A stretch of 64,000 nt of DNA from a virus. Taxonomy: Duplodnaviria > Caudoviricetes. Under the pieces are notes generated by a model that saw only the letters and a list, made by a program, of their open reading frames with translations, did no database searches and was not told the origin of the DNA. Shown here piece by piece: positions 1 to 64,000 of this stretch; positions within the stretch are counted from its first letter, which is position 1, and every line of letters begins with the position of its first letter. The stretch is taken from IMG/VR virus record IMGVR_UViG_3300032233_001498, positions 24,400 through 88,399 of that record. One strand, 5' to 3'. Made by a program: the position numbers and the translations under genes.

Positions 1-19
1 TGAAATTGCAGGGTTTGAA

Positions 20-601
20 ATGGATAGAGGCAATGTTTGTCACGAAGGTATTGACAAATCGATGTTAAAGAGATATGATGTTGTATTGAGCGGACACTTT
101 CATCACAAATCTACCGATGGGCAGATTACATATGTTGGTACACCGGGTGAAATGACATGGGCAGATTACAATGATGCACGTGGCTTCCATACCTTTGATA
201 CTGAGACACGTGAGTTGGTGTTCATTGAGAACCCATACAAGATGTTTTATAAACTGACATATGATGATAGTACACAAGACTATGAATATTGGAAGGCATA
301 TAATTTTGAACAATACAAGAGTGCATATGTAAAAGTGGTTGTGTTGAATAAACAGAACCCATACCTATTTGATAATGTGATTGACAACTTATATAAGGCA
401 ATGCCTTCTGACATTTCAATCGTTGAAGACTTCACAGAAGTTATTACCGAAGAAGATGCAGAGTTGATTGACCAAGCAGAAGATACAATGACAATTCTAG
501 GTAAGTACATTGATGGTTTACAAATAAGTGTAGAACCGGATAAACTCAAAACTGTAATGCGTGAGTTATATGTTGAAGCATTGAATACTGAAACTGAATG
601 A
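20..601 (+). CDS. gp47: Recombination endonuclease subunit gp47 (Mre11/SbcD-like), 5' part lies before the window
   Basis: Metallophosphoesterase motifs VLSGHFH and YVGTPGEMTWAD; overlaps gp46 start (ATGA). Confidence 0.9.
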   Translation: MDRGNVCHEGIDKSMLKRYDVVLSGHFHHKSTDGQITYVGTPGEMTWADYNDARGFHTFDTETRELVFIENPYKMFYKLTYDDSTQDYEYWKAYNFEQYKSAYVKVVVLNKQNPYLFDNVIDNLYKAMPSDISIVEDFTEVITEEDAELIDQAEDTMTILGKYIDGLQISVEPDKLKTVMRELYVEALNTETE

Positions 602-2310
602 TAATTTTTAGAAAATTAAGATGGAAGAATTTTCTTTCAACCGGTAATTACTATACAGAATTACAATTAGACCAAGAAGCAAATACACTAGTAGTTGGTT
701 CAAACGGGTCAGGTAAGAGCACTATGCTAGATGCATTGTGCTTTTCTTTGTTTGGCAAACCATTTCGTGATATCAACAAACCACAATTGATTAACTCTAT
801 CAATGGTAAAGATTGTATTGTTGAAGTTGAGTTTGATGTAGGCAACAAATCATATAAGATTGTTCGTGCAATTAAACCTAACAGATTTGAAATCTATGTG
901 AATGGTGAACTACTGAACCAAGATGCCGCAGTACGTGACTACCAAGAACACCTTGAGAAGTTTATTCTTAAACTGAATTACAAATCATTTACTCAAATTG
1001 TTATCTTGGGTAGCGCTTCGTTTGTGCCGTTCATGCAATTGAAACCTGGTGACCGCAGAGAAATCATTGAAGACTTACTTGACATTCAAATCTTTAGTGC
1101 CATGAATACGGTACTCAAAGACAAGATGACAAACAACAAGGACTTAATGATTTCTAAGAAGTATGACATTGACTTGAATGAACAGAAACTTGAAATGCAT
1201 AAATTGCATATCAACGAGCAGAAACAAAACAATGATGTGAAAGTAAAACAATATGATGATGAGATACAAAGTAATCAGAGTGTGGTACAAACCATACATG
1301 AAGAAATTGGCCGACTTACACAAACTGTATCGGAACTCTCCGAACAAGTCATTAGCAAGAGTGAAATTGAGACTAAGGTCAAGACGTTTAATAAACTTGA
1401 ATCTCAAATTGAAAGCAACTTATCCAAATTTCGAAAAGATATACGTTTCTTTGACACAAATGATAGTTGTCCAACGTGTAGGCAGGCCATTGCCTTGGAG
1501 TTTAAGGAGACGGAGCTTACCGGTCTCACCAACAAGGTCGAGAAATGTGAACATGGTCTCAGCGAGCTTGAACAAAAACTAATTGTTGAACAAGATAAAC
1601 TGAATGTTATTGCAGATATTCAGAGACAGATTCAAATAAATCAAGTTGAGATTGCAACAAAGAATACCACTATTACCGAAACGAATAAGTATATTTCTAA
1701 GTTGCAAAAAGAAATCAAGACACTAACTGAGAAGAAAGAAAGTTCAGTTACAGAAGAATCACAGTTAACAATTCTAAATGATACGTTGACAACAATGAAG
1801 GCTGACTTGAAGGCATTGATTGATGAGAAGACTTATTATGAAGTTGCCTCAAACTTGTTAAAAGATACAGGTATCAAAACGAAGATTATTCGTCAGTACT
1901 TGCCTATCATTAATAAGTTGGTGAACAAACACTTGGCAACATTGGACTTCTTTGTTAACTTTAACCTTGATGAAAGTTTCAAAGAAACAATTAAGTCCCG
2001 TCACCGTGATGAATTCAGTTACGCATCATTTAGTGAAGGTGAGAAACAACGTATTGACATGGCACTTATGTTGACATGGCGTGCAGTTGCAAAATTAAAG
2101 AACTCAGCAAATACAAACTTGTTGATTTTGGATGAAGTGTTTGATAGTAGTCTCGACACCAATGGTACAGAATACTTGATGAACATTTTACAGATGTTAG
2201 AGAATGTGAATCTTTTTGTTATCTCTCATAAGGGTGATATACTACAAGATAAATTTAGAAGTGTGATTCGTTTTGATAAAGTTAAGAATTTTTCGAGGAT
2301 TGTAAAATGA
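598..2310 (+). CDS. gp46: Recombination ATPase gp46 (Rad50/SbcC-like)
   Basis: Walker A GSNGSGKST, coiled coil with CPTC zinc hook, FSEGEKQRID signature, Walker B LILDE. Confidence 0.96.
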   Translation: MIIFRKLRWKNFLSTGNYYTELQLDQEANTLVVGSNGSGKSTMLDALCFSLFGKPFRDINKPQLINSINGKDCIVEVEFDVGNKSYKIVRAIKPNRFEIYVNGELLNQDAAVRDYQEHLEKFILKLNYKSFTQIVILGSASFVPFMQLKPGDRREIIEDLLDIQIFSAMNTVLKDKMTNNKDLMISKKYDIDLNEQKLEMHKLHINEQKQNNDVKVKQYDDEIQSNQSVVQTIHEEIGRLTQTVSELSEQVISKSEIETKVKTFNKLESQIESNLSKFRKDIRFFDTNDSCPTCRQAIALEFKETELTGLTNKVEKCEHGLSELEQKLIVEQDKLNVIADIQRQIQINQVEIATKNTTITETNKYISKLQKEIKTLTEKKESSVTEESQLTILNDTLTTMKADLKALIDEKTYYEVASNLLKDTGIKTKIIRQYLPIINKLVNKHLATLDFFVNFNLDESFKETIKSRHRDEFSYASFSEGEKQRIDMALMLTWRAVAKLKNSANTNLLILDEVFDSSLDTNGTEYLMNILQMLENVNLFVISHKGDILQDKFRSVIRFDKVKNFSRIVK

Positions 2311-2879
2311 GTGAAGTGTTAACGTTTAATACCGAAAGTGGTATTGTACAAGAGGAAGAGATTCTACCTCTTCAAGTACTAGATGAGAATTTTCCTGGCC
2401 TACGTTCTAGTTTGCCAGAAATTGATGTGACTGCATTACCTAATAATGTAACTACTAATTTGGTCAAGCGATTGAAAATGACCATGAAGTTGTATAATGG
2501 ATTAGGTCTTTCGGCAAGTCAATGCGGCATTATGCAAAGAGTTTTTGTTATCGGTACAGACCAGTTTCAAATTGCCTGTATCAATCCTAAAATTGTTTCA
2601 AGTAAGGCAGAAGTTGCAAAAGACAAAGAAGGTTGCCTCTCTTTTCCAGGTTTATCGCTTATAATAGAAAGACCAAAAAGTATTGATGTTGAGTTCTATA
2701 CCGAAAACGGTGAACTCAAACAGATGACACTTGATGGATTGACTGCAAGATGTTTTCAACATGAACTAGACCACCTGAATGGTATTCGGATGACTGAGCA
2801 TGTTAAACCACTTGCATTACAGATGGCTCGAAAAAGACAAAGCAAATTGATTAAACAATACGTGAAAAGATTAAAATAA
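2307..2879 (+). CDS. def: Peptide deformylase
   Basis: GLGLSASQCG, EGCLSFP and QHELDHLNG motifs. Confidence 0.95.
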   Translation: MSEVLTFNTESGIVQEEEILPLQVLDENFPGLRSSLPEIDVTALPNNVTTNLVKRLKMTMKLYNGLGLSASQCGIMQRVFVIGTDQFQIACINPKIVSSKAEVAKDKEGCLSFPGLSLIIERPKSIDVEFYTENGELKQMTLDGLTARCFQHELDHLNGIRMTEHVKPLALQMARKRQSKLIKQYVKRLK

Positions 2880-4216
2880 TGGCATTCTCATTTGACCCAA
2901 AAGATGACGTAGAAACTCAATGGCTGAAATGGCAAGAAACAAATCCTGCCGATTCATTCATTGATGTTGACGAAGGTAAACTTAAAGAACAGGTTATCTC
3001 CGACTTGTCGTATGTCTCTCAGATGGATGTCAAAGAATATACCTTATATCAAAAGTGGTGTGAGATTCATCAGAAGTATCCAACATTTACCAACAACACA
3101 TTGTTTGGTGAAGAGGTACAACTTTTAGACCCATCACAACAAAAGTTCATTGATGAAATCAAGTCGAACATTTGGATTCCTACCGCACCAGAAGACTATG
3201 TAAATTTGAAACCAATTCTTGTATACACGGATGATTCTGGTTCGATTATGTCAACAGGAATCGATGGCTCAGAAGTTAAGATTGATACGAAACGTAGTAA
3301 CTTACCGGAAGTATGGAACACGATTCGTAATTTCATTTCTACAATGAAGAACAACAGCAACATTGGGCGCAACTTAAACTTCCTTGCAATGGATGAGATT
3401 ACTGGCAAATATATTGGTGTTGTCTGTATAAGTTCCGATTTCCTTGATTTAACTCCACGTGACAACACTATCGGTTGGAAACGTGAATTGAAAACACAAG
3501 GCGGCATGATTAATCATACTGCGATTGGTTCCACAATTGTTCCATTCCAACCACTTGGTTATAACTATGTTGGTGGCAAACTGCTTGCCCTCTTATGTCT
3601 ATCAGACGAGGTTCAACGTTTGTGGAAGAAACAATACGGTGATACATTAGTTGGTGTTACAACAACATCACTCTATGGTAAAACTAAGGCAGGTGGACTA
3701 TCACAGTATGATAACTTAGACCATTGGTTGCCAATGGGTTTTTCAAGTGGTTCTGTATCATTTGAACCTGAACGTGAGACACGTTATCTTATTCGTGAGT
3801 GGTTGAAAAAGAATCACACACGTAGATACTTTGAATGGTATATTGCAAAGAAAGCATCAGGTCAACCACATAAGCGTGACCATAAGAATCGTTCATTGAA
3901 TTTCACTTATTCTAAGTTGAATATTCCTAAAGAAATCATTCGTGCTGAACATCACCGTGGTATTTACTTTAGTCCACTTTACAATAATACCTATGAGTTC
4001 TTACGTGGTGAAATTAAAGAAGACCAATTGGTGAAATCTTTCGACACATCATATGATGCCCTCGTTTCAATTTGGAAAAACAAGTTGGTAAAAGGACGCA
4101 TTAAACAATTGGTGAAGAAAGGTAATGTTTCATATGAAACACTTTTCTATGATGATTTGATTTACCTGTCATGGGAAGAAACTAAGGCAAAGTATCTGTC
4201 ACAAGTCGGCAGATGA
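2879..4216 (+). CDS. DUF4338/DruA-like protein (predicted Mom/GNAT-like fold), paralog 1
   Basis: IVPFQPLGYNYVGGKLLALL...W..QYG...TTTSLYG...SQYD block, shared with 24156..25271; family recognised by eye. Confidence 0.65.
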   Translation: MAFSFDPKDDVETQWLKWQETNPADSFIDVDEGKLKEQVISDLSYVSQMDVKEYTLYQKWCEIHQKYPTFTNNTLFGEEVQLLDPSQQKFIDEIKSNIWIPTAPEDYVNLKPILVYTDDSGSIMSTGIDGSEVKIDTKRSNLPEVWNTIRNFISTMKNNSNIGRNLNFLAMDEITGKYIGVVCISSDFLDLTPRDNTIGWKRELKTQGGMINHTAIGSTIVPFQPLGYNYVGGKLLALLCLSDEVQRLWKKQYGDTLVGVTTTSLYGKTKAGGLSQYDNLDHWLPMGFSSGSVSFEPERETRYLIREWLKKNHTRRYFEWYIAKKASGQPHKRDHKNRSLNFTYSKLNIPKEIIRAEHHRGIYFSPLYNNTYEFLRGEIKEDQLVKSFDTSYDALVSIWKNKLVKGRIKQLVKKGNVSYETLFYDDLIYLSWEETKAKYLSQVGR

Positions 4217-4228
4217 TGAAAATAGTGG

Positions 4229-4258
4229 TTGCTTTTCATATTAGAAAGCCTATATAAT
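4229..4258 (+). promoter_or_regulatory. Sigma70-type promoter for the tRNA-like RNA
   Basis: TTGCTT (4229-4234), 18-bp spacer, TATAAT (4253-4258), 9 nt before the RNA 5' end. Confidence 0.7.
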
Positions 4259-4267
4259 TATATCAAT

Positions 4268-4334
4268 GCGGTTGTTGTAGAACAGTTCAGGTGTCCAACT
4301 TGAACGGTATGTGCGAATCATACAAACCGCTCCA
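4268..4334 (+). tRNA. Atypical tRNA-Gly(TCC)-like RNA with reduced D-arm, probably non-proteinogenic
   Basis: GCGGTT/AACCGC acceptor stem, U73, encoded CCA; T-arm GTATG-TGCGAAT-CATAC; anticodon arm GTTCAGG-TGTCCAA-CTTGAAC; 67 nt. Confidence 0.8.
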
Positions 4335-4349
4335 AATTCACAAGTTAAG

Positions 4350-4382
4350 AGACTGTTGCGTAAAAACAACAGTCTTTTTTTT
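4350..4382 (+). terminator. Intrinsic terminator after the tRNA-like RNA; also contains a TGTTG-N8-CAACA box
   Basis: AGACTGTTG/CAACAGTCT stem followed by a T run. Confidence 0.7.
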
Positions 4383-4385
4383 CGC

Positions 4386-4414
4386 TTGCCTTACCCATTA
4401 CCTTGTGTTATACT
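4386..4414 (+). promoter_or_regulatory. Sigma70-type promoter
   Basis: TTGCCT-N17-TATACT with TG extension. Confidence 0.7.
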
Positions 4415-4439
4415 GGTCTTTTGAGTTGAGGACTATAAC

Positions 4440-4637
4440 ATGATTGATAACGATTATTCCCATACCCTCTTGGAGCAAGAGGAACAACGGTTCCATTTTA
4501 GTACTTTTGATGTACAAGATGCATTCTTGACCTTTTCGGTCAAGAATATACTTGATGAGGTGCGTAAAAATCCTGTTATAAATCAACAGCTTACAGATTA
4601 CCTAAAAACGCTTGACATTGCTGAGGAAGTGTGTTAG
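4440..4637 (+). CDS. Hypothetical protein
   Basis: GAGG RBS, downstream of promoter, fills the gap. Confidence 0.55.
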   Translation: MIDNDYSHTLLEQEEQRFHFSTFDVQDAFLTFSVKNILDEVRKNPVINQQLTDYLKTLDIAEEVC

Positions 4638-4668
4638 GATAGAGGTATAGAAAATAAAAAAGGCAATT

Positions 4669-7020
4669 ATGACTACATTTTCAGTAGAATCTAAGTCTCA
4701 GCTGGCCAAGTTGTTGGCCACAGAAAACTTGAGCATTCAACACCAAAAAATTTCAACAGCACGGTTTGACCCTAAGAACCGTGTTTTATATTGTCCTATT
4801 TGGCAAGATATGTCTGGTGACATGTATGATTTGCTAATGGGTCATGAGGTTGGTCATGCACTTGAAACACCTGCTGAAGGCTGGCATGATGCTGTTACAG
4901 TTGGTAATAAAGGCAAAAACTATAAACACTTTTTGAATGTGGTTGAAGATGCCCGTATCGAAAAGAAAATCAAACGCCGTTATCCAGGTCTCCGTGCTTC
5001 GTTTGTACGTGGTTATAAAAACCTGCTTGACCGTGATTTTTTTGGCATTATTAATAAAGATGTTAATCAATTGCCTTTCGTTGACCGATTGAATCTTTAT
5101 ACAAAAGGTGGTACTCAATTGGGTATCGAATTCAATCAAGAGGAAACTACATTACTTAACCGTGTTGAAAATTGTGAAACATGGCAAGATGTGCTTGATG
5201 TTACCGGTGCAGTATTCGATTATTCAAAAGATGAACAGTTTAATATTCAACAAGAAAGTTTTGCATCATACAAATTCGATTACAATGATAGTGAGTTTGA
5301 TGATGAATTCGAAAATGATGATTATGATTATGATTCTCAGGAATCTAATACCGAAGAGGATGAAAATTCTGATAATGAAGAAGGCAATGGTGATGACGGT
5401 GATGCCCAATCTGTAGATGAGGAACATGATGCTACTCAACAAAAATCTAAAAAATCTGATGGTGAAGCTGATGAATCTAAAGAAAATATTGATTCGGACA
5501 AAAGTTCACAATTGAATCGTTATAAAGATTCTTCTGAATCTAAACGTGACCAGTTTGAACCAACTTGTTCTACTGATGAATCATTTCGTGAAAATGAAAC
5601 TGCTTTACTTGATGCTCAATGTAAAGAATATGTTTATGTTGATATGCCTAAACCTATTCTCAAAAACATTTTGACACCATATAAGCGTGTACATCAATTG
5701 CTCGAAGACCATTATAAAATGTATGATAGAGTTGATGCTAACAAATTATATAATGAATTCAAACAAAAGAATGACCGTTATGTTGGTTTATTGGCAAAAG
5801 AATTTGAAATGAAAAAGGCCGCACGTGCCTATTCTAAAACTAAAACTGCCAATACTGGTGATATTGATATTTCTCGCTTGTACAAATATCAAGTTGATGA
5901 TAATATCTTTCGTAAAATGCAACGTACACCAAAAGGTAAATCACATGGTTTAGTTCTTTTACTTGACCGTTCTGGTTCTATGTCTGATAATATGGCAGGT
6001 TCGTTGGAACAGATTATGGTCTTGGCATTGTTTTGTCGCAAAGTGAATATTCCTTTTGTTGTATATGGTTTTGGTGATTGTGATGAATCTCGCCGTTTGG
6101 ATTTCCCAAATGTAAAACAAGAGAAAACATTCGAAGAAAAAGTTGGTTCGCTTGCAATTAGTAATGTTTATTTACGTGAATACATTAATTCACGCATGGG
6201 CAATGCAGAGTTTACTCGCTGTATGAAAAACTTGTCTGTATTAAAACATTCATATGAGAATCGTTATGCACATTACTTGCGTCCTCAATCTGAACATCTT
6301 TCCAATACACCTTTGATACAAGCCATGATTGCATTGCGTCCACTTGTAAATGATTTCCGCAAAATGAATAATCTTGATTTGGTTAACCTTGTTGTTGTGA
6401 ATGATGGTGATGCCGATAATTGCAATAGTAAAATAGATATTTACCGTTACCCTAATGGCACAGAAACACTTGCAAGGCGAGGTTTCGATAATCGAACACA
6501 AAATGTAATTTTGCGTGATGATGTAAGCAAATTGACAATTACATTACGTTCAGAAGCACCAAATGGTCACTATGATGATGCTGTACGTGCAGGTATTTTT
6601 GATTGGTTCCGTGCTGTAACTGGTGCAAAGATTTTTGGTTTCTTTATTGCTGGCCAAAATCGTTCTTTGCGTCAATCGCTTTGTGCTAAGTATGTTTATT
6701 CTGACGGTACTACCGTGTATGACAAACTAGGTATTCCACGTAATGCACGCCGCTGGAATTTTAATCCACAAGGACATGATATCACTAAAGACCTTGCTAA
6801 GACTTTGGTGAAAAATAAATTTGTACAATCATATAATAATGGTTACAATTCTTTCTTTATTATTCCTGGTGGTGCTGAACTTGCCGTTCAAAATGATGAG
6901 TTGCAAGTTGAAGGTAAAGTTACCGCAAGCAAGTTGAAGACGGCATTTTTGAAAATGTCTAAGGCAAAACAAGTGAACCGAGTACTGGTTTCTAAGTTTA
7001 TTGAAGGCATTGCTGCCTAA
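4669..7020 (+). CDS. VWA-domain protein with N-terminal HExxH metallopeptidase-like domain (CobT-like partner of a MoxR ATPase)
   Basis: HEVGH and VEDARIEK; acidic linker; MIDAS LLDRSGSM. Confidence 0.85.
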   Translation: MTTFSVESKSQLAKLLATENLSIQHQKISTARFDPKNRVLYCPIWQDMSGDMYDLLMGHEVGHALETPAEGWHDAVTVGNKGKNYKHFLNVVEDARIEKKIKRRYPGLRASFVRGYKNLLDRDFFGIINKDVNQLPFVDRLNLYTKGGTQLGIEFNQEETTLLNRVENCETWQDVLDVTGAVFDYSKDEQFNIQQESFASYKFDYNDSEFDDEFENDDYDYDSQESNTEEDENSDNEEGNGDDGDAQSVDEEHDATQQKSKKSDGEADESKENIDSDKSSQLNRYKDSSESKRDQFEPTCSTDESFRENETALLDAQCKEYVYVDMPKPILKNILTPYKRVHQLLEDHYKMYDRVDANKLYNEFKQKNDRYVGLLAKEFEMKKAARAYSKTKTANTGDIDISRLYKYQVDDNIFRKMQRTPKGKSHGLVLLLDRSGSMSDNMAGSLEQIMVLALFCRKVNIPFVVYGFGDCDESRRLDFPNVKQEKTFEEKVGSLAISNVYLREYINSRMGNAEFTRCMKNLSVLKHSYENRYAHYLRPQSEHLSNTPLIQAMIALRPLVNDFRKMNNLDLVNLVVVNDGDADNCNSKIDIYRYPNGTETLARRGFDNRTQNVILRDDVSKLTITLRSEAPNGHYDDAVRAGIFDWFRAVTGAKIFGFFIAGQNRSLRQSLCAKYVYSDGTTVYDKLGIPRNARRWNFNPQGHDITKDLAKTLVKNKFVQSYNNGYNSFFIIPGGAELAVQNDELQVEGKVTASKLKTAFLKMSKAKQVNRVLVSKFIEGIAA

Positions 7021-7044
7021 GTTGTTGTTTTGTAACGGTATTTC

Positions 7045-7097
7045 TGTTGTTTTCCTGCAACAGACTGGTTGCCAAGAGACCAGAATACCGTTATAAT
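7045..7097 (+). promoter_or_regulatory. TGTTG-N8-CAACA box plus sigma70 promoter
   Basis: Box 7045-7062; TTGCCA (7069)-N17-TATAAT (7092). Confidence 0.75.
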
Positions 7098-7127
7098 AGA
7101 TGTATCTAGTGAGAAATGGAGTTTATT

Positions 7128-8339
7128 ATGCGTATTAAAGTTGAAGCACGTGAGAAATTTATCAAGTTGGCAACCGCTACTGGTAAAGATGTACTTACAA
7201 TCCAAGAAATTCGTGACCTTTGCGATATCAATGATATTAAATTGCCGCAATGGTATGTTAAAGATATGTCCTACCGAGCAGGTCGTGGAATGTATAAGGT
7301 GCCGGCTTCTGCTGGTGTTGTGAGTGAACCTGCTGAGACCATCGCTATGGCTCCTGCTCAAGTTATTAAAATGAAAACTGATTACGAAAAAAATATGTCA
7401 GGTAACCGTATTTCAAACGTTACTACTGATTTGGAAACCGAGAATCTGATTCCAAAAGTTTATAAAAACTATGTGCCTTTTGGCAATTATGATGATGTAC
7501 TTTCGATTGTTGCAAGCAAACAATTCTTCCCAATTCTAATTACTGGTCAATCTGGCAATGGTAAAACAATGTCTGTAGAACAGGCATGTGCAAAACTTGG
7601 TCGCAAATTTATTTGTGTATCAATGACACCTGAAACCGATGAAAGTGATTTACTCGGTAACTTTGTGTTGATTAATGGTCAAATGGAATGGCGTGATGGT
7701 CCAGTTACCGTTGCTGCTCGACAAGGTGCTGTTTTGTGTATTGATGAAATCGATTATGGTGCTCAGAATCTTTCCGCATTGCAACGTGTGCTTGAAGGCA
7801 AACCATTTTTGTTGAAAAAGAAAAATGAATTGATTACACCTGCCGAAGGTTTTACAATTGTTGCTACTGCTAATACCAAAGGTAAAGGTAGTGAAGATGG
7901 TCGTTATATGTTTACTAACGTATTGAACGAAGCTTTCTTGGAACGTTTTCTCAATACTATGGAACAGGACTTCCCACCTGTTAAGATTGAACAAAAAATT
8001 ATCAAAAAGGAAATGGCCTCTGCTGGTCGTCCTGATGATGAATTTGCCGAGAAACTTGTTACTTGGGCAGACGTTATTCGTAAAACTTTTGCCGAAGGTG
8101 GTGCTGATGAAATTATCTCCACTCGCCGCCTTGTGCATATTGTGAAAACTTATGGTGTGTTCGGTAACAAAATGAAAGCAATTCAATTGTGTTTGAATCG
8201 TTTCGATGATGATACCAAACTTTCTTTCCTTGACCTGTACACCAAAGTTGATGCAGGTGCGAATACTCAAACAATCATGGCAAGTACCGAACCTGTCGTG
8301 ACTGTTGATGATGCCGCAAGTGAAGAAGTACCGTTTTAA
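7128..8339 (+). CDS. MoxR/CobS-like AAA+ ATPase
   Basis: GQSGNGKT, LCIDEIDY, TANTKG, STRRL; start moved to ATG 7128 after GGAG. Confidence 0.9.
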   Translation: MRIKVEAREKFIKLATATGKDVLTIQEIRDLCDINDIKLPQWYVKDMSYRAGRGMYKVPASAGVVSEPAETIAMAPAQVIKMKTDYEKNMSGNRISNVTTDLETENLIPKVYKNYVPFGNYDDVLSIVASKQFFPILITGQSGNGKTMSVEQACAKLGRKFICVSMTPETDESDLLGNFVLINGQMEWRDGPVTVAARQGAVLCIDEIDYGAQNLSALQRVLEGKPFLLKKKNELITPAEGFTIVATANTKGKGSEDGRYMFTNVLNEAFLERFLNTMEQDFPPVKIEQKIIKKEMASAGRPDDEFAEKLVTWADVIRKTFAEGGADEIISTRRLVHIVKTYGVFGNKMKAIQLCLNRFDDDTKLSFLDLYTKVDAGANTQTIMASTEPVVTVDDAASEEVPF

Positions 8340-8345
8340 TATTAT

Positions 8346-8374
8346 AGTACCCACGGCAACGTTGGGTACTTTTT
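8346..8374 (+). terminator. Intrinsic terminator
   Basis: AGTACCCA/TGGGTACT stem with GCAA loop and T run. Confidence 0.8.
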
Positions 8375-8395
8375 CGTCTTTTGCCTAAAAAACAC

Positions 8396-8424
8396 TTGAC
8401 TATCTGAATTTAGTATGTTATACT
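8396..8424 (+). promoter_or_regulatory. Sigma70-type promoter
   Basis: TTGACT-N17-TATACT with TG extension. Confidence 0.8.
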
Positions 8425-8428
8425 TAAT

Positions 8429-8477
8429 GCATATTTGAGAGACAGGTCACCTCTCGAATGCTTCTTTGACTGTGACC
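8429..8477 (+). ncRNA. Predicted H-type pseudoknot in a 5' UTR
   Basis: Stem TTTGAGAG/CTCTCGAA; loop GGTCAC (8445-8450) complementary to GTGACC (8472-8477). Confidence 0.55.
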
Positions 8478-8497
8478 GTTTTTATTATGGAGACATT

Positions 8498-8770
8498 ATG
8501 TCCGCAAAATCTAAAGTTCTTTCTTACCTTTCTAAAGGTTCTTCTTACAACACATTGACTGCTGCAAAGATGCAATCAGTTTTTGGTGTTGCGAATCCAT
8601 CAGCAACCATCAATGAGTTGCGTAACGAAGGTAATGCAATTTACTTGAACACCCGCATTAATACTCATGGTGAGAAAGTTTCTTTCTACCGTTTGGGTAC
8701 ACCAACTAAGCGCCAAGTCGCTGCTGGTTTGCAAGCACTCCGTGCTCAAGGTGTATCAACATTCGCCTAA
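8498..8770 (+). CDS. Small winged helix-turn-helix-like protein
   Basis: GGAG RBS; LTAAKMQSVFGVANPSATINELRNEG helix-turn-helix pattern followed by a beta wing. Confidence 0.65.
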   Translation: MSAKSKVLSYLSKGSSYNTLTAAKMQSVFGVANPSATINELRNEGNAIYLNTRINTHGEKVSFYRLGTPTKRQVAAGLQALRAQGVSTFA

Positions 8771-8791
8771 TTCTCTAGGCGTTTTCTCAGA

Positions 8792-8828
8792 GGGAATCGA
8801 TATATATTAGTATCGATTCTCTTTTTTT
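8792..8828 (+). terminator. Intrinsic terminator
   Basis: GGGAATCGATA/TATCGATTCTC stem plus T7. Confidence 0.75.
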
Positions 8829-8844
8829 ATTTTATGGATATACT

Positions 8845-9660
8845 ATGGAAATTCAAGTTAAAGTTGACGACCTAAAGAAACATAAGTTATTCGTTGCTAC
8901 CCCGATGTATGGTGGCATGAATCACGGACTGTACATGAAGTCGTGTCTAGACCTACAGGGTCTAATGAACAAGTATGGTGTTGAAACCAAATTCTCATTC
9001 TTGTTCAACGAATCTCTTATAACAAGAGCACGAAACTATCTCGTAGATGAGTTTCTCCGCACAGACTACACACACATGCTGTTCATTGACAGCGACATTC
9101 ATTTCAACCCGCAAGATGTTATTGCTATGTTGGCACTTGACAAAGACCTTATTGGTGGTCCTTATCCCAAGAAATCTATTAACTGGGGCAACGTAGCAGA
9201 TGCTGCACGAAAGCATCCAACTATGGAACCACGGGAATTGGAAAACTTGGTTGGTGAGTACGTATTCAATGTTGTTAAGGGTACACAATCATTTCAAGTT
9301 GCTGAACCACTTGAAGTGATGGAGATTGGTACTGGTTACATGATGATTAAACGTCATGTATTTGGTAAACTTGAAAAAGAATTTCCTCAATTGCGTTACA
9401 AACCAGACCATGTTGGTCAGGCAAACTTTGATGGTTCACGTTACATTCATGCATTCTTTGATACAATCATTGATACTGCTGATAGTGCAACTGGTGGTGG
9501 TTCAGACCGTTACCTAAGTGAAGATTATATGTTCTGTCAACTATGGCGTAAAATTGGTGGTAGTATCTACTTGTGTCCATGGATGAAAACACAACACATT
9601 GGTACATATGCCTTTACTGGTAATATGCCTGCTGTGGCACAATACACAGGAAAACTCTGA
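8845..9660 (+). CDS. GT-A fold glycosyltransferase-like protein
   Basis: LFVATPMYGG, NESLITRARN, MLFIDSDI (DxD), YLSEDYMFC. Confidence 0.75.
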   Translation: MEIQVKVDDLKKHKLFVATPMYGGMNHGLYMKSCLDLQGLMNKYGVETKFSFLFNESLITRARNYLVDEFLRTDYTHMLFIDSDIHFNPQDVIAMLALDKDLIGGPYPKKSINWGNVADAARKHPTMEPRELENLVGEYVFNVVKGTQSFQVAEPLEVMEIGTGYMMIKRHVFGKLEKEFPQLRYKPDHVGQANFDGSRYIHAFFDTIIDTADSATGGGSDRYLSEDYMFCQLWRKIGGSIYLCPWMKTQHIGTYAFTGNMPAVAQYTGKL

Positions 9661-10025
9661 TGCCAAAGTTTGATGAAACCCTAAATGAAAACATTCAACT
9701 TGGGCATGTCCGGGCTTCTCAAACTGCCACAACCGGCGGCCGCAAATTTGATGGTGGCAAACTAGAATATGGTTTGTTACCACCAGCGGCACTAAAGGCA
9801 ACTGTGGAAATTCTTACCTTTGGTGCTCAGAAGTATGAACGTGACAATTGGAAAAATGTACCTGATTCTAAACGCAGGTATTTTGATGCAATGCAACGTC
9901 ACCTGTGGGCATGGAAAGAGGGTGAAATCAATGACCTTGAAACTGGCAAACATCACTTAGCACATGCTATGTGTTGCCTCATGTTTCTATATGAACATGA
10001 TACAATCTATTCACGTGACGAATAA
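9660..10025 (+). CDS. dATP/dGTP diphosphohydrolase-like (DUF5664) protein
   Basis: GRKFDGGK...LLP...FGAQKYERDNWK...YFDAMQRH...HHLAHAMCCLMFL. Confidence 0.75.
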   Translation: MPKFDETLNENIQLGHVRASQTATTGGRKFDGGKLEYGLLPPAALKATVEILTFGAQKYERDNWKNVPDSKRRYFDAMQRHLWAWKEGEINDLETGKHHLAHAMCCLMFLYEHDTIYSRDE

Positions 10026-10042
10026 CCTTATTGGAGTATATT

Positions 10043-10723
10043 ATGAAATTATCGACTGACACTATTAACGTATTAAAAAACTTTGCTACTATTAATCAAG
10101 GCATCTTGTTTAAGCAAGGCAAAACAATTAAAACTGTTTCTTCACACAAGAACATTCTTGCAGAGGCAACAATCAACGAAGAAATTCCTACAGAGTTTGG
10201 TGTTTATGACCTGAACAATTTCTTGTCTGTTGTTTCAATGCACAAAGACGAACCATCTTTTGAGTTCGTACAGAATGACGTTGTTATCTGTGGTAACAAA
10301 GGACGTTCAAAGATTAAATATCGATTCTGTGACCCTAAAAGCATCGTAACACCACCCGAAAAGGCACTTCAAATGCCTGACCCTGAGATTGCATTTGAGC
10401 TCTCACAAGAAGACTTAGATTGGGTATTACGGGTTGCTTCTGTTCTCTCTTCACCACAAATCGCTCTTGATTCTGATGGTTCTAAAATTAGTTTGATGGC
10501 AATGAATTTGCAAGATGACTCAGCACACACCGATACGCTTCAAATTGCTGATGGTAATGGTGACAAGTATCGTATGGTATTCAAGACTGAAAACTTGAAA
10601 ATGATTTCTGGTTCATATGATGTGAAGGTTTCTTCAAAAGGTATCTCACACTTTAAGAACAAGAACAAAGACCTGCAATACTGGATTACTACAGAAGCTG
10701 GTTCTACCTTCACCAAAGGTTAA
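10043..10723 (+). CDS. gp45: Sliding clamp gp45
   Basis: MKLSTDTINVLKNFATINQGI N-terminus; EFGVYDLNNFL; position before gp44. Confidence 0.93.
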   Translation: MKLSTDTINVLKNFATINQGILFKQGKTIKTVSSHKNILAEATINEEIPTEFGVYDLNNFLSVVSMHKDEPSFEFVQNDVVICGNKGRSKIKYRFCDPKSIVTPPEKALQMPDPEIAFELSQEDLDWVLRVASVLSSPQIALDSDGSKISLMAMNLQDDSAHTDTLQIADGNGDKYRMVFKTENLKMISGSYDVKVSSKGISHFKNKNKDLQYWITTEAGSTFTKG

Positions 10724-10799
10724 TCGTAAAAAACTTTACGTCAAAGATGCCATTTGATGTAAAGTGTGATACAATATTATTTTATTATGAGGTGTGTGA

Positions 10800-11732
10800 A
10801 TGTCGGAACAATTATTGTGGACAGAGAAGTATCGTCCAAAAACAATCAATGAATGTATTCTTCCTGAACGTTTGAAGAAACCGTTTCAAGAATACGTCAA
10901 CTCAAAAGAAATCCCCAATCTCTTGCTTGCTGGTGGCGCAGGTGTCGGTAAGACAACTGTTGCTAAGGCAATGTGTGAAGAGATTGGTTGCGATTACATG
11001 GTCATTAATGGTTCTGATGACAATGGTGTTGATACTGTTCGTTATAAGATTAAGAACTATGCATCAAGTATGTCTCTTGCAGGTGGTCGTAAGGTCATTA
11101 TTGTTGATGAGGCAGACTATCTATCGCCTAACGCACAGGCAGCTTTCCGTAATGTGATTGAAGAATTCGCAGGTAACTGTTCATTTATCTTTACATGTAA
11201 CTTTAAGAATAAGATTATTGAACCGTTGCACAGTCGGTGTGCGGTCGTGGACTTCATTCTGAAGAACAATGAGAAGGCACAGATGGCTGGCCAATTCTTC
11301 AAGCGAATTCAAGGTGTTTTGCAAAGTGAAGAAATCAAGTATGATGACAAGGTTATTGCAGAACTGGTGAAGAAACACTTTCCAGACTTTCGCCGTGTTA
11401 TCAATGAACTGCAACGCTACTCAAAGTTTGGCGAAATCAATACTGGTATTCTTTCACAGATTATTGAAGTTGGCCTATCTGATGTTATTCGACACCTGAA
11501 AGAAAAGGACTTTGGTTCTATTCGCAAATGGGTTGCATCAAATGATATCGATGCGGCATCTTTGTACCGTAAGTTGTATGATAATCTCTATGACGTTCTG
11601 AAACCACAATCTATTCCTCAAGCAGTTATTATTCTTGCTGACTATCAGTACAAACATGCATTTGTTGCCGATGCAGAAATAAATACTGTTGCATGTCTAA
11701 CTGAATTGATGGTAGAATGTGAGTTTCAATGA
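10800..11732 (+). CDS. gp44: Clamp loader large subunit gp44
   Basis: LWTEKYRP, GGAGVGKTT, IIVDEAD, LHSRC. Confidence 0.96.
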   Translation: MSEQLLWTEKYRPKTINECILPERLKKPFQEYVNSKEIPNLLLAGGAGVGKTTVAKAMCEEIGCDYMVINGSDDNGVDTVRYKIKNYASSMSLAGGRKVIIVDEADYLSPNAQAAFRNVIEEFAGNCSFIFTCNFKNKIIEPLHSRCAVVDFILKNNEKAQMAGQFFKRIQGVLQSEEIKYDDKVIAELVKKHFPDFRRVINELQRYSKFGEINTGILSQIIEVGLSDVIRHLKEKDFGSIRKWVASNDIDAASLYRKLYDNLYDVLKPQSIPQAVIILADYQYKHAFVADAEINTVACLTELMVECEFQ

Positions 11733-12016
11733 TTATTGACCTTTTCAAACCGACTGTAGATTGGATTAAAGATGATTGGAATAGTAACCCTTTCCGTTTT
11801 ATCATTGAGCTTATTGCTTGGGCTATTAGTATTGGTTGCTCCATTACTATGGCGAGTACCGTACCAAATCCTCCCTTACTGGTATTGTATCCTATTTGGA
11901 TTGCCGGTTGCGGGCTGTATGCTTGGGCTGCTTATACTAGGAAATCTTTTGGGATGTTGGCTAACTACCTCCTGTTAACAACTATTGACACCATCGGTCT
12001 AATTCGAATGTTATGA
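11729..12016 (+). CDS. Small membrane protein (about 3 TM segments)
   Basis: Hydrophobic helices; ATGA overlaps at both ends. Confidence 0.7.
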   Translation: MIIDLFKPTVDWIKDDWNSNPFRFIIELIAWAISIGCSITMASTVPNPPLLVLYPIWIAGCGLYAWAAYTRKSFGMLANYLLLTTIDTIGLIRML

Positions 12017-12666
12017 CCGAAAAAGAAATCTTCATATGTAATCTCTTCAAGGCATCAGGTGGCCACGGTTTAACCGAACTTCAATTGCATAAACAATTGT
12101 ACTCTTCTAACGATATTAATATGTTAGTGTATACAATTAAAAAAGCATTTGAATTAAATGGTAATTCATGGTTGTCTGTTACCGAATCGTATGATGAAGA
12201 TATTATTGGTTCATGGTCATCATGGCACCAAATTGATGAGAAGTATTCACCTGAGTGGGGTTTTAAGAAGACACAACCTGGATGTTATATCTATGGTTTG
12301 TTTGAAACATCACCAACCGGTCAAGCCAATCATTTGATGGATGAAGTATTCTATATTGGTGAAAGTAGAGCAGTAACACGTAATTGTATGTTGGGACGTA
12401 GAGGTGATTTTGTCAGTACTGTACGAAATAATCCTCATTGTCCATATGGATGTGGAACATCTTTTCTAAACATCTTTGGAAAAGAGAACATAGATAAAGT
12501 ATATCAAGCTTATCTGCCAACACCAGCACATCAATGCAAAAAGAAAGAAGCTGATTTATTGGTTGATTATTACAGGAAATATGGTAAAATACCTGTATGT
12601 AATTATCACACCGATTTGAATAGAATTGCCAAGTTGTCATCAAATTTAGAGAATTTTATATTATGA
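12013..12666 (+). CDS. GIY-YIG-like nuclease domain protein
   Basis: GCYIY...VFYIGES...R...E...PVCN pattern. Confidence 0.5.
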   Translation: MTEKEIFICNLFKASGGHGLTELQLHKQLYSSNDINMLVYTIKKAFELNGNSWLSVTESYDEDIIGSWSSWHQIDEKYSPEWGFKKTQPGCYIYGLFETSPTGQANHLMDEVFYIGESRAVTRNCMLGRRGDFVSTVRNNPHCPYGCGTSFLNIFGKENIDKVYQAYLPTPAHQCKKKEADLLVDYYRKYGKIPVCNYHTDLNRIAKLSSNLENFIL

Positions 12667-13046
12667 GTCCATTTGATTTTGTAAACCAAATCCTACAAAG
12701 TAAGCAACAACTAATTGTAGATGAACAGACCGAAGGTGAATATGCACCTTTCTTGGTCAACCGTAGTCTTTCCTACCATAAAGATACTATTCTTTATGCA
12801 AATGAGATGAATCGGAGACACCACTTAGATAAAAAACTACAGAATGATTTTTTACTAAATACCGTAAGGTCTAGGAAAAGGCCTTTCGTTAAGTGGGTTA
12901 AATCTGATAAAAGTGAAGACATATCATGTATCAAACAAGTCTATGGTTTTTCAGACACCAAAGCCCGTGAAGCACTACGCCTCCTTAATGATGAACAAAT
13001 CCAACAATTAAAAAAACAAACCGATATCGGTGGATTAAGGAAATGA
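12663..13046 (+). CDS. gp62: Clamp loader small subunit gp62
   Basis: MSPFDFVNQIL, YAPFLVNRSLSY, ANEMN; position before regA. Confidence 0.9.
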   Translation: MSPFDFVNQILQSKQQLIVDEQTEGEYAPFLVNRSLSYHKDTILYANEMNRRHHLDKKLQNDFLLNTVRSRKRPFVKWVKSDKSEDISCIKQVYGFSDTKAREALRLLNDEQIQQLKKQTDIGGLRK

Positions 13047-13047
13047 C

Positions 13048-13452
13048 ATGTTTGACCTATCAAATTTCGTTGAGGTTGTACTCAACGAACAAGATGATTT
13101 CTTGAAGGTTCGTGAAACGTTAACACGAATCGGAGTGTCTTCACGCAAAGAAAAAGTGCTTTATCAATCTTGCCACATTCTACATAAACAAGGCAAGTAC
13201 TACGTAGTACACTTTAAAGAATTATTTGCATTGGATGGTAAACCATCTAATATTTCAGAAAACGATATTCATAGACGTAACGCTATTGCTAAGTTACTAG
13301 AAGAATGGGGTCTAATTCGTATAATTAACCCTGAGATTATAGTAGATAAGATTGCACCTTTGCATCAAATTAAAATTATATCTTTCAAAGAAAAAGATGA
13401 ATGGGAATTGATTGCGAAGTACCAAATTGGCACCAAGAAAAAAGAATTTTGA
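13048..13452 (+). CDS. regA: Translational repressor RegA
   Basis: DDFLKVRETLTRIGV, LYQSCHILHKQGKYYVVHFKELFALDG. Confidence 0.95.
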   Translation: MFDLSNFVEVVLNEQDDFLKVRETLTRIGVSSRKEKVLYQSCHILHKQGKYYVVHFKELFALDGKPSNISENDIHRRNAIAKLLEEWGLIRIINPEIIVDKIAPLHQIKIISFKEKDEWELIAKYQIGTKKKEF

Positions 13453-13463
13453 AATGAGTAGTT

Positions 13464-13634
13464 ATGAGAGTATTCAAATTGAAGAACCGTTTTACGGGAG
13501 ATATTGTTCTCTGTAATGATATGAATAACATTACTGAATCTAATGGTATGAAATTCGTTCGAGTGTATAAACAGGAAAATCCTAACAGAACCTTCTTAGT
13601 TAACCTCGAAGCATTTACAATTTTGGATAAATAA
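13464..13634 (+). CDS. Hypothetical 56-aa protein (MRVFKLKNRFTG...)
   Basis: Translated by hand; below the ORF-track cutoff; fills the gap after regA. Confidence 0.55.
   Translation: MRVFKLKNRFTGDIVLCNDMNNITESNGMKFVRVYKQENPNRTFLVNLEAFTILDK
13627..13633 (+). promoter_or_regulatory. T4 late-type promoter (ATAAATA)
   Basis: Matches the T4 late TATAAATA core, immediately before a structured leader. Confidence 0.5.
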
Positions 13635-13639
13635 TTCAT

Positions 13640-13805
13640 CTCGGGATGGGATCGAGGTGGAGGCAACCTCGCTAAAAACCTTCACGAACACCTACCTTAG
13701 GTTCCGTTGGCCGCTACGGCATAAGGCGTCCGTGTAATTACACCCTTGACACGAAAGTTCAAGCCAGTATAAGGTAAGCTGGGCTGATGCGCCTAATGGG
13801 CATCT
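13640..13805 (+). ncRNA. Structured GC-rich RNA leader or ncRNA upstream of Hsp20
   Basis: At least five stems including CGAGGT/ACCTCG, a GAAA-capped CTTGA/TCAAG stem and a TACCTTA/TAAGGTA long-range pairing. Confidence 0.6.
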
Positions 13806-13837
13806 ATTTCGATAACTCGCTTAATAAGGAGACTTTA

Positions 13838-14281
13838 ATGACGTTAATTCGTTCACCTTTTGGAACTTTGCTTCCATCTACAGTTGGTTTTGACCGTGTG
13901 TTCAATGTATTTGATAACATGGTTACAGAAAAATCAACATACCCTCACCACAATATTGTAAAAAAAGAAGACAACAAGTATATTGTTGAACTCGCTGTTT
14001 CTGGTTTCACCGATGCCGATATTGATATCGAAATTGTTGACAGCACTTTACATATTCGTGGTGCCAAAGAAGATAATGTAGAAGTAACATATCTACATCG
14101 TGGCATTGCTACTCGGTCTTTTCACAAAACTGTTCGCCTAGCCGAAACTGTTGAAGTGACTGGTGCTGACCTTGAAAATGGTATTCTCAAAGTCTATCTT
14201 GAAAACAAGGTAGAAGAAAAGAAATCTGTCAAGGTACCTATCGGTAAAATTGCCGGTAAAAAACAGTTACTCGTAGAGTAA
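13838..14281 (+). CDS. Small heat-shock protein Hsp20 (IbpA-like)
   Basis: TVGFDR, YPHHNIVK, LAVSGF, YLHRGIATRSF, LENGIL; start after AAGGAG. Confidence 0.93.
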   Translation: MTLIRSPFGTLLPSTVGFDRVFNVFDNMVTEKSTYPHHNIVKKEDNKYIVELAVSGFTDADIDIEIVDSTLHIRGAKEDNVEVTYLHRGIATRSFHKTVRLAETVEVTGADLENGILKVYLENKVEEKKSVKVPIGKIAGKKQLLVE

Positions 14282-14293
14282 TACTTCCGTACT

Positions 14294-14326
14294 AGTGTGG
14301 ATGTTTGCCGCATCCACACTTTTTTT
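14294..14326 (+). terminator. Intrinsic terminator
   Basis: AGTGTGGATG/CATCCACACT perfect 10-bp stem plus T run. Confidence 0.85.
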
Positions 14327-14345
14327 ATGTTATAATGGACTCATT

Positions 14346-15281
14346 ATGAAAATCGCAATCTGTTCTGACATCCATTTAGAGTTTCGTACCATCGTGTTAG
14401 AAAACACAGAAGGTGCGGATGTGCTCGTTCTCTCAGGTGATATCTGTGTTGAGCGTGATTTACAAATGTACGACCGTAGACAAGTTGAGTTAGGTTTCTC
14501 AAGCAAGAAAAGTGATTCATACCATGAGTTCTTTCAAACTTGTGGAGAAAACTTTCCTCATGTAATCTACATTGCAGGTAATCACGAACACTATCATGGT
14601 GACTATCGTTTCACTATTAATGAGTTGAAACGTAAACTGTCATATATCAAAAACTTGTATGTACTTGACCGTGAAATCAAAGTAATCGATGATGTAACAT
14701 TCATTGGTGGTACTTTGTGGACTGATATGAACAAAGAAGACCCATTGACATTGCTTCATATGAAGTCAATGATGAATGATTTCGTTTGTGTTGCAAACAG
14801 TAATCGTCAAGTGAACTACAAGGTCTTTATGCCTGTAGATAAACCTGTTGGTGTGACTGATGAAGAATGGTTGAAAGAACCTACTGAAACACGGAACAAA
14901 CCTGTGTTTAAGACACGTGATGCAAAGTTTGCGCCAGAAGATGCAGTTGAAGACCATAAGAACATGTTGCAATACATTCAAGTGGTAACTGATATGATGG
15001 GTAAAAACGATAACAAATATGTTGTTGTTGGACACCATGCACCAAGTCGGCAGTCAACTCATCCACGTTACAAACAAGATGTAATTATGAATGGTGGTTA
15101 CTCAAGTGACTTGAATCAATTCATTGAAGACCGTCCTTGTATCAAATTGTGGACTCATGGACATACACATGAACCATTTGACTATATGATTGGTGAAACA
15201 CGAATCGTATGTAACCCACGTGGTTATAAGGGGCACGAACAACGTGCTGAAGATTTCGAATTAAAATATGTAGAGGTTTAA
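14346..15281 (+). CDS. Calcineurin-like metallophosphoesterase
   Basis: SDIHLE, LSGD, AGNHEHY, GHH, WTHGHTH, NPRGY. Confidence 0.9.
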   Translation: MKIAICSDIHLEFRTIVLENTEGADVLVLSGDICVERDLQMYDRRQVELGFSSKKSDSYHEFFQTCGENFPHVIYIAGNHEHYHGDYRFTINELKRKLSYIKNLYVLDREIKVIDDVTFIGGTLWTDMNKEDPLTLLHMKSMMNDFVCVANSNRQVNYKVFMPVDKPVGVTDEEWLKEPTETRNKPVFKTRDAKFAPEDAVEDHKNMLQYIQVVTDMMGKNDNKYVVVGHHAPSRQSTHPRYKQDVIMNGGYSSDLNQFIEDRPCIKLWTHGHTHEPFDYMIGETRIVCNPRGYKGHEQRAEDFELKYVEV

Positions 15282-15596
15282 ATGAATACATATACACCCG
15301 ACCGTTGGGTTGTTTTAGAATTCGACTACAATGGTGATGACATTCGCAAGGTATTTGCAGGATGGTACGGTGGTTATGCCGGTTCTGATTCTTGGAAACT
15401 ATCAAGTGGCATCACAGAGACTAAAGAGTTTGAAGATAGATATGAGTTCCTTAACGAAAGTGGTTCACTCTATATCTGTTATAAAACTGGATATGGAATG
15501 GGTGGATATCAATCAGCAATTTATTATCAATGGCAAACTGAAGTTGCCAAGAGTGATAAAGTAACAATGAAATTAATAGAGGATTATGATGTATAA
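15282..15596 (+). CDS. Hypothetical protein
   Basis: GAGG RBS, operon position. Confidence 0.65.
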   Translation: MNTYTPDRWVVLEFDYNGDDIRKVFAGWYGGYAGSDSWKLSSGITETKEFEDRYEFLNESGSLYICYKTGYGMGGYQSAIYYQWQTEVAKSDKVTMKLIEDYDV

Positions 15597-15756
15597 AACA
15601 AGTGCAAACTTTAGAATTGAAAAACAAGTAAAACGTACAATGGCAACTATAGTTGACCCTATTGCTCGTAATGCATATAAGAATAGTATGATTCAAGCAC
15701 AGATGTTTGAATTAAACAGTCGCCCAAAAGGCAAAGGTAAAAAGTCTGAAGCATGA
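15586..15756 (+). CDS. Hypothetical 56-aa basic protein
   Basis: Translated by hand (MMYKTSANF...); GAGG RBS; overlaps the next start. Confidence 0.55.
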   Translation: MMYKTSANFRIEKQVKRTMATIVDPIARNAYKNSMIQAQMFELNSRPKGKGKKSEA

Positions 15757-16259
15757 AAACCAAGTACATTCAATCGTACATGGCAACTGCTGAAATCTTT
15801 GCTGAGCATTCTTCAGCAAAGAGACTTCACGTTGGTGCAGTCATTGTAAAAGATGACCGTATCATTTCTATTGGTTACAATGGAATGCCAAGTGGTTGGG
15901 ATAATACTTGTGAAGATAGAGACTATATGAGTTCTGATGCTGGCGGCTGGCTTAATCCAGATGAGATTGAGGAACGCTGGCCATTTGAAGATGAATCGGT
16001 GAAAAGTGGATATCGCAGATATGCATTGAAAACAAAACCTGAAGTACTTCATGCAGAAACTAATGCAATTGCTAAACTTGCAAAATCTACTGAGAGTGGT
16101 GATGGTGCTACTATGTTCATCACTCATGCTCCTTGTGTTGATTGTGCCAAGTTGGTTTATCAGAGTGGTATTAATTCTGTCTACTACCGCAACAGTTATC
16201 GTGATGAAAATGGAATTGAATTCTTGAGAAAAGCAGGAGTAAAAGTTGAACAATTATAA
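15753..16259 (+). CDS. cd: dCMP deaminase
   Basis: VGAVIV, GYNG, HAETNAI, PCVDC zinc motifs. Confidence 0.92.
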   Translation: MKTKYIQSYMATAEIFAEHSSAKRLHVGAVIVKDDRIISIGYNGMPSGWDNTCEDRDYMSSDAGGWLNPDEIEERWPFEDESVKSGYRRYALKTKPEVLHAETNAIAKLAKSTESGDGATMFITHAPCVDCAKLVYQSGINSVYYRNSYRDENGIEFLRKAGVKVEQL

Positions 16260-16878
16260 ATCATACACATCGAATGTATTAGAAATTTGTGATAACGGTG
16301 ATGCAATCATTGAATTGCCACCTGAATTATGTAAAGAAATGGGTTGGGAAACAGGCACAGTTTTAAACATCGAAGAAAAAGATGGTGCTATTTACCTCAA
16401 CGAAGTAAAACCTATGGAGAAAAATATGAGTTTAACAATTAAGAATCTTGAGGCCGCTTTTGCAGGTGAGTCTCAAGCACATACAAAATATCGATACTTT
16501 GCCAAATTGGCACGTGCAGAAGGTTTCGAAGATGTTGCAAAACACTTTGAACATACTGCTGACCAAGAGTTACTTCATGCATGGGGGCACCTTGAATTAT
16601 TGATTGGTAAACCTGATACCAAAAAATGTCTTGAAATGGCAATCGCAGGTGAGACAGAAGAATATACAAATATGTACCCTACAATGAAAGCAGAAGCAAT
16701 CGTTGAAGGTAACCAAGAAGCAGAACGTGAAGCAGCACATCAAATTGCTGAATCAGAATACCATGCACAAGAATTTAGAAAAGTTCTTGCCCAAGCAGAG
16801 AAACGTTTTGCTGCGTTAGCTAAAGTTGAGAAACGTCATGCAAGTGCTTATCAAAAAATGTTACAGGAGATTCAATAA
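16246..16878 (+). CDS. AbrB/MazE-like domain fused in frame to rubrerythrin (internal start at 16426)
   Basis: N-terminal DAIIELPPEL..EMGW..G..L; C-terminal NLEAAFAGESQAH...E..HA...GE..E...MY...E..HA di-iron motifs. Confidence 0.85.
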   Translation: MNNYKSYTSNVLEICDNGDAIIELPPELCKEMGWETGTVLNIEEKDGAIYLNEVKPMEKNMSLTIKNLEAAFAGESQAHTKYRYFAKLARAEGFEDVAKHFEHTADQELLHAWGHLELLIGKPDTKKCLEMAIAGETEEYTNMYPTMKAEAIVEGNQEAEREAAHQIAESEYHAQEFRKVLAQAEKRFAALAKVEKRHASAYQKMLQEIQ

Positions 16879-17009
16879 TGGAACACGTATGCATAGTTTG
16901 TGGTCATGTACACGATGAAACAACAGAAGGTAAATGGGAAGATTTACCGAATACATTTGAATGTCCAGAATGTGGCGTAGGTAAAGAAGACTACGTTGCA
17001 ATGGACTGA
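16878..17009 (+). CDS. Rubredoxin
   Basis: Translated by hand: CIVCGH...WEDLP..FECPECG, 43 aa; AGGAG RBS. Confidence 0.9.
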   Translation: MEHVCIVCGHVHDETTEGKWEDLPNTFECPECGVGKEDYVAMD

Positions 17010-17021
17010 TATATACAATAT

Positions 17022-17095
17022 AGCGGATTAGTGAAACGGTATCACAAAGGACTCATAATCCTTAATTCCTAGTTCGAATCTGGGGTCCGCAACCA
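17022..17095 (+). tRNA. tRNA-Met(CAT)
   Basis: Full cloverleaf; AAGGA-CTCATAA-TCCTT anticodon arm; TTCGAAT T-loop; encoded CCA; 1:72 mismatch. Confidence 0.92.
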
Positions 17096-17104
17096 AGGAT
17101 AATT

Positions 17105-17455
17105 ATGACAATGAATAGTGATGTGGTGCGTTTTATTGACGCCTGTGACCAATTGAAATTACCAGAGAATGCATCTTTGTATCGCAACCTCATGGTAGAA
17201 GAATACAATGAATTCATTGTAGCACTAAACAAAAAAGACGAAGTAGAACAACTAGATGCCTGCATGGACTTAATTTGGGTGACCCTCGGATTTTGTTACA
17301 TGAAAGGTTATGATGTAGACGGCGCATGGACAGAAGTTGCCCGAAGCAATCTTGCCAAGATTGATGCAACAACAGGCAAGGTTATCAAGCGTGCAGACGG
17401 TAAAGTTCTCAAACCTGAGGGCTGGACACCGCCTGACCTAAGACCTTACGTTTAA
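17105..17455 (+). CDS. MazG-like NTP pyrophosphohydrolase
   Basis: LMVEEYNEF...EQLDACMDLIWV...AW.EV.RSNLAK. Confidence 0.8.
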   Translation: MTMNSDVVRFIDACDQLKLPENASLYRNLMVEEYNEFIVALNKKDEVEQLDACMDLIWVTLGFCYMKGYDVDGAWTEVARSNLAKIDATTGKVIKRADGKVLKPEGWTPPDLRPYV

Positions 17456-17524
17456 GGTAAAGATGTAACATAGAGCTTGTTATCTAACATAAACTATGTT
17501 ACAATGCACAATCAATGTTAATTA

Positions 17525-17773
17525 ATGAGGTTAGATTTTAATATGAACACCAACAAACTCGCAAAACAAATCGCTATCGAAAACAATTTGCCACGGGCAT
17601 ATAAGTACGATTTGTTCCTGAGGAATTTCGACAATATGGTTGAAGTTGTGGGACTTGTGGATGACCCCACAAGTGATATGAGAAATTATGTAGGAAGGGA
17701 AATGATGTTCCCTAAAAAGTGGGTCACACTTGATGTGATGGATGCAAAAGCTAACTTTAAGATGCCAGCATAA
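17525..17773 (+). CDS. Hypothetical protein
   Basis: ORF downstream of a TTGTTA-N17-TACAAT promoter-like sequence. Confidence 0.6.
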   Translation: MRLDFNMNTNKLAKQIAIENNLPRAYKYDLFLRNFDNMVEVVGLVDDPTSDMRNYVGREMMFPKKWVTLDVMDAKANFKMPA

Positions 17774-17893
17774 TGTATCGGGTTTCATACACAAATGATA
17801 AAAATCCTGCTGTGTATATCAGAGAGTTTGAAACTTTCTCTGACGCAGCCTCATTTTCACTACAACAACATTTTATTATAGAGATTAAACATT

Positions 17894-18208
17894 ATGAATT
17901 TAAAACTAATAACTCTCAAGACGAATCATACAATTTTGGGTGATGTGACAGACCTGCCTGAAAATTCTTTCGTAAACATTACCAAACCAGTTCAGGTTAT
18001 TTCCGTACCACCAAGTCAAACTAATCCGCAAGGTGGTATTGCATTCTCACCATTCGTAGAATACTCAGAAGAATTTAAATCTGGTGGTTACAATATTCAG
18101 CGTGCTGATATTCTATTCGTGTCTACTCCGGTACGTGAACTAGAAAATCAATACAGTCAAATTTTCGGTAGTGGTATTCAAATTGCCTCATCTATTCCAA
18201 ATGTGTGA
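17894..18208 (+). CDS. Hypothetical protein (Sm/SH3-like beta protein) preceding gp43
   Basis: LKLITLKTNHTILG beta-rich pattern; position. Confidence 0.65.
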   Translation: MNLKLITLKTNHTILGDVTDLPENSFVNITKPVQVISVPPSQTNPQGGIAFSPFVEYSEEFKSGGYNIQRADILFVSTPVRELENQYSQIFGSGIQIASSIPNV

Positions 18209-18220
18209 TATAATCAATAA

Positions 18221-20749
18221 ATGAATTACTATACAAGTGTATTGACAGTTGGCAATAACATTCTGTATCGTGGAGTTAAAGAAGGTCGGCGAGTAAAACT
18301 GAAAATCGGCTACTCGCCTACACTTTTTTTGGCAGCCAAGAAACAGAGTAAGTTTTCGAATCTTCAAGGCGAGCCACTCGAACCTATGAAGTTTGAAAAC
18401 ATGAGAGAAGCCCGTGACTTCATTAAAAACTATGAAGACGTTGGCAACTTTAAAATCTATGGTCAATCTCGTTTCGAATATGCCTTTATTGCTGAACAGC
18501 ATAAGGGTATGATTGATTGGGACAAAGACCAAATTTCTATTGGTGTAATCGATATCGAGGTCGGTTCAGAGAATGGTTTCCCTGACCCATATAAAGCATA
18601 TGAACCAATCACAGCTATCTGTTTGAAGTATGTGAGTGGTGAAACATATGTGTGGGGTTGTGGTGATTATGAAAACAAAGGCAATGAAATCTATATCAAG
18701 TGCCGTGATGAACATGACCTGATGACCAAGTTCTTGCAACAATGGCAAGAACAAACACCAGATATTATTACTGGTTGGAACATTAAGTTCTTTGATATTC
18801 CATATCTGTGCAATCGTTTTGAGAAACTATCTGGTGAAGATGCCAAAGAGAAACTTTCGCCTTGGGGTATAATCTCTGAGCGTAAAGTTATGGCGATGGG
18901 TAAAGAAAACGTTGCATATGAATTACTTGGTTGTGCCACACTAGACTATATTGAATTGTACAGATGGTATGCGCCGGGTGGTAAATCACAAGAATCATAT
19001 CGCCTTGACAATATCGCCAACGTTGAAATTGGTGATGCGAAGTTGACATATGATGAATATGATAACTTGCACGACCTATACAAACGTAATTACCAACTCT
19101 TTATTGAATACAACATTAAAGACGTTGAGTTGATTTTGAAATTGGATGAGAAGTTGAAGTTGCTTGAATTGGCAATGACACTTGCATATGATACCAAAAC
19201 CAACTATGAAGATATCTTTGCACAAACCCGCATGTGGGATTCAATGACTTATTCCTATTTGTTGGAACAAGGCATCGTTGTACCGCCACGTATTGTTCAA
19301 AGTAAAAACTCCGCATTTGAAGGTGCATATGTTAAAGATGTACAAGTTGGTATGCATAATTATGTTGCCAGTTTTGACTTGAATTCTTTGTACCCTCATT
19401 TGATGATGCAGTACAATATCTCACCTGAGACATTGATACAACCCGAAGACTATACACCAGAGATGCGCCAGATTCTTTCGCAAGGTGTAACAGTCGATAA
19501 GATGATTGATAAATTGATTGACTTATCACAATTAAAGAATGCAACGATTACACCAAATGGTCAATTCTTCCGTACAGACAAGATTGGTTTCTTGCCTAAG
19601 ATGATGGAAGAAATGTATGAAGACCGTAAAAAGTTTAAGAACTTGATGATTAAGGCGAAGCAAGATTATGAAGTTGAAACTGATGATTCTAAAAAGTATG
19701 AGATTGAAAAACGTATCGCTCGATATAACAATCTACAACTAGCAAAGAAAGTCGGTTTGAACTCTGCTTATGGTGCTCTTGGTTCACAATATTTCCGTTT
19801 CTATGACTTACGTATGGCTCTCGCAGTTACACTTGCAGGCCAATTGTCTATTCGTTGGATTGAAAAGAAACTTAATGCCTATATGAATGGCTTACTAAAA
19901 ACGAATAAAGATTATGTTATCGCCTCAGACACAGATTCGATTTATCTCAAGATTGGTCCACTTGTTAACAAAGTGTATTCTGAAAAGACAGATGTTAATC
20001 AGATTATCTCCTTCATGGACCGTGTCTGTGAGGATAAGATTCAACCTTACATTGACGAAAGTTATCAGGAACTTGCTACGTATGTCCATGCGTATTCCCA
20101 AAAAATGCAAATGAAACGTGAAGCCTTGGCAGATAAAGGTATCTGGACTGCCAAGAAACGTTACATCATGCATGTATACAACAACGAAGGCGTTCAATAC
20201 ACCACACCCGATATTAAGGTGATGGGTCTTGAAATGGTCAAGTCATCTACTCCATCTATCATTCGTGGTAAGATGAAGGAATTGATTGCGTTGTGTTTAC
20301 GTGGAAGTGAAGAAGATGTGCAAAAATTTATCTCCGATTTTAGAGAAGAATTCAAAGGTCTACCACCCGAAGAAATTAGTTTCCCACGTGGTCTGAACAA
20401 CTTGAAAGAGTATTCCGATTCTACAATGCTGTATAAGAAAGGCACACCTATTCACGTTAAAGGTGCGATTATCTACAATCACTTTTTGAAACAGATGGGT
20501 CTTGAAAAGAAGTACCCTCTAATTCAGGAAGGCGAGAAGTTGAAGTTTACATATCTCAAACAACCTAATCCGTTTAAAGATATGGTAATTTCATACCCTG
20601 GTCGTTTGCCTTCTGAATTTGGTATGCATCAATACGTTGATTATGACACACAGTTTTCAAAGGCATTCCTTGAACCTGTTGATGTTATCATTAAAAGTAT
20701 TGGTTGGAATCATGAGAAGGTAAACTCGCTAGAGTCCTTCTTTGGTTGA
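18221..20749 (+). CDS. gp43: Family B DNA polymerase gp43
   Basis: Exonuclease DIEV; SFDLNSLYP, KVGLNSAYG, ASDTDSIY; uninterrupted. Confidence 0.98.
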   Translation: MNYYTSVLTVGNNILYRGVKEGRRVKLKIGYSPTLFLAAKKQSKFSNLQGEPLEPMKFENMREARDFIKNYEDVGNFKIYGQSRFEYAFIAEQHKGMIDWDKDQISIGVIDIEVGSENGFPDPYKAYEPITAICLKYVSGETYVWGCGDYENKGNEIYIKCRDEHDLMTKFLQQWQEQTPDIITGWNIKFFDIPYLCNRFEKLSGEDAKEKLSPWGIISERKVMAMGKENVAYELLGCATLDYIELYRWYAPGGKSQESYRLDNIANVEIGDAKLTYDEYDNLHDLYKRNYQLFIEYNIKDVELILKLDEKLKLLELAMTLAYDTKTNYEDIFAQTRMWDSMTYSYLLEQGIVVPPRIVQSKNSAFEGAYVKDVQVGMHNYVASFDLNSLYPHLMMQYNISPETLIQPEDYTPEMRQILSQGVTVDKMIDKLIDLSQLKNATITPNGQFFRTDKIGFLPKMMEEMYEDRKKFKNLMIKAKQDYEVETDDSKKYEIEKRIARYNNLQLAKKVGLNSAYGALGSQYFRFYDLRMALAVTLAGQLSIRWIEKKLNAYMNGLLKTNKDYVIASDTDSIYLKIGPLVNKVYSEKTDVNQIISFMDRVCEDKIQPYIDESYQELATYVHAYSQKMQMKREALADKGIWTAKKRYIMHVYNNEGVQYTTPDIKVMGLEMVKSSTPSIIRGKMKELIALCLRGSEEDVQKFISDFREEFKGLPPEEISFPRGLNNLKEYSDSTMLYKKGTPIHVKGAIIYNHFLKQMGLEKKYPLIQEGEKLKFTYLKQPNPFKDMVISYPGRLPSEFGMHQYVDYDTQFSKAFLEPVDVIIKSIGWNHEKVNSLESFFG

Positions 20750-20813
20750 ACTAAATATAATAGTGGGGTAGTTCCCCACTTTAAAACAATCAACACAACA
20801 TAAAGGAAATAAA

Positions 20814-21866
20814 ATGAGTTTACTCGAAAAAATGAAAAAAGTTGGTTCTATTAAATCTGTAGAACTATTAAGTGAATCAACCTTCTTCAACAAGAAGGAA
20901 GCAGTACAAACCGAAGTGCCAATTATTAACATGGCATTATCCGGTGAAGTGGATGGTGGTTTAGTATCAGGTCTTACCTTTCTAGCCGGCCCATCAAAAC
21001 ATTTCAAATCTCTCCTCGGTTTAGTTATGGTAAAGTCCTACATGGACAAGTATAAAGATGCCATCTGTTTATTCTATGATTCAGAATTCGGTATCACACC
21101 AGACTATATTAAAACCAACGGCATCGACACAGAACGTGTACTACACATTCCAATTGAACACTTAGAACAGTTGAAGTTTGATATCTCTAAACGATTAGAG
21201 GCAATCGAACGTGGTGACAAAGTGATTATCTTTATTGATTCAGTTGGCAACTTGGCTTCAAAGAAAGAAGTTGAAGATGCACTTGATGAAAAATCAGTTG
21301 CAGATATGTCACGTGCTCGTGTTATGAAGTCTCTATGGCGTATCGTTACACCACACTTGACCACAAAAGATATTCCATGTATCGCAGTCAATCATACTTA
21401 CCAAACTATGGAAATGTTTAGTAAATCTGTTATGTCTGGTGGCACAGGCGGTATGTACTCCGCTAATCAAGTGTTTATCATTGGCAAAGCACAAGAAAAA
21501 GATGGCACAGACCTAGTTGGTTGGAACTTCACCATCAACATTGAGAAGTCACGTTTTGTCCGTGAGAAATCCAAGTTCCCATTTCTTGTTACATTCGAAG
21601 GCGGTATTCAGAAATATTCTGGTCTAATGGACATTGCACTTGAAGGTGGCTTTGTAACTAAACCATCAAATGGTTGGTTTTCAAAAGTTGACCGTGCAAC
21701 AGGTGAAATCGGTGAGAAGAAACGCATGGCTGACACCTTGTGTGCTGAATTTTGGGATTCAATCCTTAAAGACCAAGAGTTCAAAGATTACGTTAAATCT
21801 AAATTCACTATTGCTTATGGTAGTTTAATGGGAGAACAAAATGTTCAATCTGAACAAATTGCCTAA
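20814..21866 (+). CDS. uvsX: RecA-like recombinase UvsX
   Basis: AGPSKHFKS, FYDSEFG, IDSVGNLASKKE, NHTY. Confidence 0.96.
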   Translation: MSLLEKMKKVGSIKSVELLSESTFFNKKEAVQTEVPIINMALSGEVDGGLVSGLTFLAGPSKHFKSLLGLVMVKSYMDKYKDAICLFYDSEFGITPDYIKTNGIDTERVLHIPIEHLEQLKFDISKRLEAIERGDKVIIFIDSVGNLASKKEVEDALDEKSVADMSRARVMKSLWRIVTPHLTTKDIPCIAVNHTYQTMEMFSKSVMSGGTGGMYSANQVFIIGKAQEKDGTDLVGWNFTINIEKSRFVREKSKFPFLVTFEGGIQKYSGLMDIALEGGFVTKPSNGWFSKVDRATGEIGEKKRMADTLCAEFWDSILKDQEFKDYVKSKFTIAYGSLMGEQNVQSEQIA

Positions 21867-22194
21867 AGAAGGCACACATTATGAGTTTATTGAAACACCG
21901 GAAGTAACTAGTGTAAAACTCATCAAAGGTAAATATAAAGACATTGTTTATAATTACGGCACGGTAAAGGTTGTACCTGATGAATCTAAGCCTACTGTCC
22001 AATTTGATTACACAGTCACCAACTTTGGTAAACATGAGCCTGACCTATTGACGGCAGACAAAAAATTCACTAAAATGATGGGTGACATATTAATTAATAT
22101 TTTTGAAACCGAAATGAACGGTTTTGATTGGACAAAAAAGGAAGAAGATGAATCGTCTGGAATTATCGATACTGAAGAACCTGATTTACAATGA
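21841..22194 (+). CDS. Probable gp40-like head vertex assembly chaperone
   Basis: Synteny between uvsX and gp41; YKDIVYNYGTVK...FDY...MGDIL pattern. Confidence 0.5.
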   Translation: MFNLNKLPKEGTHYEFIETPEVTSVKLIKGKYKDIVYNYGTVKVVPDESKPTVQFDYTVTNFGKHEPDLLTADKKFTKMMGDILINIFETEMNGFDWTKKEEDESSGIIDTEEPDLQ

Positions 22195-23557
22195 TGATTA
22201 TGCTCGAAAGGTTTTGCCTTTTCTTTCAGCCGATTATTTCAATGATGTAGTTGAGAAAAACATCTTCAAAGAGGTGAATGACTTTATCAACAAGTATAAA
22301 GTTCTTCCCACCCATGAAGCATTGGTAATTAATTTTACTGAGAGTAAGAATCATACAGAAGACCAGGTTAAGTCCGCAATCAATACTCTTAAAGAGATTG
22401 ATGATGCTAAGAATCAACCTACTGAAACACAATGGTTGACTGAACAAACTGAAAAGTTCTGCCAAGATAAGGCACTCTATAATGCAATTATGGAATCTGT
22501 CTCCATCTTGGATGAGTCCAATAAAACACTCAAGAGCAAAGGTGAGATTCCAAAACTTCTTGCTGATGCACTTGGTGTGTCTTTTGACCAAAACATCGGT
22601 CACGATTACATGAACGATTCAGAATCTCGTTTTGAATTTTATCACAAAAAAGAATCTCGTATTCCTTTTGACCTAGAATTCTTTAACAAGATTACAAAAG
22701 GTGGATTACCTAAGAAAACATTGAACATTGCACTTGCTGGCACCGGTGTTGGCAAGTCCTTGTTTATGTGTCATTGTTCTGCCGCTGCGATTAGTCAAGG
22801 TCTGAATGTACTCTATATCTCCCTTGAAATGGCAGAAGAACGTATTGCTGAACGTATCGATGCTAATTTACTGAACGTGACGATGGATGATTTACATTCT
22901 ATCCCACGTGCAGACTATGACCGTAAATTCGGTGCATTGAAGAACAAGGCACAAGGTAAGTTAATCATTAAAGAATATCCAACCGCAAGTGCTGGGTCTA
23001 TGCACTTTCGTTCTCTAATGAATGAATTGCATTTGAAGAAGAACTTTAAACCTGATATCGTATTCGTTGATTACCTAAACATCTGTTGTTCGTCACGTAT
23101 CAAACAAGGTGGTTCTGTAAACTCATACACATACATCAAAGCAATTGCAGAAGAACTACGTGGTCTTGCTGTTGAGTTTGATGTACCAATCGTATCTGCA
23201 ACACAAACAACTCGTTCTGGTTTCTCCAACTCTGACGTTGGTTTGGAAGATACTTCTGAATCATTTGGTCTACCTGCAACTGCCGACTTTATGTTTGCAT
23301 TGATTAGTACTGAAGAACTAGAACAACTTGGTCAGATTATGGTCAAGCAATTGAAGAATCGTTATAACGACCCCAACTTCAACAAGAAGTTTGTTATTGG
23401 TGTTGACCGTTCTAAGATGAGATTGTATGATGCAGAGAATTCGGCACAAACAGATTTATCCGATAGTGGTCAGGCAATACCTGATAAACCACTAAACACA
23501 TTTGGAAACCGTGAGAATAAATTTCAAAAGAAAAGTTTTGGTGGATTAAAAGTATGA
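22148..23557 (+). CDS. gp41: Replicative helicase gp41
   Basis: LAGTGVGKSL, SLEMAEE, VDYLNI, SATQTTR, ESFGLPATAD, QLKNRY. Confidence 0.97.
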   Translation: MNRLELSILKNLIYNDDYARKVLPFLSADYFNDVVEKNIFKEVNDFINKYKVLPTHEALVINFTESKNHTEDQVKSAINTLKEIDDAKNQPTETQWLTEQTEKFCQDKALYNAIMESVSILDESNKTLKSKGEIPKLLADALGVSFDQNIGHDYMNDSESRFEFYHKKESRIPFDLEFFNKITKGGLPKKTLNIALAGTGVGKSLFMCHCSAAAISQGLNVLYISLEMAEERIAERIDANLLNVTMDDLHSIPRADYDRKFGALKNKAQGKLIIKEYPTASAGSMHFRSLMNELHLKKNFKPDIVFVDYLNICCSSRIKQGGSVNSYTYIKAIAEELRGLAVEFDVPIVSATQTTRSGFSNSDVGLEDTSESFGLPATADFMFALISTEELEQLGQIMVKQLKNRYNDPNFNKKFVIGVDRSKMRLYDAENSAQTDLSDSGQAIPDKPLNTFGNRENKFQKKSFGGLKV

Positions 23558-24159
23558 AACACATAACTCTTTACAAAAAACTCCATGCATTTGCACCAAA
23601 ATTATACGGTGAGAAAACTACGGGTCAATTGATGTATTGGGTTAGAAAGATGTTAACACCGCACAAGGTCAAAGTAAATCGAATCATTGATAAGAAAAAC
23701 TTGGCATTGAGTGGTTATACGATAGGTGGTTTCTACGATTCAACAGGTGAGTTTGGTGATAAAGACATTGAAATGTATCTTGTTTTCAATGAAGAAGATA
23801 AGAACAAAACATTTCTGTTTGAAGAGTGGAGTGTTAAGATGTTGATTGATGAATTGTTTATCACACTTGCACATGAGAAACGACACCGTTATCAATTCAA
23901 ACAAAGAGGCAATGCTTTTGGTCCACAATATCGAAGCAAAGTTACCGATGAAGATTTGAAGGCAGAGTTGGAATATTACGGTGACCCCGATGAGTTGGAT
24001 GCCTATGCACAAGAAGCAATCATCGAGGAGAGATTAGGTAGAGATACGCTAATGGGTGCTCAGGCAAAGTACAGACAAATGTTTGCCAATTATGACCCAA
24101 AAGTGTATAATAAATTCTTGAAGAAAAAATATAAATTTGACCAAAAAGTTTCATTATGA
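23554..24159 (+). CDS. HExxH zinc metallopeptidase-like protein
   Basis: LAHEKRHRYQ followed by Y...DELDAYA. Confidence 0.55.
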   Translation: MKHITLYKKLHAFAPKLYGEKTTGQLMYWVRKMLTPHKVKVNRIIDKKNLALSGYTIGGFYDSTGEFGDKDIEMYLVFNEEDKNKTFLFEEWSVKMLIDELFITLAHEKRHRYQFKQRGNAFGPQYRSKVTDEDLKAELEYYGDPDELDAYAQEAIIEERLGRDTLMGAQAKYRQMFANYDPKVYNKFLKKKYKFDQKVSL

Positions 24160-25271
24160 ATTTAACTAAAGAGCAGGCAATCCATGGTGCCAATGTATTC
24201 TCAGACTACTTTGATAGGTTTGGTCGTATCGATGAGTACATGCGTGAACAGAAACTAACTGCGATGGCCGAAAGGCCATTCGTTCTTCCTGGCATGGGAC
24301 CTGAAGAAGATTTGTTCTCTGATTTTTCTATGTCACCTGCTGACATGGATTTTGAGATTGTGGAGTTGCCGCAAGAACGTTGGGACACTTATCTCAATAT
24401 GATTTCAAGTCACTCAAACATGACCAGTATTCCTGGTCGTTGCTTGCGCCTTGCTGTATTTGAAAAGAAAACACAGAAGTGGTGTGGTTTCATTCGCCTT
24501 GGTTCACCAGTTATCAATTGTAAACCACGTAACGAAATGTTAGGTGAAGTCTTTACTCAACGTGACGGCGGCGCCCAACAGTTCAACAAGTGTGCAATCA
24601 TGGGTTTCGTAATTGTACCTGCACAACCATTCGGTTTCAATTATCTTGGTGGTAAGTTACTTGCTGCTATCTGCACATCACATGAAGTACGTAAGATGAT
24701 GAACGCCAAATATAACATGACCACATGTCTGTTTGAGACCACATCACTCTATGGTTCATCTAAGACTGTATCACAATATGATGGTATGAAACCTCTGATT
24801 CGTTTCAAAGGCTTGACTGATAGTGACTTCTTGCCTATGTTGCACGGCAAAACATATACAGACTTAAAAGACTACATTGAGAACATTACAGGCGAACCAC
24901 TTGCACCACTAGATGCTTCTAGTCGTAAGTTGAAAATATCAAATGCAATGGTTGGCATGATTAAAGTTGCACTCAAAGGCAAACCAGAAGGTGAGAAGTT
25001 TGCAAAAACTATTGAGAATGCAAAGAATCTAAACGAACAAAAACGTTATTTTGTTTCTGATTATGGTTTTAAGAACATGGTTGACGTAGTGAATGGTAAG
25101 GCAGATAAGTTGATTCCAGGTGAAAACTATGAGAAACACAATCTAGCCAATATTGTGGAGTGGTGGAGAAAGAAGGCCATCAACCGATTTGATACTTTGA
25201 ATATAGAAGGTCGCATTCGTACTGAACAAGAGGTCTGGACAGGCGATAAACATATTGACATTATTAGGTGA
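24156..25271 (+). CDS. DUF4338/DruA-like protein, paralog 2
   Basis: IVPAQPFGFNYLGGKLLAAI...ETTSLYG...SQYD, aligns with 2879..4216. Confidence 0.65.
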   Translation: MNLTKEQAIHGANVFSDYFDRFGRIDEYMREQKLTAMAERPFVLPGMGPEEDLFSDFSMSPADMDFEIVELPQERWDTYLNMISSHSNMTSIPGRCLRLAVFEKKTQKWCGFIRLGSPVINCKPRNEMLGEVFTQRDGGAQQFNKCAIMGFVIVPAQPFGFNYLGGKLLAAICTSHEVRKMMNAKYNMTTCLFETTSLYGSSKTVSQYDGMKPLIRFKGLTDSDFLPMLHGKTYTDLKDYIENITGEPLAPLDASSRKLKISNAMVGMIKVALKGKPEGEKFAKTIENAKNLNEQKRYFVSDYGFKNMVDVVNGKADKLIPGENYEKHNLANIVEWWRKKAINRFDTLNIEGRIRTEQEVWTGDKHIDIIR

Positions 25272-25288
25272 TTGTGATAGGATAAATA
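25255..25288 (+). promoter_or_regulatory. Overlapping sigma70-type and late-type promoters
   Basis: TTGACA-N17-TAGGAT running into ATAAATA (25282-25288). Confidence 0.55.
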
Positions 25289-25316
25289 CCTAGAAAATTT
25301 CAACTCTAGGTATAAA

Positions 25317-26417
25317 ATGAAAATTCCATCGAAAGTTAATGTAGATACAGAAGGTAAAGTCTCAGGTGCTGGCTCAGAAGTTACTGCTTTGGCGGAAAGT
25401 TTACAGGCATATGCTTGTGCCACAAGGCAACACCTTGGTAAAGACTTGAATGATGTTTCTCAGATTACCAAATCTACAGTTGCTGATGCTGATTGTGATA
25501 GAACACTTGATGCTTGTATGAAAGGTCTTGATGAGAATTGGTTCAGAAGTGTCGTGTTAACCGCTAACTTAATCTTTGAAGAAGTACCTGGTGCAAAGAC
25601 AGGTAAGAATTTTAAATTTTATCGTGGTGGAAATTTAGTCAATTCAATCTATGATAATTGGCGCAAATTTAAAAAAGGTAGTGGTATCACAGGTGATGAC
25701 AAATGGAATCCTGCTGATATTTGGATGATTAAAAAAGGTTTCAAATTAAAAACCGAGTTTGATACTTTGACAGAGTACAATCGTTATGTTTATGATGAGT
25801 TTGCTTACACCAATATGATTGGTATTTCATTGAAGAAGATTGGTCCTAAGGACAGTCCACATTCTAAGTTTTTCAACAATGGCAAACCTCTTGTTGCACA
25901 ATTTACTGGTGTGAAACTTGGCATGAACATGACCGATTCGAAAGACATTTACATCAAGTATAAGTCTGAAGGTAAAGATGGTGAAGTTCAGTTACGTAAT
26001 TTCTCAAGTCGTCCTGTACCATCATCATGGCAAGGCGAGATTAAAGGTAAGGCTGCAGCAGGTGGTAAAATTGGTGGTGGTGTTATTTTTGAAGGTGCAA
26101 TTGAAACTGGTGTCAGTAAAACTAAGTTGACTTTACCTAATCAAACACCAATTGATAAACCATCAGATGCTGACTTTAAAAAGTTTGCAACAATGTTTAA
26201 AGAGTTATCAGGTTCAAAAGATAAATTAGAAACTTTGATTACTCAAGCAAAAGCAGGACACAGACAAGATAAGACTTGGTGGATGTCAAAGTATATTGGT
26301 ATTGATTTAGTCTATACCGTTATCAAAGAAAAGAAGATGGATGCGTTGTGTAAATACATCTATGAGTATGCATCTTCAGCAACCAAAAACAGTAGTATAT
26401 TCATAAAGTATAGTTAA
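25317..26417 (+). CDS. Putative PD-(D/E)xK-fold nuclease-like protein
   Basis: WNPADIW...IGISLKK spacing. Confidence 0.4.
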   Translation: MKIPSKVNVDTEGKVSGAGSEVTALAESLQAYACATRQHLGKDLNDVSQITKSTVADADCDRTLDACMKGLDENWFRSVVLTANLIFEEVPGAKTGKNFKFYRGGNLVNSIYDNWRKFKKGSGITGDDKWNPADIWMIKKGFKLKTEFDTLTEYNRYVYDEFAYTNMIGISLKKIGPKDSPHSKFFNNGKPLVAQFTGVKLGMNMTDSKDIYIKYKSEGKDGEVQLRNFSSRPVPSSWQGEIKGKAAAGGKIGGGVIFEGAIETGVSKTKLTLPNQTPIDKPSDADFKKFATMFKELSGSKDKLETLITQAKAGHRQDKTWWMSKYIGIDLVYTVIKEKKMDALCKYIYEYASSATKNSSIFIKYS

Positions 26418-26418
26418 T

Positions 26419-27651
26419 ATGGACTTCAAACAATATTTAATCGAAGCGAAAAAAGAAGGTGCTAACCTTCACCTAGAACACCTTGAAGATGAAATTTTGA
26501 ATCGTGGCGTTCGAGGTGGCCGTGATGCAATCAATTTCTTACAGGCATTGAGAGATATGCTTGCGGGTCATTCACAAGTAAAAGTAAACACTACAACAAA
26601 ATGGGATGGTTCTCCTGCAATCTTTTGCGGTATCAATCCAGACAATGGCAAATTCTTTGTTGGTACAAAAGGTGTATTCAATGCAAATGCAAAGTTGAAT
26701 TACACCGATGCTGATATCGATACAAATCATCCAGGTGAAGGTCTAAATGCAAAACTTAAAGTTGCATTACGATATCTTCCAAAACTTGGTATCAAAGGTG
26801 TTCTGCAAGGTGATATGATGTTTGCAAAAGGTGATATCACAGAGAAGACATTTGATGGAGAAGACTATATCACATTTCAACCAAATACATTAATCTATGC
26901 TGTGCCTTCTGGTTCTAAGTTGGCCAAAACAATGCAGGCTGCACAACTAGGTGTGGTGTTTCATACTTCATACACAGGCAAAACATTTGCTGATATGAAG
27001 GCATCATTCAATATTGACATTAAGAATTTAACATCAACTAAAGATGTTTGGTTTCGTGATGCATATTTTACCGATGCATCTGGTACGGCATCATTCACCG
27101 AAGAAGAAACAAAACAAATGACTTACATTCTTTCTACTATTGGTGCAACATTCAAGCAAACAAATGCATTGTCTATTAATAGAATATCTTCAAGTGATAC
27201 AGTTAGAGAATACATTAAGACATTCAACAACACCAAAGTTAGAGAAGGTCAAAAGATTACAAACACCGCAGCACATACAAAAGAATTATTAAGATGGGTT
27301 GAAGATAGATTGAATAAAGATATTGTCTCTGCAAAGATGGAGAAGACAAAGAGAGATAAGGCGATGATTAAGAATGAAATCATGCGTACTCTCCGTGGTG
27401 CTGCAAATGATTTGATTAAAATGTTTGACATACAGAATGGCATGGTAGATGCCAAAAATATGGTCATCAAAAAGTTGCAACAGATGAAACAAGTTACAAG
27501 TACATTCGTACAAACTGAAGATGGTTTCAAAGTGACAAATCCCGAAGGTTTTGTTGCAGTTGATAAGATATCAGGTAATGCAGTTAAATTGGTTGATAGA
27601 TTGGAATTTAGTCATTTGAATTTCACCGCACAGAAAAACTGGAGTAAGTAA
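26419..27651 (+). CDS. Ligase/nucleotidyltransferase-superfamily protein (DUF6267-like) with capsid-targeting-like N-terminus
   Basis: KWDG motif I, QGD, EGFV motif IV, VKLVDR motif V; starts MDFKQYLIEA. Confidence 0.6.
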   Translation: MDFKQYLIEAKKEGANLHLEHLEDEILNRGVRGGRDAINFLQALRDMLAGHSQVKVNTTTKWDGSPAIFCGINPDNGKFFVGTKGVFNANAKLNYTDADIDTNHPGEGLNAKLKVALRYLPKLGIKGVLQGDMMFAKGDITEKTFDGEDYITFQPNTLIYAVPSGSKLAKTMQAAQLGVVFHTSYTGKTFADMKASFNIDIKNLTSTKDVWFRDAYFTDASGTASFTEEETKQMTYILSTIGATFKQTNALSINRISSSDTVREYIKTFNNTKVREGQKITNTAAHTKELLRWVEDRLNKDIVSAKMEKTKRDKAMIKNEIMRTLRGAANDLIKMFDIQNGMVDAKNMVIKKLQQMKQVTSTFVQTEDGFKVTNPEGFVAVDKISGNAVKLVDRLEFSHLNFTAQKNWSK

Positions 27652-27932
27652 TGGCTGATAAAAAGTTTGATTTGAATGAAATCTTTGCTGAGTATGGTGA
27701 AGATGATTTTGGTTTTACTGCGACTGATGAGGCAGAATATAATTCAGTTATTGCACAGAAAGAAGAAACAGTCGAAGAATACAAAGACCGTTTAGTACAA
27801 GTAGAGAAACTAATTCTACCATTCTTAATGCAATTGTTAAAGACCGCTGACCAACCAATCATCAAATGGCCAAATCGCAAACCAATTATTGAATCACAGA
27901 TTCAAAAGATTCTGAATCTAACAAGAGGTTAA
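27651..27932 (+). CDS. Hypothetical protein
   Basis: TAATG coupling; acidic N-terminus. Confidence 0.7.
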   Translation: MADKKFDLNEIFAEYGEDDFGFTATDEAEYNSVIAQKEETVEEYKDRLVQVEKLILPFLMQLLKTADQPIIKWPNRKPIIESQIQKILNLTRG

Positions 27933-27933
27933 T

Positions 27934-28272
27934 ATGGATTTCAGAGACTTCAAAGAATTACAGGAAGCTGCATATGCCGGTAACATTGGCATTATGGAAC
28001 TAATTAAGTTCAAAAGCAAAGCAACACCAGAACAGAAAAAGAAATTTGATGATTTGTTGAAGAACAAAAAAGGTAAAGAAGTGTGGGACTTGGTACAAGA
28101 TGTTACTGGTATCAAGTTACACAAATCGGTACATGAAGAAGTTAAACCTAACATTCTCCCAAAATCTGGTGCTGGTGCATGGGGTACGCAAGATTTAGTA
28201 GATACATATAAGAAGGACACACCTGGTCAAACACCAAAAAAGGTAAAGTCATTTAAAGAATACAAAAAATAA
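27934..28272 (+). CDS. Probable internal head protein
   Basis: MDFRDFKELQEA start; GAGAWGT...YKKDTPGQ; ends KSFKEYKK. Confidence 0.55.
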   Translation: MDFRDFKELQEAAYAGNIGIMELIKFKSKATPEQKKKFDDLLKNKKGKEVWDLVQDVTGIKLHKSVHEEVKPNILPKSGAGAWGTQDLVDTYKKDTPGQTPKKVKSFKEYKK

Positions 28273-28290
28273 TTGTTACGTGAGGTTATT

Positions 28291-29157
28291 ATGAAAGATA
28301 TTGTGGTAGGGTGTATTACTAATTACACTTTTGATAAAATTGAACCGTGGGTAAATTCTTTAGACCGTTCAGGATTTGACGGTACTAAACTTATGATTTG
28401 TTACAACATTGGTTATGATGTTGTAGAGGAATTAAGCAAACGTGGTTACGTTGTGTTTGGTTTCAATCGTAATGATACATTACGGAGACTAGAGTACGAC
28501 AAGAAAGATTTCAATATCTGCCTTGAACGTTTCATTCATATCTGGTACTTCTTAAATAAACTCCAAGATAAAGAACAGTTCCGTTACGTCATTTCTACTG
28601 ACGTTAAGGATGTTATCTTTCAGAGTAATCCATCTACATGGCTCGAAGAAAACATTGGTGATAAACAAATCAATGTTGCGAGCGAATCAATCAAATACAA
28701 AGACGAAGGTTGGGGCAACAACAATCTATACCAATCGTTTGGTCCTTTTGTACACGACATGAACAAAGAAAACACAATCTACAATGCCGGCACCATTGCA
28801 GGCAAGTTTGATGTTGTACTTGATTTGTTCTTAAACATCTACTTGGCCTGTGGTGGCGCACCATCGAATGTTCCAGGTGGCGGTGGTCCAGACCAAGCTG
28901 CATTGAATGTATTGTTGAACACAGTATCATATAAGAACATTACCAACTTTGCACCAAGTGAATCAGGTTATGCGGCACAATTAGGTACAACTGCTGACCC
29001 ATCTAAGATTGACCAGTTTAGACCTTTCTTGTTAGAACCAACTCCTATCTTTGAAGATGGTATTGTGAAAACATCTACAGGTAAACCTTTTGCAATCGTA
29101 CATCAGTATGATAGGGTACCTGAATGGCGTGCTATCATTGAAGAGAAATACCGATGA
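28291..29157 (+). CDS. GT-A-like glycosyltransferase
   Basis: RF..IWYFL...VISTDVKDVIFQSNP...NAGTIAG...DQAALN. Confidence 0.7.
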   Translation: MKDIVVGCITNYTFDKIEPWVNSLDRSGFDGTKLMICYNIGYDVVEELSKRGYVVFGFNRNDTLRRLEYDKKDFNICLERFIHIWYFLNKLQDKEQFRYVISTDVKDVIFQSNPSTWLEENIGDKQINVASESIKYKDEGWGNNNLYQSFGPFVHDMNKENTIYNAGTIAGKFDVVLDLFLNIYLACGGAPSNVPGGGGPDQAALNVLLNTVSYKNITNFAPSESGYAAQLGTTADPSKIDQFRPFLLEPTPIFEDGIVKTSTGKPFAIVHQYDRVPEWRAIIEEKYR

Positions 29158-29774
29158 ACTTCAGTTTTGGAATTACAACCGATTACTCCGACCAGAATCG
29201 GTTGAATGAAATCATATCTTCTATTCGTAGTTTGCAAATACCAAATTATGAAATAATGGTTATTGGTGGACAAAAACCGGAAGACAAACAGGATGTGAAT
29301 CATATCTTCTTTGATGATACTGCGAATCCAGGTTGGGTAACACGTAAGAAGAATACTCTTACACAGGCCGCAAAGTATGACAACGTAGTTATTTTCCATG
29401 ATTACTTTGTGTTTGAAAAAGATTGGTATAAAAACTTCTTAGAATTCGGTGATGATTGGGATGTTTGTTCTAATGCACAGTATTTAATTTCGGGCAAGAG
29501 ACACTTCACAGATTGGGTTGTATGGGATTCACCAATCTTTCCACGTTACTGGTCACTAAACTATGACGATTGGTCGCACACTAAGTATATGTACCAATCA
29601 GGCGGTTACATGATTGTTAAGAAACAATTCATGGAGAAGTTCCCATTAAATGAGAAAATGATTTGGGGTACTGGTGAAGACGTTGAATGGTCTTTGCGTA
29701 TGCGTGATAAAGCAAATTGGAAATGTAATGGTAAATCCATTGTGACACATAATAAGGTTCATCGTGATGCATAA
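29154..29774 (+). CDS. GT2-like glycosyltransferase
   Basis: FSFGITT...KKN......AKYDNVVIFHDY...EDVEWS. Confidence 0.7.
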   Translation: MNFSFGITTDYSDQNRLNEIISSIRSLQIPNYEIMVIGGQKPEDKQDVNHIFFDDTANPGWVTRKKNTLTQAAKYDNVVIFHDYFVFEKDWYKNFLEFGDDWDVCSNAQYLISGKRHFTDWVVWDSPIFPRYWSLNYDDWSHTKYMYQSGGYMIVKKQFMEKFPLNEKMIWGTGEDVEWSLRMRDKANWKCNGKSIVTHNKVHRDA

Positions 29775-31137
29775 GTTAATTATTTTTGACCTAGATGGTG
29801 TATTGATTGAGAGTAGAGAACTTCATTATCATTCATTGAATGATGCTCTATCCAGAGTTGGTGGAGATTACATTATCTCCCGTGAGGAACACCTATCAAT
29901 CTATGATGGGTTGAGCACAACTAGAAAACTTGAAATGTTGTCTGAACGTAAAGGTTTAGACCGCAAGTTTTTCAATCAGGTCTGGCAAGACAAACAAACT
30001 GCCACATTCAATCTGATTCGTAGAATTCCAAAGAACAATGACCTACGCCAGATGTTTGCAGGCATTCAATCACGGGGTTATAAGATTGCCGTTGCAAGCA
30101 ATTCTATACGTGAGACTATCAAACTTGCCCTTCTGTCCATCGGTGTTATGGAATATGTTGACTATTACGTTTCGAATGAAGATGTTAAGAGAACAAAACC
30201 TTACCCTGAAATGTACTGGCAATGTATGACTGCTTTAAATGCACTTCCTAAAAGTACAATTATTGTAGAAGATAGTCATATTGGGCGCCAAGGTGCAATT
30301 GATAGCGGTGCTCATCTATTGCCCGTTGAGAACTCAAGGGACTTGACTTCATATAAAGTTTTTAGTAAAATCGATGAGGTTGATGAAAACGGACACAAAC
30401 AAACTATACCATGGAGAGATAAGAAATTGAATGTACTAATCCCTATGGCAGGCGCAGGCAGTAGATTTACACAAGCTGGCTACACATTCCCTAAACCTCT
30501 GATTGAAGTCAGAGGCAAACCAATGATTCAAGTTGTTGTTGAGAACTTGAATATTGAAGCAAACTATATTTTCTTGGTGCAGAAATCACATTATGAGAAA
30601 TACAACTTGCAATCTGTACTAACCATTCTGAAACCAGGATGTAAGATTGTTCAAGTTGATGGTCTAACTGAAGGTGCTGCCTGCACTACACTACTCGCAA
30701 AAGAATTGATTGATAATGATGAACCACTTGTTATGGCAAACTCTGACCAGTTTGTTGAGTGGGATTCAAACAACGTTATGTACTCATTCACCGCAGATGG
30801 CATCGATGGTGGTATTCTAACATTCAAGGCCACACATCCTAAATGGTCATATGCAAAACTAGATGAGAATGGTTTTGTATCGCAAGTCGCAGAAAAGAAT
30901 CCTATCTCTGATAATGCAACAGTAGGTGTTTACTACTGGAAGAAAGGTTCTGATTACGTTAAATATGCAGAGCAAATGATTGAGAAGAACATTCGCACCA
31001 ATAATGAATTCTATGTCTGTCCAGTATTCAACGAAGCAATTGCAGGCGGCAAAAAGATTCGTGTTAAAGAGATATCCAAGATGTGGGGTATTGGAACACC
31101 AGAAGATTTAAACTACTTTTTAGAGAACCATAAATGA
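29767..31137 (+). CDS. HAD phosphatase fused to a sugar-phosphate nucleotidyltransferase
   Basis: FDLDGVL, KP.PEMY, VEDS; then IPMAGAGSRF...PKPLI, NSDQ, GTPEDL. Confidence 0.88.
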   Translation: MHKLIIFDLDGVLIESRELHYHSLNDALSRVGGDYIISREEHLSIYDGLSTTRKLEMLSERKGLDRKFFNQVWQDKQTATFNLIRRIPKNNDLRQMFAGIQSRGYKIAVASNSIRETIKLALLSIGVMEYVDYYVSNEDVKRTKPYPEMYWQCMTALNALPKSTIIVEDSHIGRQGAIDSGAHLLPVENSRDLTSYKVFSKIDEVDENGHKQTIPWRDKKLNVLIPMAGAGSRFTQAGYTFPKPLIEVRGKPMIQVVVENLNIEANYIFLVQKSHYEKYNLQSVLTILKPGCKIVQVDGLTEGAACTTLLAKELIDNDEPLVMANSDQFVEWDSNNVMYSFTADGIDGGILTFKATHPKWSYAKLDENGFVSQVAEKNPISDNATVGVYYWKKGSDYVKYAEQMIEKNIRTNNEFYVCPVFNEAIAGGKKIRVKEISKMWGIGTPEDLNYFLENHK

Positions 31138-31820
31138 GCAATTATCAGAAAATATTTACATTTGATGACGGTCCAGTCCAGTATGAAAACTCAGGCAAAG
31201 ACCATATCAAAATGAAACAACATCCTTTTCCCTATTCAATTAAGGAAGAGGAATTCAACTTCATCACAGACACCATTGTAAAGTATGATTTGAAACGTGG
31301 TTATGAATGTGCTACCGCATTCGGTGTTTCAACAATGGCATGTGCATTAGGTTTCAAACAAACCGGTGGTAGAATGGTCACAATGGATGCATACATCGAA
31401 GAAGATACTGCTAATCCTGAGGCATATAAAAATCACGAAGAGAAACAAACATTTTCTGATTCTGATGGTTACAAATCTGTAGTGTATCTACGTGAGAAAT
31501 TTGGTGTACAAGACAACCTAGAGTGTGAAGTTGGTTGGTCACCTGATGATACAGAGAAAACAATTCGTAAACATTTTGGTGACGAGAAGATTGACTTTGT
31601 ATTCCTTGATGCAGGACATTTCCCTGGCCAGATTATCAAAGACATTGATTCGTTTGTACCGTTCTTAGCGGAGAAGTTTGTTGTATTGTTCCATGATGAT
31701 TACACATGGAGTTTTACACAAGATGTACACAATCACATCCAGAATGTATTTGGTTGCAAAACAGAAATTTTTATCCCTCATCCAAGAGGTGAGAACTTAT
31801 CAGGAGTTATCAAAGTATGA
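31134..31820 (+). CDS. Class I SAM-dependent methyltransferase
   Basis: YECATAFGVST motif I variant, IDFVFLDAGH, LFHDD. Confidence 0.75.
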   Translation: MSNYQKIFTFDDGPVQYENSGKDHIKMKQHPFPYSIKEEEFNFITDTIVKYDLKRGYECATAFGVSTMACALGFKQTGGRMVTMDAYIEEDTANPEAYKNHEEKQTFSDSDGYKSVVYLREKFGVQDNLECEVGWSPDDTEKTIRKHFGDEKIDFVFLDAGHFPGQIIKDIDSFVPFLAEKFVVLFHDDYTWSFTQDVHNHIQNVFGCKTEIFIPHPRGENLSGVIKV

Positions 31821-32269
31821 GATTGATTGCACATCGAGGCCTAATGTATGGCCCAAATAAAGAGATTGAGAATCATCCCGATACAATCGAAGAAGCTTGG
31901 GCTAATGACTTTGATTGTGAAATAGATTTATGGCGAATCGACCACAGGTGGTTCCTTGGCCATGATGCACCCACATATGAAGTGCCAAGTTATTTCTTAA
32001 TGCTTGGTCGTTCATGGTTTCATTGTAAAAACTTTGAAGCACTAGATTGGTTGAGTACTTGGTCAAAAGGAATTAATTTCTTCTGGCACCAAAAGGATAA
32101 CTATACCATGACCAGTTTCGGATATGTGTGGGCATATCCTGGTCAATCTGTCGGTGACAACACCATCTTTGTAATGCCTGAACAGGTGATGAAATTAGAA
32201 GATGTGAAGACATTGAAATGTTTCGGTGTCTGTAGTGATTACGTTAATGATATTAAAGGTATGTTATGA
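31817..32269 (+). CDS. Glycerophosphodiester phosphodiesterase-like (GDPD/PLC fold) protein
   Basis: LIAHRGL...EN...CEIDLW...LGHD...WFHCKN...GVCSDY. Confidence 0.75.
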   Translation: MRLIAHRGLMYGPNKEIENHPDTIEEAWANDFDCEIDLWRIDHRWFLGHDAPTYEVPSYFLMLGRSWFHCKNFEALDWLSTWSKGINFFWHQKDNYTMTSFGYVWAYPGQSVGDNTIFVMPEQVMKLEDVKTLKCFGVCSDYVNDIKGML

Positions 32270-33228
32270 AAATTTGTTTTGTTGTTCATCGTTATGCTCC
32301 ATTTCCTGGCGGGTCGGAGTATTATGTTCAGCAGATGGCTGAAGAATGCGTTCAACGTCACCATGATGTGACTGTTCTTGCAGGTGAACATCAAGGCGAT
32401 TTGAATGGTGTACGTGTGACAAGTGAAGCACATCACCTACATGACCAAGATTTGGTCGTTGTACATGGCGGTGATGTTCATGTACAAAACTTTGTATTAT
32501 CCAACGCAAAGAACATTAATTCACCAATGTTGTATATGCTCATCAAACCTTCTGATAGTCAGGTTTGTGTACAAGCAATGCAAGATGTTGCCTTCATTGG
32601 TTGCTCTGCACCAGAGGATTGGGAACATGTTGAGAAACACGGACTAAAACAAAAGGCACACCGAGTTATTCATGGTATTTCACCTACCGATTGTATCGGC
32701 ACAAAAGGTAAGTTTAAGAAGAAATACGGTATTCCTGAAGATAAAGAAATGTTCTTGTCTTGCGGTGGGTATTGGCCAAACAAACAGATGATTGAATTGG
32801 CGGAGTGTTTTAAACGTGCCAATAGACCTAATGCTGTACTCGTTACAACTGGTTATGATAATCGATTCGGTATCATGCCACATGCGTCCGAGACGGTCAT
32901 TCCATTGATGGTTGAAGACCCTATGGATGTCAAAGATGCAATTGCCGATGCTGATTGTTATGTGATGAATTCAAATGCCGAAGGTTTTGGTCTGGTAATC
33001 TTAGAATCTATGATTAACAAGACACCATGGATTGCACGTGAAATTGCTGGCGCAAGATTGTTACACAACTACGGCACCACATATCATAAAGAAGATGTTT
33101 TGATTGAACATATCAAAGAGTTTAAACGTAATGATAAACTTGTCAAAGATGCATTTCAATATGTTATTGCGAACCATTTAATTAAGAACACAGTAGATGA
33201 CATTCTGGCACTAATAAATACTAAATAG
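32266..33228 (+). CDS. GT-B (GT4-like) glycosyltransferase
   Basis: GGSEYY, NK, ADCYVMNS..EGFGLVILESM. Confidence 0.85.
   Translation: MKICFVVHRYAPFPGGSEYYVQQMAEECVQRHHDVTVLAGEHQGDLNGVRVTSEAHHLHDQDLVVVHGGDVHVQNFVLSNAKNINSPMLYMLIKPSDSQVCVQAMQDVAFIGCSAPEDWEHVEKHGLKQKAHRVIHGISPTDCIGTKGKFKKKYGIPEDKEMFLSCGGYWPNKQMIELAECFKRANRPNAVLVTTGYDNRFGIMPHASETVIPLMVEDPMDVKDAIADADCYVMNSNAEGFGLVILESMINKTPWIAREIAGARLLHNYGTTYHKEDVLIEHIKEFKRNDKLVKDAFQYVIANHLIKNTVDDILALINTK
33213..33227 (+). promoter_or_regulatory. Tandem late-type promoters
   Basis: AATAAATA then CTAAATA just upstream of 33259. Confidence 0.6.
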
Positions 33229-33258
33229 AAGATAAACTTAACTGCTGTAGAGGCGGAG

Positions 33259-35523
33259 ATGAAATTTAGAGAATTTATTACGGAAGCCAAAACTGGCAAG
33301 GTTATCGTTGTGTACGGTGGTGGATTCCAGCCGTTCCACGCTGGCCACATCAGTTCATATGAACAAGCAAAGCGAGCATTTCCTTCTGCTGATTTCTATG
33401 TTGCGTCCAGTAATGACGTTAAACAACGTCCAATCCCCTTCAAAGATAAACAATTTCTTGCCCAACAGGCAGGCGTAACTGACGCTTTTGTACAAGTTTC
33501 ACAACCAGTTAATCCACAAGAAATTCTCACCAAATACAATCCCGACAAAGATATTCTTATTCTTGTCCGTTCAGAACGTGACCCTGTTAACTACACTAAA
33601 AAAGATGGTTCTTCAGCATATTATCAACCGTTCAAATCCTTAAAAGACTGTAAACCATTTAATCCCAAAAAAGATGGTCATGGCTATGTTTTTGTCACCA
33701 AGAAAAAAGTGTTCTCTATTGGTGGCAAAGAAATATTTTCAGGCAGTCAAGTTCGTTCAATGTATTCAAAAGGTGATGATATTGAACGTAGAGATATGAT
33801 TAGAGATTTATATCCGAAAGCGAAATCCCCATTGAAAGTTAAAACATTGCTAGACAAATACATCGGCGGTGTAAATGAAGAAGTTGACCTAGATGAAGCG
33901 GTTCAACATATCATTTCAGAAGGTGTACACGATAAATCAATCTTCAAGGCAGTATTTCTTGCTGGTGGTCCAGGTTCTGGAAAAGATTATGTACTCGACA
34001 ATACACTTGCTGGTCACGGACTAACAGAACTTAACTCAGACAAAGCTTTAGAGTTTTTAATGGACAAAAGCGGTCTTGATAAGACTATGCCTGCATCTGA
34101 AACAGAAAAGCGTGATATCGTTCGTGGTAAGGCAAAGAGTCTTACAGACCTACGTCAACGTTTGGCTCTATTAGGCCGTAATGGCCTTATCATCAATGGT
34201 ACAGGTGATGATGTTGAGAAGATTAAAAAGATTAAGGCACGTTTGGAAGAAATCGGATATGATACGCATATCATTGTTGTCAATACTGCCGATGAAATTT
34301 CTGCACAACGTAATGTAGAACGTGGCCAGCGTGGTGGACGTACAGTACCAGAAAAGATTCGTAAACAAAAGTGGGATGCTGTTCAAAATGCACGTCCAGA
34401 ACTTGCAAAGATTTTTGGTGACAATTATGTGGAGTTTGATAACTCAGAAGATTTACGACAAGCACCACCTGAAGTAGTTAAGGCCAAAAAAGACGAAATG
34501 CTAAATGTATTTAAGAAGATTAAAGCATTTACATCGGCACCGCCAAAATCACCAGAATCCCAATTATGGATTGCTAGTGAAATGTCTAAAAAAGATAAAC
34601 TTGGTGTTCCTAAATCTGGTGAAGGTACTCAATTGGCACCACATCCAGATTCAGGTGCTGCTGAAGAAGCCAAGAAACTTGGCCTATCATATTTTGGTTT
34701 TGGTCGTTGGGGTAAAGAAGGTGTTGTTACACACCATTCAGTACACGATTCTCTAGTGCCTATTGAGAAAGAAAAAATAGGTCAGAAAACATTAAAGATT
34801 GCTGCACCAGGTCAATCTAAGACCACAAACTCTACAATCAATAAGGTACAAATGAATCCGACCAAAGTTAATGAAGACTTTGAAAATTTCTTGACCGAAG
34901 CAGTAGCAATTACCGTTGAGGCAGAAGAAACTTTTGATATTCATCAAGAGGAAAAAAAACAAGAGTTGCACCATAACCAACTACTAAAAAGTAGTAATGG
35001 TAAAGTAAAAACTTTTATGTTACGCCGTGCAGCCGCAAAAGAAGCACACATCAATGGTGGTGTTGTGCATAAACAAGGCGCAGGTTATGTTATTAAAATA
35101 AAGGAGAGCGAAGATGTTTCAAGCATTAATCAACCTATTCAAGAAGCAACCACAGGTAGAAGTACCGTACAAAGTGGAAGTACCACAAGTACAAGAAGTC
35201 TTGTCCCCGAAAGTGGAGACTCCAGTTGTGACTGTGGAACCTGCAGCAGTTGTGGAACAGAAGGCACCCGCCAAAAGAAAAGCGTCACCGAAGCCAAAAA
35301 ATTATGGCAGAAAAAAGTCAGTACCGAAGCAATAGATGCTGGTACTGAGGCTGGCATGTCTTTAAGTGGTGCATCAAAAGAAAAATTAGACAAAAATGGT
35401 AAAGTCACTATGACTGAACTGACAGGTGATGAAACCACTTTGTCTATTGGTGACCAAAAAGAAGATGAGTTGAAAAAAGTTGGTATCAATCTATCAACAT
35501 TCAAAGCAAAGAAATTCGTATGA
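33259..35523 (+). CDS. Multidomain protein: cytidylyltransferase-like (HxGH) domain, Zeta/AAA_33-like P-loop kinase, low-complexity C-terminus
   Basis: GGFQPFHAGH; FLAGGPGSGK...RN..R..R.VP; starts MKFREFITEA. Confidence 0.8.
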   Translation: MKFREFITEAKTGKVIVVYGGGFQPFHAGHISSYEQAKRAFPSADFYVASSNDVKQRPIPFKDKQFLAQQAGVTDAFVQVSQPVNPQEILTKYNPDKDILILVRSERDPVNYTKKDGSSAYYQPFKSLKDCKPFNPKKDGHGYVFVTKKKVFSIGGKEIFSGSQVRSMYSKGDDIERRDMIRDLYPKAKSPLKVKTLLDKYIGGVNEEVDLDEAVQHIISEGVHDKSIFKAVFLAGGPGSGKDYVLDNTLAGHGLTELNSDKALEFLMDKSGLDKTMPASETEKRDIVRGKAKSLTDLRQRLALLGRNGLIINGTGDDVEKIKKIKARLEEIGYDTHIIVVNTADEISAQRNVERGQRGGRTVPEKIRKQKWDAVQNARPELAKIFGDNYVEFDNSEDLRQAPPEVVKAKKDEMLNVFKKIKAFTSAPPKSPESQLWIASEMSKKDKLGVPKSGEGTQLAPHPDSGAAEEAKKLGLSYFGFGRWGKEGVVTHHSVHDSLVPIEKEKIGQKTLKIAAPGQSKTTNSTINKVQMNPTKVNEDFENFLTEAVAITVEAEETFDIHQEEKKQELHHNQLLKSSNGKVKTFMLRRAAAKEAHINGGVVHKQGAGYVIKIKESEDVSSINQPIQEATTGRSTVQSGSTTSTRSLVPESGDSSCDCGTCSSCGTEGTRQKKSVTEAKKLWQKKVSTEAIDAGTEAGMSLSGASKEKLDKNGKVTMTELTGDETTLSIGDQKEDELKKVGINLSTFKAKKFV
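35114..35335 (+). CDS. Nested +1-frame gene, 73 aa
   Basis: AAGGAG 7 nt before ATG; amphipathic N-terminus, V/E/P-rich middle, K-rich tail. Confidence 0.6.
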   Translation: MFQALINLFKKQPQVEVPYKVEVPQVQEVLSPKVETPVVTVEPAAVVEQKAPAKRKASPKPKNYGRKKSVPKQ

Positions 35524-35897
35524 AATCCTTAAAAGAATTTATTAACGAAGGAGGTCGTTGCTGGCCAGGTTATAAAGCTGTAAAAGGCAAAGAACCTTTT
35601 TCTCCAGGTAGTTGCGAAAAAGTATCAGAAGAATCTGCCGCATGGCAACGCAAAGAAGGTAAGAATCCTGAAGGTGGTTTAAACCGCAAAGGCATCGCTT
35701 CATATCGCCGTGAAAATCCTGGTTCCAAACTGTCAATGGCAGTTACAACACCCCCATCTAAATTGGACCCCGACAGTAAGGCAGCAAAGCGCCGCAAATC
35801 ATTTTGTGCTAGAATGTCTGGTGTTGATGGACCAATGAAGAAACCTAATGGTGAACCAACACGCAAAGCATTGGCATTAAAAAAATGGAATTGTTAA
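35520..35897 (+). CDS. Basic conserved phage protein (DUF6321-like), probable internal head protein
   Basis: MKSLKEFINEG; KNPEGGLN..G..SY..ENPGSKL...RRKSFCARM...KWNC. Confidence 0.65.
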   Translation: MKSLKEFINEGGRCWPGYKAVKGKEPFSPGSCEKVSEESAAWQRKEGKNPEGGLNRKGIASYRRENPGSKLSMAVTTPPSKLDPDSKAAKRRKSFCARMSGVDGPMKKPNGEPTRKALALKKWNC

Positions 35898-35928
35898 TAG
35901 GTAACAAAGAATAATAAAAGGAGAACTT

Positions 35929-36684
35929 ATGTTCAAAGATAAAATTAATCAATCGGTGGCAGAAGCTGCTGCAAAAATTATGATGGGTGAAAAAGCATTA
36001 CATCCAAACCAACAAAAGTTGGATGTGCATGAACCAGAGAAAGATGAATTGACTGCTGACGATTTCAAAAAACTTCGTGCTAAAAAAGAAGTAAAGCAAG
36101 AAGAAGTTGAAGGTTTGCTTGAATATGAAACCAACAAAGATGGTAAATACGTACACAATGCAAAAACAGGCAGATATGGTGGTTCAGAAAAACCAACAGA
36201 CCCGTTTGCTGGTGTTCGTGGTCCATCTACCGCTGCTCTTTCAGCAATTGAAAAAGAGAAGCAAAAGAAGAAGAAGAAATTCTCTGAAATGGTAGATGTT
36301 TACAATACTACTGGTATCAAAGGTCTATTCGAAGAACTTCAGATTGCGAAAGAAGAAGCTTCACAAGAAGAATTTAATGCTGAATTAGAAAAGCAAAAAA
36401 AGAAAGCATCTGGTACTGCTGCTGAAGCAGATAAAGCAAAAGTTGCTAAGCCAGCAGTTCAAGCAGTTCAGCAAGAAGAAATTCAAGTCATTAATGCAGA
36501 CATTGCAAATGGTGTTGATACTGTTAACATTGCAGAACGTGAACTTACTGGTGGTGAAATGAAGAAAAAAGAAGAAATCGTTATGAGCATGAAAAAAGGT
36601 ATCGAAGGTTTCAAGTCTCGTTACGGTAAAGATGCTAAGTCTGTAATGTACGCAACTGCTACAAAACAAGCTAAAGGCGAGTAA
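35929..36684 (+). CDS. Probable internal head/core protein
   Basis: GGAG RBS; E/K-rich modules separated by hydrophobic-x-E sites. Confidence 0.6.
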   Translation: MFKDKINQSVAEAAAKIMMGEKALHPNQQKLDVHEPEKDELTADDFKKLRAKKEVKQEEVEGLLEYETNKDGKYVHNAKTGRYGGSEKPTDPFAGVRGPSTAALSAIEKEKQKKKKKFSEMVDVYNTTGIKGLFEELQIAKEEASQEEFNAELEKQKKKASGTAAEADKAKVAKPAVQAVQQEEIQVINADIANGVDTVNIAERELTGGEMKKKEEIVMSMKKGIEGFKSRYGKDAKSVMYATATKQAKGE

Positions 36685-38321
36685 TGAAAAAGTTTCGTCA
36701 ACTATCTGAACAATTGGATATGCCTTCTGCTAATGGTAGAGCAGCTGGACGTTTCTCGTCTGGTGCTTCGAAGAAAGTTATTCCAACACAAACTCAAGCA
36801 ACACCACGCAGAGAAGTTGACGAAGCCTCACCAGAAGCAGGTGAAGATATTAACAATCAACCATCACCTGCGTTAGTTCGCAAGAATGGAAAAGTTAAAA
36901 CTGCTGATGCATTACCTGATGCTGAAATGGGTGGCACTATGTCACGTTATATGCCAGAAGAACGTATGTCTGCCGCAGTTAAATTACAAAGAGCATTTCA
37001 ACGTCAGCAAGAGAAATCTGCAGCATCACGAAAAAGAGCAGAAGAACTTTTAAGACCAAAACAAGAACCAGTAAAACCAGTTAGTGAAGATTTGCGTAAG
37101 TGGTTTAGTAAGACTGATCCCGAAGGTGGTTGGAAAAGAATCAATAGTAAAGGTGAAGCAATTGGTCCTTGTGCAAGAGAACCTGGTGAACCTAAACCGA
37201 AATGTATGTCTAATGAAAAAAGAGCATCATTAAGTAAAAAAGAAAGAGCCTCGGCTGTTGCCTCTAAAAGAAAACATGACCCGAATCCTGAAAGAAAAGG
37301 TGAACCAATCAATGTTTCCAATTTTGGAAAAGGAAAGATAAGCGAAGATATGGAAAACTTAGAAGAAAAAAATGTACCAACAAGTCCTGAAAAATGGGCT
37401 CAAGCAATTGCACAAGCCAAAACCAAGTTTGATGTTTACCCTTCCGCATATGCAAATGGTTGGGCAGCAAAAAAATATAAAGCAATGGGTGGCGGATGGA
37501 AATCTGTTTCAGAAGCCAAAGAGAAAACCGAATATGATTACGAAGGTGATATGGCCCGTGGTCAATTACAAAGCGTAATCAATAATGCTCAAAGAGTCCA
37601 TGATATGTTGGAAGATAATGATAATCTTCCTGAGTGGGTTCAATCTAAAATTACTCTTGCAGAAGATTACATTTCAACAGTTGCCAACTATATGATGAGT
37701 GAGGTAGATGAGGAAGTTGAACTCCAAGAAGGTCGTCCATCACAACGTCACCCACTTGAAGGTCATGAATATCATAAGAAATCTAATGATGCGTTGATTC
37801 ACATAGCTAAAGATGCCCATGAGGCAGCTGAAGCAATGAAGTCACACAATACTACTGCTGAAAATAAGTACCGTGACCAAGCAAATGATTCAGCAACAGT
37901 AAGACATTTCCGCCAAAAGAATGGAATGCCTGACTGGTACAAGAAGAAGTATGGGCACATGAAAGAAGGAACTGTAAACGAAGTTATGGATGAACCAAAA
38001 TATAGTTTGTCAATTCAAGCTCGTCAAAAGAAGGCCGATGATGCCAACAAACCACCATTTGATGGACCATACACAAAAAGGCCTGCTGTTGTAACAGATA
38101 AATCTGGTGCGAAACATGGTCCAATGTCACGTGTAAGAGACCTTGCTCGTGATGCAATGAAAAAGGTATCTTCTGGATTACCTAAGAAGAAATTAACAGA
38201 ATCTCGTAAAACAGAGATTGTCAAACAGGCATCGAAAGATGCTAAAAAGAAGTCTAAAGTATCTGATGATAAGTTTCAATCTGAACCTACTTTAGTTAAC
38301 GATATTATTAAACCAAATTGA
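36684..38321 (+). CDS. Modular probable internal head polyprotein
   Basis: MKKFRQLSEQ; modules such as KFDVYPSAYANGW and YEGDMARGQL...LPEWVQSKIT bounded by VSE/LEE/VDE sites. Confidence 0.6.
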   Translation: MKKFRQLSEQLDMPSANGRAAGRFSSGASKKVIPTQTQATPRREVDEASPEAGEDINNQPSPALVRKNGKVKTADALPDAEMGGTMSRYMPEERMSAAVKLQRAFQRQQEKSAASRKRAEELLRPKQEPVKPVSEDLRKWFSKTDPEGGWKRINSKGEAIGPCAREPGEPKPKCMSNEKRASLSKKERASAVASKRKHDPNPERKGEPINVSNFGKGKISEDMENLEEKNVPTSPEKWAQAIAQAKTKFDVYPSAYANGWAAKKYKAMGGGWKSVSEAKEKTEYDYEGDMARGQLQSVINNAQRVHDMLEDNDNLPEWVQSKITLAEDYISTVANYMMSEVDEEVELQEGRPSQRHPLEGHEYHKKSNDALIHIAKDAHEAAEAMKSHNTTAENKYRDQANDSATVRHFRQKNGMPDWYKKKYGHMKEGTVNEVMDEPKYSLSIQARQKKADDANKPPFDGPYTKRPAVVTDKSGAKHGPMSRVRDLARDAMKKVSSGLPKKKLTESRKTEIVKQASKDAKKKSKVSDDKFQSEPTLVNDIIKPN

Positions 38322-38324
38322 TTC

Positions 38325-38335
38325 ATAAATAAATA
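38325..38335 (+). promoter_or_regulatory. Late-type promoter
   Basis: ATAAATAAATA. Confidence 0.55.
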
Positions 38336-38361
38336 GTTCAATAAATTTTAGGAGATAACAA

Positions 38362-39126
38362 ATGGCACTATGGTCAAACACAGATGGCGCTGCAGGTAAA
38401 CCAAAATACCTTTCAGACGCCGACAAAGCAAAAACATTCGGTATGGATAATACCGAAATCACAGCAGGTAGTGATAACGTAACTTCAGTTGCAGTTGCTG
38501 CTAGTGGTGCTCGTTACTTAGAAGCACCCGCAGTTACCTTCTCAGGTGGAGCAGGATCTTCTGCTGCAGCTACTGCATCTATTGCTGGTGGAGTGGTTAC
38601 AGGAATCGCTGTCACCAATGTAGGTTCTGCATACACATCAGCACCAACTGTTGCTATCGCAATCCCAAGACGCACTATTCCTACTACTGGTATTACTATT
38701 GCTACTGATACTATTGCTTACACAACGCATGGCCTAAGTGCTGGCGATGCTGTTAAGTACTTCCATGGAGGCGGCGCTGCTGCAACTGGTCTAGCAAATA
38801 ACACAACATATTATGTTATTGCTTCTGGTCTAACTGCCAATGCGTTTAAAGTTTCTGCTACTGATGGTGGATCAACTATTGATATTAGTGGTACTGGTAA
38901 TAATGCTCAATACTTTGAACTTGCTACTGATGTAGCAACTATTCAAGCAACAGCAGTTGCTGATTTAGGTTATGGTTCTTCTGGAATGAAAGCTACTCAC
39001 GCTGGATGGGTTCTCCGTACTGTTGGTACTGGTGGTCGTGCTGGTCGTGTTCAAACAGAAACATTAGTTGCCATGGGTTCTATGTCTTCTGACGCTTCTG
39101 ACGATACAGTCCTACCAGATGCATGA
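38362..39126 (+). CDS. Virion structural protein (Ala/Gly/Thr-rich beta protein)
   Basis: AGGAG RBS; MALW start; HAGWV...GR.GRVQTETLVAM C-terminus; late promoter. Confidence 0.65.
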   Translation: MALWSNTDGAAGKPKYLSDADKAKTFGMDNTEITAGSDNVTSVAVAASGARYLEAPAVTFSGGAGSSAAATASIAGGVVTGIAVTNVGSAYTSAPTVAIAIPRRTIPTTGITIATDTIAYTTHGLSAGDAVKYFHGGGAAATGLANNTTYYVIASGLTANAFKVSATDGGSTIDISGTGNNAQYFELATDVATIQATAVADLGYGSSGMKATHAGWVLRTVGTGGRAGRVQTETLVAMGSMSSDASDDTVLPDA

Positions 39127-39445
39127 TTTTAATAATTACTTGGTTGAGGAAGAAAACCTTGACCAAGTAAATGATGAACTCGGTGAAGCACTAGACAGTT
39201 ACGTTTCGTCTATCGTTGATGCTTTTCAAACCATTCGGTCAATTTTAATATCGAATGATTTGACTATGCCTGAGACATATGAATTCGACACAGAAGGTGA
39301 CGAATGTGTTTTTGAATTGAATCCAGGTATCTACCTCTATGTAATTTTTTATCATACCGATGATGGTCAATATGATGTCTTTGCCGAAGTAACGGATGAA
39401 GAAGGTCTTGCTGCGCTAATGTCGGAGGATATAACCGAAGAATAA
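39119..39445 (+). CDS. Acidic hypothetical protein
   Basis: Start reassigned to MHDFNNYLVEE. Confidence 0.6.
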   Translation: MHDFNNYLVEEENLDQVNDELGEALDSYVSSIVDAFQTIRSILISNDLTMPETYEFDTEGDECVFELNPGIYLYVIFYHTDDGQYDVFAEVTDEEGLAALMSEDITEE

Positions 39446-39448
39446 TTA

Positions 39449-39841
39449 ATGTTATTTGATGATTTGACTAATGATAATATTCTCATGTATGCTGCTAAAG
39501 CATATGATAAACCAAACTGTATTATGTCTGAGTTTAAAGAGGATATGAAACGATTTAACTATCTTAAAAGGTTGCTTCGTAGGTATAGAAAAGTAGGTGA
39601 GATTAAAGAACGATTGATATTGAATCACCTTGTGGTAATATACAACGTTTTTGGTATTGAGACCGCAACACGATTGTTGTTTTTCAGAGTTTTGAAAGAT
39701 GACTATTCGGCACTCAAAACCTATCTTACATTTTTAAACTATATGCCAGATAAGGTCAAAGGCATCAAAGGACGTGACGTTGTTTCATCGGACATTCCTA
39801 TCGATATGACTATTGCTGATATATTAAGGAAAATTAAATGA
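39449..39841 (+). CDS. Conserved T4-like hypothetical protein
   Basis: YDKPNC...EF.EDMKRF.YLKRL...ERLILNH pattern. Confidence 0.7.
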   Translation: MLFDDLTNDNILMYAAKAYDKPNCIMSEFKEDMKRFNYLKRLLRRYRKVGEIKERLILNHLVVIYNVFGIETATRLLFFRVLKDDYSALKTYLTFLNYMPDKVKGIKGRDVVSSDIPIDMTIADILRKIK

Positions 39842-40011
39842 GAGATTTAAAAGAAGATGGTGTAGTCATAGCTCCAACCAATAATGTTGGTGATGGCAAG
39901 GTCGCAGGTACTGGACAAGGACCACAGGGAGAACCTGGTGTCAAAAAGGCAAAACGTAAAGTTATGCCTTTAATGGCGTTCGTGCGTAGAAATTCACCGG
40001 TGACCAAGTAA
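39838..40011 (+). CDS. Hypothetical 57-aa protein
   Basis: Translated by hand: MRDLKEDG..APTNNVG.G.VAGTG...GEPGV. Confidence 0.55.
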   Translation: MRDLKEDGVVIAPTNNVGDGKVAGTGQGPQGEPGVKKAKRKVMPLMAFVRRNSPVTK

Positions 40012-40463
40012 TGTGGATACTAAAGTGGTTGCCTGATTGGTTATTTTACCTAATGTTCTTTGCAGGACTATTAGGTTTTGTTGCAACGTACTTGATTAGA
40101 TTCATTCCTATTCCTGCAATCTACATTTACAAAACACCAATTCAAATCGTATCGGTTATTCTTATTGCAATTGGACTGTATATGTCCGGTGCCATTTCTA
40201 ATGAGGCCGCATGGATAGCTAGAGTTCAAGAAATGGAAGTCAAAGTTGCAAAAGCTGAGGCTGAATCGGCAAAAGAAAATGTAAAGATTGTTGAAAAGGT
40301 TGTTAAACGTCTAGAAGTTGTTCGTGTTCGTGGTAACGATGTTATCCAATATGTTGACCGTGAAATCGTAAAATACGATACCAAGTTTGCACCAGGTGGT
40401 CAATGTGAGATACCGAAAGAGTTTATCAAAGCAATAAATGATGCAGCGGAGCCTCCAAAATGA
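40011..40463 (+). CDS. Probable i-spanin (Rz-like)
   Basis: N-terminal TM helices then coiled coil; EPPK end overlapping a lipoprotein gene. Confidence 0.6.
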   Translation: MWILKWLPDWLFYLMFFAGLLGFVATYLIRFIPIPAIYIYKTPIQIVSVILIAIGLYMSGAISNEAAWIARVQEMEVKVAKAEAESAKENVKIVEKVVKRLEVVRVRGNDVIQYVDREIVKYDTKFAPGGQCEIPKEFIKAINDAAEPPK

Positions 40464-40747
40464 TGAAACTTCCAACGTTAATTTTTATTTTTGTGATGGG
40501 TGCGGTCGTTTTATTGACAACAGGTTGTTCAACAACTGTACCAGTTAAAGCTAAATTTCCGGAGGCACCATCTATCACAAAGGTAAAATGTCCTCAGTTA
40601 GAAAAAGTAAAAGAAGATTCTAAGTTAAGTGATGTTGCAAAGTCTGTAACAAATAACTACACAAGTTATTATGAATGTGCCGTGAAAAATGATGCATGGA
40701 TTGAATGGTATGAAGTTCAGAAACGAATCTATGAAGGTATCAAATAA
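40460..40747 (+). CDS. Probable o-spanin lipoprotein (Rz1-like)
   Basis: Signal peptide with lipobox LTTGC; Pro-rich segment; extra Cys residues. Confidence 0.7.
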   Translation: MMKLPTLIFIFVMGAVVLLTTGCSTTVPVKAKFPEAPSITKVKCPQLEKVKEDSKLSDVAKSVTNNYTSYYECAVKNDAWIEWYEVQKRIYEGIK

Positions 40748-41370
40748 TGGAATTAACATTACAACAACTAAAACAATTACTTCCGAAAAATCCTTATGTT
40801 GAACATTGGCATTCGGCATTAGAACAACTATTGCCAGAATATGAAATTAATACACCGCAACGTATTGCGGCATTCGTAGCTCAATGTGCTCACGAATCAG
40901 GTGGTTTTATGGTTCTCAAAGAGAACTTGAATTATAAAGCAGCGACTCTCAGGAAGATTTTTCCAAAGTATTTTCCTACTGATGCAATGGCAGCGGAGTA
41001 TGCCTCTAAACCAAATAAACAAGAAGCAATTGCAAATCTAGTTTATGCAAATCGTATGGGTAATGGCGCTCCAGAAACAGGAGACGGTTACAAATATTGT
41101 GGTCGTGGACTTATTCAATTAACTGGTAAACAAAACTACACAGACTTTGCTGATTCATTGGAAATTACACCAGAAGAAGCGTCAGAGTATTTGGCAACAT
41201 TTGAAGGTGCCGCACAATCTGCTTGCTGGTTTTGGGAAAAGAACAATCTTAATCAATGGGCAGACAAAGGTGATATCCTTACATTGACTAAGAGAATCAA
41301 TGGCGGTACCATTGGACTTGAGGACCGTATTAAACATTATGAACACGCACTTCATGTTTTAGGAGTTTAA
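40747..41370 (+). CDS. GH19 chitinase-like endolysin
   Basis: AAFVAQCAHESGGF...ENLNY, YCGRGLIQLTGKQNY, INGG..GL.DR. Confidence 0.92.
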   Translation: MELTLQQLKQLLPKNPYVEHWHSALEQLLPEYEINTPQRIAAFVAQCAHESGGFMVLKENLNYKAATLRKIFPKYFPTDAMAAEYASKPNKQEAIANLVYANRMGNGAPETGDGYKYCGRGLIQLTGKQNYTDFADSLEITPEEASEYLATFEGAAQSACWFWEKNNLNQWADKGDILTLTKRINGGTIGLEDRIKHYEHALHVLGV

Positions 41371-41371
41371 T

Positions 41372-41812
41372 ATGACAGAAGAAGTTAAAAAAGACGAAGA
41401 CTGGATGCAAAAGAAATGGCGTCCAGCTATGGGTTGGATGTACATGATGATTTGTACTTTAGACATGGGTATTTTTCCTGTTCTATGGTCAATTCTACAA
41501 ACCGTTCAAGGTCAACCAATCACTCAATGGCAACCACTAACGTTACAAGGTGCAGGATTGTTCCACTTGGCAATGGGTGCCGTTTTAGGTATTGCGGCAT
41601 TCGGCCGTACACAAGAGAAACTTGCGGGGTCAGCATCAAATGCAACAACAACTCAACCAACAACACCTAGCTTTATTGCGCCAGTTGGAACATCAACACC
41701 AATTGCCTCTTTTACGCCAAGTGCAAGTGTATCCACATTTGGACCAACACCAGTCAGCGCAGGATTCGGTGGCAAAGCCGCACCTCCACCAGCATATCAA
41801 CCAGAACTCTAA
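41372..41812 (+). CDS. Holin-like membrane protein
   Basis: KWRPAMGW, two TM helices, GRTQEK; position after endolysin. Confidence 0.7.
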   Translation: MTEEVKKDEDWMQKKWRPAMGWMYMMICTLDMGIFPVLWSILQTVQGQPITQWQPLTLQGAGLFHLAMGAVLGIAAFGRTQEKLAGSASNATTTQPTTPSFIAPVGTSTPIASFTPSASVSTFGPTPVSAGFGGKAAPPPAYQPEL

Positions 41813-41821
41813 GGAATCGAC

Positions 41822-42028
41822 ATGAAGAAAACTATCATTATTGCCTCACTATTAGCTTGTTTTGCGTTACCATCCTTTGCTGGTGGTGAAATGAAAGAAG
41901 TTTGTAAAGACAAACTCGACAAGGCAGGCAAGGTTGTAAACGATAAAGAAGGTAAACCTGTTCAAGTTTGCAAGAAAATCAAAGTACATAAGAAATTAGA
42001 AGGTACACCAGTACCTGAAAAGAAGTAA
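41822..42028 (+). CDS. Small exported Lys-rich protein with two Cys
   Basis: Signal peptide ending SFA; AAGGA RBS. Confidence 0.6.
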   Translation: MKKTIIIASLLACFALPSFAGGEMKEVCKDKLDKAGKVVNDKEGKPVQVCKKIKVHKKLEGTPVPEKK

Positions 42029-42471
42029 TGTCTTTAGAAGATTCTTTTAATACAGAGTTAAAGGTCGATGTTGGCGTCCTGAAGGTTCAGGTCGTCACAT
42101 TGACTCAACTCTGCAATAAGATGGACACCGTAATAGATAGACTTATGGAGAATCAAAATAAGATGGCGGGAGATATCTATGACGATATGGACAAACGCAA
42201 GCAAGAAACTGTGAGTGATATTAAAGAATTGCATTCACGTATTACAACCGTGGATAGAAACCTGTCTGATAAAATTGAATTGACTGAACGCCGTATTATG
42301 GATGAAATCAAGTCATTACATAATACCATCTCTAAACACAATGAAAAAGAAGATTCTGAATTGAAGAAAATTCTTGAATGGAAATGGATGGCGGCAGGCG
42401 GCATCATTGTTTTAGCATGGATACTTTCCCACGTAAAACTAGACGGTTTAGGTAAACTTCTAGGTTTATAA
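42028..42471 (+). CDS. Coiled-coil protein with C-terminal TM anchor
   Basis: Heptad pattern; WKWMAAGGIIVLAWIL. Confidence 0.65.
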   Translation: MSLEDSFNTELKVDVGVLKVQVVTLTQLCNKMDTVIDRLMENQNKMAGDIYDDMDKRKQETVSDIKELHSRITTVDRNLSDKIELTERRIMDEIKSLHNTISKHNEKEDSELKKILEWKWMAAGGIIVLAWILSHVKLDGLGKLLGL

Positions 42472-42516
42472 CTTTTTGACTTGACACCGTTGCGGCGGTG
42501 TGTTATATTATGTACT

Positions 42517-43551
42517 ATGTCATTATCTCTCGATTTAAAATATACTCACCTAGTTGCTACTAGGTTTGAAAAATTCGTCCGTAAGGGCGATTACCTGTTC
42601 AATTGCCGGTGCCCTATCTGTGGTGACAGTAAGAAGAACAAGGCAAAAATGCGAGGTTTTATCTACAGAAAAGGTAACGACCTCTTTTATAAATGTCACA
42701 ACTGTGCCGCAGGACTATCCCTTGGTAATCTCATCAAACAAATTGCTCCCGATTTACACAAAGAGTACGTACTCGAAAGATACAAAACGGGTGAAGATGG
42801 TGTCGCCAACCGTTCCCATTCAGCCATATCAATACCAGTACCGAGATTCGGAAAGGTCTCGGACGTTCTACAGTATGACAACCTCGAACGATGTGATAGA
42901 TTACCAAGTGGTCATTTTTGCTTAAACTACCTAGAATCACGCAAAATTCCCAAAGAGTTTTATTCTAAACTCTACTTTACTGCCAACTATAAGGCATTCT
43001 GTGATGAGATGAATCCCAATCATGGAAAAACCATTACTGCCGATGAACGGCTTGTAATCCCTTATTTCAACGAGTATAATGTTCTTACTGCAACCTCAGG
43101 TCGTGCATTGCGTAATGCTGACTATAAATTGCGGTATGTTGTCGTTCGTGCAAACAATGACAATGAAGACAAGTTACTCTATGGCATGGATAGAATCAAC
43201 ACCAATGAAACTGTACAGTTTGTTGAAGGACAGTTCGATTCAATGTTCCTACATAATACTCTGGCTTCATGTGATTCATCATTAACATTAACTGCATCAA
43301 AAATACCAGCAATTAATAAAGTTTTGATTTTTGACAATGAACCACGAAATAAAGAAATTGTGAAGTTGATGGCGGATGCAATCAAATTAGGTCATAATGT
43401 AGTCATTTGGCCAGATAAGATTGAAGCTAAAGATATTAATGAGATGGTACAGTCTGGCCTCTCGCCTGATGAAATTCAATCTATTATAAGTAGTAACACA
43501 TTCAATGGTCTTGAGGCACAAACGAAATTTGTTTTTTGGAAGAAAGTATAA
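42517..43551 (+). CDS. gp61: DNA primase gp61
   Basis: CRCPICGDS...CHNC zinc finger; VEGQFDSMFL TOPRIM; DNEPRN; KDINEM. Confidence 0.95.
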   Translation: MSLSLDLKYTHLVATRFEKFVRKGDYLFNCRCPICGDSKKNKAKMRGFIYRKGNDLFYKCHNCAAGLSLGNLIKQIAPDLHKEYVLERYKTGEDGVANRSHSAISIPVPRFGKVSDVLQYDNLERCDRLPSGHFCLNYLESRKIPKEFYSKLYFTANYKAFCDEMNPNHGKTITADERLVIPYFNEYNVLTATSGRALRNADYKLRYVVVRANNDNEDKLLYGMDRINTNETVQFVEGQFDSMFLHNTLASCDSSLTLTASKIPAINKVLIFDNEPRNKEIVKLMADAIKLGHNVVIWPDKIEAKDINEMVQSGLSPDEIQSIISSNTFNGLEAQTKFVFWKKV

Positions 43552-43552
43552 T

Positions 43553-44233
43553 ATGAAAGTGAAGTTAATTAACTATAGCAGACCTTCTCGAGCACTAGTG
43601 GATGAAGGTTTGTATGACGTACAGGAAATGATTGCATTCTGTGCCCGTGTTTCCAACCCATCGAATCAATTCAACACAGATACATCAGAAAAACTTATTC
43701 GTTATTTGGTTAATAACAAGCATTGGTCACCACTAGAGATGGTCTCTGCCTGTATTGAAATCGAAACGACAAGGGATATTGCACGGCAAATCCTACGTCA
43801 CCGCTCATTCAGTTTCCAAGAATTTAGTCAGCGTTATGCTGACCCGGTCAAGGAACTGAATTTTATTTTACGTGAAGCACGTTTGCAAGATACGAAGAAC
43901 CGTCAAAATAGTATTGAATTGGAACCAACTCTAGGTAATCAAAACCTAGCAGAGGAATGGAAATTCCGTCAGTTGGACATTATCAAACAAGTTAAAGACA
44001 CCTATGAATGGGCTGTCAATAACGGTATCGCAAAAGAACAAGCACGTGCTGTATTACCTGAAGGTCTTACATCATCACGCCTTTATATGAATGGAACGTT
44101 ACGCTCTTGGATTCATTTCATTGAGTTGCGTAGTGCTAATGGCACACAAAAAGAACACCAATTGGTTGCTAAGGCTTGTGCAGAAGTTATTGCAGAAATC
44201 TTTCCAATGGCCAAAGAGTTCACAAATAATTAA
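43553..44233 (+). CDS. thyX: Flavin-dependent thymidylate synthase
   Basis: HWSPLE, RQILRHRSFSFQEFSQRY, ARAVLP. Confidence 0.96.
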   Translation: MKVKLINYSRPSRALVDEGLYDVQEMIAFCARVSNPSNQFNTDTSEKLIRYLVNNKHWSPLEMVSACIEIETTRDIARQILRHRSFSFQEFSQRYADPVKELNFILREARLQDTKNRQNSIELEPTLGNQNLAEEWKFRQLDIIKQVKDTYEWAVNNGIAKEQARAVLPEGLTSSRLYMNGTLRSWIHFIELRSANGTQKEHQLVAKACAEVIAEIFPMAKEFTNN

Positions 44234-44253
44234 AACAATAAATTGGAGTTAAA

Positions 44254-46041
44254 ATGAATATCATACATGATATTAAGGTAGATTATTCCCGTGATGGCCT
44301 GTTTGACGAATTAGGTATTAAACGATTAAAAGAATCGTACATGAAAGAGGACGAAGTATCACCACAGGAGAGATTTGCCTATGTATCGAAAGCTTTTGGA
44401 AGTAATAAAGAACATTCACAAAGATTATATAATTATTCTAGTAAACATTGGTTGTCTTATTCTACTCCCATTCTTTCTTTTGGGCGTTCCAGTCGTGGCC
44501 TTCCTATATCATGTTTTCTTCCTTATCTCCATGATTCAGCAGAAGGTCTTGTTGATTGTTTGGCGGAAGTAAACTGGTTGTCAATGTTGGGTGGTGGCGT
44601 AGGCATTGGCCTCGGCATTCGTTCAGCTGACGACAAATCAACTGGTGTAATGCCGCACTTGCGTACATATGATGCTAGTTCACTTGCATATCGTCAAGGT
44701 CGTACACGCCGTGGTTCTTATGCCGCATACTTGGATATTTCTCATCCAGACATCCTTATGTTCTTGGAGATGCGTAAACCAACAGGCGACCCCAATATGC
44801 GTTGTTTGAATTTACACCACGGAATTAACATTACAGATGACTTCATGCAATTAATTGAGAAGTCTATGCTTGACCCTAATGCTGATGACACATGGGAATT
44901 AAAAGACCCCGCATCAGGTATTGTACGTGATAAAGTATCTGCACGTGAGTTATGGCAATCTATACTTGATATGCGTATGCATACAGGTGAACCATACATC
45001 CACTTTATTGATACAAGCAATCGTTTGATGCCAGAGTTTCAAAAGAAACTAGGTTTGAAAATCAATCAATCTAATTTGTGTAGTGAAATTATCTTGCCTA
45101 CAAACAAAGACCGTACTGCTGTGTGTTGCCTATCTTCTGTTAACTTGGAATATTATGATGAGTGGAAAAATGATAAACTATTTCTACGGGACATTGCGGA
45201 AATGTTAGATAATGTTCTTCAGTACTTCATTGATAATGCTCCTGCTGGTGTCAATCGTGCCAAGTTTTCTGCTATGCAAGAGCGCAGTATTGGTGTGGGT
45301 GCTCTCGGTTTCCATGCTTATCTACAAAAACATGAAATTGCATTTGAAGGCGTAATGGCAAAAGTATCGAACAATAAAATGTTCAAGCACATTAGAAGTA
45401 AACTAGATGAGGCAAATTTACAATTAGGTTCAGAACGTGGTGAAGCACCTGATGCACTTGGCACAGGTAAACGATTCAGTCATATGCTTGCCATTGCGCC
45501 TAATGCTTCAAGTTCTATTATTATGGGTAACACTTCTCCTTCTATTGAACCGTATAGAGCAAATGCTTACAGACAAGACACGTTAAGTGGTTCATCATTG
45601 ACTAAGAACAAGTGGTTAGACCGTATTCTACGTACAATTGAAGCAGATGAAGGTAAGTTACAAGATATCTGGTCGTCAATCATTGCAAATGATGGTTCAG
45701 TACAACACCTTGATATTCTTAATGAGAATCAAAAAGAAGTGTTTAAGACCTCAATGGAAATTGACCAACGTTGGGTTATTGAACACGCAGCTGATAGACA
45801 AGTGTTCATTGACCAAGCACAGAGTTTGAACTTGTTCTTCCGTCCTGATACACACATTAAGTATTTACATGCATGTCACTTTTTGGCATGGAAAAAAGGT
45901 TTGAAGACTTTATATTACTGCCGTTCTGAAAAGATTGGTAAGGCAGATAAGGTATCTAAACGTATTGAGCGAGAAGTTATTAAAGAGTTGGACATGAGTG
46001 CCATTGCTCAAGGCAACGAATGTTTGGCGTGCGAAGGATAA
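44254..46041 (+). CDS. nrdA: Ribonucleotide reductase class Ia large subunit
   Basis: PISCF, SNLCSEI, AIAPNASSS, C-terminal CLACEG. Confidence 0.96.
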   Translation: MNIIHDIKVDYSRDGLFDELGIKRLKESYMKEDEVSPQERFAYVSKAFGSNKEHSQRLYNYSSKHWLSYSTPILSFGRSSRGLPISCFLPYLHDSAEGLVDCLAEVNWLSMLGGGVGIGLGIRSADDKSTGVMPHLRTYDASSLAYRQGRTRRGSYAAYLDISHPDILMFLEMRKPTGDPNMRCLNLHHGINITDDFMQLIEKSMLDPNADDTWELKDPASGIVRDKVSARELWQSILDMRMHTGEPYIHFIDTSNRLMPEFQKKLGLKINQSNLCSEIILPTNKDRTAVCCLSSVNLEYYDEWKNDKLFLRDIAEMLDNVLQYFIDNAPAGVNRAKFSAMQERSIGVGALGFHAYLQKHEIAFEGVMAKVSNNKMFKHIRSKLDEANLQLGSERGEAPDALGTGKRFSHMLAIAPNASSSIIMGNTSPSIEPYRANAYRQDTLSGSSLTKNKWLDRILRTIEADEGKLQDIWSSIIANDGSVQHLDILNENQKEVFKTSMEIDQRWVIEHAADRQVFIDQAQSLNLFFRPDTHIKYLHACHFLAWKKGLKTLYYCRSEKIGKADKVSKRIEREVIKELDMSAIAQGNECLACEG

Positions 46042-46043
46042 TT

Positions 46044-46286
46044 ATGAAAAAGATTTTAAGATTTACAGCATCATGGTGCCAACCATGTAAAGCATTGGCA
46101 AAGAACTTAGAAATTGCAAATATTAATTTACCAATTGAAGTAATTGATATCGATGTACATGACACCTTGGCAATTGAATATGGTATTCGTGGTGTGCCAA
46201 CTTTAGTAATGATGGATGAAAACATCGAAGTCAAACGAATCGTTGGTTCAAAAACAGTTAACGAACTACAAGAATGGGTCAGATGA
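46044..46286 (+). CDS. Thioredoxin
   Basis: WCQPC; IRGVPT. Confidence 0.9.
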   Translation: MKKILRFTASWCQPCKALAKNLEIANINLPIEVIDIDVHDTLAIEYGIRGVPTLVMMDENIEVKRIVGSKTVNELQEWVR

Positions 46287-47275
46287 TTAAAAAAACAACA
46301 ACAAGAATTACCGATGAACGCAGTAATTTTAAACCATTCAACTATCCATGGGCATACGATGCATGGTTGAAACATGAACAATCACATTGGTTGCATACGG
46401 AAGTGCCGATGCTTGAAGATGTGAAAGATTGGAAAAAGAAACTAACAAATGAAGAAAAACAATTCCTTACACACATCTTCCGCTTCTTTACTCAAGGCGA
46501 CATTGATGTGGCTGGTGGTTACGTTAATAACTATCTGCCTTACTTTCCTCAACCTGAGATTCGTATGATGTTGATGGGTTTTGCAGCACGTGAAGCACTT
46601 CACATTGCCGCATACTCACACTTGATTGAAACATTGGGTCTACCAGAAACCACTTATAGTGAATTCTTAGAATATCAGGAGATGAAAGACAAACATGATT
46701 ATGTTTTAGATTTGTCATTGAAGAATAGTTCCAAAGAAAACACCGCACGACATATTGCTGTGTTCTCTGCCTTCACCGAAGGTATGCAGTTGTTTTCATC
46801 ATTCATTATGTTGTTGAATTTCCCACGCCATGGCAAGATGAAGGGCATGGGTCAAATTGTTACTTGGTCTATTGTTGATGAAACAATGCACGCTGAGAAC
46901 ATGATGAAACTATTTAAGACATACATACAAGAGAATACTGAAATTTGGAATGATGATTTGAAATCATCAATCTATGCTATTGCAGAACGTATGGTTGAAC
47001 TTGAAGATAAGTTTATTGACCTTGCGTTTGGTCTTAATCAGATGAAAGAACTGACTGCTGAAGATGTAAAGAAGTATATCCGTTACATTGCAGACCGCCG
47101 TTTGATTGGCCTAGGTATGAAGGGTATCTTTAAAGTTAAACGTAATCCATTACCTTGGGTTGAAGAAATGATTAACGCACCGACACATACAAACTTCTTT
47201 GAGAATCGTGCTACAGATTATGCTAAGGGTGCTTTGAGTGGTACATGGAACGATGTATGGGGTAAAGCCGCATAA
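46283..47275 (+). CDS. nrdB: Ribonucleotide reductase small subunit
   Basis: FFTQGD, EALH..AY, EGMQLFSSF, DETMH, NFFE. Confidence 0.96.
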   Translation: MIKKTTTRITDERSNFKPFNYPWAYDAWLKHEQSHWLHTEVPMLEDVKDWKKKLTNEEKQFLTHIFRFFTQGDIDVAGGYVNNYLPYFPQPEIRMMLMGFAAREALHIAAYSHLIETLGLPETTYSEFLEYQEMKDKHDYVLDLSLKNSSKENTARHIAVFSAFTEGMQLFSSFIMLLNFPRHGKMKGMGQIVTWSIVDETMHAENMMKLFKTYIQENTEIWNDDLKSSIYAIAERMVELEDKFIDLAFGLNQMKELTAEDVKKYIRYIADRRLIGLGMKGIFKVKRNPLPWVEEMINAPTHTNFFENRATDYAKGALSGTWNDVWGKAA

Positions 47276-47367
47276 TATATGGATAATCGTGTTTTGTATT
47301 GGATTATGCGTATTGTAGAAATGGTAACTTGTATTCACATCATTGCTGGTGTGTGGAGAAATTGGTA

Positions 47368-48000
47368 ATGGCACACATCGTAGCAAATTTACCACCAGTT
47401 AATTGTTTTATTCGCAGAGAATTTTTGTATGATTTTCAAAAAGGTCATGGAGAACTTGAACCTTGTTGGTGGATAAGTATAAAGTCATTACGCAGCCAAG
47501 CGTTTCGTATTGAATCTTATCTTAATCACTATGGCGCACTTTATGATAAGTTGCCACTTCATGCATATTGTTGGAAACCAATTGAAGGTGACCCGTATCC
47601 ATTAGATTTTCTACAGTTATGGAACAGTATGTCTTATGATATCACAGTAATTAAAAAGGCCATGATATCTAATATGAGATGTAAAATAAAAATGAAAGAT
47701 GGTTCATGGGCAGAAGGAGAATATCTTTTTACTGTTGATTCTGCCCATACAGATTTCAATACCATAGATTGTGGGCATAGTGAAGATGTTGAAGACCATA
47801 AATCTTTCAACTTTATTAAGTTGGATAATGGACAATTTGCAGCACAACCAAATAACCGTATTGTTATTCTTGAACCCGCATCTAATCCGAAACAATTGAA
47901 GATACCAGATTTTCATGTGGCCACCACTAGATGGAATGTGGAAATGGATCCAAAATGGGACTTTGGTTTACCTGAAAATAAATGGAGAATGAACGAGTAA
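47368..48000 (+). CDS. Conserved hypothetical phage protein
   Basis: Start MAHIVANLPP; well-formed globular ORF coupled to a 29-aa ORF at 47279-47368. Confidence 0.7.
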   Translation: MAHIVANLPPVNCFIRREFLYDFQKGHGELEPCWWISIKSLRSQAFRIESYLNHYGALYDKLPLHAYCWKPIEGDPYPLDFLQLWNSMSYDITVIKKAMISNMRCKIKMKDGSWAEGEYLFTVDSAHTDFNTIDCGHSEDVEDHKSFNFIKLDNGQFAAQPNNRIVILEPASNPKQLKIPDFHVATTRWNVEMDPKWDFGLPENKWRMNE

Positions 48001-48004
48001 TGAG

Positions 48005-48775
48005 ATGAACAAAACCTATCGTAGCATTTTTATTAGTGATGTTCATTTAGGTACCCGTGATTCTCAAGCAGAAAAGTTGAATAACTTTCTCAAAAATAAC
48101 ACATGTGATACATTGTATCTTGTGGGTGATATCATTGACGCTTGGAAAATACAACAAAACAAGTGGCGTTGGAAACAATCGCACACCAATGTCGTAAGAA
48201 GAATTCTTGGCCATGCAAAACGTGGCACCCGTGTCATCTTCATAGCAGGCAATCACGATGAGTTTTTAAGACCAATGATACCATATGGTTTCTCATTCGG
48301 GCTTGTAGAAATACACAATCAAATAGAACACATAGGTGCAGATGGCAAACACTACCTAGTTGTCCACGGAGATTTATTTGATGGTATTACCCGTCTTGCT
48401 CCTTGGCTTGCGTTTCTTGGCGATAAATTATACGACCTAGTTCTTGATTGGAATTCAAGATTCAATTGGATTCGTAGAAAATTAGGATTTGGTTATTGGT
48501 CGTTGTCTAAGTACCTGAAACATAAAGTTAAAAAAGCTTCTGACTTTATGTTTCAATTTGAAAAGAATATTTCCTCTTATTGTAAAAAAAGAGGATATGA
48601 TGGTGTGATTTGTGGTCACATACATCATGCAGAGATTAAAGAGATAGATGGAATCATTTATATGAATGATGGCGATTGGGTTGAATCATGCACAGCTCTA
48701 GTCGAACATCACGATGGCCGATGGGAAATTATAACTTGGACCAAAGAGAAGGATGATGTAGATGCAATTGCATGA
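48005..48775 (+). CDS. PlcP-type metallophosphoesterase (LpxH-like phospholipase C)
   Basis: FISDVHLG, LVGDIID.W, GNHDEFLR, VHGDLFD, YWSLS.YLK.KVK, CGHIH, NDGDWVESCTA. Confidence 0.8.
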   Translation: MNKTYRSIFISDVHLGTRDSQAEKLNNFLKNNTCDTLYLVGDIIDAWKIQQNKWRWKQSHTNVVRRILGHAKRGTRVIFIAGNHDEFLRPMIPYGFSFGLVEIHNQIEHIGADGKHYLVVHGDLFDGITRLAPWLAFLGDKLYDLVLDWNSRFNWIRRKLGFGYWSLSKYLKHKVKKASDFMFQFEKNISSYCKKRGYDGVICGHIHHAEIKEIDGIIYMNDGDWVESCTALVEHHDGRWEIITWTKEKDDVDAIA

Positions 48776-49472
48776 AAAAATTACCATTGTTGTCCCATGT
48801 AAGAATGAAGAAGATTATATCTCTCATTTACTTGAAGACCTGAGACAACAAAACATTGGTGATACAAGAATTATTATTGCTGATTGTTCTACCGATAATA
48901 CGAGAAATGTTATCAATGAAAACAAAGGCAATTTAAAGGTTGAAATAATCGAAGGCGGGCCAGTTTCTATCGCCAAAAATAATGGTGCAAAACTTGTAGC
49001 AACACCTTATATTTTGTTTATAGATTCCGATGTTAGATTTTTTTCAACAACAACAATAATTGATTGTGTGAATGAGATGGAGAAAAGTAACCTTGACCTC
49101 ATTGGAATTTACGCAAAATGCTATGACGATGATATTCGTGCGAAGATTGGATTTTCATTATTCAATTTAATTAATGGTGTAATGAAAAACTGGATACCAT
49201 TTGCAGTTGGTGCTTTCTTTTTAACTAGACGGGATAGGTTTGAAGAATTTGGTGGATTCCCCGCTAAATACGAAACAAGTGAAGACTTTTTCCTATCAAA
49301 GAAATATGATGTTAAGAAGTTTAAATTAGTAAATCACTATCTTGGCCAAGATAGTAGGCGTTTCAAAAAGATGGGTTACTTTGGAATGGCATGGTATCTT
49401 ATTAAAAACTTTTTGAACCGAAACAACGAAAGGTATTGGAATAGTCTAGACTATTCTAAATATTGGAAATGA
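48762..49472 (+). CDS. GT2 glycosyltransferase
   Basis: IVVPCKNEE, ADCSTD, ILFIDSD, EDFFL. Confidence 0.85.
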   Translation: MQLHEKITIVVPCKNEEDYISHLLEDLRQQNIGDTRIIIADCSTDNTRNVINENKGNLKVEIIEGGPVSIAKNNGAKLVATPYILFIDSDVRFFSTTTIIDCVNEMEKSNLDLIGIYAKCYDDDIRAKIGFSLFNLINGVMKNWIPFAVGAFFLTRRDRFEEFGGFPAKYETSEDFFLSKKYDVKKFKLVNHYLGQDSRRFKKMGYFGMAWYLIKNFLNRNNERYWNSLDYSKYWK

Positions 49473-50173
49473 TTGAACTAATATACTTGCTTGTATGCAC
49501 ACACATAACGATTGTGTGTGTTACTCTATTTTTACATAGAGGACAAGCACACAGAGGTATTGTTTTTCATCCCATATTGTCACACTTCATGCGGTTCTGG
49601 TTATGGTTGACAACCGGTATGGTTACTAAACAATGGGTTGCAATACACCGCAAACACCATCAAAAAACAGATATTGTTGGAGACCCACATTCACCAGTAG
49701 TAGAAGGATTTTGGAAAGTACTATTACGTGGTGCAGGTTTGTATCATGCTGCAAGTAAAGACACCGCAATGGTTGACACATATGGCGTTGGCACTCCTGA
49801 TGATTGGATGGAACGCAATGTATACACCAAACACAGTCGTTTAGGAATTACTTTGTTATTGCTGATAAATTTACTTTGTTTTTCAGGCTGGGGTTTACTA
49901 ATCTGGGGTATTCAAATGATTTGGATTCCATTTTGGGCAGCAGGTGTAATCAATGGTGTCGGTCATGCATATGGTTACAGAAACACCGACACTAAAGATA
50001 AATCAACCAACATTTTCCCATGGGGCATAGTAATTGGCGGAGAAGAATTACATAATAACCACCATGCACAAACAGCATCACCAAAATTATCCTTAAAATG
50101 GTATGAATTTGATATTGGTTGGATGTGGTTAACAATATTCAGATTCTTTAAACTGGCAAAACTAACTAGATGA
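49469..50173 (+). CDS. Membrane fatty-acid desaturase (delta-9 type)
   Basis: His boxes HRGQAH, HRKHH, HNNHH; TM segments. Confidence 0.92.
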   Translation: MIELIYLLVCTHITIVCVTLFLHRGQAHRGIVFHPILSHFMRFWLWLTTGMVTKQWVAIHRKHHQKTDIVGDPHSPVVEGFWKVLLRGAGLYHAASKDTAMVDTYGVGTPDDWMERNVYTKHSRLGITLLLLINLLCFSGWGLLIWGIQMIWIPFWAAGVINGVGHAYGYRNTDTKDKSTNIFPWGIVIGGEELHNNHHAQTASPKLSLKWYEFDIGWMWLTIFRFFKLAKLTR

Positions 50174-50499
50174 TAACACTAGACGAAACCGCCAAAGATA
50201 GAATTACAGACTTATACATAGATGAGAATGATTCAACTATTAAAGGGTTGAGAGTTTTCGTTCAAGGTGGTGGTTGTTCTGGTTTCTCTTACGGTTTCAC
50301 ATGGGATTGGGAAAAGAATGAAGATGACTTTGAATTTCCTATCAACGAAAAAATTCAAGTATTGATTGATGCAATGAGTATGCAATACCTGCAAGGTTCA
50401 ACAATCAAATTTAAATCAGAATTGATGGGTTCAAACTTTTTAATTGAGAATCCAAACGCAACCAATAAATGTGGTTGTGGTTCATCATTTGCAGTATAA
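50170..50499 (+). CDS. A-type Fe-S carrier (ErpA/IscA/HesB family)
   Basis: GGGCSGF, NPNA..KCGCGSSF. Confidence 0.93.
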   Translation: MITLDETAKDRITDLYIDENDSTIKGLRVFVQGGGCSGFSYGFTWDWEKNEDDFEFPINEKIQVLIDAMSMQYLQGSTIKFKSELMGSNFLIENPNATNKCGCGSSFAV

Positions 50500-50511
50500 C
50501 AGAAAGAAAAT

Positions 50512-50946
50512 ATGAAAAAACTATTAGCAATCTTGTTGCTGGTGCCAACATTGGTACTTGCACAAAAGACACCACAAGGTGTCACATATGACGCACAAAT
50601 TATCAGAGTAACGGATGGCGATACAGTTGTTATCGCCGCACCTTTTCTACCTGCACCCCTTAAGCCCGAACTTGCGGTACGAGTCTATGGAGTCGATACT
50701 CCGGAAAAAGGATTTAGAGGTCAATGCGACAGCGAAAAGCAACGAGGCGAAGCCGCTTCCGTTTTCACTAAAGGTCTCATTAACGCCAGCCAGCAACGAC
50801 AAGTCATTCTATATGGTTGGGATAAATTCGGTGGTCGTGTCTTGGGTGATATCATTCTAAACGGACAAAGTTTACGTTCCCAATTAATTGCTAACGGCTT
50901 TGCACGTGAATATTTTGGTGATGCAAAACAATCTTGGTGTAATTAA
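50512..50946 (+). CDS. Exported thermonuclease (SNase family)
   Basis: Signal peptide; DGDT, R.YGVDTPE, DKFGGRVLG, G.AREY. Confidence 0.85.
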   Translation: MKKLLAILLLVPTLVLAQKTPQGVTYDAQIIRVTDGDTVVIAAPFLPAPLKPELAVRVYGVDTPEKGFRGQCDSEKQRGEAASVFTKGLINASQQRQVILYGWDKFGGRVLGDIILNGQSLRSQLIANGFAREYFGDAKQSWCN

Positions 50947-50971
50947 TGGATAGATAGTCATAGGAGGAACT

Positions 50972-51127
50972 ATGACTGTCTTAGTACATAATTGTGAAAA
51001 CTGCGATAATCAGTTTAAAATAACATACGATAGAGATGTATGTGATTGTGACCCGATACATTGTCCATTTTGTGGAGAGTATCTATTAGTTGATGAATCA
51101 GACTGTGGCGATGACGAAACAATCTGA
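50972..51127 (+). CDS. Zinc-ribbon protein, 51 aa
   Basis: Translated by hand: CENC...CPFCG; AGGAGG RBS. Confidence 0.7.
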   Translation: MTVLVHNCENCDNQFKITYDRDVCDCDPIHCPFCGEYLLVDESDCGDDETI

Positions 51128-51527
51128 TTGGTCTTATAACGGTCAACCATTTAAAGAAGAAGATGTTGGCAATTCTTATGGATTTGTCTATGAGATTGTC
51201 AACCTCACCACCAACCGCCGTTACATTGGTAAGAAATTCTTTACCAAAGCAGGCACACGCCAAATCAAGGGTAAAAAGAAAAAGGTTCGCCTATCTTCAG
51301 GATGGGAGAACTATTGGTCGTCCTCAGATGAATTGAAAGCGGACGTCAAAGCACTTGGTGATGATAACTTTACACGAACCATTCTATACTTGTGCAAATC
51401 AAGGTCTGAATGTTCATACAGAGAAACAAAGGAGATTTTCATTAGGGATTCGTTACTTACTGATGATTACTACAACAAATGGGTATCTTGTAAGATTCAC
51501 AAGGCTCACGTAATCAACAAATTATGA
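51111..51527 (+). CDS. GIY-YIG nuclease, T4 endonuclease II (denA)-like
   Basis: GFVYEI.N....RRYIGKK...W.NYWSS. Confidence 0.75.
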   Translation: MTKQSDWSYNGQPFKEEDVGNSYGFVYEIVNLTTNRRYIGKKFFTKAGTRQIKGKKKKVRLSSGWENYWSSSDELKADVKALGDDNFTRTILYLCKSRSECSYRETKEIFIRDSLLTDDYYNKWVSCKIHKAHVINKL

Positions 51528-51565
51528 GATATCAACACGATACGGTTAAACCAAAGAGGAAACCT

Positions 51566-52318
51566 ATGGCTCGCAAATCATCTGCCAATACCGATGTGGA
51601 AGTCAAAGCAACCGCATACAAAAGCACAACCAATCACCTCAAACTGAGGCTCGATGACCTTAAAACATTCCAACCATTGACTGATAATCAAAAGAAATTC
51701 TTTGATGCATATAAACAAGGTGATTACTTTGTAGCACTACATGGTGTTGCAGGTACAGGTAAAACCTTTTGTGCATTGTATAAAGCAATTGAAGAGGTCA
51801 TGGACAAATCTAACCCATTCACCAAGATTATTGTTGTACGTTCTGCGGTACAATCACGTGAGATTGGTCATTTACCTGGTGATGTGAATGAGAAGATGGA
51901 AATTTATCAACAACCTTACCGACAAATCTGCGAGACTTTGTTTGGTCGCCGTGATGCATGGGATAGATTAGAAGAACAACACCACATAGAATTCATTTCA
52001 ACATCATTCATTCGTGGTATGTCCTTTGATGATGCAATCATTATTGTAGATGAGATGCAGAACATGACCTATGAAGAAATTGATACAGTTATGACCCGTG
52101 TTGGTTATCGTTCAAAGATTATCTGGTGTGGTGATTACCGCCAAACAGACTTGAACAAGAAAAGAAATGATGTGTCGGGCATTCTTAAATTCTTTGATAT
52201 TGCCATGCATATGAAGGCATTTACCAAAATTGAGTTTACTGCTGATGATATCGTGCGTTCTTCACTTGTTAAGGATTATATTCTTGCCAAGATGAGATAT
52301 GAAGATGCATTGGATTAA
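51566..52318 (+). CDS. phoH: PhoH-family ATPase
   Basis: GVAGTGKT, GHLPG, FIRG, DEMQN, GDYRQTD, DIVRS. Confidence 0.93.
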   Translation: MARKSSANTDVEVKATAYKSTTNHLKLRLDDLKTFQPLTDNQKKFFDAYKQGDYFVALHGVAGTGKTFCALYKAIEEVMDKSNPFTKIIVVRSAVQSREIGHLPGDVNEKMEIYQQPYRQICETLFGRRDAWDRLEEQHHIEFISTSFIRGMSFDDAIIIVDEMQNMTYEEIDTVMTRVGYRSKIIWCGDYRQTDLNKKRNDVSGILKFFDIAMHMKAFTKIEFTADDIVRSSLVKDYILAKMRYEDALD

Positions 52319-52367
52319 TTTCATCAGGTGAAATAGATGTGGCATACTAGTATAAACACTTAGATTT

Positions 52368-52382
52368 TGTTGCATCGCAACA
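52368..52382. promoter_or_regulatory. Palindrome TGTTGC-ATC-GCAACA (PhaR-box-like) abutting a -10 element
   Basis: Perfect 6-bp inverted repeat; TATAAT at 52385-52390. Confidence 0.5.
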
Positions 52383-52448
52383 TATATAATAGGACAGGTG
52401 CTCAAAGTGAGGCCTGTTCTATTAATTTAATCGTCTAAGGAGATTACC

Positions 52449-52691
52449 ATGTCTAAGATTGACTCATTGGTTTATACTAACCTGTTCATTGATGCCGTAC
52501 AGGATGCAAAGAACAAATTCATCGAAACTTTCGTGTTTGATGATAAGATTGCCGCACCACTAAAAGAATTCGTTGAAGCACAACGCACATTCACAAAACA
52601 AATTAACCGTTCAGCCACAGAAGTTGCCGATTATAGTGTTATTGCAGCAAAGACTGCATTTGAAAAGGTTAAAACTGCAAAGGCAGCATAA
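52449..52691 (+). CDS. Phasin-like amphipathic helical protein
   Basis: AAGGAG RBS; Ala-rich amphipathic helices; upstream TGC-N3-GCA box. Confidence 0.45.
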   Translation: MSKIDSLVYTNLFIDAVQDAKNKFIETFVFDDKIAAPLKEFVEAQRTFTKQINRSATEVADYSVIAAKTAFEKVKTAKAA

Positions 52692-52840
52692 TGTCTGAAC
52701 AGAAAACCTTTTGGGAATGGGTCAAACGAACCTTTACACCTGATTATAGAGTGGAAATTGCAGGATATTTGGCAGAAGCTCGTGATTATGTGGACTTAAA
52801 ACAAAAGATGGACATTCTTCAACGCAGAGGTATTTTGTAA
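52691..52840 (+). CDS. DUF3563-like small protein, 49 aa
   Basis: Translated by hand: F.PDYR.EI..YLAEA.DY.DL..KM..LQRRG; TAATG coupling. Confidence 0.6.
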   Translation: MSEQKTFWEWVKRTFTPDYRVEIAGYLAEARDYVDLKQKMDILQRRGIL

Positions 52841-52871
52841 CCATCGAATTGAGGATTTTATACATAATGGT

Positions 52872-53129
52872 ATGAATAAAATTCCTCAGTTTGAGATAAA
52901 ATCATTGTTGATAAAGGACTTGATGATAAATCTAAAGTCCTTTCATCCTGTGGTCCATGAGGGGTGGCTTATTAAATTTTCCACCCATCGTGACCTTAAT
53001 ATTTTACTCACCTTTGTATCCATATACACCTCACAGACGGTGGTTCGGTATTTTACTAGTGAAGAAGAAGCCGTTATCTTTATTAACTATATAATGAACA
53101 AAGATGCAAGACTGATTCATAAATTATAA
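52872..53129 (+). CDS. Hypothetical protein
   Basis: ORF ending at a terminator. Confidence 0.55.
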   Translation: MNKIPQFEIKSLLIKDLMINLKSFHPVVHEGWLIKFSTHRDLNILLTFVSIYTSQTVVRYFTSEEEAVIFINYIMNKDARLIHKL

Positions 53130-53152
53130 CCCTGCCTAGTGCAGGGTTTTTT
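53128..53152 (+). terminator. Intrinsic terminator
   Basis: AACCCTGC/GCAGGGTT stem plus T run. Confidence 0.8.
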
Positions 53153-53226
53153 GTTTTCGGCAATAGTGTGCAACGCCTATTGACCACGACCTTCAATTGA
53201 GTTATACTGTCAACAAGGAGAACATT

Positions 53227-53502
53227 ATGGACGAAATCACCAGAGCAAAACATTCTAAACGCATCCTTCAAAAAGAGACCTATGTTAAGAAACAGGTAAA
53301 GATAGCAAAGGCACATGGTATGCCCATTAAACAAGGCGAAGAACACCGACTTGCAAAACATTCGGCAACCACGTGCGGTGATTCTAATTGTGTAATGTGC
53401 GGCAATCCACGCAAATTCTTCAACGAACCCACTATCCAAGAAAAACGATTTGACCAGAAAGAATTACATTATGAACAATCCAGTAATTCACTTGAGGCAT
53501 GA
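53227..53502 (+). CDS. Basic hypothetical protein with CGDSNCVMC motif
   Basis: AAGGAG RBS after a TTGACC-N17-TATACT promoter. Confidence 0.7.
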   Translation: MDEITRAKHSKRILQKETYVKKQVKIAKAHGMPIKQGEEHRLAKHSATTCGDSNCVMCGNPRKFFNEPTIQEKRFDQKELHYEQSSNSLEA

Positions 53503-53511
53503 GCAAGCATA

Positions 53512-54210
53512 ATGAAAATATCAAGAGCAGAACAGAGTGTTATAAAGTATAATCTGGAACAGCATCGGTTAGAAAAACAACGAACTGAAGATTATACTAA
53601 AAAGATTGAAGACCGTAGATTGGACCAGATTATAGCAGAACGTGTGAGTAGAAATCTACGTTTAGATTTAGATAAAGGTCGCCATATAGACCTTGAATGT
53701 TAGGATTAGAGATGAATTCAGTAGCAAAACATTTTGCCTTACAGGCAGGCGGCAGTCACTACCCCGATGTTGGTGGTGAGAACCTCGAATCATTCTATAG
53801 AATGGTGGTGAAAGACATTATGCAATTCACCGATGACCTAATTGATGATGAAAATTTTGATATTTCAACAGCAATTAAAGAACGATACCTAGATGCCAGC
53901 TGAAAAGGTTTGCCCACAATGCGGGACTAAACACACAAAACGAGGACCTTTCTGTTCCCGTTCTTGCGGTAATGTACGTGAGCATACCGAAGAAGATAAA
54001 AATGCCCGTAGAATTGCGGCAAAGAAGTACTATGAAACACCTGAAGGGCAAGCAACAGCGGCAAAGTCCAGTCGTATGGCAACCATAATGAATCAGGGGT
54101 TGACTTGGGACGAGGTAAGTGCGGAAGACTTTGCGGTAAACATTCCAGATATGCTTGACAATGACCTATTAGACCGTTATAATGAATGGGACAAAACGGA
54201 AAATTGGTGA
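53512..54210 (+). CDS. Three small coupled ORFs (53512-53703, 53697-53903, 53893-54210); the last has a CPQC/FCSRSC zinc finger
   Basis: Overlapping start/stop arrangement. Confidence 0.55.
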
Positions 54211-54213
54211 TGT

Positions 54214-55500
54214 ATGAATGTGAATGTATTTCTAAATGAATTGGCATCGGATGATGGTCGCAATTATAAAATAGACCTGTTGAACAGGCATGCCGATAAC
54301 GAGGTCTTGCGTGAGGTTGTACGCCTTGCTCTTGACCCAATGACCCAATTCTATCAACGTAAGATTCCTGCCTATACTACAGGTCAGGTTACAATGGAAC
54401 TTGAACACGGGTTGAACCGATTGTTCCCATTGGCATCCCGTATGGTGACTGGCAATGCCGCAATTGCACACCTTACCGAGACACTTTCATCGCTGAGTGA
54501 TGATAATGCTCAAGTGATTGAGAAAATCATTCAAAAAGACCTACGTTGTGGTGTATCAGTATCAACAGCCAACAAAGTATGGCCAAATCTGGTTATGGAC
54601 TATCCTTGCATGTTGTGTTCACAGTATGAGCAGAAACTTGTTGACAAGATTAAATGGCCTGCTCTAGTGCAATTGAAGATGGATGGTATGCGGTTCAATG
54701 CTATCATTCGTAATGGCACAGTTGAGTATCGTTCACGTAATGGTAAAGAATTGAACCTGCTTGGCAACCTTGACAAGGATTTTATTATATTGTCACAAGG
54801 CGTTGAATGTGTATTTGATGGTGAGTTGATTGTCAGCGATAAGGGCATTATTCTTGACCGCCAGACAGGCAATGGCATTCTAAACAAAGCAAGCAAAGGC
54901 ACCATTAGTGACCTTGAAGCGCATAAGATTCGTGCAACCGTGTGGGACGTTATACCATACAATGATTTCATTTCTGGTGTATGTAAAGTGCCATATTCCA
55001 CACGTATCAATTCATTAGAGTTGATGCTTGAACGTAAACCAGAAAAGGTTTCAATGGTGCAGAGCAATATTGTCAATACGATTGATGATGCCAATGTATT
55101 GTTTGAGACCTATCTGGCGGATGGACAAGAGGGTATTATTCTTAAAGACCTGAATGGTATTTGGGAAGACAAACGCACGAAATCACAGATTAAGTTTAAA
55201 GGTGAACTAGAATGTGACCTGAAATGTGTTGGCATACAGGCAGGCACCGGTAAGTATGAAGGCATGATGGGTGCATTGCTGTTAGAATCCGAAGATGGTA
55301 CTGTAAAGGTATCAGTTGGTTCTGGCTTTAATGATGACCATCGTACCAATATTGGTGATGAGGTCATTGGCAAGATTATTGCCGTAAAATACAATGCACG
55401 TATTACAAACAAACAAGGCGAGCAGTCGTTGTTCCTGCCTGTATTCCTTGAAGTACGTGAAGACAAAGACACCGCAGACCTGAATAAGGATATTAAATAA
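54214..55500 (+). CDS. gp30: ATP-dependent DNA ligase gp30
   Basis: QLKMDGMR, FDGEL, EGIILK, W..KR, VGSGF, LFLPVF. Confidence 0.95.
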   Translation: MNVNVFLNELASDDGRNYKIDLLNRHADNEVLREVVRLALDPMTQFYQRKIPAYTTGQVTMELEHGLNRLFPLASRMVTGNAAIAHLTETLSSLSDDNAQVIEKIIQKDLRCGVSVSTANKVWPNLVMDYPCMLCSQYEQKLVDKIKWPALVQLKMDGMRFNAIIRNGTVEYRSRNGKELNLLGNLDKDFIILSQGVECVFDGELIVSDKGIILDRQTGNGILNKASKGTISDLEAHKIRATVWDVIPYNDFISGVCKVPYSTRINSLELMLERKPEKVSMVQSNIVNTIDDANVLFETYLADGQEGIILKDLNGIWEDKRTKSQIKFKGELECDLKCVGIQAGTGKYEGMMGALLLESEDGTVKVSVGSGFNDDHRTNIGDEVIGKIIAVKYNARITNKQGEQSLFLPVFLEVREDKDTADLNKDIK

Positions 55501-56102
55501 TGTTTATATTTGACGTTGAGACACTAGGCAAGCGCAGCAATTCAGTCATTCTATCAATGGGTTGTATCTATTTCAATCCCGATGAAACACCGTCATACAA
55601 ACAAATGTATGATGATGCATTTTTTGCCAAGTTTGATGTAATTGACCAGATGAAGAGACTTGATAGAACTACGACCAAGTCTACAATGGACTGGTGGTCG
55701 AAACAATGCGAGAATGTAAAGAACAAGTCATTTAGACCGAATCCTGACATTGACGTAAAATTCGAGGACGGGTATGAGTCAATGCGAGACTGGGCAAAGA
55801 CTAAGAATGATGACAAGTGCTGGGTATGGGCACGTGGTAATCTAGACCAGTTAGTAATGGATGACATAGAAGAACAGATTGGACTGACACCGATTTTTCC
55901 ATATGCTCGATGGCGTGATGTCCGCACCGCTGTAGATTTCCTGTATGGTACAATGAACGGATACGTGACGGTTGAGACACCGCCATGGGTTGATGCATTT
56001 GACCCTGCAATACATGTAACGAAACATAATCCGATTGATGATTGTTGCTTTGATGCAATGCAATTAATGTATGGAAAGAAAAACGATGAATCATTGGGGT
56101 GA
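55500..56102 (+). CDS. DEDD 3'-5' exonuclease (DexA-like)
   Basis: IFDVETLG, WARG.LD, RDVRT, HNPIDDC. Confidence 0.8.
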   Translation: MFIFDVETLGKRSNSVILSMGCIYFNPDETPSYKQMYDDAFFAKFDVIDQMKRLDRTTTKSTMDWWSKQCENVKNKSFRPNPDIDVKFEDGYESMRDWAKTKNDDKCWVWARGNLDQLVMDDIEEQIGLTPIFPYARWRDVRTAVDFLYGTMNGYVTVETPPWVDAFDPAIHVTKHNPIDDCCFDAMQLMYGKKNDESLG

Positions 56103-56937
56103 ACCGGATGAGGTAGATTTTCCTGACTGGATGCTGCCTGATAACCATTCACAGAAAATGCGTAAAGTATCAGTAAAACCTGCCAAGTCAATGAATGAGG
56201 CCATTGTTGATATCATGGCCAAACCTGCCATTAAGTTTACACCTGAAGACCTAATGAAAACGGTGTTGAAAGATAATGAATGAAGTACTACCAGATATCG
56301 TTTCCTGGTGAATTCGGCCAGCACGTAGATGAGATATGGTCAGAGAAACAAATCCTCAAGGCATACTATCCGCATTGGTGCGGTATGATGGTACAGAATG
56401 TCGCTGCGCCTGACCTGAATCCCGACACCTGTATTGATGACTGGACAGTAACGCATTGGGCAGTTGAAGTACCTAAGCCCGCATGGATTACAGAACCCGT
56501 TCATTACACCAACACCGATAACCCGATTGATTTCCCATGAACAGAATACACCTTAACACCAAAGACCTTGAGATAATCAATGCCATTGTCCAAGAACATG
56601 AGATATCAGTCTTTGAACTGATAATGACCTCCAATTCCGGTATAGGTTATACACTAGACCTAGAGTATTCAACCCACCTACATGGACGTGATGCCACTAT
56701 AACAGTACCAGTCACAGGTCCCGAGAACTGGTAATGAATAAGACCCTTGAAGCAATGCTAAGAGGTTATCTATTTTTCAGAGTAAATGATAGATATTTCC
56801 TTAGATATACACCTGCACAGAGATATAGAACTACAATAGAAACCGGTGATATATCCTTTGAAGGCTATCATATAGTAAAGAGATGGAGAGGTTTCTTCTA
56901 TAGGTTAGATAAACCAAGAGTAAAAACAATATGCTAA
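56071..56937 (+). CDS. Four small hypothetical ORFs (56071-56283, 56280-56540, 56537-56734, 56734-56937)
   Basis: Head-to-tail ATGA/TAATG coupling. Confidence 0.5.
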
Positions 56938-57385
56938 TATACGCAGGACAAGAAGTCACCACAAACAATTGGTTCACCCATATAGAACCAAATGACCCAC
57001 GATTCTATAACATAAAGACAATAGAATATACACCAAAGACCATAGAGGACATAGAGAGAGAATATAACATAAAGGTGATAGTAAAATGAAAGCAACCGAA
57101 GTAGAAACCAAAGAAGATTACATATTATACCTACAATCCGTCATAGATGATAAGGATAAGGTCATAGAGAATCAAATTGACCAGATAAAGAAACTATTAA
57201 GACTGTTAGCCAATAGTAAAGAATAGTGCAATAAAGTGGGATAAAGTGCAATGCAAACGCACCAGCGATATCCAGTAGAAAACCTGAAGAACCTAACGGG
57301 CAAGCATAGGCGCACAGACGGCCGATAGCCCTCGCACGGTTTCACAGTAACACAGAAAACCATAGAAACCGGTGTGAAACCTACC

Positions 57386-57414
57386 ATTATATCACATTTT
57401 TTCGTGCTTGGCAA
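57386..57414 (-). promoter_or_regulatory. Leftward sigma70-type promoter
   Basis: Reverse complement reads TTGCCA-N17-TATAAT with TGn extension. Confidence 0.65.
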
Positions 57415-57422
57415 CCATTCTT

Positions 57423-57553
57423 ACCGCAAACAAAAGTACTCACATTTGCCTCACTTAGTGGTTGACATATGTTATAGTCCGGTGTTGCTTTTAAACAACA
57501 ACTTACCTATCCGGTCAAGTATTGCTTGACAATTGCCTTGGTTCTGTTATACT
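57423..57553 (+). promoter_or_regulatory. Tripartite promoter cassette, copy 1
   Basis: ACCGCAAACnnAAGTAyTCA; TGTTG-N8-CAACA; GCTTGACAATTGCCTTGG..TATACT. Confidence 0.7.
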
Positions 57554-57587
57554 CTATCCATAGATTGAAATTTTAAAGGAATTCGAA

Positions 57588-57893
57588 ATGACTAAAGTTA
57601 TAACACCCCTTGCAGCTGAGTTAGCCTCTGCTCGCCAATCACTCTCATTTTTCAGAAGCGAAGTACAGTATTTGGCCGCAAAGGTTAAACTGGAAAGAAT
57701 TGATGCTAAATTGGCCAAGGCTGACGCTCGCAGAGCTCGCCGTGATGCCGCAATCGCAAAGGCTCAGGCTCGCCTTGACCGTTTGTTGGCACCAGTTGGT
57801 TCTAAAGCCGTCAAGTCTAATCGTAAACCTTCTAAGGTTAAAACCATTAAATTTACTGCCGCTGTGAACAAAATGGAATCAGCAACCGCATAA
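57588..57893 (+). CDS. Basic Ala/Lys/Arg-rich coiled-coil early protein
   Basis: AAGGA RBS behind a strong promoter. Confidence 0.7.
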   Translation: MTKVITPLAAELASARQSLSFFRSEVQYLAAKVKLERIDAKLAKADARRARRDAAIAKAQARLDRLLAPVGSKAVKSNRKPSKVKTIKFTAAVNKMESATA

Positions 57894-58126
57894 TGTTGAA
57901 AGTTGATAATATGAAAAGTTTTGGAATGTTTACCGATGCTGGTGATGCTAAGGTCGCTGCGATTGTAGAATGGGCTATTGCTAATCGTGCAGAGTGGACA
58001 GATGTTTTACCAGTATTGAATAATCTGGCTCGAAGTGATTATGCTGCTTTTGGTGAAGCTAACGACACCGCAGTCCGTGAAGCGGTCTATGATGCTTGCA
58101 ATTTTACGTGTGATTTTTACGCTTGA
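57893..58126 (+). CDS. Hypothetical early protein
   Basis: TAATG coupling. Confidence 0.65.
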   Translation: MLKVDNMKSFGMFTDAGDAKVAAIVEWAIANRAEWTDVLPVLNNLARSDYAAFGEANDTAVREAVYDACNFTCDFYA

Positions 58127-58140
58127 CGTATACACTCATA

Positions 58141-58273
58141 ACCGCAAACGGAAGTATTCATTTATTCCATGTGAAGTCCGTGGCTGACCTTTATTGTAAA
58201 CTTTATGGTGGTGTTGTTTTTACGCAACAAATTCTGACCGAGGGCTTGACAATTGCCTTGGAACCTGTATAAT
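58141..58273 (+). promoter_or_regulatory. Tripartite promoter cassette, copy 2
   Basis: Same three elements in the same order as 57423..57553. Confidence 0.7.
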
Positions 58274-58280
58274 TGGTTAC

Positions 58281-58595
58281 ATGATGAAAAAGAAAAGGTG
58301 TGACAGAAACCACGTGATATACGCTTTGACCGTTCCTATGACCGGCGACCAGTATATCGGTTTAACGGTTGCCCAAGGTCAAGCATTCCTACGTAGCGTG
58401 AAAGTCCGTGTGCAGAAGCACCTTTCACGTGCTAAGCAAGAGAATAAAGACTGGACGCTGTATTCGTTTTTGAGAGAAAATCCAGACGCTACAATCCAGT
58501 ATGAGGTTTTAGAAGTTGTCCGTGGTCGCAAACCAGCTCACCAACGTGAGCGCCAGTTAATCGCTGAGTTTGCACCTAGTTTGAACACTTTTTAA
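58281..58595 (+). CDS. Minimal GIY-YIG-like protein, probably near-leaderless
   Basis: HVIY.L......QYIGLT......R...H...E...E; ATG 7 nt after TATAAT. Confidence 0.6.
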   Translation: MMKKKRCDRNHVIYALTVPMTGDQYIGLTVAQGQAFLRSVKVRVQKHLSRAKQENKDWTLYSFLRENPDATIQYEVLEVVRGRKPAHQRERQLIAEFAPSLNTF

Positions 58596-58749
58596 GGATA
58601 GATTATGATTCGTATAGCAGTTGGTTTTTTGATTGTTTTTGGTTGTGTCGGTGCGCTTGATAATGCCACCGATGCTGAGTTGCTTCCGTTGACATTGGGA
58701 GCTATCGCTGGCCTTGTGTTAATGTTTGTTGGTATTAATAAGGTGAATA

Positions 58750-60629
58750 ATGGCTAAGATTTTAATTCAAACCCAAGATTACGAGAATTACGCTTGGGTA
58801 GATGGTGAGCTGCAGACCGGTCCAGATGCATACTGGAAGGCTAAGGGTGGACAGGACTATTTCATTACCAATTTTACAGGTAATGAAGAGCAGGCCACCG
58901 CAGTAGTCATGGCTATGCGTGATGACATAGAGGTGGCTAATGACGCCTTTGTTTCCACGATTATCGGCTGGACGATTGTATCGGATGATTACATGACCGA
59001 ATTCGAAAAGTCACAGCTGGAGTATGAGGGTAAGATTCGCTTCCCTGCAAAAGTATTGGAGATGGTATGAGCGCAATGAGTAGATTGGTGACCGATTTAC
59101 AATATGAGATTGAAATTGGTGAGCTGACATGGCGCATGATAGCTGATAAGTATGAGGTGCCATATGAGTGGGTCTGTGAAGCAGCTGCGATGATGACAGA
59201 AGCAGAGTAAGCACCCCACCCGTCAGTATTGGTCAGCTTACCAATAATGAAATAAGGAGTCCTCTATCATTGATATCTTACGTAAAAGATAGTTTTGAGA
59301 GGATATGATTGGAGTCAAATCCGCAATTACCAAAGGGTTTATTCCCTAAATTTTTCCGGCCAGGAATTTGTTCAGGAGTCGTTATGACCAATAGAGAATT
59401 ATTAGATAAACTTAATGAGGCACAGTCCTTACTATCCGATGTATATGCATGGGCATCCTTCCGTGAGGACACCTTTGCCGTAAACTCTGAGGTTGAGAGC
59501 TTGATGTCCGTTGCAGATTCGTGTATACTGGATGCCATTGATATATTAGAGTCTAATGATGAATAACATTAAAGCAGGTGCAGATATACATGCGGGTGCC
59601 TTTGGTTATTCCATCGGTACACAAGAGAAATATGAAGAATTTGAAAAATTGCGTAATCAGTCTATGAATGCCCATATTAAAGAACTTATGGGTAGGACGC
59701 TGGATGAAAAGTTTAGTCATACATGGACCACAATGGACTATGGTGACTTGGAAAAATTCTCCCAGCATTTCGCTGAGTTGATTGTACAGGAAGTTACCGA
59801 GGTTGTAAAGTGGACACCATCTATGTTTCCTAATGATACAATTATAAAAAATATTAAAAAACATTTTGGAGTTTAATAATGAAACTTACTACAGCCATTA
59901 CAGTCCTTCAGAAGGATGCAGAGTTTTTAGGTATGAACTTTTTAGATTTTTTGAAGTTTGTTAAGACCAACCCTTTGGCTCAGACCGAAAAGACTCTCAA
60001 AGCCTTTGCTGTCTTTGAGAGTGAATCTACAGGATGGCCGTCCTTCTTTTAATGAGGTTATATGACTGGTTGGCGAAAAAGACAAATAATGAATAATCAA
60101 TTTGAGTCCGTTATAAATGGTATAGAAACAGATACCAGCGGTAAGTGGGTAAAAACAGAGGATGTACGGAGAGTTGCTGAGCAAATTCTTGGCGTCTCCG
60201 TTGCATACTTAAAAGAGTGTGATTCTGATTTTGAAGGCGAGTTACTGGAGAACTTTTGGTATAATGACCAAGCTCCGGAAGCGCTGGAATAGCTGAGAAG
60301 CAAGAGAGAAAAATATGGTAGAAAAAGTAATTCGTGACGGCAAAGTGGCCGTTCTGGTATCGCCAGGTTTTGGTGCAGGCTGGTCAACATGGGCACATGG
60401 CGAGATTGGTGAACGATGTATGTTTGACCCAATCGTTGTTGCATGGGTTGAAGGCGGCAAGGTTGGTGAAGTACCGGTTGCACACTATGGTGATGCATAC
60501 TTCTATACCGGCGGTGCTGATGGTCTGGAGATTGAATGGGTGCCAGTTGGTACCGCATTTATGATTAGTGAATATGATGGTTCTGAAAGCATCCGTTTTA
60601 AAGAATCTGATTGTTGGACTGTTGCCTGA
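58750..60629 (+). CDS. Run of small early hypothetical genes (58750-59070, about 59384-59566, 59556-59876, 60062-60292, 60315-60629 and shorter ORFs)
   Basis: RBS-like motifs and contiguous packing; no recognisable families. Confidence 0.5.
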
Positions 60630-60646
60630 CTATAATCGAGTATAAT

Positions 60647-61060
60647 ATGACCCGTTGGATTGAAAACATTTCTATGAGTGATGCTCACCTTGGGCACCAT
60701 TCTGAATTAGGACCTAATGTGATGTTGATTCGCATTCAGGATCCTGCCACCGAGTTTTATCCTGTAAAGCATAAATTCAAGGAAGTCCATGAGTTTGAAT
60801 TCTTGGATGCCGAAGATGATGATAACTTTGACGATGATTTTAAAATTTCTGATGCACAGGCCAATCAATTGGTCGATTTGTTAAAGAAAGCCATGGACAA
60901 TTCGATGAATGTTATTGTACATTGTCATGCTGGTATCTGCCGAAGCGGTGCCGTTGTTGAAGTAGGCTCTATGATGGGTTTTACAGCGGTTGACCGGTTG
61001 CGGATTCCAAATATTAGAGTAAAACAAAAGATGATGAAAGTTCTTAACTATGAATTTTAA
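60647..61060 (+). CDS. Cys-dependent (PTP/dual-specificity) phosphatase
   Basis: VIVHCHAGICRSGA (CX5R). Confidence 0.8.
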   Translation: MTRWIENISMSDAHLGHHSELGPNVMLIRIQDPATEFYPVKHKFKEVHEFEFLDAEDDDNFDDDFKISDAQANQLVDLLKKAMDNSMNVIVHCHAGICRSGAVVEVGSMMGFTAVDRLRIPNIRVKQKMMKVLNYEF

Positions 61061-61071
61061 GGAAAAATCAC

Positions 61072-62138
61072 ATGAGTGAACGAGATTTGAGCAATTTGCG
61101 CTTTTTAATGGCGCTGAAAAACAAGGACATGATGGAATGGATGATTGCAGTCGGCAAAGACGATGTGGATTATGCTATGGCTTTGCTTTTGACTGCTGCT
61201 TTTGACGAAATTGATGTTGAAAATGAAAAAAATGACTGTTCCGAAGCAAAATCTTTGCTTGCCCAATTTATGTTGCCTAAAAATAACGTAGAAACTTTGC
61301 CTGCCAAGAACAAAAATTTGTGATATACTGTACATACAGTAAAAAATGAGGAAAAAACATGATTTCTAATTCTTTGTCGATGGCTTGCCGTCCTTATATG
61401 CAGTTTGATGTTGAAAATATTGAACACCGGCGCTATGTTTCTGAATTTTTGAAAACAATGTCATGGAAAAACTGTCCGTATCAATGGAGAATTGACGATT
61501 CTAGTCTAAATCTCTATCACTACTTTCAAAAAAAGTTGCTTGAGCATTATATGAAAACGGATGTTGAAATTTGTGATGTTAAAGTCGAAAATCAACGTGT
61601 ATTTAAGTTTAGAAAATGAAAAAACCTAAAATTCGCAATCCTGTAGCTAAAGATTTGCGTACTCCTAAGTATAGGATGAAAGTTGTGCTGTCCGTGAAGA
61701 GGTATGACCGCAACAAACAAAAATCCGAAGTTAGGAAAGAAGTCGATGAGTGATATGAAGGCGACAGATTATGATGGTTTCTATTTTTTGCCTGGTGAAG
61801 AAGATAATGCGTACAAGATTTCATTTTTCACCTTCAATGATGGCAAAGGCGGCACACCGATAGAAAATACCGAATTCGGTTTTAAATATCATGTTGCTTT
61901 CTTTAAATGGAATGATGATGAGTCGGTAGAATTCAATGATACGTTTGAGGCAATCTTTTCCGACCCAATGACGTATATTGAAGGCTTGGTGGGTTGTAGT
62001 TTGTACGGTACTTTTGTGAAAAAGACGGAAAAGTCGAAGGAATGGTTCGACAATTACCTCTCAAAGACATTGGATACTGTTACAATACAGAATAGAGAAA
62101 AAGTTATGGAGATAGCACAGTCTATTGCCGATAGTTAA
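61072..62138 (+). CDS. Small hypothetical genes (61072-61323, 61359-61619, 61746-62138)
   Basis: RBS-like motifs, contiguous packing. Confidence 0.5.
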
Positions 62139-62148
62139 AGGATATATT

Positions 62149-62433
62149 ATGAAACATGCATTTAGTGAAAAAGTTGGTCAAGATTGGTTGAAGGGTTTGC
62201 TCAATGAGCGTGTTGTGTCCGTAGTCTTCACTAAGACTGATGGTACCGAACGTGAAATGAATGCAACCTTACAAGAAGGCGTTCTTCCCGAGGTACAAAA
62301 AGATTTTGGTTCTGATGCACCCGTTCGTGCAAAGTCTAAAGATGCTTTGGCGGTGTGGGACGTTGATGCTCAAGGCTGGCGTAGTTTTCGGTGGGATTCT
62401 ATCAAGTCTGTTCGTTTTGATTTAGGAGAATAA
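62149..62433 (+). CDS. WYL-like/SH3-fold protein of T4-like phages
   Basis: V.FTKTDGTEREM.ATL...VWDV..QGWRSFRWD. Confidence 0.7.
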   Translation: MKHAFSEKVGQDWLKGLLNERVVSVVFTKTDGTEREMNATLQEGVLPEVQKDFGSDAPVRAKSKDALAVWDVDAQGWRSFRWDSIKSVRFDLGE

Positions 62434-62434
62434 T

Positions 62435-63576
62435 ATGGGTGATTTTGCAAAGATTGTTTTGGTTGCGGTATTGGTTTCATTAGCGCTCATTATTGGACCA
62501 TTTGTTACTATTTGGTCTCTGAACGTTTTGTTTCCTGTTCTTGCTATTCCATTTAATTTTGAAACATGGTTGTCGGTAATTCTTTTGAGTGCTGTCATTC
62601 GTTCTAACATTACATTTAAGAAATAATTATGGTTACTATCGTAAAATCTGAGTGGCATCAAGTTGAGAAACGTTATGCTTTGGAGTTTGATGAGGATATG
62701 CTGGCTGAAATTTATCCAGATTTGGATGAAGATGAGATTGCAGCCTTTCTAAGTGAAATTGAATCTGGTGAACGTGACATTGAAGATGTTATTAATGCAG
62801 CATGGGAAAACGGTGTTGACTTTGATTGGGACTGGCTCGATGAAGACGATTGGTGGACTGACCGAAAGGGCGGTTACGATGTTACATATTCACTAGAGGA
62901 ATAATCATGGCATTATGGTCAATTAAACCTACTTGGAAGAAATCTCTGATTGAACGCCAAGAATACACCAAAGATGGAAACCGTGTTATTATTGAAACCG
63001 GTTGGCGCTGGGGTGAATTCACATGTGAAACTGATGATGACAATCCACCAAAAATTGAAGCTGGTGATGATTTGTATAACTGCGATTATTCCGTTGAACT
63101 GGTTGAAGCCAACGATGGTTGTTGGGAAGAACATGACATGGATGAATGTGATGATGATGTACGTGAATGGTTAGAAGAGTTCTTGGAAGAAAATTCTTAT
63201 TTTGACCTTGAAGAACATGGTTGGGTGCAAGGTGATACCGAAATGATTATCAATTGTGAACCTGAGTTTGAAAAGTTGGAAGATTAATATGAAATATATT
63301 GTTGAATCTATTGGTATATTCCGCATGGTTCATGTGGTTGAGGCGTCAGATGAAACTGAAGCGTTTGCTGTTGCACGTGTTGCTGATGATAATTGGCAAG
63401 AACATTTGGGTGAAATGAAAATTGATATTCAACCTTATACAGAAGAACACATTAAACATTTCAAAGAAAAACAATTCTTTTGGGATGGTGTTGCATACCG
63501 TGCTGAAAATGGAACAGTTGGGTATTTGCATCCTACCGGTCTTACTGTTGAAGCAAATGATACACTAGTAAAATAA
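62435..63576 (+). CDS. Small genes: membrane protein 62435-62626 and acidic proteins 62629-62904, 62907-63287, 63289-63576
   Basis: RBS-like motifs; contiguous packing; hydrophobic or acidic composition. Confidence 0.6.
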
Positions 63577-63605
63577 AAATAACTTAAATAATTACTTAAA
63601 ACCAC

Positions 63606-63634
63606 TTGACAAATAAAAAAATTGGATATATAAT
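63606..63634 (+). promoter_or_regulatory. Consensus sigma70 promoter
   Basis: TTGACA-N17-TATAAT. Confidence 0.85.
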
Positions 63635-63637
63635 CCT

Positions 63638-63763
63638 ATGATGACAAAAATACACCTACCATTATCCGCTTGCACGATGCTCTCAACAGCATGGCAGGCT
63701 GAGTATCGCTCAATTAAAAGCGATAATGGCTTTTCACCACAAAAAGGGTTTGTGACCTCGTAA
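63638..63763 (+). CDS. Leaderless 41-aa peptide (candidate leader peptide)
   Basis: ATGATG starts 3 nt after the -10; MMTKIHLPLSACTMLSTAWQAEYRSIKSDNGFSPQKGFVTS. Confidence 0.45.
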   Translation: MMTKIHLPLSACTMLSTAWQAEYRSIKSDNGFSPQKGFVTS

Positions 63764-63790
63764 TCTGAAAACAAAATTACTACACCACAG

Positions 63791-63823
63791 ACCCTTAGAT
63801 ACGAAAGTACTAAGGGTTTTTTC
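63791..63823 (+). terminator. Intrinsic terminator
   Basis: ACCCTTAG/CTAAGGGT stem, TAC-GAAA-GTA cap, T run. Confidence 0.85.
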
Positions 63824-63859
63824 TTATGTGTTGCCGAAACAACATATTGGAAAAATGTC

Positions 63860-63888
63860 TTGACAGATGTTTGAAAAACGTATATACT
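63860..63888 (+). promoter_or_regulatory. Sigma70 promoter for tRNA-Gln
   Basis: TTGACA-N17-TATACT. Confidence 0.8.
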
Positions 63889-63923
63889 ACGTTTTGTTCT
63901 TTAAAAATTTATGAATGTTTTGT

Positions 63924-63997
63924 TGGGGATTTGTGTAGTGGTAGCACAGCGGCCTTTGAAGCCGTTAGTACAAGTTCGATTCTTGTATCCCCTGCCA
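63924..63997 (+). tRNA. tRNA-Gln(TTG)
   Basis: Full cloverleaf; GCGGC-CTTTGAA-GCCGT; TTCGATT T-loop; G73; encoded CCA. Confidence 0.93.
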
Positions 63998-64000
63998 TAT

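Follow-up and report, generated by a model that had tools for sequence, protein, structure and literature searches.

The locus analyzed here raised the question of whether a phage can supply its own glycine carrier to an enzyme encoded next to it. In the 64,000-nt window, which is the whole stretch of DNA that was analyzed and part of an 88-kb record that is 51% complete, a gene for a 445-aa protein of the DruA family (formerly DUF4338; 2879..4216, plus strand) was followed, after a spacer of 51 nt, by a 67-nt RNA that resembled tRNA-Gly (4268..4334, plus strand). The source of the locus was an uncultured, aquatic, T4-like phage, and the hosts were likely to be SAR11-like bacteria, not staphylococci. 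The neighbors of the DruA-family gene were ordinary T4-like early genes: an SMC/Rad50-like ATPase, a peptide deformylase, a 783-aa protein whose pelagiphage homologs were annotated as peptidases, and a CobS-like AAA protein.

The predicted fold of the mini RNA consisted of an acceptor stem (4268-4273 with 4325-4330), a 3-bp D hairpin (4274-4283), an 8-bp anticodon-type stem (4285-4292 with 4298-4305) around the loop GUCCA, and a T arm (4307-4323) with the loop UGCGAAU, followed by the discriminator U73 (4331) and an encoded CCA (4332-4334), all on the plus strand. The fold energy was -22.2 kcal/mol (z = -3.0 versus shuffles). The acceptor pairs were G1-C72, C2-G71, G3-C70, G4-C69, U5-A68, and U6-A67, and G7 faced A66. 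The D arm was replaced by 10 nt without GG, which formed the 3-bp hairpin with a 4-nt loop. The T stem, GUAUG/CAUAC, contained an A-U pair at 51:63, and positions 53 to 56 read G53-U54-G55-C56. The middle loop, UGUCCAA, gave the anticodon UCC with G33 when it was read as 7 nt; RNAfold paired U32 with A38 and left a 5-nt loop. Hence, among the features of a canonical tRNA, the acceptor stem, the T arm with G53:C61 and U54/A58, the discriminator, and the CCA were kept, and G18G19, U55, and the 7-nt anticodon loop with U33 were lost. The bacterial glycine identity set consists of U73, G1-C72, C2-G71, C35, and C36 (PMC9976931), and this set was complete in the mini RNA, which also had G3-C70, with C35 and C36 at 4295-4296 (plus strand).

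Standard tools passed over the RNA. ARAGORN called no tRNA at this position, and the Rfam tRNA model (RF00005) produced no match there at E <= 10 and none in the whole record at E <= 1. The pattern GCGG...CCGCUCCA had its single match in the 88-kb record at 4268-4334. A strict mini-tRNA scan of the window, which misses mini RNAs in tRNA arrays and which mini RNAs for other amino acids may escape, returned this RNA and one other hit, which lay within an ORF and was probably due to chance (0.35 expected).

The region around the RNA also contained putative expression signals. A promoter-like site (4229..4258, plus strand) comprised the -35 sequence TTGCTT (4229-4234), an 18-nt spacer, and a perfect -10 sequence, TATAAT (4253-4258), located 9 nt upstream of G1. 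From this site, the RNA is predicted to start 2-3 nt before G1. The site failed a consensus promoter scan because of its weak -35 sequence. In related contigs, a TATAAT-like -10 sequence was found 5-13 nt upstream in 34 of 75 pattern-matched copies, a few of which are chance matches, and the modal distance was 9 nt. The related loci with a -10 sequence at the same distance included many with TTGACA or TTGACT as the -35 box. On the other side of the RNA, a terminator scan identified an intrinsic-terminator-like hairpin of 12 pairs (4347-4378, plus strand) with a T run to 4382, which is predicted to end the mini RNA transcript; two terminator-like sites were present in 4100-4700, compared to 0.2 expected from shuffles.

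A sequence-only reading had already described much of this locus. It placed the RNA 52 nt past the DruA stop codon, which is 1 nt more than we measured, and it was right about the 67-nt extent at 4268-4334, the putative terminator, the GlyRS identity set with U73 and CCA, a D arm of 10-12 nt without GG, GTGC in the T-loop, the 7:66 G.A mismatch, and the 51:63 A:U pair. The G that it assigned to position 33 holds when the loop is read as 7 nt. It had also credited the RNA with its own promoter, which is backed by the perfect, recurrent TATAAT but not by the -35 sequence or the promoter scan.

Conservation data indicated that the RNA is more than a local oddity. The mini RNA was present in >100 related phage contigs. 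The RNA model R1, which scored the window RNA at 77.2 bits (E 3e-18), found full-length homologs in 43 related loci and one homolog cut by a contig end, and a pattern scan of IMG/VR added 41 loci with a mini RNA. Standard pairs occupied 96.5% of pair cells, compared to ~40% when the partners were slid, and compensatory changes occurred at 16 of the 22 pairs, including those of the T stem, a result that was equaled by none of 500 shuffles. When the homologs were folded singly, most adopted the identical four-helix shape. They were 63-69 nt long; the 3-bp D stem carried a loop of 3-4 nt, the anticodon stem had 8-9 bp, and the predicted anticodon loops of 4-6 nt had an extra closing pair and often no U33. 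G18G19 and U55 were missing throughout. Across 32 distinct sequences, G1 C2 G3 G4, the loop CC, G53:C61, A58, and CCGC-U-CCA were invariant, and position 34 was U, A, or C.

Because homologous loci carried the mini RNA with stem covariation, we ruled out a decaying tRNA pseudogene. In 12 sister loci, a canonical tRNA-Gly(UCC) was located 1-7 nt from the mini RNA. The two forms coexist, and the mini RNA is therefore likely to be a second, non-decoding glycine tRNA. Comparative sequence evidence thus supported the view that the mini RNA is genuine and conserved and derives from tRNA-Gly, having kept its glycine identity and lost the features used in translation. In the pelagiphage Mosig, the RNA was annotated as a 31-aa ORF, and in HTVC008M it was left unannotated, although ARAGORN called the 74-nt HTVC008M relative a tRNA-Gly(ACC). 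Two motifs common to pelagiphage spacers, GTAGAACA and GTGCGA, were discarded as candidates, as the true pelagiphage RNAs lie elsewhere.

A precedent for such an RNA exists in staphylococci, in which the NP1-NP3 tRNA-Gly species are donors for pentaglycine synthesis by FmhB, FemA, and FemB. The S. aureus NP1-3 species have lost G18G19 and U55, their D stem has 3 bp, and an additional pair shortens the anticodon loop (PMC13443448); the phage RNA shares these four traits, as the likeness proposed from the sequence alone had implied. In both cases, the RNA is an extra species beside decoding isoacceptors. The phage RNA differs in that it is virus encoded, far more reduced, and variable at position 34. 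In addition, the staphylococcal system uses Fem enzymes, whereas a Fem-family gene was absent from the 88-kb record of the phage. The likeness is one of shared traits, and it may or may not reflect common descent.

We then considered the enzyme. The 2879..4216 product was a member of Pfam family PF14236 (DruA; E 2.9e-18, 66.5 bits, cut-off 27) and matched the PADLOC DruA model PDLC00002 (E 4.3e-16), in keeping with the earlier DUF4338-like call. Its AF2 model (pLDDT 93.3, pTM 0.90) had a GNAT core at about residues 106-390, and the near-invariant residues of the family were R150, R164, Q224, K234, and T263. A GNAT fold for DUF4338 has been reported (PMC10853773), in agreement with our models. 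The structural matches were GNATs without exception, and Mu Mom (8bv8) ranked at the top of two structural searches (Z 9.5 over 164 residues and Z 9.6 over 186/222). The Z lead of Mom over SpeG and other acetyl-CoA GNATs was <1, which amounts to a tie, and the predicted structure gives no cue as to whether the donor is CoA or tRNA. Foldseek against the PDB returned weak GNAT rows only (E 0.02-0.1), and searches of PDB sequences, run with the single protein and with a profile of 64 members, yielded no match; Nup58 and YjgA, which the profile hit weakly, were dismissed as noise. The N-terminal region of ~135 aa, when folded alone (pLDDT 88.9, pTM 0.53), had no match above Z 3.4, and a winged-helix guess for this region was dropped.

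Mu Mom transfers glycine from Gly-tRNA-Gly onto dA in double-stranded DNA (PMC13219725), as the sequence-only reading had stated, and the acceptor is N6 of adenine. Mom (Pfam PF25680, PDB 8BV8) and the phage DruA protein are both phage GNAT folds linked to tRNA-Gly. Mom draws on host tRNA-Gly and carries none itself, whereas the phage DruA gene adjoins a mini RNA encoded by the phage. Mom also has an HTH-like insertion and the essential residues R111, S124, and R151; the phage protein belongs to another Pfam family, is 445 aa long, and has the additional N-terminal region. At E <= 0.1, the Mom model PF25680 had no match in the 88-kb record, and hhalign gave a probability of 1.2% for the phage protein against Mu Mom and 0.08% against a 27-member Mom alignment. 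Given the failure of the profile-profile comparison and the PDB sequence searches, we rejected sequence homology to Mom. Hence, the proposal that the DUF4338 protein is a Mom-like transferase stood as far as the predicted GNAT fold, with Mom as the top match, but not beyond it.

The family context was informative about a possible target. DruA homologs elsewhere were fused to UDG and ParB_N domains, on contigs of just 3-4 kb, and a DndF fusion of a family homolog has been described (PMC10853773). Such fusions suggest that the target is DNA. Druantia type I consists of DruA (PF14236) and DruB-E, of which the DruE helicase carries a DUF1998/MZB domain; the phage protein is of the same family but is encoded alone. 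A search for MZB/DUF1998 found no match in the 51%-complete 88-kb record, and by this marker test the phage locus does not appear to be a Druantia type I system. Family searches of the same record found no match to FemAB, Acetyltransf_6, L/F-transferase, Mom, or Acetyltransf_1, and the sole matches among the GNAT-type families searched were two DruA paralogs. The second, divergent paralog (24156..25271, plus strand, 371 aa; PF14236 E 5.2e-9) corresponded to PHROG 19197 (E 2.4e-135), which is annotated as function unknown. It is a possible second user of the mini RNA or is unrelated; in three cyanophages that apparently have the second paralog only, no RNA fit the GCGG...CCGCUCCA pattern. DruA-like genes had already been noted in Synechococcus phages (bioRxiv 10.1101/2025.08.05.668817).

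One line of evidence for a link between the RNA and the enzyme is gene position. Of 83 loci, 62 had the mini RNA directly 3' of the DruA gene, and the DruA proteins of these adjacent loci were as little as ~61% identical. In one class, the RNA started 2 nt past the DruA stop codon, and in four loci, two different mini RNAs were arranged in tandem behind the gene. In many relatives, the mini RNA was in a tRNA island 7-13 kb from the DruA gene, and pelagiphages had a related, odd tRNA-Gly(ACC) 4-6 kb from it. One clade kept the DruA enzyme without the mini RNA, and in one 75%-complete genome we found the enzyme with canonical tRNA-Gly GCC and UCC but not the mini RNA. A DruA-family gene was present in all five long contigs with the RNA that were tested, one of which had the second paralog only. 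No other gene consistently adjoined the mini RNA in the related loci.

On a DruA tree (MAFFT and FastTree), the RNA-less loci and the tRNA-island loci formed one nested clade; therefore, adjacency corresponded to about one event and not to repeated convergence. It looks like one old event that was undone later in one clade. Repeated independent juxtaposition, which would have served as proof of linkage, was not borne out by the tree. Thus, of the search for the RNA in related phages that the earlier reading had proposed, recurrence with covariation came out as anticipated and linkage to DruA did so in part, and the interpretation as a whole was partly supported. The RNA-enzyme link is weaker than the case for the RNA itself.

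The reading that we favor, tentatively and at a level just short of probable, is that the phage's non-decoding tRNA-Gly is a glycine donor to the upstream DruA-family GNAT and that the target is likely phage DNA. Specifically, host RNA polymerase would transcribe the mini RNA early from its own sigma-70-type promoter. The bacterial-type GlyRS of the host would charge it with glycine, as suggested by the conservation of G1-C72, C2-G71, G3-C70, U73, C35, C36, and CCA. By analogy to staphylococcal NP tRNA-Gly, the mini RNA would then stay outside translation because it has no D-loop/T-loop elbow and no normal anticodon loop. These three steps are well supported in silico. The glycine-loaded RNA would next act as an activated-glycine donor, from which the DruA-family GNAT would move glycine to a nucleophile, most likely a base of the phage DNA, as in Mu Mom, and the modification would protect against host nucleases. 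These last two steps rest on gene adjacency, fold class, and domain fusions. As for the two-part system itself, in which the GNAT glycylates DNA or another target by means of a ribosome-shielded mini tRNA-Gly of the phage, we regard it as possible but on balance doubtful.

The alternative that survived best, although it is unlikely, is that the mini RNA is glycine loaded and non-decoding but is used by something other than DruA, with an adjacency that arose by accident in one rearrangement. The RNA might act, as a decoy or sponge, on a host factor that reads the acceptor end of Gly-tRNA-Gly, such as the TacT-type GNAT toxins, or it might be a substrate of another host or phage enzyme. The single event on the tree and the clade that has the enzyme without the RNA fit this idea, as do the many relatives in which the RNA sits beside tRNA-Gly(UCC) in a tRNA island far from DruA. 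Furthermore, the TacT identity elements, U73 and G71 (PMC9976931), are invariant in the mini RNA. However, a substrate decoy titrates an enzyme poorly, no gene other than DruA is a consistent neighbor, and DruA adjacency has survived although the loci diverged deeply, their spacers turned over, and the RNA was duplicated in tandem. The co-occurrence of a DruA-family gene in all five tested long contigs, one of which had the second paralog only, also argues against this idea.

We considered it quite improbable that DruA is a conventional acyltransferase that depends on acyl-CoA, with DNA, a protein, or a small molecule as its substrate, and that the RNA acts uncharged; in that case, the RNA might serve the processing or stability of early transcripts, for instance as an RNase P site, or mimic a tRNA in a regulatory role. 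Acyl-CoA is the donor for most GNATs, and the structural neighbors after Mom were acetyl-CoA enzymes; in addition, an RNA that begins 2 nt past a stop codon resembles a tRNA-like mRNA 3' end. Nevertheless, a processing element needs no invariant U73, C35, C36, G1-C72, and C2-G71 amid stems that otherwise covary, and it would hardly persist inside tRNA arrays. Finally, it is very improbable that the RNA is an unusual tRNA-Gly that still decodes and so adds to translation or evades a host anticodon nuclease, for although tRNA arrays with encoded CCA are common to phages of this group and ARAGORN accepts the HTVC008M relative, the predicted 4-6-nt anticodon loops, frequent loss of U33, free position 34, missing elbow, rejection by both ARAGORN and the Rfam tRNA model, and adjoining canonical tRNA-Gly(UCC) in 12 loci all stand against it.

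We found no published description of the pair formed by the mini RNA and DruA, and no report of a biochemical function for DruA/DUF4338, in the literature. The mini RNA also exposes an annotation gap, since standard tRNA finders miss it. A dedicated non-decoding tRNA-Gly is known for staphylococcal cell-wall synthesis; the phage RNA, if our reading is true, would be, to our knowledge, the first virus-encoded and much smaller version. It would also be a natural minimal GlyRS substrate of ~63-69 nt that shows what bacterial GlyRS needs from a tRNA. Pairing with the mini RNA would offer a testable function for DruA/DUF4338, a family that also contributes to Druantia type I, and it would represent a second tRNA-dependent DNA modification, unrelated to Mom. 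Druantia type II has a methylase; if the two-part reading is true, DruA would, in Druantia type I as well, mark DNA in a tRNA-dependent manner and fill the position of that methylase.

The 67-nt RNA that the sequence-only reading had placed behind the DruA gene was located at positions 4268 to 4334 of the window, starting 51 nt past the DruA-gene stop codon, and all of the base-level features listed for it were present in the sequence and the fold. In the fold of this mini RNA, the acceptor stem had 6 bp and the D arm was replaced by a hairpin of 3 bp; next came an 8-bp stem closed by the loop GUCCA and a T arm of 5 bp (loop UGCGAAU), and U-CCA formed the 3' end. The folding energy was -22.2 kcal/mol (z = -3.0), and neither ARAGORN nor Rfam recognized the RNA as a tRNA. 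The suggestion that it had its own promoter and terminator was borne out in part: a perfect TATAAT ended 9 nt upstream of G1 and a terminator-like hairpin was located downstream (positions 4347 to 4378), but the -35 element was weak and the upstream site did not pass a promoter scan.

For comparison, we took 80 IMG/VR loci with proteins that were 73 to 84% identical to the DruA gene product; with the window and two pelagiphage loci, the set comprised 83 loci. An RNA starting with GCGG and ending with CCGC-U-CCA was located behind the DruA gene in 62 of them, and the 83 loci yielded 32 distinct mini RNA sequences of 63 to 69 nt. R1, a covariance model built on 13 of these sequences, had 44 matches in the related loci (43 full-length and one truncated at the contig edge) and a single one in the window. 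In the R1 alignment, standard pairs occupied 96.5% of pair cells versus 36 to 51% when the 3' partners were slid, and compensatory changes were observed at 16 of 22 pairs, values reached by 0 of 500 shuffles; these figures were biased in favor of R1 because the alignment was fitted to the model. As an independent check, each mini RNA was folded singly, and mostly the identical four-helix shape was obtained. Thus, the search in related phages returned full-length homologues with stem covariation, and when IMG/VR was scanned with a sequence pattern and R1 was then applied, a further 41 loci with a mini RNA were identified.

The bacterial glycine identity set consists of U73, G1-C72, C2-G71, C35, and C36 (PMC9976931). 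Its retention, which had been reported for the window RNA, extended to the whole family: G1, C2, G3, and G4 with their partners, U73, CCA, G53:C61, A58, and two C's in the middle loop were invariant in all 32 sequences. In contrast, the base preceding the two C's was U, A, or C, and the loops (GUCCA, UUCCC, UACCC, CACCC, UCCCC, and CCCA) had 4 to 6 nt when the closing pair was formed. Constraint on positions 35 and 36, with position 34, loop size, and U33 left free, fits recognition by a synthetase and not codon reading. At the foot of the D hairpin, a G-C and a U-A pair may be the counterparts of G10-C25 and U11-A24, in which case G10 would be kept. The encoded CCA was not special to the mini RNA, since ordinary tRNAs in these phages had it too. 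In Staphylococcus aureus, the NP1-3 tRNA-Gly species are glycine donors to peptidoglycan synthesis (PMC13443448); their lack of G18G19, lack of U55, and extra pair shortening the anticodon loop were shared by the phage mini RNAs, in which these traits were more extreme. In 12 related loci, a canonical tRNA-Gly(UCC) was located 1 to 7 nt from the mini RNA inside the phage tRNA array, and retention of both argues for separate jobs. Judged by these sequence features, the mini RNA is probably a non-decoding tRNA-Gly that can be charged by GlyRS.

The DruA gene (positions 2879 to 4216, plus strand) encodes a 445-aa protein that matched Pfam DruA (PF14236, formerly DUF4338; E 2.9e-18) and the PADLOC DruA model. 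The AF2 model built on 64 aligned sequences was confident (pLDDT 93.3, pTM 0.90), and the GNAT fold was firm, in agreement with PMC10853773. Foldseek returned weak GNAT rows only. In a VIA-align search of 48,161 PDB representatives, the top entry was Mu Mom (8bv8_B; Z 9.5 and rmsd 3.4 over 164 aligned residues), followed by ordinary GNATs (Z 8.0 to 8.7) and FemA (Z 7.9). In a second structural comparison, Mom (Z 9.6, 186 of 222 residues aligned) was followed by SpeG (Z 9.0, about 145 aligned), a lead of less than 1 Z, which the VIA-align rule treats as a tie. Sequence comparison gave no link to Mom: the hhalign probability was 1.2% with Mu Mom and 0.08% with a Mom family profile. The earlier description of the protein as Mom-like stood as to the GNAT fold, but a closest relationship to Mom is only suggested by the structural matches. 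The N-terminal 135 residues, folded alone, showed no recognizable fold. Mom itself is documented to transfer glycine from Gly-tRNA-Gly onto N6 of dA in double-stranded DNA, followed by a rearrangement (PMC13219725), in line with the sequence-only reading.

The 88.4-kb IMG/VR virus record, of which the window forms bases 24400 to 88399, was rated 51% complete, and its closest named phages, as judged for the window, were the Pelagibacter myophages Mosig and HTVC008M. The neighbors of the DruA gene were usual T4-like early genes, encoding an SMC/Rad50-like ATPase, peptide deformylase, a 783-aa protein (annotated as "peptidase" in its pelagiphage homologues), and a CobS-like AAA protein. The peptide deformylase gene (positions 2307 to 2879, plus strand; PF01327, E 7e-38) was directly upstream and shared one base with the DruA start codon (ATAATG). 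A second, divergent DruA-family gene (positions 24156 to 25271, plus strand; 371 aa; PF14236, E 5.2e-9) matched PHROG 19197 (E 2.4e-135), a PHROG of unknown function. DruA-like proteins encoded by Synechococcus phages are noted in the literature, and in such phages the orthologue of the second paralogue was flanked by the clamp-loader genes gp44 and gp62. No RNA with the pattern GCGG...CCGCUCCA was found in three cyanophages that apparently carry the second paralogue only, which was neutral for a gene-RNA link. A tRNA-Met (positions 17022 to 17095) stood alone at the site of the relatives' tRNA island, and a tRNA-Gln (positions 63924 to 63997) ended 3 nt before the end of the record; a tRNA array, possibly including a canonical tRNA-Gly, may continue past the contig end.

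Several findings favored a link between the mini RNA and the DruA gene. The two were adjacent in 62 of the 83 loci, protein identity among adjacent loci fell to about 61%, and the spacer varied, with an own promoter, a -10 box just past the stop codon, or only 2 nt past the stop codon. Four loci (L140 4120-4259, L146 4377-4516, L108 287-430, and L133 1955-2094) had two different mini RNAs in tandem downstream of the DruA gene; the second had a UGUCCAA loop in three of the four, and the first was of the UCCCC, UUCCC, or CUCCC type. Because phages with tandem mini RNAs have two DruA paralogues, a one-to-one pairing is conceivable. All five long contigs carrying the mini RNA in an array had a DruA-family gene (an orthologue of the DruA gene in four, and only the second paralogue in one 24-kb fragment). 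In addition, the window's own record had two DruA paralogues only and no match to FemAB, Acetyltransf_6, L/F-transferase, Mom, or Acetyltransf_1.

The main rival reading accepts a chargeable, non-decoding tRNA-Gly but holds that the DruA-family GNAT is not its user, and other findings counted against the link. Non-adjacent mini RNAs were located in a tRNA island 7 to 13 kb downstream, between homologues of the window genes at about 13.8 to 16.3 kb and 16.3 to 20.7 kb. In a DruA protein tree (MAFFT and FastTree LG, 79 distinct sequences, rooted on pelagiphages, without support values), the early-branching lineages were all adjacent, and the 15 RNA-less loci and 6 island-type genomes formed one nested clade. 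The simplest history would be one move next to the DruA gene followed later by a single uncoupling; the number of adjacent loci is therefore inflated by shared ancestry. In the most complete genome of the RNA-less clade (75% complete), the enzyme was present and the mini RNA was not found; the tRNA array had more than 20 genes, including canonical tRNA-Gly GCC and UCC. The mini RNAs of L093 (6363-6429, in a tRNA island) and L043 (1528-1594, behind the DruA gene) were nearly identical (3 differences), and the DruA proteins of these phages were distant on the tree, which suggests recombinational transfer of the RNA gene from lineage to lineage. The pelagiphages carried a 74-nt relative that was less reduced and had the anticodon ACC, a D loop of 4 nt, and odd, non-TPsiC T loops; in these two cultured phages it was located at MT647606.1 7779-7852 (Mosig, L083, minus strand) and KC465899.1 91140-91213 (HTVC008M, L084, plus strand), and ARAGORN called the HTVC008M copy only. 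This RNA followed hsp20 in Mosig and cobS in HTVC008M (unannotated, between cobS and the S21 gene), and not DruA, which also counts against the link. In the Mosig annotation, the copy appears as Mosig_000011, a hypothetical protein of 31 aa. The proposed linkage to DUF4338 was upheld as frequent adjacency, but that adjacency probably had a single origin.

We found no description of the mini RNA and no reported DruA function in the literature. Metagenomic homologues of the GNAT part were fused with uracil-DNA-glycosylase-superfamily, ParB N-terminal (ParB_N), and DUF3102 domains (P0032, L217 1283-3205; P0069, L218 611-2497; P0098; P0106), and fusions to DndF are reported (PMC10853773). Because the fusion partners act on DNA, they support a DNA target for this GNAT family. 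With the findings on both sides of the link, we propose tentatively that the adjacent DruA-family GNAT could be the user of the mini tRNA-Gly; if it is, DNA would be its most likely target.

Follow-up and report, generated by a model that had tools for sequence, protein, structure and literature searches.

Can the promoter of a lytic-type phage be controlled by PhaR, the repressor of bacterial phasin genes, and what do the small genes behind such a promoter encode? These questions are raised by a short locus in an uncultured, freshwater, lytic-type phage with a T4-like gene set. The DNA analysed, called the window here, is a stretch of 64,000 nucleotides (24400-88399 in an IMG/VR virus record of 88.4 kb whose completeness is put at about 51%) with a GC content of 38%. 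Genes for PhoH, a SegE-like GIY-YIG endonuclease and a ligase lie close to the cassette. The phoH gene (51524-52318, + strand; Pfam PhoH E 2e-46) lies outside the operon and serves as context only, but its 3' end is found upstream of the box in related loci too, making phoH a conserved neighbour of the cassette. The gene for the SegE-like GIY-YIG homing endonuclease (51090-51527; Pfam E 2e-34) is immediately 5' of phoH.

Downstream of phoH, a 17-bp palindrome predicted to be a PhaR/PhbF-type operator, TTGTTGCATCGCAACAT (52367-52383), sits in the -35/-10 spacer of a predicted promoter whose -10 hexamer, TATAAT within TATATAAT, is at 52385-52390 on the + strand. A conserved leader hairpin identified by folding and covariation (52391-52420, + strand) and the Shine-Dalgarno sequence AAGGAG (52437-52442, + strand), which is inside a 16-nt block kept across relatives, precede three genes that are all on the + strand. 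ORF80 (52449-52691) encodes an amphipathic 80-aa protein with two helices, from a large family seen only in phages, ORF49 (52691-52840) a 49-aa diverged micro-protein of the DUF3563 family and ORF85 (52872-53129), the third cassette gene, an 85-aa alpha-beta-alpha protein. An intrinsic terminator with an 8-bp stem, five G-C pairs and a T-run (53128-53156, + strand) ends the operon. ORF80 and ORF49 overlap by one base (TAATG), and ORF49 is translationally coupled to ORF80 through this overlap. The initial annotation had described ORF80 followed by a coupled ORF49, which stood, but it lacked ORF85 and the terminator; with these two features after ORF49 the operon comprises three genes and not two. 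Judged from sequence, we consider it likely that the region is a three-gene phage operon between phoH and the terminator, read from a sigma70-type promoter with a single host-type PhaR operator in its spacer, and that it is subject to PHB-dependent derepression via the PhaR of the host.

The palindrome had been described as lying directly upstream of TATAAT, and this is where it was found. A perfect 15-bp palindrome, TGTTGC-ATC-GCAACA, occupies 52368-52382 and TATAAT starts two bases later. Taken as the 17-bp box, the element ends at 52383, and a single base separates it from the -10, which begins at 52385. The box therefore overlaps the predicted core promoter, which is a repressor position, and PhaR sites beside the -35, the -10 or the transcription start are repressing in R. 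eutropha (PMC12849132) and S. meliloti (PMC12542648). The predicted -35 is weak (TAGATT, with an 18-nt spacer), and because of this poor -35 the cassette promoter was not listed by a consensus promoter scan. Two other sigma70-type promoters of the window have this same -10 sequence, TATATAAT, at 63627 and 4251. These two promoters span 63600-63634 and 4225-4258, and one of them has a perfect TTGACA with a 17-nt spacer. The late-type motif ATAAATA occurs six times on the + strand of the window and not once on the - strand. A reading of the cassette -10 as a T4 late promoter was considered and rejected, as TATAAATA is not present there and the hexamer fits the sigma70-type promoters of the window. 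Further upstream, a perfect 10-bp palindrome, ATACTAGTAT, is found at window 52345-52354 within the block GGCAWWCTAGT, which is conserved in related phages 15-30 nt upstream of the PhaR-type box. This second palindrome may be another protein-binding site.

The leader hairpin folds with -18.8 kcal/mol (z -2.3), and 5 of its 13 pairs show compensatory changes among eight relatives, with an invariant inner part and a covarying outer stem. In several relatives the hairpin is followed by a T-run. A transcription start placed about 7 nt past the -10, a position predicted from the promoter, would land in the 5' arm of the hairpin. The element is thus probably both the terminator of phoH and the 5'-terminal stem of the operon mRNA: the full stem would terminate phoH transcripts and the operon mRNA would start with the invariant inner stem-loop only.

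The identity of the box was assessed against published PhaR and PhbF sites and against a motif derived independently. The phage site is an exact match, on both strands, to TG-N-TGC-N3-GCAA (TGNTGCNNNGCAA), the DNase-footprinted PhbF motif of Herbaspirillum seropedicae (PMC3206438), and it is the sole intergenic match to TGNTGCNNNGCAA in the window. It agrees at 16 of 17 positions with YTKNTGCRNYGCANMAR, the PhaR palindrome deduced for R. eutropha, for which the authors tolerate up to three mismatches (PMC12849132); the one mismatch is the last base. For the independent motif we used the 250 nt upstream of each of 30 true Phasin_2 genes from sampled Burkholderiales genomes. TGC-N3-GCA boxes were present upstream of 28 of these 30 genes, amounting to 51 boxes in 7.6 kb, roughly 12 times as dense as in the local background, and usually arranged in twos about 56 bp apart. 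Their consensus is TTGTTGCA-N-TGCAACAA, and the phage site equals this consensus. When a matrix built from the 51 boxes was run over the 88.4-kb record, the phage site scored 21.9 bits, the highest score of the record, with the runner-up at 16.4. Only 1.5% of first-order Markov shuffles attained 21.9 bits anywhere in 88 kb, and a second-order Markov null predicts about 0.09 sites of at least 20 bits per genome. Searched as a bare 15-mer with up to three mismatches, the palindrome gave five matches against 2.84 expected and is unremarkable by itself; it stands above chance because of the exact match to the footprinted motif, the top matrix score and the conservation in diverged relatives described below. 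By all of these sequence tests the palindrome is a PhaR-type operator, as the initial annotation had proposed.

Five other exact TGNTGCNNNGCAA matches occur in the window, at 9884, 24838, 32601, 55055 and 56051, and all are within ORFs; they give seven strand-hits against 0.58 expected from dinucleotide shuffles. Further PhaR boxes in the phage were considered as candidates and dropped, given that these other matches lie inside ORFs and that matrix counts are near the second-order Markov null.

A PHB_acc_N domain, the DNA-binding domain of PhaR, was not found in the phage record, nor in two relatives that are 100% and 95% complete, so any PhaR acting at the box must be that of the host. PhaR is encoded in 107 of 151 sampled Burkholderiales genomes. 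The proposal of a Burkholderiales-type host fared only partly well. The flanks of the box fit the consensus of this order and DUF3563 is present there, but the TGC-N3-GCA core is common to alphaproteobacterial PhaR as well (PMC12542648), and for this reason the sequence makes a Burkholderiales-type host plausible only.

The first gene behind the box had been called an amphipathic, phasin-like protein. Amphipathicity was borne out, as the mean hydrophobic moment of ORF80 is 0.34 compared to 0.22 +/- 0.04 for shuffles (a value reached by 1% of them) and 0.32 for real phasins. The ORF80 model consists of two helices with a pLDDT of 74. The gene has 34 close metagenome relatives, a family profile search returned 166 clusters at 50% identity with members that are only viral or metagenomic so far, and a second family search returned 635 proteins. 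Likeness to phasins is physical and contextual: ORF80 is small, all-helical and amphipathic, and its promoter carries a PhaR-type box. It differs in being half the length of a phasin and in having no sequence or profile similarity above control.

Phasin-likeness by homology did not hold up. No Pfam match was found for ORF80 and 32 close relatives, and searches of ORF80 and its relatives against Pfam, PHROGs and NCBIfam gave nothing above threshold. Phasin_2 (PF09361) was the commonest sub-threshold Pfam match, in 10 of 102 family members, the best reaching 22.6 bits against a cut-off of 24.9; TIGR01841 matched 7 of the 102, also below threshold. The Phasin_2 matches were in inconsistent register, some covering one half of the phasin profile and some the other. 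In a language-model atlas the closest named clusters were Phasin_2 (0.83) and PHB_acc (0.81), values that are leads only. Comparison by hhalign of the ORF80 family with 30 true phasins gave probabilities of 1-6.5% and scores of 15-20, compared to 0.4-0.6% and scores of 14-15 for a reversed control, and alignments to full-length, N-terminal and reversed phasins showed no signal exceeding the control. A PDB sequence search with the family profile recovered a designed helical bundle only, and Foldseek on the model gave nothing informative for a helical hairpin. Neither ORF80 nor the true phasin PhaP2 had a tblastn match in 50,697 GenBank phage records, and a scan of genomes from 185,579 species of bacteria and archaea found no close ORF80 relative.

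A distant third group of ORF80 relatives (L041-L080, e.g. L041 2870-3745) has a different context. Here translational coupling (-4 or +1 nt) links the ORF80-like gene to an HSP20 gene, and the ORF80-like gene is preceded by a conserved, hairpin-rich leader of about 130 nt, and none of the 34 loci has a PhaR-type box. Rfam contains no family matching this leader or the leader hairpin of the cassette. In the region 13627-14281 the window has an Hsp20 gene of its own (13787-14281), with a late-type ATAAATA and a structured leader upstream. Unlike the HSP20-linked relatives, it has no adjoining ORF80 paralogue.

These observations bear on the possibility that ORF80 coats PHB granules as a genuine phasin whose sequence has diverged very far. 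Its two long amphipathic helices, a hydrophobic moment like that of real phasins, the recurrent weak Phasin_2 and TIGR01841 matches, the atlas neighbours and the location under a PhaR-type box, like phasin genes, are all in its favour. Against this, every match is sub-threshold and falls on different halves of the profile, the hhalign probabilities equal those of reversed sequences, none of the best 120 of the 635 family members carries a precomputed Pfam domain, one ORF80 clade is coupled to HSP20 with no box, and close relatives are lacking in the bacterial and archaeal genomes searched. We regard a diverged phasin as unlikely, and the sequence comparisons suggest that the weak phasin signals of ORF80 reflect common composition and not demonstrable kinship.

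The second gene, ORF49, proved to be real and recognisable by family, both of which had been proposed. It is 80-98% identical in four metagenome clusters, and orthologues of 61 aa occupy the same position in related phage loci. ORF49 itself has no Pfam match, but it aligns readily with the 61-aa orthologues over 16 invariant columns, and two of the orthologues exceed the Pfam DUF3563 cut-off of 26.9 bits (L039 at 34.9 and L004 at 29.0; L001 and L002 reach 19 and 16.7). The phage ORF49 family matched 19 bacterial DUF3563 sequences by hhalign with 97.9% probability (E 5e-13, 46 columns), and the 52-aa first gene of a second group of related phage loci matched bacterial DUF3563 with 92% probability (E 6e-7). 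By these profile comparisons ORF49 is a diverged DUF3563 (PF12086) member. DUF3563 proteins are about 47-60 residues long, and the 49 aa of ORF49 and the 46-69 aa of its relatives are of the same length class; the phage and bacterial proteins further share an N-terminal hydrophobic/aromatic segment and the core YLA...D..[DE][LV]E.R. They differ in that the window copy falls below the Pfam threshold. A literature search found no paper mentioning DUF3563, and a DUF3563-like protein had no tblastn match among the 50,697 GenBank phage records.

The third protein, ORF85, is a member of a conserved family that is limited to phages and carries the motif NGW(I/W)IKFS. Its model is alpha-beta-alpha with a pLDDT of 84. 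In fold searches the top Foldseek hit was the anti-CRISPR AcrF1 (E 0.03, TM 0.40) and VIA reached a Z of 5.5 at most; neither is at a meaningful level.

Bacterial DUF3563 genes offer a parallel to the phage cassette, as phage and bacterial genes are both found behind PhaR-type boxes. In the sampled Burkholderiales genomes, a box of at least 14 bits was present within 300 nt upstream in 15 of 19 DUF3563 loci, and these upstream regions held 24 boxes in 5.7 kb compared to 6 in the remaining 53 kb of these loci. PhaR is encoded by every one of the 21 DUF3563-positive genomes, compared to 107 of 151 overall (hypergeometric p 4e-4). These genome tallies include one unpublished genome, G027, and leaving it out gives 20 of 20 compared to 106 of 150 (p 5e-4); loci of G027 were excluded from all alignments and box counts. 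Phasin, ORF80-like and ORF85-like genes were not found within 1.5 kb of bacterial DUF3563 genes, whereas the phage copies share an operon with ORF80-like and ORF85-like genes. On this distribution of boxes and of PhaR, bacterial DUF3563 genes are predicted PhaR-regulon genes. Since they stand behind the same boxes and occur only in PhaR-encoding genomes, the phage cassette is probably a copy or derivative of a member of the host PhaR regulon.

The same loci also point to another candidate binder. In 9 of the 19 (L096, L102-L105, L107, L110, L115 and L117) a divergent LysR-type regulator gene shares the box-bearing intergenic region, often with two boxes about 100 bp apart, so another protein could bind the boxes there. 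The phage palindrome might then be the operator of a regulator other than PhaR, either a LysR-type protein of this divergent kind or an unrecognised phage protein, and the operon would respond to some signal that is not PHB. A T-N11-A arrangement, as typically seen at LysR sites, is present in the box, and the spacing of often about 100 bp at DUF3563 loci departs from the roughly 56 bp at phasin genes. However, seven box-bearing DUF3563 loci have no LysR gene within 1.5 kb and one LysR-linked locus has no box. The phage genome has one strong site, unlike what a multi-target phage-encoded regulator would give. The same motif precedes phasin genes, where PhaR and PhbF have been footprinted (PMC3206438, PMC12849132). 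Weighing these points, we think control by a different regulator quite improbable and retain PhaR as the predicted binder.

Conservation of the box was followed in related phages. ORF80 relatives are encoded at 157 IMG/VR loci, of which 80 were fetched, and box counts were made on the 33 loci of two nearer groups, each with at least 400 nt of upstream DNA. A box of at least 17 bits lies at the cassette promoter in 22 of these 33 loci, and a score of at least 17 bits was reached elsewhere in none of them. The other 11 loci (L014, L019, L032, L033, L038 and six more) have, in place of the canonical box at this promoter, a palindrome that is longer by one base, TTGCAGCTGC(A/G)C; the ORF80 homologue follows about 320 nt or 75 nt downstream of it. 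This variant, with its longer spacer, may fail to bind PhaR. The two groups differ in gene order, which is box, ORF80-like, DUF3563-like and ORF85-like in the first and box, DUF3563-like, a 34-codon ORF, ORF80-like and ORF85-like in the second. The box is at the start of the operon in both groups despite the different first gene, and it has been kept at the same promoter although the flanking sequence of the relatives has diverged. Across 16 aligned promoters the TGC and GCA half-sites were invariant while the central bases and the flanks varied. In 11 of the 16, the window included, the box abuts a -10-like element, and in the other five it is 9-12 bp further upstream; it therefore overlaps the core promoter in all 16 and is not a fixed -35 element.

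That the palindrome belongs to the promoter itself (as a -35-like TTGCAT/TTGCAA) or came in with a captured host gene and is now inert, in either case devoid of repressor function, is accordingly very improbable: in five relatives the left half-box is 17-18 nt upstream of TATAAT and could be a -35, and the bacterial-type gene in the cassette makes a captured promoter plausible, but the box abuts the -10 in the window and ten other aligned loci and cannot be a -35 there, two invariant half-sites with a drifting spacer and flanks are what a dimer binding site under selection would show, and the box has kept its place at the operon start through a change of gene order.

Association with a PhaR-type box is not a general property of these protein families. 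Genes for DUF3563-like micro-proteins were found on 91 IMG/VR contigs (L149-L228), and among 67 distinct loci a canonical box was present within 600 nt upstream of the phage gene in 10-11 and was missing from 56. Other short sequences recur upstream of the phage DUF3563-like genes that have no box. With 56 of 67 DUF3563-like loci and all 34 HSP20-linked loci lacking the box, the products are not generally dependent on PhaR control.

For the cassette of the window, the proposed mechanism follows the model for phaP in R. eutropha (PMC12849132) and S. meliloti (PMC12542648), in which repression by PhaR is relieved by PHB. When a host has no growing PHB granules and no free granule surface, its PhaR would occupy the box and block RNA polymerase. 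When the host synthesizes PHB, PhaR would be drawn onto the granules and the operon would be turned on. The phage, having no PhaR of its own, would rely on that of the host. PhaR binding and PHB-dependent derepression are suggested by the match to the operator, its position and its conservation. With a PhaR-type site on the promoter, the tiny proteins are probably made only in hosts that store carbon. The regulatory context and the physical chemistry of ORF80 further suggest that the three products may have their site of action at the granule or in the metabolism of the carbon store, and the position of the cassette next to phoH fits a nutrient-stress module.

Compared to the PhaR/PhbF/AniA-phaP circuit of R. 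eutropha (PMC12849132), H. seropedicae (PMC3206438) and S. meliloti (PMC12542648), the phage locus has the same invariant TGC and GCA with the same flanks, an operator that sits on the core promoter and, downstream of it, genes for small helical proteins or micro-proteins. It differs in that the promoter is carried by a lytic-type phage lacking phaR, that one box is present where two are usual and that the controlled genes are not recognisable phasins, depolymerases or synthases. Neither phage phasins nor phage genes under PhaR control were the subject of any paper found in a literature search. Sites for host nutrient regulators are found on phage auxiliary genes in cyanophages, with PhoB boxes before pstS and phoA, and NtcA sites. 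As in these phages, a borrowed host factor that reports nutrient status would time the expression of accessory genes, and the cassette here is beside phoH; the difference is that the sensor would report stored carbon, by way of the PHB granule surface, and not phosphate or nitrogen.

A broader reading can be offered tentatively, as a possibility that we hold to be less probable than the operon and its operator. A freshwater T4-like clade would have joined the PhaR regulon of its hosts and would produce granule-directed micro-proteins (a DUF3563 member, ORF80 and ORF85) only in PHB-storing cells, remodelling or tapping the carbon store, and DUF3563 would be an unrecognised PhaR-regulated PHB component in Burkholderiales. 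If a phage promoter is indeed wired to a sensor of stored carbon, this would add a third nutrient axis to the host phosphate and nitrogen regulators that phages are known to borrow. Host PHB status would then shape infection in lakes, and the DUF3563 family would have its first functional lead.
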